Source: Synechococcus elongatus PCC 6301
Lineage (GTDB): Bacteria > Cyanobacteriota > Cyanobacteriia > Synechococcales > Synechococcaceae
Reading direction: 5' to 3'
NCBI RefSeq assembly: GCF_000010065.1
Contig: NC_006576.1
Coordinates: 2,040,001-2,072,000, forward strand
DNA: 32,000 nucleotides
Shown here: positions 1-32,000 of the stretch, piece by piece
How the letters are laid out: the number at the start of each line of letters is the position of its first letter
Position numbering within the stretch: position 1 is the stretch's first letter
The notes under the pieces: model-generated
Told to the model about the DNA's origin: nothing
What the model saw: the letters and a program-made list of their open reading frames with translations, nothing else
The model's database searches: none
Translations under genes and position numbers: made by a program

Positions 1-229
1 GACTGGCTTCTCGATGGGGCCAGCGTTCAGGAAATCGCCAAAGACTGCCATCAAGACTGAGCGGCAGATCCAAGAGATGACCATCAATCCAGCTATCAGG
101 TAGCCTTGCTAACTGTCGAAAGGCATCTCGATAGAGCTGTAGCAAGCTTTGAAACTGGTCATCTGCGCGGTTAAACTGATGTCGTTTACTCTCGAGCAAA
201 CGCCGAATTTCACTGGCACGAGTGGGCAT
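1..229 (-). CDS. hypothetical protein, N-terminal part only (runs off the left edge)
   Basis: Hand translation of the minus strand from ATG 229..227 gives 76 uninterrupted codons (MPTRASEIRRLLESKRHQFNRADDQFQSLLQLYRDAFRQLARLPDSW...) down to position 1. It starts 13 nt after the proB stop on the same strand. It is absent from the ORF track, probably because it is open at the window edge. No family recognised. Confidence 0.4.
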   Translation of the reverse strand, partial: MPTRASEIRRLLESKRHQFNRADDQFQSLLQLYRDAFRQLARLPDSWIDGHLLDLPLSLDGSLWRFPERWPHREAS

Positions 230-242
230 TGAATCAGCCTAG

Positions 243-1346
243 CTAGCTTAAAACTAAGTTGTCGCGATGGACGATGGTTTCTGCACCTTCGTAGCCTAGG
301 ATTTGAACAATTTGATCACTTTGACAGCCACGGATCTGCTGCAGTTCGTGACTGTCATAGTTGACTAATCCTCGGGCAATTTCAGTGCCGTTGAGATCAC
401 AGAGCTGAACTGCATCTTGGGCTTCAAAATCTCCTTCGATCGCTTGAATTCCAGCGGCTAAAAGCGACTTACCCCCTGCTTGAATCGCTTGCACTGCACC
501 AGCATCCAGCAACAGTTTTCCAGTTGGCACGAGGCCGTGGGCAATCCAGCGTTTGCGGGCATTGACTGTTTCCGGTTGCGGCTCAAACCAAGTGCCGATC
601 GCCTCACCCGCCAAGATTTTCAGCAGATTTTCGGGCGATCGCCCTTGGGTAATCACGGTACGAACGCTCGCTTGGGTAGCAATTTTCGCTGCAGTCAACT
701 TCGTTGCCATACCGCCTGTACCCCAGCGACTGCCCTGTCCACCTGCTTGAATCGATTCCAGCTCCGAGAGGTCGTGGACAATTGTGATCGGCTTAGCATT
801 TGGATCCTGGCGAGGGTCGGCTGTGTAGAGCCGATCAACATCGGTTAGTAGGAACAGCCATTGCGCTTCCACGAGACTGGCGACTAAGGCCGACAGCGTG
901 TCATTGTCGCCAAACTTGAGTTCTTCAACAGCGACCGTGTCATTCTCGTTGACAATTGGCACGACGCCCAGCTCGAATAGTTCCTGAAAGGTTTGATAGG
1001 CATTGATGTAGCGTTGCCGCTGCGCCAGATCACCGCGCGTTAGCAGAACTTGAGCGATCGGCTGACCGAGGGTCGTAAACAGATCGTCGTAGGTGCGCAT
1101 CAAGCGACCCTGACCGACCGCTGCGATCGCCTGACGTTGGGCAATACGGCTGGGGCGATCGCGCAGCCCAAGGCGAGTGCAACCGACCCCAACCGCGCCC
1201 GAGGAGACTAGAACGACGTTGTAGCCCTGTCGGCGCAGTTGGCAAATCACTTCAACCAGCCCCGCAATCGTCGAGAGTGCCAAGCCCGGATGGTGGGGAT
1301 TGGTCAGACTGCTGGTGCCAATTTTGACCACGAGGGTCTCGGACAT
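243..1346 (-). CDS. proB: glutamate 5-kinase (proline biosynthesis) with C-terminal PUA domain
   Basis: The ORF 243..1400 contains the typical ProB N-terminus [15 protein letters not shown] from the internal ATG at 1346, the amino-acid kinase core ([48 protein letters not shown]) and a PUA-like C-terminus ([10 protein letters not shown]). The 18 codons upstream of 1346 look like non-coding read-through. Confidence 0.93.
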
Positions 1347-1483
1347 GGGAGCCACAGACCGGAAGAACGTCTCTAGTATCTTGCCTCTGTGGGGTTGCAA
1401 GCGATGACAATCACTCGGCTAGTAGCTTGCTGTTTCCCAAAAGTTGGGGCAGCTTAGGGCAGGACTGAAATGGAGTCATCCCT

Positions 1484-2125
1484 ATGTGGCGGGCGATCGC
1501 AGTGGCGAGTTTGGTGCTCACAGCTTGCGCGCCCACGCAGCAGCTTCAGGCAGAAATTCAAGAAGTCGCGACCTCACCCGTCTTTGCCAGCCAACCCAAT
1601 CAAGCAGAACAACCGGCCTCTGAGGGGACAGTTGTTATTCAAGGCGGACAAATTCGTACCGAGAGTCCCGGTAAAGCCCAAATTCAACTGAGTGATGGTC
1701 TGCAGTTTCGACTGGGTGGCAACGCCTTGTTGAAAATTGAGCCTGAACTCCAGCTCGATCGCGGTCAGATTATTGCTTGGCTGACGCCGAATCAAAAGCG
1801 CGATCGCCCCTTGCAAATCCGCACGCCAACTGCCACAGCCGCTATTCGCGGCACAACGGTCTTTATTGAGCAAACAGAGACCCAAGCTCTGATCTTGAGC
1901 TGGGAAGGACAAGTGGAGGTGCAGCTACCTTCTGGTGTGACCACACAGCTGACAAGTGGTCAATTGGTTCGCCTTCGGCCCGGCCAAACGACCTTGCCGA
2001 CGCCAGAGCGTTTGAGTCGTCCCGCAGCTGAGCAACGCTTCCAACGAAGCCTGCTGCTGAATGGTTTCGCCACGCCGATGGAAACGCTGCCCGAAATTCG
2101 CCGCCAACTATTGGGACTGTCTTAG
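1484..2125 (+). CDS. FecR-domain lipoprotein
   Basis: 213-aa ORF. The N-terminus MWRAIAVASLVLTAC carries a lipobox (L-T-A-C). The rest is beta-rich and resembles FecR-type domains (AAIRGTTVFIEQ, SWEGQVEV). Its stop lies only 3 nt before the ATG of the CHASE2 cyclase. Confidence 0.75.
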   Translation: MWRAIAVASLVLTACAPTQQLQAEIQEVATSPVFASQPNQAEQPASEGTVVIQGGQIRTESPGKAQIQLSDGLQFRLGGNALLKIEPELQLDRGQIIAWLTPNQKRDRPLQIRTPTATAAIRGTTVFIEQTETQALILSWEGQVEVQLPSGVTTQLTSGQLVRLRPGQTTLPTPERLSRPAAEQRFQRSLLLNGFATPMETLPEIRRQLLGLS

Positions 2126-2128
2126 CCC

Positions 2129-3976
2129 ATGGCGATCGCTCGGCGGTTAGGCTGGTCGCTTCCCACAGCACTGGCGGGTGCGATCGCCCTCGCCGGGTTG
2201 TTGCTCTCACCGTTGGCAATCAGTCCACTGACCCAACCGGGGCGCTGGCTAGATGCGGTGTTATTGAGTGCGGCCTTTCGGTTGCGAGGCCCCCAAGCCC
2301 CAGATCCCGCGATCGCAATCGTGGTGATCGATGAGGATTCGCTGCGACTGGGTGATCTGTTCACGGCAGCGGAGTTAGAGGCACGTCCGCCTCTGGCAGA
2401 TCTTCAAGACTGGCCCTGGCCGCGCCGCATTTACGCCTTGGCGCTCCAGCGTTTGCGAGCTGCCGGGGCGCGACGGGTCATCTTCGATATTGTTTTTGCC
2501 ACTCCTACCCGCTTTGGACCGGATGATGATCGCCGCTTTGCGGATGCGATCGCCCAAGCCGGATCGTCCGTGACGCTCGCTGGAGAACTGGAGCAGGTTG
2601 ATCGTAGTGCCGGACTTAGTCAGGCTAGCCTCGCTCAACCCATCTATGAACATCCCTTTGGCCTAGCCAATCTGATAGCAGGCGCAGATGGCAGTCTGCA
2701 AGCGATCCCCGGTCAAGACTGGCTTCAACCTTGGCAAATCTTACAAGCCCGCGATCGCCCGCCTCTATCTAACCTTGCGAGTGCAGCTCTGGGACAGGCG
2801 CCGCCGCCTCTCTCCTTAGGCATCAACTACAGCGGCCCTGAGGGAACCTATCCACGCTGGCCATTTTGGGCGTTGTTCGATCCAGAACTCTGGCAGGGAC
2901 CACTGCAGCAAGGTGCTGTCTTTCGCGATCGCGATGTTTTGATTGGGGCCAGTGCCAGCAGTCTGGGCGATCGCCATGCCACACCCTTTGCCGACAGCAT
3001 GGCCGGTGTCGAGATCCAAGCCAATGCGATCGCCACCCTCCGCAGTCAACGCGGTTTGCGATCGCTTCCGCAAGTTTGGTTATCGCTGCTATTGATCCTT
3101 GTGGCCCTGCTCCAGATCTGGGGTGTTCAGCGCTGTCCGAGTCCGCTTAGCAAAGCACTCTGGACGTTGGGGATCACGAGCGCAGTCTTACTGGCTTGCT
3201 TCATCGCCTTTTTGCAAACTTGGCTGGTGTCGCCCACCGCCTTGCTCCTTGTGCCATTGCTGGCAGGCATCGGTGACAGTGCCAACAGCGCTTGGCAAGT
3301 GCAACGGGAACGGCGATCGCTACGACGCGCCTTAGCGCTGCGGGTGTCGCCAGCCTTACTGGGTACGATTCTGGCGCAGCGGGATGCGGTAGCCAATCAG
3401 CTCGGTGGGCATAACTGCGAAGCAGTGATCCTGTTTTCGGATCTGCGTGGGTTTACGCAGTTGTCCAGCCAAATCGACTCGACTGTGTTGGTGGCGCTGC
3501 TCAATCGCTACTTTGAGGCGATGGCCCAGCCGATTCTGGCGGCGCAGGGGTTGATCGATAAATTTGTTGGCGATGCGATCATGGCGGAGTTTGGGCTGCC
3601 GCTCAGTCGGGGCACCGTGATCGAAGCCCAGGCGGCGATTCAAGCAGCCCTCGCCATGCGGCGATCGCTCGCCCGTTTGCGAGCTGAATTAGTCGCTGAA
3701 GGCTTACCACCTTTGTTTCATGGCATTGGACTGAATTTCGGGACAGTAGTCGCTGGCAATCTAGGCGCGCCCGAGCGGCTGGAATATACCGTGATTGGCG
3801 ATGCGGTTAATATCGCTGCCCGTCTGGAAAGTCTGACCAAGACACTGGGCTATGACATCATCATTTCCCAAGCGCTCTATGAGCAGGTGCAAGAGCAGGT
3901 TGAAGTGATGCCCTTGGGCCTCCAACAGCTCCGCTGGGCGATCGCAGCCGGTGTTCACCTATGCTGTCTTGGATGA
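2129..3976 (+). CDS. CHASE2 sensor / class III adenylate (or guanylate) cyclase, with an apparently frame-disrupted C-terminus
   Basis: The ORF has an N-terminal TM helix, a long extracytoplasmic CHASE2-like region and a TM bundle (VWLSLLLILVALLQIWGV, WTLGITSAVLLACFIAF, LLLVPLLAGIG). Class III cyclase motifs follow: FSDLRGFT, KFVGDAIMAEFG, GTVVAGNLG, YTVIGDAVNIAARLES. Lys (KFVGD) and Thr (EYTVIG) at the base-specifying positions suggest an adenylate cyclase (inference). The in-frame tail LQQLRWAIAAGVHLCCLG* is atypical. The +1 frame from 3936 reads GRSQPVFTYAVLDEQ... to TGA 4053..4055. Confidence 0.88.
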   Translation: MAIARRLGWSLPTALAGAIALAGLLLSPLAISPLTQPGRWLDAVLLSAAFRLRGPQAPDPAIAIVVIDEDSLRLGDLFTAAELEARPPLADLQDWPWPRRIYALALQRLRAAGARRVIFDIVFATPTRFGPDDDRRFADAIAQAGSSVTLAGELEQVDRSAGLSQASLAQPIYEHPFGLANLIAGADGSLQAIPGQDWLQPWQILQARDRPPLSNLASAALGQAPPPLSLGINYSGPEGTYPRWPFWALFDPELWQGPLQQGAVFRDRDVLIGASASSLGDRHATPFADSMAGVEIQANAIATLRSQRGLRSLPQVWLSLLLILVALLQIWGVQRCPSPLSKALWTLGITSAVLLACFIAFLQTWLVSPTALLLVPLLAGIGDSANSAWQVQRERRSLRRALALRVSPALLGTILAQRDAVANQLGGHNCEAVILFSDLRGFTQLSSQIDSTVLVALLNRYFEAMAQPILAAQGLIDKFVGDAIMAEFGLPLSRGTVIEAQAAIQAALAMRRSLARLRAELVAEGLPPLFHGIGLNFGTVVAGNLGAPERLEYTVIGDAVNIAARLESLTKTLGYDIIISQALYEQVQEQVEVMPLGLQQLRWAIAAGVHLCCLG

Positions 3977-4027
3977 GCAGGGCGGCGATGGGCAATTAGC
4001 CCGTCAGGTCCAGCAAGATTATCAGGC

Positions 4028-4396
4028 GTGGCAACAAGGGATAAATCGGACGTGATCGCTCAGGGTGGAACGCTGCTATTCCTGTTGATTGCCGGTCATT
4101 TTCTCGGTGATTTCGGACTGCAATCCGATACGATGGCGCGCGAAAAATCGCGTCATTCCACCACACCCCTCCAAAAAAGTGTCCCTTGGTATTGGTGGCT
4201 TTCAGCTCACACATTGATCCATGGTGGGATTGTCACACTTCTGACGGGCTCAGGCTTGCTGGGCATGATTGAGGTGGGAATTCATGCGATCGCAGATTGG
4301 CTGAAGTGTGAGAACCGCACGACACTCCTGCAGGATCAAATTCTGCACTTGCTGACGAAATTGGGTTTTTGGTTGTGGCTGCTGCAGACCATGTAG
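4028..4396 (+). CDS. DUF3307-like small integral membrane protein
   Basis: 122-aa ORF with no ATG start (GTG 4028; alternative GTG 4052). The motif AGHFLGDFGLQSDTMAREK followed by hydrophobic helices (WYWWLSAHTLIHGGIVTLL, GLLGMIEVGIHAIADW) resembles the H-x-x-x-DF-x-x-Q signature I associate with DUF3307. GTG 4052..4054 overlaps the TGA 4053..4055 that ends the frame-restored cyclase. Confidence 0.6.
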   Translation: MATRDKSDVIAQGGTLLFLLIAGHFLGDFGLQSDTMAREKSRHSTTPLQKSVPWYWWLSAHTLIHGGIVTLLTGSGLLGMIEVGIHAIADWLKCENRTTLLQDQILHLLTKLGFWLWLLQTM

Positions 4397-6057
4397 AACC
4401 AGCGATCGCGCCTGATCGATCTGAGGCGAAGGCCACAGCAACCCTACTGGAGCGACTGCTCGCGATCGGCACTGCCCTTTCTGCTTGCCGAGATCCCGAT
4501 CAGTTACTGAGCTTGATTTTGCAGAGTAGCCGGGATCTGACCTGCAGTGACGGTGGCAGTTTGTACCTCGTTGATCGCAGTGATCCGCAGCAGCCTTGGC
4601 TGCGCTTCCAAATTTTCCAGAGCGACAGCTTGCCCAGTTCCCTTGAAGCCCCGCCACCGCTACCCCTCGATCGCCATAGTTTGGCGGGCTATGTGGCAGC
4701 GACCGGCGAAACCCTGAATCTGGCCGATGTTTATGCTTTGGACGGGCAACAACCGTTTCAGTTCAACGCCAGCTTCGACCAGCGGTTGAACTACCGCACC
4801 TGCTCGATGTTAGTGCTGCCGATGTGCGATCAAACCGGCAGTGTGATCGGGGTGATCCAACTGGTCAATCGCAAACGCCGGGCAGATCTGAAGCTGACGG
4901 CGGCGATCGCCTCAGAAGAAACCCAGCCCTACAGTGCGGCTGAAGAAGCACTCTTACGATCACTAGCCGGTCAAGCCGCGATCGCAATCGAACGAACCCT
5001 GTTGCAGCGCAGTATTGAAAATCTGTTTGAGGGCTTTATCTGCGCCTCGATCAAGATCATCGAATCCCGCGATCCCTGCACGATGGGTCATTCCGAGTGG
5101 GTGGCGCAACTCTCTGTTCGCTTGGCTGAACAAGTGCATGCCGTCGATCACGGTGCGTTAGCGGCTTATCAATTCAGCAATGCCCAACTGCAAGAGCTGC
5201 ACTACGCCTCACTGCTCCATGACTTTGGCAAAGTGGGGGTTCCTGAGGAGATTCTCAACAAGTCGCATAAGCTGCATCCAACTGAGCAACAGGGGCTGAA
5301 CTACCGACTGCAACTACTGCAGCAGCAACTGCAACTGGAGCAAGCCCGTCGTTGGCTGGCTCCAACCCTGACGGAGGCGATGCAACGGGCTGGGCTAGGG
5401 CATCCTCTGGACTGTATCTGGTGTCGGCAGTTTGGCAATTTAGCTGACCTAGAGGTCACGATCGCCCGACTCCAACAGGCACGATCGCTGCTGCAGGATC
5501 TCAATCAGCCACAAATTTTGGCAACCCCCGCCTATCGCGATCGCTTAGCGGAGGTGGAAGCGGAATTAGCCTGGCTGGCGTCCCTGCAGGTCATGGACTG
5601 GGATGGTCAGATGCGATCGCTGCTCGCGCCTGCAGAAGTGGAGAAATTACTGATTCCGAAGGGGAGTCTCACGCAGCAGGAGCGCTTGGCGATCGAGTCA
5701 CACGTTCAGCACACCTTCGCTTTTTTACAGGAGATCCCTTGGACGGGACCCTTAGCGCAGGTGCCGCATATTGCCCATGCCCACCACGAGCGCTTGGACG
5801 GTAGTGGCTATCCCCTCGGATTAGAACAGGCACAAATTCCAATGCAGGCGCAAATTATGGCGGTTGCTGATGTTTATGATGCGCTGACGGCTAGCGATCG
5901 CCCCTACAAACGCCGCGTTCCGATTGAAAAAGCGCTGCAAATTCTAGAGTGGGAAGCCCGCGATCGCAAACTGAATGATCAGTTGGTTCAACTCTTTCGG
6001 CAGCAGCAAATCTTCCAAATTCTTGGCCATCAGCTTCAGTCTGAAGACAGTGTCTAA
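4369..6057 (+). CDS. GAF domain / HD-GYP domain cyclic-di-nucleotide phosphodiesterase
   Basis: N-terminal GAF-like region (LLSLILQSSRDLTCSDGGSLYLVD ... CSMLVLPMCDQTGSVIGVIQLVNRK). HD-GYP motifs are present: GHSEWVAQLS, LLHDFGKVGVPEEILNK, HHERLDGSGYPLGL, AVADVYDALTASDRPYK. The start is non-ATG (TTG 4369 or GTG 4375) and overlaps the preceding ORF. Confidence 0.88.
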   Translation: MVVAAADHVEPAIAPDRSEAKATATLLERLLAIGTALSACRDPDQLLSLILQSSRDLTCSDGGSLYLVDRSDPQQPWLRFQIFQSDSLPSSLEAPPPLPLDRHSLAGYVAATGETLNLADVYALDGQQPFQFNASFDQRLNYRTCSMLVLPMCDQTGSVIGVIQLVNRKRRADLKLTAAIASEETQPYSAAEEALLRSLAGQAAIAIERTLLQRSIENLFEGFICASIKIIESRDPCTMGHSEWVAQLSVRLAEQVHAVDHGALAAYQFSNAQLQELHYASLLHDFGKVGVPEEILNKSHKLHPTEQQGLNYRLQLLQQQLQLEQARRWLAPTLTEAMQRAGLGHPLDCIWCRQFGNLADLEVTIARLQQARSLLQDLNQPQILATPAYRDRLAEVEAELAWLASLQVMDWDGQMRSLLAPAEVEKLLIPKGSLTQQERLAIESHVQHTFAFLQEIPWTGPLAQVPHIAHAHHERLDGSGYPLGLEQAQIPMQAQIMAVADVYDALTASDRPYKRRVPIEKALQILEWEARDRKLNDQLVQLFRQQQIFQILGHQLQSEDSV

Positions 6058-6128
6058 ATAGCAATCATCTCCTCAGATTAAGGAAGAAAAGACCATTCAA
6101 AAGCAAAATTTTGGCTTGGCTGTTGTTT

Positions 6129-7781
6129 CTAGCGATCGCTCTGGGGTGAGGCTGATTGCTGACCCAGAGTTGCTGTCCAGCGCACTAAATGTCCTTTGCT
6201 ATGTTGCTTCGCATCGTAGAGGGCTGTATCTGCCGCTTGGAAAACAGTTTGTAAATCAGGATGATCAACTGGCCAAACAGCCAGACCAATACTGCTACCA
6301 ATCTCGATTTGTTGACCCTGTAGTGGAAAGACAGAGTTCAGAGCTTGCAAAATTCGCGCCCCGACTTGTTTGCCGATCGCTTCTGCCAATTCAACACTGC
6401 AAGGCAAAATCACTAGAAACTCATCACCACCCGTACGCGCTGCCAGCTCATTAGCCCGAATGCAGGCATGCAGTCGAGCGGCTACTGCTTTCAGCAGCAC
6501 ATCGCCCATCGCATGACCATAGGTATCATTAATCGGCTTAAATCCATCTAAATCAATTGCCAAAATGACCAGTGACTGATCAGGTTCTAGAGATTGATAC
6601 TGTGACAGATAAGCTGCTAATCCTAAGCGGTTCTGCAAACCAGTTAACGCATCATGGTGAGCTAAGGACTCCGCCTGTTTACGCGCTTGGCTTTGGGCTT
6701 CAGCTTGGGCATCGAGGCGCTGCACAATTCGCGAAATCTTGCCTAGCTCTCCAACCCAAGGCAGCTGATCGCGATCGCTGCGATCGCCTTTCTCCAGCCG
6801 ACTTGCCCAAGACGATAGCTGTCGTAAGGGCTTGGCAAACCAATCGGCTAGAAGCCAGGCAACTCCCACAACCGCCCCACTACTGAGCAGTGTGAACAGA
6901 ATGATGTCGCGCTGCAGTTGGTGCGCTGGTGCATAGGCAACAGCGATCGGTTGACGGGTGATCGTAATCCAACCCAGGCCGTTGTAGGTGCGATAACCCG
7001 CAGAGACGCGATAGGCGGTCATATAGTCCTGGCCATCGGGCCAACGCAGCACCTGCCAACGACTCTCTCCAGCCTTCAAAACTCTCGGCAAAATGTTTAG
7101 GGTCGCACCTTTGCCAAATTCTTGTGGCCCCAGCAAGATCGTGCGATCCGTTGCGACAACGAGCAATTCGACCCGACGATCGGCTGCGATCGGTGAAAGA
7201 ATCGTCGACTCGGCATCGCGGGCCCATTCCCAGCTGAGATGAGAGGCAAGCACGCCTGTGGGCTTGCCATCACGGTCTTGAATTGGAATTGAAATATCGA
7301 CAAATTGAATCGGCTCGCCGTTGGCTTGTCGAGGAAATTTGCTGGCAAGCAGTACGGCGTCATGAACATCACCGATGAACAGTCCTTTGATTCCATTGGC
7401 GAACACAGGGCGGCTGGTGATATTCACGCCTTCGATAATGCGATCGGTGGAAGCAATGACTTTGCCTTGACGATCGAGCAGACCCACCCAAGTAAAGACT
7501 GGCAGCTCCCGTTTAAGGCGATCGAGGAGGCGTTGAATCTCTGGACGATTGCGATCGCTCAGCAAGTCTGGAACGCTGGAGAGGGTGACGATTTCATTAG
7601 CCCTCGACCACATGCTCTGGTCGAGGAGGGTTGAGAACTGGTAGGCCGTTTCCTGCAGCGAATCCCCTGCAGCAGTCTGTGCCAGCCGCACCGTTCGCTG
7701 GCCAATCACGGTGCTGATCACCAAGCTTGACAACATCAGCAACCCACTGAAGCCGATCGCAAGTCTTGTTCGAAAATTCAT
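6129..7781 (-). CDS. Cache-like sensor / HAMP / GGDEF diguanylate cyclase
   Basis: N-terminal TM helix (LAIGFSGLLMLSSLVISTVIG), ~270-aa periplasmic region with Cache-like character, a second TM helix (IILFTLLSSGAVVGVAWLLADWF) and a HAMP-like linker. The GGDEF domain follows (HHDALTGLQNRLGL, AIDLDGFKPINDTYGH, RTGGDEFLVILP). The active-site GGDEF is intact. The I-site position reads RANE instead of RxxD. Confidence 0.9.
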   Translation of the reverse strand: MNFRTRLAIGFSGLLMLSSLVISTVIGQRTVRLAQTAAGDSLQETAYQFSTLLDQSMWSRANEIVTLSSVPDLLSDRNRPEIQRLLDRLKRELPVFTWVGLLDRQGKVIASTDRIIEGVNITSRPVFANGIKGLFIGDVHDAVLLASKFPRQANGEPIQFVDISIPIQDRDGKPTGVLASHLSWEWARDAESTILSPIAADRRVELLVVATDRTILLGPQEFGKGATLNILPRVLKAGESRWQVLRWPDGQDYMTAYRVSAGYRTYNGLGWITITRQPIAVAYAPAHQLQRDIILFTLLSSGAVVGVAWLLADWFAKPLRQLSSWASRLEKGDRSDRDQLPWVGELGKISRIVQRLDAQAEAQSQARKQAESLAHHDALTGLQNRLGLAAYLSQYQSLEPDQSLVILAIDLDGFKPINDTYGHAMGDVLLKAVAARLHACIRANELAARTGGDEFLVILPCSVELAEAIGKQVGARILQALNSVFPLQGQQIEIGSSIGLAVWPVDHPDLQTVFQAADTALYDAKQHSKGHLVRWTATLGQQSASPQSDR

Positions 7782-7875
7782 TGCTGCCTACAGCACTCAG
7801 TGGTGCTGACTTCGCTGCTTTTTCAATGCTAGATGCGGTTACACCGATACTCAAAATTGTTGCGATCGCAGACCC

Positions 7876-8607
7876 ATGTCGCCATTGCTAGAACTGCTAC
7901 TCGCCTCGGGCATTGTTGCCCTCGGAAGTCTATTGCAAGCAGCTTCGGGCTTAGGTGCAGGCCTCATTGTCGTGCCCTTACTCTCGATGCTGTCAGTCGA
8001 TTGGGTTCCGGGTCCCTGCGTCGCAGCGAGTTTGTTGCTGTCTTGGCTAATGTTTTGGCAAGGTCGGCAGGTTGTGGTACATCGGCATCTAGGAGCCATG
8101 CTGGGTGGTCTCGCAGCCGGGATTGCGATCGCCGCTAGCCTTTTGCGGCAACTGCCATTGGATGCACTGGGGCTGGTGTTTGGTGGCCTAATTGTTCTGG
8201 CTGTGTTGATCAGTCTGACGCCGGTTCGTCTGCCGATTACTCGACTTTCAGCAGGACTAACAGGAATCTCGGCTGGACTGATAGGAACCTTGGCCGGCAT
8301 CGGAGCCCCCATCCTCGCCCTGTTTTATCAGCACGAGCGAGGGCCAGCGCTGCGAGCAACGCTGGGGCTGCTCTACTTTCTCTCCAGCTTGGTCATGCTG
8401 GCAGCACTGCACAGTGTCGGGCGATTTGGCAGCTTAGAAGTGGGGCGATCGCTGCAACTCTTTCCGGGTGTGATGTTGGGCTATTGGGTTTCACCTCGGT
8501 TGGCCCATTGGCTCGATCGCGGCTATAGCCAAATAGCAGTCCTAGCGATCGCTTTGCTGTCTTCCACCGTATTGATTGGGCAGAGCCTGCTGAAGTTACA
8601 GTCCTAG
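7876..8607 (+). CDS. TauE/SafE (TSUP, DUF81) family anion exporter-like membrane protein
   Basis: 243-aa polytopic membrane ORF with the glycine-rich helices typical of the family (GSLLQAASGLGAGLIVVPLL, GTLAGIGAPILALFY). Confidence 0.8.
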   Translation: MSPLLELLLASGIVALGSLLQAASGLGAGLIVVPLLSMLSVDWVPGPCVAASLLLSWLMFWQGRQVVVHRHLGAMLGGLAAGIAIAASLLRQLPLDALGLVFGGLIVLAVLISLTPVRLPITRLSAGLTGISAGLIGTLAGIGAPILALFYQHERGPALRATLGLLYFLSSLVMLAALHSVGRFGSLEVGRSLQLFPGVMLGYWVSPRLAHWLDRGYSQIAVLAIALLSSTVLIGQSLLKLQS

Positions 8608-8672
8608 CTGCACAACAAAAAGCCCTCCAGAGGTCATGCAAACCCTCCAGAAGGCGATCGCGAGCAATCATC

Positions 8673-9095
8673 CTAAGCTTCGGAACTGGGACTCGCCGGA
8701 GTTTCAGTGTCTAACTTCAGCGAAGCCGAATTGAGGCAATAACGCTGTCCTGTAGGTTTCGGGCCATCGGGAAAGACATGTCCCAAGTGCGCATCGCAAC
8801 GGGCGCAAAGAATCTCAGTGCGCATCATCAGGAAGCTGAAATCTTTTTTGTAGGTGATCGCGGACTCATCAACCGGCGCCCAAAAGCTCGGCCAGCCAGT
8901 GCCGGAATCAAACTTGGTATCCGACCGGAACAGAGGCGCATCACAACAGATACACCGGTAGAGGCCGGGATCTTTGGTATCCCAATAGGCGCCCGTGAAA
9001 GCTCGCTCAGTCCCGTGTTTCCGAGTGACTTGAAACTGCTCAGGGGTGAGCTGGGCCCGCCACTCTTCTTCGCTTTTCCGAATTTTTTCGGTCAT
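8673..9095 (-). CDS. msrB: peptide-methionine (R)-S-oxide reductase
   Basis: 140 aa with MsrB signatures: [39 protein letters not shown], and the CxxC ... CxxC zinc motif (CICC / CARC) followed by GHVF. Confidence 0.93.
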
Positions 9096-9147
9096 GGATC
9101 AGACGTTTCCGTAGTGCCTGCGATCCTAACAACTCGTTCTGAGGAAC

Positions 9148-9294
9148 TCAGCGGTTCTTGGAGGTCAGAATGCCGGTGAACATCATCACCAAACCGCCGA
9201 CAAAAACGACGATCGCCAGTCCCCCTGCGATCCAATCCATCCAGGCTGCATCGGGCATTTCAGACATGGTTGACTGGCTCAAAACTGCTCCCAT
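9148..9294 (-). CDS. small single-pass membrane protein, hypothetical
   Basis: The C-terminal part of ORF 9148..9411 encodes one clear TM helix (WIAGGLAIVVFVGGLVMMFTGIL) followed by TSKNR. Internal ATGs at 9294, 9267 and 9258 give 36-48 aa products. The Arg/Pro-rich upstream part of the ORF looks non-coding. It lies 52 nt upstream of msrB on the same strand. Confidence 0.35.
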   Translation of the reverse strand: MGAVLSQSTMSEMPDAAWMDWIAGGLAIVVFVGGLVMMFTGILTSKNR

Positions 9295-9495
9295 GGTGCC
9301 ATTCTTGCTGGGACAGTCCAAGTCGTGAGGCTCTGGCCGGCGCGATCGCGGGTGCTCGGCGCGATGTTTCCCTAGGCCGAATAGAGCAGACACTCTGTTT
9401 TTTCGTTGCATTCCGTTAAGGACTAGCCGAGGAATGGTTTGGCGAGTAACAGGGCTCGTTAGAGTCGATCTACTTGACGCCTCGCATTTGCCAGC

Positions 9496-10899
9496 ATGGC
9501 TGCCCTGTCAACTGCCTCCTCTCTTCAGTCATTCAGCGAGCTGCTGGCTTGGGTTCGTCCTGCTCTAGAGGCGACGCCAACGGCTCGACTCCTGAGCCTA
9601 TCGCTGCCGTTACCCCGTCTTGATCCGCTGGCTGCATGGGGTGTGTTGGGTAGTAGTCGCGATCGCCACTACTACCAAGAGCGTCCCGCCACCCAAGAGG
9701 CGATCGTGGCTGTAGGGCCAGCAGCCCTGCTGGAACTGAATGGACCCCAGCGCTTTCAGCAGGCCCAGACCTTTATCAATGCCTGTCTTGCTCAGGGGCT
9801 GCGCTTACAGGCCGAAGGTGCAACTCTAGGGCCGAGTTTCTGTTGCAGTTTTAGTTTTTTTGAAGATGTTGCAGGGACAGCGCCAGCAGCTCCGGCGACG
9901 GTCTTTTTGCCACGTTGGCAGGTGCGTTGCCAAGCTGATCGCACGGTACTGACGGCCAGTTTTGCAATCGCCGATCGCGAGAGCTATCGCCAACGGCTGG
10001 AAGAAGTCTGGCAGGTCTATCAACATCTGCGGGCGATCGCCCAGCAACCGTTTCAGCTGCCGCCGCTGCGTCCCAATCGCTGGCTAGAGCAACAGAGCAG
10101 TGATCCCCAGTCCTTTCGAGCCGGTGTAGAAACGGTCTTAGCTGAGATTGCGGCCGGTCGTCTCCATAAGGGCGTCTTGGCGCGCTGTCTAGAGGCGATC
10201 GCAGAATTTGCGATCGTGCCGGAAGGCGTGCTCGATCGCCTGCGGCAGCGTTTTGCTGACTGCGCCATCTTCAGCTGCGGCGATGGTCGGGGCAGTGTTT
10301 TCCTCGGGGCAACGCCCGAACGCTTAGCGGCGGTGGAAGCGGGTCAACTGGTGACTGAGGCGCTGGCGGGTTCTGCCCCACGGGGTGAAACCATTGCGGC
10401 TGATCAAGCCCTTGGGCAGGCGCTGCAAGCCAACCCCAAGGAACTGCAAGAACATCAGCTGGTGGCGCAATTTATCCGCCAAACCCTGCAGGAACTTGGC
10501 CTTGAGCCTCACTTGAGCGATCGGCCCCAACTGCGTCGCCTGTCGAACATTCAACACCTGCACACCCCGATCGCCGCTCCACTGCCCGCTGCTCTGCCTC
10601 TACTGGATGTTGTGGCTCAGCTCCATCCCACGCCAGCCGTTGCGGGGTTACCCAAGCAGGCTGCCGAACAGGCGATTCGTCGGCTGGAACCCTTTGAGCG
10701 ATCGCTTTACGCTGCACCGGTTGGCTGGGTGGATGACCAAGGAAACGGGGAATTCTTAGTCGGGATTCGCTCGGCGTCGATTCAAGGGAATCGGGTGCGT
10801 CTCTGTGCGGGTGCCGGCATTGTGCCGGGGTCTCAACCCGATCAGGAACTCGTTGAAGTCGATCTCAAGCTCCAGGCCATGCTCGGCGCGCTGATCTGA
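9496..10899 (+). CDS. menF: isochorismate synthase (phylloquinone pathway)
   Basis: 467 aa with chorismate-binding enzyme motifs in the C-terminal half (FLGATPERL, LAGSAPRG, KELQEHQLV, LHPTPAVAGLP, ERSLYAAPVGW, GIRSA, AGAGIV). Confidence 0.88.
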   Translation: MAALSTASSLQSFSELLAWVRPALEATPTARLLSLSLPLPRLDPLAAWGVLGSSRDRHYYQERPATQEAIVAVGPAALLELNGPQRFQQAQTFINACLAQGLRLQAEGATLGPSFCCSFSFFEDVAGTAPAAPATVFLPRWQVRCQADRTVLTASFAIADRESYRQRLEEVWQVYQHLRAIAQQPFQLPPLRPNRWLEQQSSDPQSFRAGVETVLAEIAAGRLHKGVLARCLEAIAEFAIVPEGVLDRLRQRFADCAIFSCGDGRGSVFLGATPERLAAVEAGQLVTEALAGSAPRGETIAADQALGQALQANPKELQEHQLVAQFIRQTLQELGLEPHLSDRPQLRRLSNIQHLHTPIAAPLPAALPLLDVVAQLHPTPAVAGLPKQAAEQAIRRLEPFERSLYAAPVGWVDDQGNGEFLVGIRSASIQGNRVRLCAGAGIVPGSQPDQELVEVDLKLQAMLGALI

Positions 10900-10927
10900 A
10901 TCTCGTCCCATCTGAGGAGATGCACTC

Positions 10928-11332
10928 ATGACTGCCCGTCTACTCTTGGCTTACCCAACCCCCGACAGTGCTCGCCCACTTAGTCGCGAGGCGATCGTGG
11001 CGCTGCTGCAAATGGGCTTGAGTGGCCCCGATGCTGACGCCAGCGTCGAAGGACTGGATCATCCGGCTTGGATCGCGGCGGTGCATTGGGATCCCAATCA
11101 TCTGTCGCCCGCCCAGCTCGGCCAGCGGATTCTCTTGCTGCTCGAACGCCATTGCGCCCCACCCTTGTCCCAGCGGCTGGTTTTGCAAGGGGAGCGTCAA
11201 CCTAGCAGTCCTCCGCCCTACGAAGCGCTCTGGCACGTCCAAGCCTGGGTCAAACAGCCCAACGGGCTGAGCTCCCAGCAGAGTGAGTCACAGTTTTGTC
11301 TATTGGGAACGGAACTGAATCAGGAAGTCTGA
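10928..11332 (+). CDS. hypothetical protein
   Basis: 134-aa ORF preceded by a good Shine-Dalgarno sequence (GAGGAGA at 10914..10920, 7 nt before the ATG). No family recognised. Its 3' end overlaps the convergent antiporter gene by 13 nt. Confidence 0.55.
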   Translation: MTARLLLAYPTPDSARPLSREAIVALLQMGLSGPDADASVEGLDHPAWIAAVHWDPNHLSPAQLGQRILLLLERHCAPPLSQRLVLQGERQPSSPPPYEALWHVQAWVKQPNGLSSQQSESQFCLLGTELNQEV

Positions 11333-12960
11333 AGCTCAGCAACAGTCTCCACCAGAATCATGGGAACCGTGCTGACATCCAACAGCGCTTGCGAGACGGA
11401 GCCGAGGCGCATTTCGGGGCGGTGTGATTGTTCGTGCTTGCCGAGAATGATTTCGTCGGCCTGCCACTCCTGGGCACAGCGATTAATGGTTTCGGGAATC
11501 GCCCCTTCCCGCAGCCAGAACTGATAGCGAATATCAGCGAGCGATTGCTCAATCTGCCGCTGCAAGGTTTGCAACGATTGTGTGTCACTGACTTGGGCGA
11601 CGTGAAGCACGGCCACTTCTGCATCGGAACGCCGGGCCAGTTCTGCCGTTTTGAGCAACACTGCGATCGCAACGGGTGAGCTATCGACAGCCGCTAGCAA
11701 GCGGACTGGGCGATCGCGACTAACCTGGCTGGGATCTACCGGATCGCGACTGAGTAGGCGAGGGGCAAAGGTCGGAATTGCCCAAGCTCCCAAGGGCGCG
11801 GTAATTACGATCGACAGCACTGCGATCGCCAGAATGCTCTGACCTTCCGGTAGCCCTGCGGCAAGGGGAACACCCCCAATCGCGGCTTGTACCGTCGCTT
11901 TAGCCGAATTGCCAGCGAGCAGAAAACTGCGCTCCTGCCAGTTCCAGTTGCTGCCCCAAGTGGAGAGCGCCCAACCGATACTGCGACCGAGCAGCGTTCC
12001 TAGAACCAAGATCAGCAGACCTGGCAACCAGAGACTTGCCAGCGCGGTTAGGGGTAAACCCGCTCCGAGCAGAACAAACAGGGCAATTTGGGCGATCGCC
12101 CAGAGACTATCGAAGCCCTGCCGTAGCCGACGCGCTAACGGGGCATACAGCTCCACCACGAAATAACCCAAGACCATCACGGCTAAATAGCCGGAAAAAA
12201 TCGGGAGCTGCTCGGCGGCAAGGACTAAACCCAGCGCGATCGCAGCTGTGACCAACGTGTCTTGGGTCAGGGTTTGGGTCCAGTTTTGGGGACCCAGCAT
12301 GCGAACCAGCAGTCGCGCCACAACGAAGCCCAAGACGGCACCCAAGCTAACTTGCAGAAGCACTTGCAACGGCAGCAACAGCCAAGGATTGACTGGCCCC
12401 AACCCCGGTAGCGTCCAAATGTGCGCATTGCCTTGGGTCAGCAGCGCCAGCAGCAGACTAAACACCAACAGCAGCAAGACATCTGAGAGGGCGCTCCCCG
12501 TTAAGATTGCATCGGGAATGCCCTTGCGAACCCCTAGTCCCAGTTGCTTGAGCCGCAGCATGCCTGGAACGATCACTGCGGGTGATTCCGCCCCAATCAC
12601 ACACCCCAGCAGCAGCCCTGTGAGCCAGTCAAAATTCAGCAGATAATGTGCCGCGATCGCAATCACTACGGCTTCGCAGGCCGCGGGCAAAATCCCTAAA
12701 CGCAGCGCGACTGAGCCTTGCTGGACCAGCTTGTCCCGCTCTAGTCCCAGACCTGCCTTGACCAGAATGACCATCACTGCCAAGGTGCGCCAGATGCCTG
12801 CCTGGTCAAGCACTGCAGGGCTCAACCACTGACTAACCTGCGGCCCCAACACGATACCCCAGAGAATCATGCCAATTAGCGCTGGGGCACCCAACCGACG
12901 CGCGATTTGACCGGCCAAAAAGCCGCCCAATAAAATTCCAATCCAATTCGCCAACATCAC
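11320..12960 (-). CDS. Na+/H+ (cation:proton) antiporter fused to a C-terminal universal stress protein (Usp) domain
   Basis: About 400 aa of polytopic membrane domain typical of CPA-type exchangers, then a soluble tail with Usp character (VRLLAAVDSSPVAIAVLLKTAELARRSDAEVAVLHV ... DEIILGKHE ... LGSVSQALLDVSTVPMILV). The start is GTG 12960 or the adjacent ATG 12957. Confidence 0.85.
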   Translation of the reverse strand: MMLANWIGILLGGFLAGQIARRLGAPALIGMILWGIVLGPQVSQWLSPAVLDQAGIWRTLAVMVILVKAGLGLERDKLVQQGSVALRLGILPAACEAVVIAIAAHYLLNFDWLTGLLLGCVIGAESPAVIVPGMLRLKQLGLGVRKGIPDAILTGSALSDVLLLLVFSLLLALLTQGNAHIWTLPGLGPVNPWLLLPLQVLLQVSLGAVLGFVVARLLVRMLGPQNWTQTLTQDTLVTAAIALGLVLAAEQLPIFSGYLAVMVLGYFVVELYAPLARRLRQGFDSLWAIAQIALFVLLGAGLPLTALASLWLPGLLILVLGTLLGRSIGWALSTWGSNWNWQERSFLLAGNSAKATVQAAIGGVPLAAGLPEGQSILAIAVLSIVITAPLGAWAIPTFAPRLLSRDPVDPSQVSRDRPVRLLAAVDSSPVAIAVLLKTAELARRSDAEVAVLHVAQVSDTQSLQTLQRQIEQSLADIRYQFWLREGAIPETINRCAQEWQADEIILGKHEQSHRPEMRLGSVSQALLDVSTVPMILVETVAELQTS

Positions 12961-13222
12961 GCTGATTCCTTCAATTCAGCTTGCGTGTGTGGCTAGGGAA
13001 AAGCTTGAACGATGCACTCGCTACAGATCTTGCCCTAGCCAGAACTGTAGGAGCCATCAGCGATCGGGCCATGCCGAGTGCGCGGTTGAGGTGAGCTCCA
13101 TCACCCTGCTTGTAGCTTACGGGATGGCGAGGGTGTGCAGCCAGCGCAGCGGCCAGATGTTCTTCAGCCAGCCCAACGATCTCGCCTGCAATGGACGAAC
13201 TTCCAGCTAGCGATCCTGATTG

Positions 13223-13666
13223 TCAGGCTTCCCGCAACCAGGCCCAGGCAACTTGATTGAGCTTCAGCCCGATCGCAAAAAGCAACCCCATTAGAAAGAT
13301 TTGGTGAGCAACGACCGGTTGTACGGCAATATCTGCCAAGAGATGGGAAAAGTTGAGAACGGAATAGAGAACGGTGAAGCCGAAATGCCAGCGACGGTAG
13401 GGGCGATCGCGGCGCTCGGCTGTCATGGCAATGAGCAACATCGGGATTGCAAAAAAGATCAGCATCCCCCAAAAGATCCCGCCGAGAATTTGGTCGGTCT
13501 GTTGGCTCTCGACCACAACTGTGCGGCCGTGAAAGAGCGGCATCAGCCCGAGCTGGGTGTGAAAAAGGATCCCCAGCAGGAAGCTACTCCAAAGGCTGAT
13601 GATCTGGAGCGGGCGATCGGGTTTCACGAGACGACACCAGCCAAGTTGTGCAACTAGCTTGCGCAA
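13223..13666 (-). CDS. hypothetical integral membrane protein (about 4 TM helices)
   Basis: 147-aa ORF with four hydrophobic segments (IISLWSSFLLGILF, GGIFWGMLIFFAIPMLLIAM, FGFTVLYSVLNFSHLLADI, IFLMGLLFAIGL). No family recognised. Confidence 0.6.
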   Translation of the reverse strand: MRKLVAQLGWCRLVKPDRPLQIISLWSSFLLGILFHTQLGLMPLFHGRTVVVESQQTDQILGGIFWGMLIFFAIPMLLIAMTAERRDRPYRRWHFGFTVLYSVLNFSHLLADIAVQPVVAHQIFLMGLLFAIGLKLNQVAWAWLREA

Positions 13667-13711
13667 TTCGGTCTAGGACTCTGCCGATTCACCCCATTCT
13701 TTTCAACTGTC

Positions 13712-14512
13712 TTATGAGGCGATCGCGATCGGGTGGGTTGCCGATGGTGCTACAACCTCGCCTTCCGCTAGAACCAGCAGATCACCCGGCTTGAGAACCG
13801 TCCAAACCTCGTCTTGGGTGAGGGGGCGGGTAGCAATGATGCTGACTACATCGCTGGGACTGGTGCAGCCAGAGAAATCGATCGCGTGATCTTCATCGAT
13901 CAAGCTGGCTCGGGTGAAGGGATAGCGCCGCGTCACCCACGCTAAAGCTGTTGAGCAATGGGCGTAGAGGTAGCGGCCGTCGCCCAATAGAAAGTTGACG
14001 ATGCTGGGGCTGGGAAAGCGATCGCTGAGGTCGCGCAGAATCGGTAGCACTTGCTCGGGCTGCGGTTCTGTTAAGTGGGTAAGGCGATCGAGGATCCAGC
14101 AGAACAGATGTTCGCTATCGGTCTCGCCTTGGGGCTGGTAGCGCCCCAGAGGACAGCGATCGCGCAGCAGGTCAAAGTCGATATGGCCATTGTGCGCAAA
14201 CACCCATTCGCGATCGCCCAGTCGCTGGGAAAAGGGGTGGCAATTGCGGCGATCGATCGTGCCTTGCGTCGCCTTGCGAATATGCGAAAGGGCTAGCTTG
14301 GATCGAATCGGGATTTTGCGAAATACATCGGCGAGGGGCGACTCGGCCGCTGGTTCTGGGTCCCGCACCCGCAGTAGGCGATCGCCCAGATAAAATGCAC
14401 AGCCCCAGCCATCGCGATGCTCTCCTGTCCGGCCACCTCGGGCCGAAAATCCCCGGAACGAAAAGCAGAGATCAGTGGGGGTGTTGGCACTCATCCCCAG
14501 GAGTTCGCACAT
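13712..14512 (-). CDS. class II (Ntn-type) glutamine amidotransferase, YafJ-like
   Basis: N-terminal MCELLGMS places the nucleophile Cys directly after the Met. Family-typical HRDGWG, HIRKAT.G and NCHPF ... FAHNG motifs are present. Confidence 0.85.
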   Translation of the reverse strand: MCELLGMSANTPTDLCFSFRGFSARGGRTGEHRDGWGCAFYLGDRLLRVRDPEPAAESPLADVFRKIPIRSKLALSHIRKATQGTIDRRNCHPFSQRLGDREWVFAHNGHIDFDLLRDRCPLGRYQPQGETDSEHLFCWILDRLTHLTEPQPEQVLPILRDLSDRFPSPSIVNFLLGDGRYLYAHCSTALAWVTRRYPFTRASLIDEDHAIDFSGCTSPSDVVSIIATRPLTQDEVWTVLKPGDLLVLAEGEVVAPSATHPIAIAS

Positions 14513-14688
14513 CGCTGTTCACCTCGGAACTGTGGGCTGCTGCTGATTTAACTCTAGGAGTCGATGGCGATTTTGCTACCGCCGTTGCTTTTTGCAAATT
14601 TTTCAACAGCGGTAAAGTAATCCGCCGTCGCGATCGCAGGTTTGAGACGAGACGACGACCTCAGCGACAATCGAAAGATTACTTGGGA

Positions 14689-15474
14689 ATGCCAATGTCT
14701 GATGCCATCCTCCGCCTTTACACCGATGGCGCTTGTACGGGCAATCCAGGGCCGGGCGGTTGGGGGGTGCAAATTCAATTTGCCGATGGCACGGTGCAAG
14801 AGCTGGGTGGGCGTGACGCTGCCACAACTAATAACCGGATGGAGTTGCAGGCTGCGATCGCGGCCTTAGAGTTCTGGCGCGATCACTCTGACCAGCAACC
14901 CGTCACCCTCTACACCGACAGCGAATACGTGATCAAAGGGATCACCCAATGGCTGAAGGGGTGGCAGCGCAAGGGTTGGAAAACGGCGGCGGGTAAGCCG
15001 GTGCTCAACCAGGACTTATGGATGCACTTGGATGACCTCAATTCACCCGCAGCGCAATGGCAATATGTGCGCGGCCATAGCGGCGATCCGGGCAATGAGC
15101 GTTGCGATCAAATTGCCCGTAGTTTTGCTCAGCAACGTCCGTTACCACTCTGCCAACGGTCTGATGCACCACTACAATCGGGGCAACCGCAGCAGGAGCC
15201 CGTTCGGATGCCTGAAGTTGTGACCCAAGAGTGGAGCAGTAACCCTCGCGATCGCAGTCAACGCCTGCGCGATGTGCTGGACTGCTTGCAAATTGCTGCA
15301 GCAATTGCTGAGCAGCAATTTTTGATCACGAGTTCAGAGCTGGCTGACCTGATGGATGTCAACGCCAGTGCGGTCACCAGTCGGGGCGAAGAGTGGATTT
15401 GGCGCAACTGGCGGGTGAAGCGCGATCGCCGTGAAGGCAATCAAATCCTCTGGCAGCTCGAGCGCATTCATTGA
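14689..15474 (+). CDS. rnhA: ribonuclease HI with a ~110-aa C-terminal extension
   Basis: From ATG 14689 (or 14695): MPMSDAILRLYTDGACTGNPGPGGWG, TTNNRMELQAAIAALE, LYTDSEYV, WQYVRGHSGDPGNERCDQIA. This is the complete DEDD RNase HI core in ~150 aa. The ORF then continues for ~110 more codons. The 98 codons upstream in the track ORF overlap the divergent amidotransferase gene and are rejected. Confidence 0.88.
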   Translation: MPMSDAILRLYTDGACTGNPGPGGWGVQIQFADGTVQELGGRDAATTNNRMELQAAIAALEFWRDHSDQQPVTLYTDSEYVIKGITQWLKGWQRKGWKTAAGKPVLNQDLWMHLDDLNSPAAQWQYVRGHSGDPGNERCDQIARSFAQQRPLPLCQRSDAPLQSGQPQQEPVRMPEVVTQEWSSNPRDRSQRLRDVLDCLQIAAAIAEQQFLITSSELADLMDVNASAVTSRGEEWIWRNWRVKRDRREGNQILWQLERIH

Positions 15475-15600
15475 CAGTGCTTCAGAGCAGGACCTGTGCC
15501 TAGTTCCGTAGTCCACCATTCCCCTGCGCTGATAAGTAGTATTACTTATCCCAAAAGCCAACCCTAGAGCACACTCTAGGGATCGTGCTAGATCAGGAGA

Positions 15601-15786
15601 ATGGAAAAAGGGTGGTTCCTGGCGATCGCAGCCAGCCTGATCGCTTGCTTGCTACTGGCGGATCTGCCGACCTTTCTTAGCCATCACACTTGGATGGGAC
15701 TCGTTGCTGATGGCATGGGGCTTTTGTTGTGGATCCTCGCGCCAGTGATTGCTGTTTGGATTGCGGCTCAAAACAGCCGTTACTGA
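15601..15786 (+). CDS. small two-helix membrane protein, hypothetical
   Basis: 61-aa ORF with a strong RBS (AGGAGA directly upstream of the ATG) and two hydrophobic helices (WFLAIAASLIACLLLADL, GLLLWILAPVIAVWIAA). Confidence 0.5.
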   Translation: MEKGWFLAIAASLIACLLLADLPTFLSHHTWMGLVADGMGLLLWILAPVIAVWIAAQNSRY

Positions 15787-15838
15787 AGCTGCCAGAGGGC
15801 TTCGGCTAAGGTGAAACTGCAGGCTCGGAGCAAAGTGC

Positions 15839-17050
15839 ATGCAAAGTGGCTGGCGGATTGGCTCCATTTTGGGCATCCCGCTCAGGATCGATCCTTCTTG
15901 GTTTGTGATCGTGGCACTCGTCACGTTCAGCTATTCCGAAACCTTCCGATCGCAGCAGCCGACTTGGTCGCCGGGGCTGTTGTGGGGGGCTGCCCTCGTC
16001 ATGGCCTTGCTGCTGTTTGCCTCTGTCTTGGCCCATGAGTTGGGGCACAGTCTGATTGCCCGCGCCCAAGGGATTCGCGTCAGCTCGATCACGCTCTTCC
16101 TCTTTGGTGGTGTCGCGGCCATTGAGCGCGAGTCGCGGACCCCGGGGGGCGCTTTTTGGGTCGCGATCGCGGGGCCGTTGGTCAGCTTTGCCTTGGCGTT
16201 GTTACTGCTGATCAGTCAGCTGTGGTGGCCAGCAGGTTCACCAGCGCAAGTTTTATCTCTCAATCTGGGGCGACTGAGCTTTATCTTGGCGGTGTTTAAT
16301 CTCATCCCGGGGTTGCCCTTGGATGGTGGTCAGGTGCTCAAGGCGATCGCCTGGAAAGTGACGGGCGATCGCTATCGGGCGGTGCATTGGGCTGCGAACT
16401 CAGGTCGGATTCTCAGTGCGATTGCCATGGCGATCGGGCTATTTAGCTGGTTTTTGGGGCCCGGCGGTTTTAGCGGCGTGTGGCTGGCGCTGTTGGGCTG
16501 GTTTGGCTGGCGTAATGCCACGGCCTACGATCGCACCACCACCTTGCAACAGGCGATCCTGGCGATCGGCGCCAGCGAAGCGATGAGTCGTCGCTATCGG
16601 GTGCTGGAAGGATCACTGACCTTACGGCAGTTTGCGGAGCTGCTGATCACTGAAGAGCAGGAAGGATTTGCCTACTTTGTGGCTAGTGACGGGCGCTATC
16701 GGGGTCGGATTAGCTTAGCGACCCTGCGGCAAACTGAGCGATCGCAGTGGGATCGGCTGACCTTAACGGATTTAGCAGAACCGTTCGACCGCTTGCCTGC
16801 GCTGCCCGAGACGGCCAATCTAGCCCAAGCGATCGCTGCTTTGCAAACAGCCCAGCCCAGCTACGTCACAGTTCTGACTCCCAGTGGCGCGGTCGCCGGC
16901 ATCATTGACCATGCCGATGTGATTCAAGCCCTCGGCAAAAAACTGGGCTTTCAGCTCCCCCCTGCCGAACTCCAGCAGATTCGGGGCCGTGCCGCCTATC
17001 CCGATGGACTGCCGCTAGAAATGCTGGCGCAGTCAGTTCTAAACAACTGA
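15839..17050 (+). CDS. site-2 protease family (peptidase M50) zinc metalloprotease with tandem CBS domains
   Basis: N-terminus GIPLRIDPSWF, HELGH zinc motif, NLIPGLPLDGG motif in a later TM segment, and a C-terminal pair of CBS-like repeats (AMSRRYRVLEGSLTLRQFA ..., VLTPSGAVAGIIDHADVIQAL). Confidence 0.88.
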   Translation: MQSGWRIGSILGIPLRIDPSWFVIVALVTFSYSETFRSQQPTWSPGLLWGAALVMALLLFASVLAHELGHSLIARAQGIRVSSITLFLFGGVAAIERESRTPGGAFWVAIAGPLVSFALALLLLISQLWWPAGSPAQVLSLNLGRLSFILAVFNLIPGLPLDGGQVLKAIAWKVTGDRYRAVHWAANSGRILSAIAMAIGLFSWFLGPGGFSGVWLALLGWFGWRNATAYDRTTTLQQAILAIGASEAMSRRYRVLEGSLTLRQFAELLITEEQEGFAYFVASDGRYRGRISLATLRQTERSQWDRLTLTDLAEPFDRLPALPETANLAQAIAALQTAQPSYVTVLTPSGAVAGIIDHADVIQALGKKLGFQLPPAELQQIRGRAAYPDGLPLEMLAQSVLNN

Positions 17051-17102
17051 AGTTGCCGGGCTGGCAGTGCTACGATCGCCGCCAAAAGCTTGGATTTGCA
17101 CG

Positions 17103-17540
17103 ATGGCTTTGACTGTAGGTACTGCTGCACCCGACTTTACCGCTCTCGATGATGCGGGCCAGAGCATTCAGCTCTCGCAATTCCGAGGCAAGACGATCGT
17201 TCTCTACTTCTATCCGAAGGACGATACCCCTGGCTGCACCAAAGAGGCTTGCAGCTTCCGTGATTCCTACAGCGCCTACCAAGGTAAAGACATTATTGTC
17301 TTGGGCGTCAGCACGGATGATTCCAGCTCCCACGAACAATTTAAGACCAAGTTCAGCTTGCCCTTCCCGCTGGTGGCGGACCCCGATCGCAGCATCACTC
17401 AGGCTTACGATGTCGATGGCGGCGGCTACGCCAAGCGCGTCACCTACGTGATTGACGGCGAAGGCCAAATTATTCGCGTCTACGACAGCGTCAAAACGGA
17501 CACCCATGCCGGCGACATCCTCGCTGACCTAGGACTCTAG
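17103..17540 (+). CDS. bcp: peroxiredoxin, Bcp/PrxQ type
   Basis: From the internal ATG 17103: MALTVGTAAPDFTALDDAGQSIQLSQFRGKTIVLYFYPKDDTPGCTKEACSFRD. This is the canonical PrxQ active-site context (PKDDTPGCT with the resolving Cys 5 residues later). Confidence 0.92.
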   Translation: MALTVGTAAPDFTALDDAGQSIQLSQFRGKTIVLYFYPKDDTPGCTKEACSFRDSYSAYQGKDIIVLGVSTDDSSSHEQFKTKFSLPFPLVADPDRSITQAYDVDGGGYAKRVTYVIDGEGQIIRVYDSVKTDTHAGDILADLGL

Positions 17541-17556
17541 GCGACCGCCCAGATCG

Positions 17557-17588
17557 GCGGGGTCAGGCAGTCCCTCGACCCCGCTTTT
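17557..17588 (+). terminator. probable rho-independent terminator of bcp
   Basis: GCGGGGTC (17557..17564) / GACCCCGC (17577..17584), a perfect GC-rich 8-bp stem with a 12-nt loop, then TTTT. It starts 17 nt after the bcp stop. Confidence 0.55.
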
Positions 17589-17670
17589 GGCCGTTCCCGA
17601 TGAGCCTTGACAGCCGATCAAACTGGAGTGTGTTTCCCTAGAGGCATCTGACCATTCAGTCTGGGCCTTC

Positions 17671-18585
17671 TTGTTAAGGAGCAATGTTCTGAAGCAACGT
17701 GCCCTCTTGCTCGTTAATCGGCGATCGCGCCGAGGTCGTAAGCTGCTCAAACCAGCGATCGCGCAGCTGGAAGCGGCTGGGTTTGAGTTGGTTCAACCCT
17801 ACCTCGATCGTCACAGTGATTATTCGGAGCTAATTACAGCCCACCGCGATCGCGTCGATCTGGTCATTATTGGGGGCGGCGACGGCAGCCTCAACGCCGC
17901 AGCCCGAGGGCTTGTTGAAACGCAGCTTCCCTTAGGAGTTTTGCCCCTCGGTACCGCGAATGATCTGGCTCGCACCCTGGCCCTACCGACGGATCTCAGT
18001 CAAGCCTGCCAAGTCATTGCCCGAGGGCAAACCCAAGCCGTCGACCTCGGTTGGGTCAACGGTTACTACTTTTTTAACGTCGCTAGTTTGGGGCTGAGCG
18101 TCAAAATTACCCAGGGCTTGACCTCGGGCGTCAAGCGCCGTTGGGGTGTCCTGGCCTACGCTCTCGTCGCTCTGCGATCGCTCTGGCGTTTCCGCCCTTT
18201 TCGCGCCGAGATTCAGATTGGCGATCGCCGGCTCCAGACTAAAACTGTCCAGATTGCAGTTGGCAATGGTCGCTACTACGGCGGTGGGCTCTCCGTCGCC
18301 CACGATGCTGCGATCGATGATCAACGACTCGATCTCTATAGTCTCTCGATCAATCACTGGTGGCAGATTGTTCCCTTGCTACCATCGCTCTATCACGGGC
18401 GTTACCCTTCGCCGCTGACAGAGCAATGTGGCCCAGGCGAGACCATTGAAATCCGCACCCGTCGTCATCGCCACATCAACACAGATGGTGAAATCCACAC
18501 CACGACGCCTGCTCAATTTCGTGTCATTCCCCAAGCGCTGCGAATTTTTGTGCCAGTTACAGCGGCGTCGCCCCCAACACTGTGA
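17671..18585 (+). CDS. diacylglycerol-kinase-fold lipid kinase (YegS/BmrU family)
   Basis: ALLLVNRRSRRG near the N-terminus, the nucleotide-binding motif VIIGGGDGSLN, LGVLPLGTANDLAR, and the C-terminal NTDGE motif. There is no in-frame ATG: the start is TTG 17671 (AAGGAG at 17675..17680 lies inside this ORF, so a slightly later start is possible). Confidence 0.8.
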   Translation: MLRSNVLKQRALLLVNRRSRRGRKLLKPAIAQLEAAGFELVQPYLDRHSDYSELITAHRDRVDLVIIGGGDGSLNAAARGLVETQLPLGVLPLGTANDLARTLALPTDLSQACQVIARGQTQAVDLGWVNGYYFFNVASLGLSVKITQGLTSGVKRRWGVLAYALVALRSLWRFRPFRAEIQIGDRRLQTKTVQIAVGNGRYYGGGLSVAHDAAIDDQRLDLYSLSINHWWQIVPLLPSLYHGRYPSPLTEQCGPGETIEIRTRRHRHINTDGEIHTTTPAQFRVIPQALRIFVPVTAASPPTL

Positions 18586-18634
18586 TGCTTTTCCCCGATT
18601 CGCTACCCTGAATCCAGCAGTGAGGCGTTAATCC

Positions 18635-18976
18635 ATGGATTTACTGGTGACTTGGCTGGTGACCGCTTTTGCCCTGCTGATTGTGGCTTGGTTGCCTACT
18701 GGCGTCGAAATTGATGGTTTTGGCAAAGCCCTCGTTGCCGCTCTGGTCTTTGGCCTGCTGAATGCTTTGGTCAAGCCGGTACTTCAGGTTTTGGCGCTGC
18801 CGCTCAATATTTTGACCCTTGGTCTCTTCAGCTTTGTAGTCAATGCAGCTGTGTTTGCCTTGGCCGCAACTTTAGTCAGTGGCTTCAGCCTGCGCAATGG
18901 TTTTTGGTCAGCCTTGTTGGGTTCGATCGCCCTCAGCCTCGTTTCGCGGCTCTTGGGTCTGATTCTGCCGAGCTAG
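18635..18976 (+). CDS. phage-holin-4_2 / DUF360 family small membrane protein
   Basis: 113 aa with 3-4 TM helices. The pattern LVTAFALLIVAWLPTGVEIDGFGKALVAALVFGLLNALVKPVL ... LTLGLFSFVVNA is characteristic of the YvlD/DUF360 family. Confidence 0.7.
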   Translation: MDLLVTWLVTAFALLIVAWLPTGVEIDGFGKALVAALVFGLLNALVKPVLQVLALPLNILTLGLFSFVVNAAVFALAATLVSGFSLRNGFWSALLGSIALSLVSRLLGLILPS

Positions 18977-18996
18977 ATGGCAAACGGGGTCTTCTC

Positions 18997-19869
18997 CTAG
19001 CGAGCAAATAGGCCTTGGGGCCGGATCACCAGCACGCCAATCAAGATGACAAAGGCAACGGCAAGCTTGTATTCCGCTGGCAGCCAGTAAGTGCTGAGTT
19101 CTTGGGCAAATCCCAGAATCAGCCCTCCTGCGATCGCACCGTAAGGGCTACCAATCCCTCCGAGGATGGCGCTGGCAAACAGCGGCAGGATCAAATTCCA
19201 GCCCATAGTGGGACGGACAGCAGTGATCAATCCGTAGAGGCCCCCTGCGATCGCTGTCAGACCGCCCGCAATCACCCAAGTCCAGCGGATCACGGTTTCG
19301 ACTGGTACGCCACTGACCCGTGCCAGGTCGGGGTCATCAGCGATCGCTCGCATGCCCTTGCCGATGCTGGTGCGCTGCAAAACCCAGTGCAACAGAACCA
19401 AAGCGGCAGCTGCCCCAATCACCACGAGGAGGCTATTGAGCGTGATCCTGAGTCCCCAGAGGGTTAAGGCCGGTTGGACTGCCAGCCGGTAGGCCTGATT
19501 GCCCGCGCCCCAAATCAAAATCACCAGATTGCGCAGGAACAGCGACAGGCCAATAGTCAGGATGATCAGAGTGGTGGTGTTCACCCGTTGCCGCCGCAGC
19601 GGTTCCCACAAAACTGCTTCGCCCAGCAAGCAAAGTGCGATCGTCGCGATCGCCCCGAGAGGAATGGCCAGCCAGAGACTGAGCCCAAGGCTGTTGGCAA
19701 CCAACGTGAAGTAAGCGCCGAGGGTCAAAAACTCGCCTTGGGCAAAATTGGTCAGTCGCAGGATGCCGTAGATCAAGGTCAGACCCGTTGCGGCTAGGGC
19801 CAGGAGGCTGCCGGTCGCCAGTCCATTGATGGCCAATTGAGCCAGTTGTGAGAGGTCTGGGCTTGCCAT
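18997..19869 (-). CDS. branched-chain/neutral amino-acid ABC transporter permease (LivH/NatD-like)
   Basis: From the internal ATG 19869: MASPDLSQLAQLAINGLATGSLLALAATGLTLIYGILRLTNFAQGEF. This is the canonical LivH-family N-terminus, followed by ~8 TM helices and IAGGLYG / LGGIGSPYGAIAGG motifs. No partner ATPase or binding protein is adjacent. Confidence 0.85.
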   Translation of the reverse strand: MASPDLSQLAQLAINGLATGSLLALAATGLTLIYGILRLTNFAQGEFLTLGAYFTLVANSLGLSLWLAIPLGAIATIALCLLGEAVLWEPLRRQRVNTTTLIILTIGLSLFLRNLVILIWGAGNQAYRLAVQPALTLWGLRITLNSLLVVIGAAAALVLLHWVLQRTSIGKGMRAIADDPDLARVSGVPVETVIRWTWVIAGGLTAIAGGLYGLITAVRPTMGWNLILPLFASAILGGIGSPYGAIAGGLILGFAQELSTYWLPAEYKLAVAFVILIGVLVIRPQGLFAR

Positions 19870-19933
19870 CCCAAGCGCTCGATGCAACGTCCTCCAAGTT
19901 TTATCATCAAGGCGCAGACAGAGGCAGGCAGCA

Positions 19934-21079
19934 ATGGATTGGCTCGTCATCGGGGCAGGGTTGACGGGGGTGGCGATCGCCTACGAACTGCAGCGGCAGG
20001 GAGCCAAGGTGCAACTGGTTGATCCCCAGCAGCCCGCCAGCCAAGCCAGTCGCTTTAGTTACGGTGGAGCCCCTTTTTGGTCGGCAAGCCGTCCTGCAAT
20101 CGCGGATCTCTTTGCAGAGAGTCAGCAAATTTATGCAGACCTCAGTGCCGAAACGGGTTTGACCCTCGGCAGCGATCGCCAAATTCTCTTGACCTGTAGC
20201 CACGTCGATCACATTGCGATTGCGCAAGACCTCTTTGCAACCCTTGCTCAACCGCCGCAATTGCTGGATCGCACTGAAGCGATCGCCCAAGAGCCCTTGC
20301 TGGCTGAGGGCAACACAGTGGCTGCCTTCGTGAATTCCCATCCGCTCTACGATCCTGAAACCGTGGTGCAGGCCTACCGCCAAGCCTTTCTCGCGATCGG
20401 AGGACAGGTCTGCTGCGATCGCCTTAAAGCCATTCACCCCCAAGTTCAAGGCAGTCTCGGTACCTACGCTGCCGATCGTCTCGTCATGGCCACGGGTGCA
20501 AGCAGTTACCAGTGGGCGCGATCGCTGGGCTATCGCTGGCCACTCTACTTTAGTCATGCGGAAATTTTGGAAACGCCGCCACTGGATCTACGCCTGCAGG
20601 CAATCGTGATGCCTGCTCTACAACAGCGGTTTCAAATTGAGCAGCAGGCCGGCCAATATGCCTGGGATAGTGATCATCCGCCGGCAGAATTTGTCAGTAT
20701 TCTCGATGCCGGTGCTGTGCAATTGAGCGATCGCCGCTATCGGCTGGGACAAATCAGTCGTCTGGCTGCCAGTCCGGCTGATCAGCTTTCCCCTACGGCT
20801 AGCGAGCAGTCGATTCGTTCTGCCCTCGCCCCCGTTTTGCCGGCGGTCAGTGTCCTACCGGGCGATCGCCATCACTGCTGTGTCAGCTTCAGTACTGACG
20901 GCTTACCCATCGCAGGCAATACCCCAGAACATCCGCAAATCTATTGGTTTACCGGCGTCAGTGGACCCTTTGCGTGGGTTCCTGGACTCGCTCGCGCCTT
21001 AGCTCAGACTTGGCTGCAAGCGGCAGGAGACAACGGAATTTGGTCAGCACTCTCACCGCAGCGCTGGATGTCCCCCTGA
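19934..21079 (+). CDS. FAD-dependent oxidoreductase (DAO / glycine-oxidase-like family)
   Basis: The N-terminal Rossmann dinucleotide motif MDWLVIGAGLTGVAIAYEL is followed by an acidic residue after the second strand (KVQLVD). Length (381 aa) and C-terminal region are consistent with DAO-family flavoproteins. Substrate unknown. Confidence 0.75.
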   Translation: MDWLVIGAGLTGVAIAYELQRQGAKVQLVDPQQPASQASRFSYGGAPFWSASRPAIADLFAESQQIYADLSAETGLTLGSDRQILLTCSHVDHIAIAQDLFATLAQPPQLLDRTEAIAQEPLLAEGNTVAAFVNSHPLYDPETVVQAYRQAFLAIGGQVCCDRLKAIHPQVQGSLGTYAADRLVMATGASSYQWARSLGYRWPLYFSHAEILETPPLDLRLQAIVMPALQQRFQIEQQAGQYAWDSDHPPAEFVSILDAGAVQLSDRRYRLGQISRLAASPADQLSPTASEQSIRSALAPVLPAVSVLPGDRHHCCVSFSTDGLPIAGNTPEHPQIYWFTGVSGPFAWVPGLARALAQTWLQAAGDNGIWSALSPQRWMSP

Positions 21080-21182
21080 GTTATCGCGGTGCGAGTTCAG
21101 GCTGGGTTTACCAGCTCAAAAGGCGCCGATACCAAGAGTGTGCTGGCACACCTACTTGGGCCTATGGGGTTTCCTAGTGTAA

Positions 21183-22283
21183 ATGCATCACAACCTATCT
21201 CTACCCTCCATGTCTGAATCAATGTTCAGTCGTCGGGACTTTTTGTTGGGCGGGACAGCTCTCGCCGGAACGCTATTACTCGATAGTTTTGGTGACTGGC
21301 GCCGTCGGGCAGAAGCTGCTGAAGGTGAAGTCAATTTGTACTCGGGTCGGCACTACAACACCGACAATCAAATCTATCGGGAATTCACCCAAAAAACAGG
21401 GATTAAAGTCAATCTAATTGAAGGTGAAGCCGATGCACTTTTAGCCCGTCTCAAGAGTGAAGGCAGCCGCAGCCCGGCAGATGTTTTCATTACGGTTGAT
21501 GCGGGGCGCCTTTGGCAAGCGACTCAAGCCAACCTGCTCAGACCACTGACTCAAGCCCAAGCTCCGAAACTGTATCAAGCAGTTCCGGCGAATCTGCGGG
21601 ATCCCCAGGGACGTTGGTTTGCCTTGTCCAAGCGGGCGCGAGTCATTATGTACAACCGCGATCGCGTCAATGCTAGCCAGCTGTCTACCTACGAGGATTT
21701 GGCCAATCCAAAATGGCGCAATCAAATCCTCGTGCGCAGTTCCAGCAACGTCTATAACCTCTCCTTGACCGGTGAGATGATTGCTGCGGATGGTGCGGCC
21801 AAAACTGAGGCTTGGGCGCGGGGGCTTGTCCAAAACTTTGCGCGTCAGCCCCAAGGTGGAGATACCCCGCAAATTCTGGCTTGCGCCGCGGGTGTCGGCT
21901 CTCTGGCAATTGCCAACACCTACTATTTGGTGCGTCTCTTCAAGTCGAAAAAAGCAGAAGAGCGGGAAGCTGCAAGAAAGATTAAAGTCTTCTTCCCCAA
22001 CCAAAAAGGACGGGGCACCCACGTCAACATCAGCGGTGCTGGCATCGTCCGCACGGCCCCGAATCCACGGGCTGCTCAACTGTTACTGGAGTACCTGCTC
22101 AGTAGCCAAGCCCAGGCTGTGTTCGCTAGAGGCAATGGTGAATATCCAGTCTTGCGTGGGGTCTCGCTCGATCCGATTTTGGCAGGCTTTGGTCAATTCA
22201 AAGAATCCAAAATCAGTGCCTCAGTCTTCGGGGCCAATAATGCTCAAGCCCTGCAGTTGATGGATCGTGCTGGCTGGAAATAA
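21183..22283 (+). CDS. idiA: iron-deficiency-induced protein A, FutA-type Fe(III) periplasmic binding protein
   Basis: Tat-type signal ([15 protein letters not shown]), then FutA/IdiA family sequence ([63 protein letters not shown]). The gene order idiA, then convergent idiB preceded by idiC, then dpsA matches the published S. elongatus locus. Alternative starts are ATG 21210 and ATG 21222. Confidence 0.92.
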
Positions 22284-22304
22284 GACGTTATTGGATCACT
22301 TCAC

Positions 22305-22345
22305 CTCCTCTCTACAGCAACGCGCGCTGTAGAGAGGAGTTTTTT
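22305..22345 (+). terminator. rho-independent terminator of idiA
   Basis: Perfect 14-bp stem CTCCTCTCTACAGC (22305..22318) / GCTGTAGAGAGGAG (22326..22339), a 7-nt loop, then TTTTTT (22340..22345). It starts 22 nt after the idiA stop. Confidence 0.8.
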
Positions 22346-22440
22346 ATGGATATTGATATTGTTTTGAGTCGAAGAACTAGGACATTTTAATTGGCACTCA
22401 TCAGCCTAAAGTCGATGATCAATATCGGCTAACTTTACTC

Positions 22441-22460
22441 ACTCAGATTGACTCAGATTG
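22441..22460. repeat. perfect tandem duplication ACTCAGATTG x2
   Basis: ACTCAGATTG at 22441..22450 is repeated at 22451..22460. The junction with the following AGTC creates the hairpin GACTCA-GAT-TGAGTC (22450..22464). Confidence 0.9.
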
Positions 22461-22467
22461 AGTCCTT

Positions 22468-22503
22468 AAAAAGACGTCCAGAACCCCTGGGCGTCTTCGT
22501 TTG
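22468..22503. terminator. bidirectional hairpin terminator (idiB on the minus strand; possibly a short plus-strand transcript)
   Basis: Stem GACGTCCAG (22473..22481) / CTGGGCGTC (22487..22495). As plus-strand RNA all 9 pairs form (one G-U), followed by UUCGUUUG. As minus-strand RNA there is one C-A mismatch, followed by UUUUU (complement of 22468..22472). It lies 31 nt past the idiB stop. Confidence 0.55.
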
Positions 22504-22525
22504 TAACTGCTTGATGGGCGATCGC

Positions 22526-23155
22526 TTAGGCATCTATGGCATCAATCGGTAGGAGCTGATCGATGTTGGTGATCAGCAGTCGCTGACCACTAAGTCGGAT
22601 CAGTCGACCTTCCGTTTCAAACTGATTGATCAGCTTGGTAATGGTGACGCGCGTACTGCCGACAATATCGGCGAGGACCTGATGGGTGAGATGGAGGTCT
22701 AGCATCCAGCCATGTTCGGTGTTGAGCCCGAATCGAATCGTCAGCCAGTGCAGGAGGCGCAGCAGGCGGCTGGGGACTCGGCGCAGTCGAACAATACTGA
22801 GGAGTTCCTCAACTTGCTGGAGTTGCAGGACAAGAGTGCTATCCAGGTTGTCCAAAGGAGCCGTGATCACAGTAGCGGTCACCGGCGTCAGGCATTGCAA
22901 CTCGTAGGGCTGGAGACGCGACAGCGAGCCCCCCACCCAGTCGCCGGGGCCCCAAATACCGAGGGTGATCAGCTCGCCAGCTTCGTCCCAAGTCAGGCTG
23001 CGGACAAATCCAGTTTGAATACACCAAGTGGATTGCACTGGCAGGGGCTCATTGCGACCCCAAAGATGAATTTCAGCCGTTGTCGGCGATCGCAGAGGAA
23101 CCACTTTCCCTCCCACTAGAACAGTTGCTTTGGGGGTTACGTGACTGGCAATCAT
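22526..23155 (-). CDS. idiB: Crp/Fnr-family transcriptional activator IdiB
   Basis: 209 aa with an N-terminal cNMP-binding-like beta-barrel and a C-terminal HTH (LTHQVLADIVGSTRVTITKLINQFETEGRL). It lies convergent to idiA and downstream of idiC, as described for idiB in S. elongatus PCC 7942. Confidence 0.88.
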   Translation of the reverse strand: MIASHVTPKATVLVGGKVVPLRSPTTAEIHLWGRNEPLPVQSTWCIQTGFVRSLTWDEAGELITLGIWGPGDWVGGSLSRLQPYELQCLTPVTATVITAPLDNLDSTLVLQLQQVEELLSIVRLRRVPSRLLRLLHWLTIRFGLNTEHGWMLDLHLTHQVLADIVGSTRVTITKLINQFETEGRLIRLSGQRLLITNIDQLLPIDAIDA

Positions 23156-23251
23156 GATTCAAATCCTTTGCCAAACAGCAGATTGAAATGCAGATCAAAA
23201 AGGTTGGGGCTGGAGTGAGAGCAATGAGTCCAGCCAAAAAATCGGAGCCGT

Positions 23252-23812
23252 TTAGCCCACGGCAGTGCCTGAGACAACCGCTGGGGTTCGCCAGGGCGAA
23301 AGCAGCTCGGCGGCAGCCTGCGGTGAAAGCTGTGACAGAATCTGGTTGTCGGAGCTGCGCCGGACATTGATGCCTTGCTTACAGCGGCCGAGACAACCTC
23401 TCGTTCGCACCTCAACTGCACAGGTTTTTGCTTCAGCCTGCAGGCGATCGCACAATTCCAGCGCGCCGCGTCGGCGACAGGTTCCCCTCGTACAGACTTC
23501 TAAAACAGCTGGTTGGGGCTTGGGGGGTTCCTCAGAGGCAATGAAGGCTGGTAAGCCAGCAGGATCGAATAAAACCCGCTCTGCTTTGAGCTTGGGGGGC
23601 AGATCTAGACCTTGAAAGGACTGCTGACCTTCAATCCGCAGAGGTTGCCCCACTGTCAACTGTTGCCAGGGTAAGTGTCGCAGTGGCTTAGCCAACTTGA
23701 GGGTGTAGCGGTTGCCTCCGTCACTCTGAACGTGAATAAAGCGAATGTTGTCGGGGGTATCGGGATCTTGCAGCCCTAGAAAATACCCCTCTAGGTAGAA
23801 CGGCAGTTTCAT
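23252..23812 (-). CDS. idiC: thioredoxin-like [2Fe-2S] ferredoxin family protein IdiC (NuoE-like)
   Basis: From the internal ATG 23812 the product is 186 aa (about 20.5 kDa, the size reported for IdiC). The C-terminal half carries the Cx4C ... Cx3C cluster motif (CTRGTC ... CLGRC). It sits 96 nt upstream of idiB on the same strand. The 54 upstream codons of the track ORF are rejected. Confidence 0.8.
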   Translation of the reverse strand: MKLPFYLEGYFLGLQDPDTPDNIRFIHVQSDGGNRYTLKLAKPLRHLPWQQLTVGQPLRIEGQQSFQGLDLPPKLKAERVLFDPAGLPAFIASEEPPKPQPAVLEVCTRGTCRRRGALELCDRLQAEAKTCAVEVRTRGCLGRCKQGINVRRSSDNQILSQLSPQAAAELLSPWRTPAVVSGTAVG

Positions 23813-24303
23813 CGTTGTTGCTCGTGGTAGACCGGTAGCTGCCAGCAGCTCTCCAAAAAGCCAGACAAACTGGGGCGATCGCGTTGAATCCACTGGCAAA
23901 TGCTCCAAACCTGCAGCGCTTGGAGCGGCGTTTCGACATAGATCCGCAGTGGCTGGCAGGGGGTGCAGTAGCAATCCAGCGCTAGTTCACAACAGCGGTG
24001 GTAACAATCCCAGCGGCTGGTGCTGTCGAGGTCGAGCTGAATCCAGTGCGAAGAGTGCCGAGAGTCCACAGTCTTGTCCCAATCAAAATTTGTGAATCGA
24101 GAAATTGAAAATATTCAGCAATTAGCAGGTGATGGAGTCCTGTCGATTGGCGATGCGATTCAGGTCTGCCGCACGATTAAAAGTTGAGGGGGGAACCGAA
24201 ATCGGGAAAATAGTTGAGAATGGGTTCCACTCGGCTCAGGAAAGGCCTTCTCAGCCTTGTCTAGAATGGCAACAACAGTTGTTGAAATGCGAGCGAAGCT
24301 GCC

Positions 24304-24834
24304 ATGACGAATACAGGTTTGGTCCAATCCTTTAGCCAAATTGAGCCCAATGTCTTGGGCTTGGAAACATCGGTTACGAGTCAGATTTGTGAAGGTCTGA
24401 ACCGGGCCTTGGCCAGCTTTCAAGTTCTCTATTTGCAGTACCAAAAGCACCACTTCACGGTTCAAGGGGCTGAATTCTACTCGCTCCATGAGTTTTTTGA
24501 AGATAGCTATGGTTCGGTGAAGGATCATGTCCACGACTTGGGTGAGCGCTTGAATGGCTTGGGGGGTGTTCCGGTTGCCCACCCGCTCAAGTTGGCTGAG
24601 CTGACCTGTTTCGCGATTGAAGAAGACGGTGTCTTTAACTGTCGGACGATGCTCGAACACGATCTGGCGGCTGAGCAGGCCATCTTGTCCTTGCTGCGGC
24701 GCTTGACTGCCCAAGTTGAAAGTCTGGGCGATCGCGCAACTCGCTATCTGTTGGAAGGAATTTTGCTGAAGACCGAAGAACGGGCTTATCACATTGCTCA
24801 CTTCTTGGCTCCCGACAGCCTCAAGCTTGCCTAA
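24304..24834 (+). CDS. dpsA: Dps-family DNA-binding stress / ferritin-like protein DpsA
   Basis: 176 aa with Dps ferroxidase-centre context ([44 protein letters not shown]). Its position next to idiC/idiB matches the published dpsA locus. Confidence 0.92.
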
Positions 24835-24867
24835 CCTGCAAGTCACTGAATGATTCATCCCCAGAGG

Positions 24868-24898
24868 GGCAGCGAGCTTCAGCCAGCTGCCTTTTTTT
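24868..24898 (+). terminator. probable rho-independent terminator of dpsA
   Basis: GGCAGC (24868..24873) / GCTGCC (24886..24891) stem, 12-nt loop, then a run of seven T (24892..24898). It starts 34 nt after the dpsA stop. Confidence 0.55.
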
Positions 24899-25032
24899 GT
24901 GTGGGTCATTGTTCTCGACAGGACAGGACGGAACAAATTCCTTGACAATTGAGAATGAATCCTAACTTTTGACTTATGCAAGACTTTAGCACGTTTTTAT
25001 AGTGGTGCAACTTATTCTCAATAAGCGGCTTA

Positions 25033-25491
25033 CTAGTAGCGACAAGCAGCGCAAATGCCCATGATCAAGAGCTGGCAGTTCAGTAGTTGAAAGCCGTAGC
25101 GATCGGCGATGCCCTCGCTCAGGTGGATGACGCGATCGTCGAGAAACTCAATCACCGCTTGGCAATGCAGGCAGGTGAGGTGGTAGTGAGTACCCTCACG
25201 ATTCAACTCGTAGCAACGTTGCTTACGGTCTAAGGTGATGCAGCGCAGCCAAGCGGCATGGCAGAGGCTCTCGAGACTGCGATAGATGGTGGATTTGGAT
25301 AAGGGGGTTTGGCGATCGCTGAGGTGACGCTGCAGATCAATCGCGCTGAGATGCTCACCCTGAGCCAGTCCCTCAAAAATCTCTGCAATCCAGTAGCGCT
25401 GGGGGGTGAGGCGATACCCTGCCTGCTCCAAAGCACTGCGGAGCGCGGCCACTCGGACTGCCGATAGCGAGGAAACGGTCACTGTTGGCAC
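25033..25491 (-). CDS. Fur-family metalloregulator (subclass Fur/PerR/Zur not resolved)
   Basis: 152 aa with an N-terminal winged helix (GYRLTPQRYWIAEIF ... LSKSTIYRSLESL), a His-rich hinge (EGTHYHLTC) and two CxxC pairs (CLHC, CAAC) for the structural Zn site. The start is GTG (no ATG available). Confidence 0.82.
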   Translation of the reverse strand: MPTVTVSSLSAVRVAALRSALEQAGYRLTPQRYWIAEIFEGLAQGEHLSAIDLQRHLSDRQTPLSKSTIYRSLESLCHAAWLRCITLDRKQRCYELNREGTHYHLTCLHCQAVIEFLDDRVIHLSEGIADRYGFQLLNCQLLIMGICAACRY

Positions 25492-25546
25492 CAGTTGAAA
25501 GTTAATTGCAACTAAAGCAGCGCCAACCTAAGATAAACAGTGTTCG

Positions 25547-25870
25547 ATGTCAACAACAGCTGTTAGTTATTCTCAAGTTCAGCAGGTAAGCATGACGGTG
25601 TTACCCAAAATCTCTCACTTCGGGGGCAATGCTCCGGTGCTGAATTGTGAGGCGGGCATTCGCCTAGCAATCGCCCCGCTCTACTGCGACTTAGCGGTAC
25701 TGGAGTTGCCCCCAGCTGTGCAAGAGGCGCTGCAGTTGCAGTCCCGTCAGCAGATCAGAATTGAGGCGCGGTCGCCCCTCGGGTCTGTACTGGTGCGTAT
25801 TCTTCCCGATCGCCTGATTTCCCTAGGCCCAGATTGGGCAGCGGCGATCGCGGTCCAGAGCCCAGGCTAA
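25547..25870 (+). CDS. hypothetical protein
   Basis: 107-aa ORF divergent from the Fur-family gene (55-bp spacer). No family recognised. Coding status rests on length and its non-overlapping position only. Confidence 0.4.
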   Translation: MSTTAVSYSQVQQVSMTVLPKISHFGGNAPVLNCEAGIRLAIAPLYCDLAVLELPPAVQEALQLQSRQQIRIEARSPLGSVLVRILPDRLISLGPDWAAAIAVQSPG

Positions 25871-25964
25871 ATCGACTGTTGCGATCACCGGTCCGGCGAT
25901 CGCCCGTTGTCTTAGACAGCAGGATATTGACCCATTCCTGGATGGGAGAGTGATCGCTTTGGCC

Positions 25965-28349
25965 TCAACCGAGGGGTTCAATCGGTGCTAGGCGTGGATC
26001 GAGGATGCGCTGACCTGTCGCGCCGCTGAACTGGACCACAATCGATTGGCGATCGCCCGCACCGAAAATTCGGGTGATGCGTCCAACGCCAAACTGACGA
26101 TGCTGAAGGCGATCGCCGACTTGCCAATGGCGGGCCGGTTGCTGAACTTGTTGCACTTTGGCTGCATTCGCGGCCACGCGATCGCGCAGGCTGGCGCGGC
26201 GCTCATGGGTAACCGGTGGCTTGAAGTTTGCTTGGGTCTGACGACGGGTCTGTGGTGAGTGACCCACGATCAGTTCTGCCGGTAGTTCACTCAGGAAATT
26301 GGAGGAAATGGCGGGCTCTCGACCTCCACCCCACAGACGACGAGCACTGGCATGGGTCAAGAACAGTCGCTCTTGGGCGCGTGTGATGCCGACGTAGCAG
26401 AGGCGTCGTTCTTCTTCAACGGCGCGCGGATCGTCGAGCGATCGGAAACTGGGGAAGAGGCCCTGTTCTAGTCCAACTAGAAAAACAACCGGAAACTCAA
26501 GGCCTTTTGAAGCATGCAAAGTCATTAATGAGACTTGCTGGTTCGCTTCTTTGTTATCTGCATCTGAGGCTAGTGAAGCTGTTCCCAAAAAGCCAATCAG
26601 GCTAGGGTCATCATTCTCCTCCTCATGTTGAACAGCTGCATTCACCAACTCTTCCAAGTTCCGACGACGGTCCTCGTCTTCACCAGTGCCGCTGCGTTGT
26701 AATTCAGCAATATAACCAGATGCTTCTAAGAGCTGGCGAATCAATTCGGAGGGGCGTAATTCATCTGCTTGATCTTGAAAATGCTGAACTAAATTAGCAA
26801 ACTCTAGGATGCCTTTCGCCGATCGCCCCGCCAGGTTTTGCACCGTTTCGGAATCACTCAGGATTTCCCAAAGGGGTACATTTAGCTCTTGCGCAGCATC
26901 AACCAATCGGCCAATCGTGGTTTTGCCCACGCCGCGTTTAGGAACGTTCACCACCCGTAGTAAGCTAACCGCATCGAAGGGATTGGCGATCGCCCGCAGA
27001 TAGGCCAAGATATCTTTGACTTCGCGGCGATCATAGAACCGCAAGCCACCAATGACGGTGTAGGGAACATTCCAGCGAACGAGAGAATCTTCAAAGGCTC
27101 GCGGTTGAGCGTTAGTGCGGTAGAGAATTGCAAAATCGCCCCAATTCAACTCAGGATGCTGTTGCTCAAGCTGGCGAATTTGTTGAACAACATACTCCGC
27201 TTCGGCCATTTCATCGTCAGCCCGATAGCAGGCGATCGCTTCGCCACTACCTCGGGTGGGGCGCAAAACCTTATCGATGCGCTCAGTGTTGTTACGAATT
27301 AGCTCATTGGCAGCCTGAAGAATGTTTTCAGTCGAACGATAATTTTCTTCCAGCTTGACCATCGTGCGAGTGTCATCATCCGGCAGACGATCGCCAAAAT
27401 CATCCTGAAAGCCCATCAGAATGGTGAAGTCTGCGGCTCGGAAAGAATAGATTGACTGATCAGCATCGCCTACGACAAAGACTGAGCGATGATTCCACGG
27501 ATCAAAATCTCGCGTTTCAGCACCATTCGTTGTCAGCAGCCGAATCAAATCGTACTGAGTGCGGTTTGTATCCTGATACTCATCAACCAAAACATGGCGA
27601 AAGCGCTGATGCCAATAGGCCAAAACCTGTTCGTTTTGCCGGAAGAGTTGCACTGGAATCAGCAACAAGTCATCGAAATCAAGAGCATTATTTGCCGCTA
27701 GTTGATCTAAATAACGCCGATAGACCTCACCGATCACGCGGCCCCGATAGTTCGGCTGCTGGCGCTCAAATTCATCGGGTGACCAACCATTGTTCTTAGC
27801 CGAGCTGATTGTGTAGCGAACAGATTTTGGCTCAAACTTCTTGGTATCTAAATTGAGCTGATTGCCAACAATCTCTTTGATTAAGCCTTGGACATCATTT
27901 TCATCAAAGATGGAGAACTGCTTTGTCCAACGGCGGCCATTGGGATCGCAATACTTGTCGATATCAAAGCGAAGAATCCGTGCACAAATTGCGTGGAAAG
28001 TGCCAATCCACAAATCCTTGGTAACTTCGCGATAGACACGCGATCGCAGTTGAGTTTTTTCTATTTCTCGCAGTGTCGTGAAGGGCTGGCCGTACTGCAA
28101 CTCCGCCAGTTGCTGAGCAAATAAGCGCTCCAGCCGCTCCTTCATTTCCTTCGCCGCTTTATTGGTGAAGGTCACCGCCAAAATGTTTTCTGGACCGACC
28201 CGATGCTGTCGCAGCAGATGGGCAATCCGAAAGGTGAGTGCCCGCGTTTTGCCAGAACCAGCACCAGCAACCACCAACAGCGGCCCGCTGTAGTGTTCGA
28301 CGGCTCGACGTTGGGAGGTATTGAGCTGGCTTAGAAAGTCGCTGGACAT
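25965..28349 (-). CDS. pcrA: ATP-dependent DNA helicase PcrA/UvrD (superfamily 1A)
   Basis: 794 aa with all SF1 motifs: GPLLVVAGAGSGKTRAL (Walker A), AVTFTNKAAKEM, VDEYQDTN, VVGDADQSIYSFRAA, YRS, TLHASKGLEFPVVFL, RRLCYVGITRAQERL. The C-terminal Tudor-like tail is also present (WQVGDRLQHRQFGVGRIT). Confidence 0.95.
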   Translation of the reverse strand: MSSDFLSQLNTSQRRAVEHYSGPLLVVAGAGSGKTRALTFRIAHLLRQHRVGPENILAVTFTNKAAKEMKERLERLFAQQLAELQYGQPFTTLREIEKTQLRSRVYREVTKDLWIGTFHAICARILRFDIDKYCDPNGRRWTKQFSIFDENDVQGLIKEIVGNQLNLDTKKFEPKSVRYTISSAKNNGWSPDEFERQQPNYRGRVIGEVYRRYLDQLAANNALDFDDLLLIPVQLFRQNEQVLAYWHQRFRHVLVDEYQDTNRTQYDLIRLLTTNGAETRDFDPWNHRSVFVVGDADQSIYSFRAADFTILMGFQDDFGDRLPDDDTRTMVKLEENYRSTENILQAANELIRNNTERIDKVLRPTRGSGEAIACYRADDEMAEAEYVVQQIRQLEQQHPELNWGDFAILYRTNAQPRAFEDSLVRWNVPYTVIGGLRFYDRREVKDILAYLRAIANPFDAVSLLRVVNVPKRGVGKTTIGRLVDAAQELNVPLWEILSDSETVQNLAGRSAKGILEFANLVQHFQDQADELRPSELIRQLLEASGYIAELQRSGTGEDEDRRRNLEELVNAAVQHEEENDDPSLIGFLGTASLASDADNKEANQQVSLMTLHASKGLEFPVVFLVGLEQGLFPSFRSLDDPRAVEEERRLCYVGITRAQERLFLTHASARRLWGGGREPAISSNFLSELPAELIVGHSPQTRRQTQANFKPPVTHERRASLRDRVAANAAKVQQVQQPARHWQVGDRLQHRQFGVGRITRIFGAGDRQSIVVQFSGATGQRILDPRLAPIEPLG

Positions 28350-28449
28350 TGCGATCGCAAACAGGGCTGCTCCTCAGCCTATCGTCTCTGGTTATCGCTC
28401 CGCTCTGAATCACCGCCCGTAAGGGCTGGGCGATCGCCCTCGATCTCCC

Positions 28450-28465
28450 TGTGATCAAAATCACA
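28450..28465. promoter_or_regulatory. CRP-type palindrome TGTGATCAAAATCACA (TGTGA-N6-TCACA)
   Basis: Both consensus half-sites are perfect with 6-bp arms (TGTGAT/ATCACA). It sits in the 212-bp divergent spacer between pcrA (ATG 28349, minus) and secreted paralog 1 (ATG 28562, plus). Confidence 0.55.
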
Positions 28466-28561
28466 ACGGTGGCGGACCAGGGTCACAGCGATCGCGCAAT
28501 GCAGCAACGAGAGTAAGCACAACCGCCGCTGAGGCGACCTGCTCTCTTTTCCCAAACGGCC

Positions 28562-29014
28562 ATGATTTTCTCCTTGCACAAACTGGGTTCTGCGATCGCT
28601 CCCGTTACTGCGATCGCGATCGGTCTCACGGGGCTCACGCTGCCTGCTCAGGCCTATCCGGCTTGGACTACACAAGATGATTACGAATTTGTCCGCAGCT
28701 TCACTGCCTCTTTTCAGGCCCAGATGGGCTACGCCCCCAGCGACAGCTTGGTGGCCTGGAGCTTGAATTGCGTCAAAACCAACTACACCCAATCGGTTGT
28801 GAGCGGGATCAATCCCAGTACAGCGGTGAATACAGCGATCGCGAACTGTGGTCGCGCCCTGCAGACGGTAGTCGGTAATGGCAATGGCGGTACAGGTCGG
28901 GGCAGCACGATTTACAACTCCTCTGGTGATTCCAGTCTTTCCAGCGATTCCAACGGTTGCCTCTATTTCTCATCGGGATCTTTTTCGAATTCCACCTCCT
29001 ATTCGACCTGCTGA
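28562..29014 (+). CDS. secreted small cysteine-containing protein, paralog 1 (hypothetical)
   Basis: Signal peptide ending LPAQA/YP. The mature core aligns with the next gene (W-T-x-Q ... F-x-A-x-x-GY-x-PS-x-x-LV ... L-x-C ... Y ... G ... A ... C). It also has a Ser/Gly/Asn-rich low-complexity tail with two more Cys. Confidence 0.6.
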   Translation: MIFSLHKLGSAIAPVTAIAIGLTGLTLPAQAYPAWTTQDDYEFVRSFTASFQAQMGYAPSDSLVAWSLNCVKTNYTQSVVSGINPSTAVNTAIANCGRALQTVVGNGNGGTGRGSTIYNSSGDSSLSSDSNGCLYFSSGSFSNSTSYSTC

Positions 29015-29080
29015 TCAATTGAGAGAGGCCGCTCTCATCTGAGGCGGTCAAAGCGGCTCTAGCAGTCCTGATTAACCGAG

Positions 29081-29096
29081 CGTGATCAACATCACA
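29081..29096. promoter_or_regulatory. CRP-type palindrome, second copy: CGTGATCAACATCACA
   Basis: One mismatch to TGTGA-N6-TCACA. It occupies the same position within the duplicated 45-bp block, upstream of secreted paralog 2 (ATG 29173). Confidence 0.5.
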
Positions 29097-29172
29097 ACGG
29101 CGACTGATCTGGCTCACGGCGATCGCAGTACCGACGCCCGACAGTAGGGTCAGTCGCCCGGAAGTCCCCCTG

Positions 29173-29544
29173 ATGAAAGCCTCTGCAACTTCTGACTCGC
29201 GCCTCACTTACTGGCTCAGCCAAGCCGCTGCGATCGCTCTGACAACGACTTTTAGCGTGCTGAATAGTGCTGCGATCGCGTCGGCTTCAACCCCTTGGAC
29301 AGTGCAACAAGCCCAGGCTTTTGCAACTGACTACACGGCCGCCTTTCAAGCTAGCCAAGGTTATCGCCCTAGCACTCAATTGGTAAAAGACACGCTTGCC
29401 TGTATGCAGCGGGCCTACGACTGGCAAGTGCAGCAGGGGCGGAGCAGCAATGAAGCCTTGGACTATGCCACCCAGCAATGTCATCGCTATCTGCGCTATC
29501 TCGGCACGGATTTTGCGGGCGACAGCGATCGCGCTGCCGACTAG
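29173..29544 (+). CDS. secreted small cysteine-containing protein, paralog 2 (hypothetical)
   Basis: Signal-like N-terminus ending AIASA/ST. About 22 identities over a 67-residue hand alignment with paralog 1, including both Cys. It is preceded by the same 45-bp upstream block. Confidence 0.6.
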   Translation: MKASATSDSRLTYWLSQAAAIALTTTFSVLNSAAIASASTPWTVQQAQAFATDYTAAFQASQGYRPSTQLVKDTLACMQRAYDWQVQQGRSSNEALDYATQQCHRYLRYLGTDFAGDSDRAAD

Positions 29545-29660
29545 GTGCTGAAGATCCAATCCCAGCGATCGTCTCAGCCGCCTTGCGCATTCACTAGGAC
29601 TTTAATGAGTCCAGTACCGTTCTCTACACTGAACGCAATCCTTGAGTTCTGGCAACAACG

Positions 29661-30041
29661 ATGGGTGTAGCACTTTTCATCGTTCTCGATCGCGACCTAC
29701 CCACGGGCGACACTGCCATGGACGGCAAAGCTCTCGCTCGCCATGCCGATCGCCTTGCAGAACTGGCGCAACAAGCTGGCGTTCCTGACCTGATGAGCTT
29801 CTGCAGTTTAGATGAGAACGATGGCTTGTTTGAGGACTTTGGGATCGAGCCAGAACCTACGGTTTGGCATCCTGCCTCAGCGGGTCTGACCACGATTCGT
29901 GTTCTCCTCGCTGCGATCGCTGCTGCTGGTCTAGACCCCGAACAAGCACAGTGGGTCCAAGAGGATTTGCAAGTCGCGCAAACCATTCTGGAGCAAGCCG
30001 AACAACTCGGGATCCAATGGCATTTAGCGGTTGATTTTTAA
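29661..30041 (+). CDS. hypothetical acidic protein
   Basis: 126-aa ORF with no recognisable family. It ends 4 nt inside the convergent Rieske oxygenase gene. Confidence 0.45.
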   Translation: MGVALFIVLDRDLPTGDTAMDGKALARHADRLAELAQQAGVPDLMSFCSLDENDGLFEDFGIEPEPTVWHPASAGLTTIRVLLAAIAAAGLDPEQAQWVQEDLQVAQTILEQAEQLGIQWHLAVDF

Positions 30042-31423
30042 GCTTTTTGGTTACGGCGTACCTGGCGAGGACCCTGTTCAAAACGCCGTTGTAACTGTTT
30101 CAAGCCCCAAGCGATCGCAGCAGCACTCAAGCCTAGAACTGCAAGCAAGATGACCGTAGTCGCTGAAACACCAGCCACTGCAAGGATTGGGGCCAATGTC
30201 CAACTAAGAGCCGCGATCGCGATCGCTACGGTTTGTCCTTGCTTCGAGCGTCGCCAAGCGGCGGCACAACTGCGACAGTGCAGCGTATGACTCTGATAGC
30301 GCTCTAACAGCTCGGGAATGGAACGACTCGCCGGGAGCGGTTCATTGGGGAAAGGAACACCGGCATAGCGATCGACCCAGCGATGCAACGCCAGCACAAA
30401 GCGATCGGCGGAGGTCGGCAAATAACACTGACGGCTGTAGGTGGCACTGCCGCCCTGCTGCTGAATCCGTCGTTCTTGGTGATGCAAAAAGATTTGGTCT
30501 TCTTCCAGCACGGTGTTTTGCCCCAGATGCTGAAACCAAGTTGGGGCGATCCGCAGGAAAAAGCGCGGGATGGCGGACTTAAAGCGAAAGGGGAAGCGCG
30601 CAAAAATCCGACATTCGCCAGCGCGAATCGGCGTGGCGTAGACCACGGTCATGGCTCGCCCGAGACTGTCAGCTTCAAGGTCGTGCCACATCAAGCTCGG
30701 CGCAATAAAGGTCGTGGATTGGGTGCCCAGTTTGCCGCGCCGTGGCCCCTCAGGCCAAACACCCTGAAAGCCTTGGCGATCGCTCTCCACAATCTTCAGA
30801 TCAGTCATTGGCCCCGCGTTGGCGCGATTCCCCACCGACCCGTGGTGAGTGAAGGGCAGGTGGCTGGGATCGAGCACGTTTTCCAGCAGCGTTAGGGCGT
30901 CGTAGGGTAAATCCCGAAAGGTATCGATGCAAACCCAGTCCGCATCCGTCCCCCACGGTTCAACCAAAGGTAAGGGCACGCGATCGGCTCGCTCCGGCGT
31001 CCCAGCGTAAACAAACAACAGCCCTTGTGCAGTCGCCGTCGGGAGCGTTTTGGCGCAGGCGCGATCGCTGGTGTGGGCTTGCCCTGTGGTGGCTTGTTGG
31101 GGGATAACCGCGCAATCCCCCGTCCCTGTAAAAGCCCAGCCGTGATACGGACATTCCAGCCGTCCCTCGGCATCCAAGCGACCCTCCGACAGGCGCACTT
31201 GGCGATGGGGACAGGCATCCTCAAAAGCCCGCCATTGTTCAGCACTACGATCCCACCAAATCACCAGATCGCGACCCAGCAGGGTGAAAGCGTTCGGGCG
31301 ATCGCGATTGAGATCCCGCAGGTAGTGAACGGGATACCAAACCTCAGCCCAATCAAAGCGATCGCTGGCAGGCCCACCGGCGGGTAAAACCTGAGCATCG
31401 GCTAAAAGCACGTCAGCAGTCAT
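30038..31423 (-). CDS. Rieske [2Fe-2S] non-heme-iron oxygenase, pheophorbide a oxygenase (PaO/Lls1/Tic55)-like
   Basis: Rieske motif CPHRQVRLSEG ... CPYHGWAF, a mononuclear iron region (NVLDPSHLPFTHHG), a PaO-type C-terminal region and a C-terminal membrane anchor with a CxxC just before it (HCRSCAAAW ... two hydrophobic helices). Confidence 0.88.
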   Translation of the reverse strand: MTADVLLADAQVLPAGGPASDRFDWAEVWYPVHYLRDLNRDRPNAFTLLGRDLVIWWDRSAEQWRAFEDACPHRQVRLSEGRLDAEGRLECPYHGWAFTGTGDCAVIPQQATTGQAHTSDRACAKTLPTATAQGLLFVYAGTPERADRVPLPLVEPWGTDADWVCIDTFRDLPYDALTLLENVLDPSHLPFTHHGSVGNRANAGPMTDLKIVESDRQGFQGVWPEGPRRGKLGTQSTTFIAPSLMWHDLEADSLGRAMTVVYATPIRAGECRIFARFPFRFKSAIPRFFLRIAPTWFQHLGQNTVLEEDQIFLHHQERRIQQQGGSATYSRQCYLPTSADRFVLALHRWVDRYAGVPFPNEPLPASRSIPELLERYQSHTLHCRSCAAAWRRSKQGQTVAIAIAALSWTLAPILAVAGVSATTVILLAVLGLSAAAIAWGLKQLQRRFEQGPRQVRRNQKA

Positions 31424-31504
31424 GGCGATCGCAGATCCGCTTGTTGTTAAGACTTGTAACGAATCCTAACAACTCAGTAGTAGCGATCGCTTGCCTGGAC
31501 TCTG

Positions 31505-31993
31505 CTAGTTGCAGCCAAACACCGTCAGACTGTAATCGCTGCCGATCGCGCGTTCACCCCCCACAACCACATTGACCTGATAGGGCGCTTCGTAGGGGCG
31601 GCTAAACAGTTGGATATCAAAGGGCACACCTTGGGGCAGCTCAATTGACTGGTCAAATAACTTGTCGGTGTTGCTGTCGTTGTACTTGAGATAGGCGCGA
31701 ATCGTATATAGCTCTTGCCCCGCTGAGTCCCGAGTGCCAGACCCGACGGTTTTCGAGGTCAAGCTGACCAAAAATTGGCTGTAGCGACTTTCCGGCGGGA
31801 CAAAAAAGTCAGTGTTCCAGTTGTCACGTACAAAGAAGACGGTATTGGGCGAAACGCGCTTGCTGACCACCGACCCTTCGCTACCCACAGCTTTGAGAGG
31901 CACACATTGGGGTGCTGTTTGGGCGGTCGCCTGTGATGACCAGCCCAGAGACAGCACGCCAGCAAAAAGGGCAAGGCGAGAGAACAAAGCCAT
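31505..31993 (-). CDS. secreted hypothetical protein
   Basis: 162-aa ORF with a clear signal peptide (MALFSRLALFAGVLSLGWSSQATA/QT). The mature part is beta-rich, with Cys near both ends. No family recognised. Confidence 0.55.
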   Translation of the reverse strand: MALFSRLALFAGVLSLGWSSQATAQTAPQCVPLKAVGSEGSVVSKRVSPNTVFFVRDNWNTDFFVPPESRYSQFLVSLTSKTVGSGTRDSAGQELYTIRAYLKYNDSNTDKLFDQSIELPQGVPFDIQLFSRPYEAPYQVNVVVGGERAIGSDYSLTVFGCN

Positions 31994-32000
31994 AGCCAGA

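Follow-up and report, generated by a model that had tools for sequence, protein, structure and literature searches.

The locus between positions 1484 and 6057 of the analysed stretch of Synechococcus elongatus PCC 6301 DNA (hereafter the window, 32,000 nucleotides in full length) is read here as a cAMP to c-di-GMP relay running from an envelope sensor to a GAF-HD-GYP protein, a reading to which we assign a probability of roughly 55%. In this relay an envelope sensor pair, consisting of a FecR lipoprotein and a membrane CHASE2 adenylate cyclase, would be joined to a cytoplasmic GAF-HD-GYP protein: a periplasmic or envelope cue sensed via FecR and CHASE2 would alter cAMP synthesis, cAMP would be bound by the cNMP-type GAF domain, and the cAMP-bound GAF domain would activate the HD-GYP domain for c-di-GMP hydrolysis. 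We infer that the neighbouring CHASE2 cyclase is the cAMP source for the GAF-HD-GYP protein. Plausibly, the relay represents a known mechanism in a new genomic arrangement, possibly broken in PCC 6301.

Organization of the locus

The genes of the locus are the equivalents of Synpcc7942_2196 to 2192 of strain PCC 7942. On the plus strand they comprise a FecR-domain lipoprotein gene (1484..2125; syc, BAD80091; Synpcc7942_2196), whose 213 aa product exactly matches the PCC 6301 protein on record, a class III (IIIb-like) CHASE2 adenylate cyclase gene (2129..4055; 641 aa when frame-restored; Synpcc7942_2195, 'cya2'), a gene for a DUF3307 small membrane protein of 114 aa (4052..4396, from GTG 4052; Synpcc7942_2194; 122 aa from GTG 4028 in an older annotation), and a gene for a putative GAF-HD-GYP c-di-GMP phosphodiesterase of 560 aa (4375..6057; syc1904_d; Synpcc7942_2193). 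They are followed on the minus strand by a dCache-TM-GGDEF diguanylate cyclase gene (6129..7781; syc1905_c; Synpcc7942_2192).

The plus-strand genes are separated by +3, -4 and -22 nt, respectively. The FecR stop codon (TAG 2123-2125) is followed by the cyclase ATG at 2129, the DUF3307 start codon (GTG 4052-4054) overlaps the restored cyclase stop (TGA 4053-4055) in a GTGA motif, and the DUF3307 stop (4394-4396) lies downstream of both candidate GAF-HD-GYP starts, TTG 4369 and GTG 4375, the latter being the start of the public annotation BAD80094 (560 aa) and resulting in a 22-nt overlap. All coordinates, gene overlaps and domain assignments given by an earlier sequence-only reading of this DNA were borne out when rechecked. 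The three tight junctions are also kept in the relatives L001, L179 and L180, whose proteins are 78-90% identical, and the GTGA stop/start overlap is retained at 78% identity. The HD-GYP stop (6057) and the convergent GGDEF stop (6129) are 71 nt apart; folding of this spacer revealed no structure beyond chance (z = 0.05). A promoter and terminator scan of positions 1200-8200 returned counts not above those of shuffled sequence and yielded no useful sites.

The envelope sensor pair

The FecR-like protein combines a FecR domain (Pfam FecR, 7.9e-13, 49 bits) with an export signal, the lipobox LTAC in its N-terminus MWRAIAVASLVLTAC, and its gene adjoins that of a sensor protein. It displays weak similarity to the Leptospira FecR-type lipoproteins Lsa33 and LipL45. 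The association of FecR-like genes with CHASE2 genes, put forward as a recurrent neighbourhood, was confirmed: among 80 CHASE2-cyclase loci, 23 have a FecR ORF, directly adjacent in 15 of them.

The cyclase contains a CHASE2 domain (Pfam, 4.5e-39; residues 33-328, 135 bits), with hydrophobic stretches on both sides of the domain in the translation as expected for a CHASE2 sensor, and a Guanylate_cyc domain (1.7e-16) scoring 60.8 bits against a Pfam cut-off of 21.9 bits. Its best solved relative is CyaB of P. aeruginosa (3r5g, 7e-36). The motifs FSDLRGFT, IDKFVGD and EYTVIGDAVNIAARLES align residue for residue with CyaB and with bPAC, and the protein has the residues specific for adenylate-type class III enzymes, namely two metal-binding Asp, the Lys plus Asp/Thr substrate pair, and the transition-state Asn and Arg. 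Its proposed role as a cAMP maker is thereby supported at the residue level, and the enzyme is predicted to be of the adenylate type by the Lys (IDKFVGD) and Thr (EYTVIGD) that it has in common with CyaB and bPAC, both proven adenylate cyclases.

The GAF-HD-GYP protein and its predicted ligand

The GAF-HD-GYP protein consists of one N-terminal cNMP-type GAF domain (Pfam GAF, 4e-13) followed by an HD-GYP domain (HD, 3e-9, residues 240-303; HD_5, 7.8e-36, residues 418-532), which is the architecture of Tlr0485. The motifs HDFGKVGVP and HHERLDGSGYP are intact, invariant in the family alignment (A2), and align to those of PmGH and V-cGAP3. The solved relatives are PmGH (4mcw), V-cGAP3 (5z7c) and the GAF region of CyaB2 (1ykd). 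PmGH of Persephonella marina is the closest solved structure (1.6e-26, a match spanning GAF and HD-GYP) and has the same HD...GK and HHE..DG.GYP motifs, but it is without the insert of approximately 115-130 residues, marked by an invariant CxxC (C347, C350), that splits the HD-GYP domain in the window family. The PmGH GAF domain has no ligand assigned; besides it, the nearest solved GAF domains are CyaB2 GAF-B (1.1e-19), then PDE5, PDE10A and PDE2A, all of which bind cAMP or cGMP. The HD-GYP family extends over its full length, at 40-50% identity, across cyanobacteria, Acidobacteriota, Gemmatimonadota and Leptospira.

The window protein is inferred, by analogy, to behave like Tlr0485, a link drawn from the wide distribution of the family among cyanobacteria and from Tlr0485 being the sole HD-GYP protein of its organism. 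Tlr0485 of Thermosynechococcus vulcanus is a GAF-HD-GYP c-di-GMP phosphodiesterase whose activation by cAMP was demonstrated experimentally (Enomoto et al. 2020, J Gen Appl Microbiol 66:147).

The nucleotide passed between the two proteins might instead be cGMP, with the cyclase acting as a guanylate cyclase and the GAF domain reading its product in a cGMP to c-di-GMP relay. The depositor's name of the gene product is 'guanylyl cyclase', the gene is listed as 'cya2' in the RB-TnSeq table, the cyclase domain matches 2w01 (4.7e-29), which we take to be the Synechocystis guanylate cyclase Cya2, and the GAF domain also matches the cGMP-binding GAF domains of PDE5 and PDE2. These points are outweighed by the substrate-specifying Lys and Thr described above, by the cAMP-binding nature of the best GAF match, CyaB2, and by the cAMP activation reported for Tlr0485, so that a cGMP relay appears very improbable.

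State of the module in PCC 6301

The frameshift noticed in the cyclase gene is real in the sequence and restricted to PCC 6301: DNA alignment to PCC 7942 (CP000100) places one extra C (CTCC instead of CTC) at position 3931 of the plus strand. As written, the cyclase ORF ends at 3976 (615 aa), while the +1 frame runs on AGRSQPVFTYAVLDE to the TGA at 4053-4055. The 615-aa form is on record for PCC 6301 only, all other S. elongatus strains having 641 aa. The frameshift drops the last ~40 cyclase residues including the conserved ...GRSQPVxxY... strand, so that the C-terminal strand G(K/R)xxPVxVY of a complete catalytic domain is missing from the PCC 6301 protein, where GRSQPVFTY lies off-frame; the C-terminus is intact in PCC 7942, in all other strains and in the relatives. 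The restored cyclase differs from that of PCC 7942 at one position (T127S); restoring the frame at T3935 creates a second, artefactual difference at 602. Since the PCC 6301 cyclase is truncated as sequenced, PCC 6301 may lack a working relay.

A second change affects the GAF-HD-GYP gene, in which a T at position 5098 of the plus strand (C in PCC 7942) turns Arg242 of the GHSERV motif into Trp. This arginine is nearly invariant in the family alignment A2, and is also found in PmGH and V-cGAP3. It is a real possibility, at somewhat less than even odds, that the module is decaying in PCC 6301, with the cyclase a pseudogene and the HD-GYP protein impaired as an unused environmental-sensing pathway is being lost. 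Both lesions, the extra C found only in PCC 6301 that truncates the cyclase ahead of the final conserved strand and the R242W exchange, point in this direction, as does the loss of behavioural traits that reviews describe for laboratory S. elongatus strains. Against it, the differences between PCC 6301 and PCC 7942 are evenly spread at ~1 per kb from 1886 to 12484 of the window (DNA alignment, CP000100) and not concentrated in the cluster, so that a PCC 6301-specific decay hot spot at the locus was rejected, and in an older assembly from Sanger data a single inserted base may stem from a sequencing error. Decay would moreover affect how the module fares in a single strain, and not its nature.

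Transcription and mutant phenotypes

The plus-strand genes had been proposed to form one transcription unit. Their common strand and their short or overlapping, conserved junctions agree with an operon, but a single four-gene transcript does not: the PCC 7942 map displays separate units and no transcript over all four genes. The FecR gene has its own transcript (transcript 425, 684 nt), starting at the equivalent of position 1461 on the plus strand (PCC 7942 coordinate 2275568) with a 5' UTR of 23 nt, while DUF3307 and HD-GYP share transcript 142 (2079 nt over two ORFs, with a 5' UTR of 49 nt), whose start is in the 3'-terminal part of the cyclase gene, at the equivalent of position 3979 on the same strand (PCC 7942 coordinate 2273051; Vijayan et al. 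2011, Table S1). The GGDEF gene has its own transcript 180 (Vijayan et al. 2011, Table S1), and for the cyclase none is listed under the standard light of this map (Vijayan et al. 2011). The start sites were measured in PCC 7942 and transferred to the PCC 6301 window through L179. Because the map has low coverage (2.7-4.2 reads per nt) and represents a single growth condition, read-through across the genes may still occur. The UTEX 2973 transcriptome supplements held no entries for the locus tags of the cluster genes.

In RB-TnSeq under UV, mutations in the cyclase (-0.08), HD-GYP (-0.08) and FecR (-0.20) genes had little effect, and the DUF3307 value was -0.59. No diurnal phenotype has been reported for the cyclase mutant.

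DUF3307 and the convergent GGDEF gene

The DUF3307-like ORF (Pfam DUF3307, 1.6e-9; PHROG 2470 'membrane protein', 2e-21) has nine invariant residues, H16, D20, H53, H57, E74, H78, D82, D95 and H99 (alignment A4), and its AlphaFold2 model (pLDDT 83) is all-helical and was matched by Foldseek to no PDB structure at a significant level. Eight homologues were found by a word-indexed search and 1424 clusters by an exhaustive profile search; the best 150 of these 1424 clusters were all small stand-alone proteins without informative fusions, the source names of the homologues were uninformative, and the sole mention of the family found in the literature concerns a jumbo phage. The protein had been suggested as a fourth component of the relay. 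This suggestion was not upheld, as DUF3307 occurs in none of the 160 surveyed loci outside S. elongatus and its mutant phenotype differs from those of its neighbours; most likely, it is a lineage-specific passenger or accessory that is co-transcribed with the HD-GYP gene. A conserved small ORF located 5' of the HD-GYP gene in 15 other cyanobacteria was considered as a divergent DUF3307 and rejected because by its sequence (HHPD...SYNKV) it reads as a pterin-4a-carbinolamine dehydratase.

The product of the convergent gene contains a GGDEF domain (5e-40) and a dCache_1 domain (3e-9; 37 bits, below the Pfam cut-off of 45 bits); a HAMP domain was not reported by Pfam at E <= 0.01. The idea that this cyclase feeds the c-di-GMP pool drained by its HD-GYP neighbour was not upheld, as its gene is absent from the same position in L001 and L180, and a convergent GGDEF neighbour of the HD-GYP gene was found in only one of 80 loci (L075). 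The GGDEF gene is a neighbour that varies between strains, unrelated to the cluster and no conserved component of it.

Recurrence of the gene pairing

Gene neighbourhoods were surveyed in 160 loci, 80 anchored on the HD-GYP family and 80 metagenomic loci anchored on the cyclase. The four-gene synteny of FecR, CHASE2-cyclase, DUF3307 and GAF-HD-GYP, expected to extend beyond close relatives, is confined to the S. elongatus lineage: of the 28 further loci from cyanobacteria that encode this HD-GYP family, none has the CHASE2-cyclase, FecR or DUF3307 in its vicinity, the loci of the closest cyclase relatives (L002-L004) possess FecR and lack HD-GYP, and in L001 and L180 synteny ends directly 3' of the HD-GYP gene.

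The pairing of cyclase and HD-GYP recurs elsewhere. A CHASE2-cyclase adjoins the HD-GYP family in seven Acidobacteriota and one Gemmatimonadota among the 80 HD-GYP-anchored loci, and the HD-GYP family is adjacent in three of the 80 cyclase-anchored loci versus a rough expectation of 0.1-0.25. In a neighbour-joining tree the cyclase-linked HD-GYPs occupy at least four separate positions; independent events are nevertheless few, since seven of the eight cyclase-linked HD-GYP-anchored loci belong to one acidobacterial clade. The three-gene set without DUF3307 is found on two metagenomic contigs. L161 repeats the order FecR, CHASE2-cyclase, GAF-HD-GYP, and L141 has the same order with a Slam-like gene intervening after FecR and before the cyclase, and its GAF-HD-GYP is fused to a cAMP-phosphodiesterase-like domain of class II (HAHLDH). 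In L040, the gene for a PilB-like ATPase with cNMP-binding and MshEN domains separates the cyclase gene from the HD-GYP gene. The pairing of CHASE2-cyclase and HD-GYP genes appears not to have been described in the literature yet.

These surveys bear on whether the adjacency is a rearrangement accident in S. elongatus, the HD-GYP protein reading another ligand or a general cAMP pool filled by any cyclase, and having no particular tie to its CHASE2 neighbour. The restriction of the four-gene arrangement to S. elongatus relatives, the missing linkage in all 28 other cyanobacteria, the broken synteny immediately past the HD-GYP gene, the separate transcripts with that of the cyclase undetected in PCC 7942, and a second putative cAMP synthase in the genome (e.g. 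Synpcc7942_0663) would all fit such an accident. It is rendered unlikely by the same pairing in Acidobacteriota, Gemmatimonadota and the two contigs, including the three-gene order and the cAMP-phosphodiesterase-like fusion, by the excess of the three cyclase-anchored cases over rough chance, and by the conserved GTGA overlap. The recurrence suggests a broader possibility, which is offered tentatively and which we consider rather doubtful: that FecR, CHASE2-cyclase and GAF-HD-GYP constitute a recurrent cassette built independently in several phyla, with cAMP as a private intermediate.

Comparison with known systems

A relay of this kind had been thought undescribed. This does not hold for its central step, as the passage from cAMP via GAF to HD-GYP was published in 2020, and the related relays of Lcd1 and Bd1971 are known. 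The window protein resembles Tlr0485 by architecture, both being cyanobacterial GAF-HD-GYP proteins, and the cAMP-on-GAF switch of Tlr0485 is the very step that the sequence-only reading had proposed. The sources consulted name neither a cyclase supplying cAMP to Tlr0485 nor the signal to which it responds; in the window, genes for an adenylate cyclase of the CHASE2 type and for its FecR partner lie directly upstream. In the cAMP-activated GAF-GGDEF diguanylate cyclase Lcd1 of Leptospira interrogans, cAMP read by a GAF domain likewise controls a c-di-GMP enzyme, but the output is c-di-GMP synthesis rather than hydrolysis, and the sources consulted describe no linked cyclase gene. Bd1971 of Bdellovibrio likewise couples cAMP to the activation of c-di-GMP breakdown within one protein, using a CRP-type cNMP-binding domain and EAL rather than GAF and HD-GYP.

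Similar sensor arrangements exist with other outputs. The Burkholderia 'BiofilmReg' operon likewise places the gene of a periplasmic FecR/LysM protein beside that of a CHASE2 membrane sensor, whose output is a histidine kinase, and in CyaD1, CyaD2 and CyaK of Sinorhizobium meliloti CHASE2 likewise gates an adenylate cyclase output, but the reader of cAMP is the transcription factor Clr and not a c-di-GMP enzyme.

Implications for envelope sensing

To our knowledge, few bacterial sensor modules without a known ligand are as common as CHASE2 domains and their FecR partners. The locus and its look-alikes in other phyla nominate a specific supplier of the cAMP, namely an adenylate cyclase with a CHASE2 sensor and a partner protein of the FecR-domain type. 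If the recurrent cassette were true, it would represent a dedicated local route by which an envelope signal leads to c-di-GMP breakdown, cAMP not acting as a global pool, and to this route some lineages would add a cAMP-phosphodiesterase domain (L141) or a pilus ATPase with a cNMP-binding domain and an MshEN domain of the c-di-GMP-binding type (L040). With the caution that PCC 6301 may hold a broken copy of the module, the genetically tractable strain PCC 7942, combined with c-di-GMP hydrolysis as a direct enzymatic read-out, would offer a practical assay for the question of the CHASE2/FecR ligand.

Organization of the gene cluster

The cluster lies in a sequence of about 56% G+C and is composed of four plus-strand genes, encoding a FecR-like lipoprotein, a CHASE2-cyclase, a DUF3307 protein and a GAF-HD-GYP protein, and of a convergent GGDEF gene on the minus strand. 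Exact protein look-up identified their products as BAD80091 to BAD80095 of Synechococcus elongatus PCC 6301 (HD-GYP gene, syc1904_d; GGDEF gene, syc1905_c), with ABB58226 to ABB58222 (Synpcc7942_2196 to 2192) as the counterparts in strain PCC 7942. Re-examination of the ORFs and their junctions bore out every coordinate of the sequence-only reading: the cyclase ATG at 2129 is located 3 nt past the stop of the FecR-like ORF (1484-2125), the GTG start of the DUF3307 ORF (4052-4054) overlaps the cyclase TGA (4053-4055), the end of the DUF3307 ORF at 4396 overlaps the HD-GYP ORF (4375-6057, annotated start GTG at 4375), and the GGDEF gene ends 71 nt past the HD-GYP stop. The domain assignments were largely recovered with Pfam (FecR, CHASE2 plus Guanylate_cyc, DUF3307, GAF plus a split HD/HD_5, and GGDEF); the Cache domain appeared as a sub-threshold dCache_1 match, and the proposed HAMP domain was not reported.

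The cyanobacterial HIP1 palindrome GCGATCGC occurs in 111 copies over the 32 kb, and several copies coincide with cluster gene junctions or are close to them. Further along, a fluoride riboswitch (13041-13114, minus strand; Rfam RF01734, 45 bits, E 1.6e-9) was found upstream of a minus-strand gene (11320-12960), whose PCC 7942 counterpart carries Na_H_Exchanger and Usp domains.

Sequence changes specific to PCC 6301

The frameshift noticed earlier in the cyclase gene is real in the PCC 6301 sequence: the ORF stops at 3976, while the next frame (...AGRSQPVFTYAVLDE...) continues to the TGA at 4053-4055, and alignment to the PCC 7942 DNA located one extra C at 3931. The resulting truncated form of 615 aa is recorded for PCC 6301 only. 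A second change, at position 5098, places Trp at residue 242 of the HD-GYP protein, in the GHSERV motif, where PCC 7942, the family as a whole, the GAF-HD-GYP protein PmGH and V-cGAP3 have Arg; this R242W substitution hits a nearly invariant position of the family, and may either be inactivating or stem from an error in sequencing. Together with the cyclase truncation, it may represent a true lesion or an error of the assembly. Over the 14 kb compared, the two strains differ at 15 positions (about one per kb, spanning 1886-12484, with none in the first 1885 bases of the window), and because these differences are evenly spread over the region there is no sign of decay particular to the cluster locus.

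The cyclase and the FecR-like protein

The nearest matches to the catalytic domain of the cyclase are Pseudomonas aeruginosa CyaB and photoactivated adenylate cyclases, whose substrate-specifying Lys (IDKFVGD) and Thr (EYTVIGD) it shares. On these residues the protein is read as a putative adenylate cyclase, against the depositor's name 'guanylyl cyclase'. The FecR-like protein possesses a lipobox and weakly resembles FecR-type lipoproteins of Leptospira. FecR-domain genes beside CHASE2 sensors have been recorded in Burkholderia, in an operon that shares these neighbours with our cluster but has a histidine kinase as its output.

The GAF-HD-GYP protein and its family

The HD-GYP protein retains the HD...GK and HHE..DG.GYP motifs and has PmGH as its nearest solved relative; the best solved match to its GAF domain besides PmGH is the cAMP-binding GAF of CyaB2, followed by those of PDE5, PDE10A and PDE2A. 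Many cyanobacteria, Acidobacteriota, Gemmatimonadota, Leptospira and other spirochaetes encode family members with 40-50% full-length identity. An insert of about 115-130 residues (about residues 300-420) interrupts the HD-GYP domain; it is conserved family-wide across phyla, and PmGH, in contrast, does not have it. Predicted by structural modelling to be mostly helical, this insert carries an invariant CxxC (C347, C350) and could form a redox or metal site.

Links between cAMP and c-di-GMP have been described for several proteins, including Lcd1, a GAF-GGDEF cyclase activated by cAMP, and Bd1971, an EAL phosphodiesterase activated by cNMP. Among cyanobacteria, Enomoto et al. (2020) report that Tlr0485, the GAF-HD-GYP protein of Thermosynechococcus vulcanus, is a c-di-GMP phosphodiesterase switched on by cAMP; the passage from cAMP through GAF to HD-GYP, which had been thought undescribed, is therefore already in the literature. 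The HD-GYP protein of the window is probably orthologous to Tlr0485.

Transcription and mutant fitness in PCC 7942

The tight spacing had suggested a single transcription unit. In the PCC 7942 transcript map of Vijayan et al., the FecR gene is a monocistronic transcript of 684 nt, the DUF3307 and HD-GYP genes form a separate two-gene transcript starting 49 nt upstream of DUF3307, within the 3' end of the cyclase gene (about window position 3979), and the GGDEF gene is transcribed on its own; a cyclase transcript is not listed. These separate units argue against one constitutive four-gene transcript. All cluster transcripts were of very low abundance, and as the map has low coverage and represents a single growth condition, there may be inducible read-through across the cluster.

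Published RB-TnSeq data for PCC 7942 under UV show a fitness loss for mutants of DUF3307 (Synpcc7942_2194; -0.59, adjusted p 4e-5), with barely altered values for the cyclase (-0.08), HD-GYP (-0.08), FecR (-0.20) and GGDEF (-0.04) genes. DUF3307, to whose mutants this loss is confined, thus has a role that the other genes do not share.

Conservation of the gene neighbourhood

Within the S. elongatus lineage, all four genes stay together with tight junctions in loci L001 (PCC 11802-like), L179 (PCC 7942) and L180 (a relative with 78-79% identity). What follows downstream of HD-GYP varies: PCC 7942 and PCC 6301 have GGDEF there, L001 has a short-chain dehydrogenase, and L180 has an APS kinase. 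The GGDEF gene, earlier taken as a partner of the cluster, is therefore a strain-variable neighbour. Outside the lineage, the loci with the most closely related cyclases (L002-L004) have FecR and lack HD-GYP.

Conservation was surveyed from two anchors, the HD-GYP family (80 genomes, including 28 from cyanobacteria, searched over 10-kb flanks with purpose-built profiles for DUF3307 and FecR) and the cyclase (80 metagenomic loci). DUF3307 was found in none of the 80 loci of either survey, so that the four-gene set does not extend outside the lineage and DUF3307 loses its proposed place as fourth component, its UV phenotype likewise being unshared by its neighbours. Its nearest homologues occur in unrelated settings (SelO/patatin and EF-hand/ParA neighbourhoods, phage-like contigs), and the window protein matches a phage protein family. 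The DUF3307 family comprises about 1400 clusters, of which the best 150 listed are all small stand-alone proteins, and no solved structural relative was found for the confident model (pLDDT 83). On two picocyanobacterial-type contigs, L004 (1-12554) and L176 (1048-5892), DUF3307 is located near SIMPL, MscS channel and cNMP-binding genes, in L004 inside an island with CHASE2-cyclases and FecR-like genes, three of each; this neighbourhood may reflect inherited synteny and not common function.

Around HD-GYP genes, the profile searches of the 10-kb flanks detected FecR at 0 of 80 loci, and the 28 cyanobacterial loci yielded no CHASE2-cyclase and a single CHASE2 protein kinase. Fifteen of 28 other cyanobacteria (L008, L014-L023, L025, L027, L031, L032) have, 30-570 nt upstream of HD-GYP on the same strand, an ORF of about 100 aa that resembles pterin-4a-carbinolamine dehydratase and is unrelated to DUF3307. 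A CHASE2-cyclase accompanies the HD-GYP gene in seven acidobacterial loci of the 80, and the pairing also occurs in one locus of Gemmatimonadota. Four of the seven have the cyclase directly divergent from HD-GYP, one has FHA and PP2C genes in between, and in L083 a divergent cyclase about 200 nt upstream is cut by the contig end. The remaining one, L040, encodes between the two genes a PilB-like secretion ATPase (7235-9406, minus strand) with cNMP-binding and MshEN domains; c-di-GMP binding has been reported for domains of the MshEN type, and this ATPase is a candidate for integrating both messengers.

From the cyclase side, the recurrence of FecR beside CHASE2 was confirmed, with FecR ORFs in 23 of 80 loci, 15 of them directly adjoining the cyclase. 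The GAF-HD-GYP family was present in three of these 80 loci, against a rough expectation of 0.1-0.25. One of the surveyed loci, L161, carries FecR, CHASE2-cyclase and GAF-HD-GYP in the order and on the single strand seen in the window. Another, L141, is a low-GC (37%) metagenomic contig with four tightly packed genes (4888-12427) for a FecR/TbpB-like lipoprotein, a Slam-like TPR and outer-membrane barrel protein, a CHASE2-cyclase, and a protein in which GAF and HD-GYP are fused to a class II cAMP-phosphodiesterase-like domain (HAHLDH). In a neighbour-joining tree of HD-GYP proteins, cyclase-linked cases fall in four or more separate places, and S. elongatus forms a long branch within a cyanobacterial clade otherwise devoid of cyclase linkage.

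A proposed relay

The cluster genes are not one constitutive operon, and the DUF3307 and GGDEF genes are outside its core. The cluster is best read as a relay, in which an envelope signal would set cAMP through FecR and the CHASE2 adenylate cyclase, and cAMP would in turn promote c-di-GMP breakdown by the GAF-HD-GYP protein. The middle step of this relay is biochemically established already, in another cyanobacterium; the genomic link with a FecR/CHASE2 adenylate cyclase is, among cyanobacteria, confined to one lineage but recurs in other phyla.
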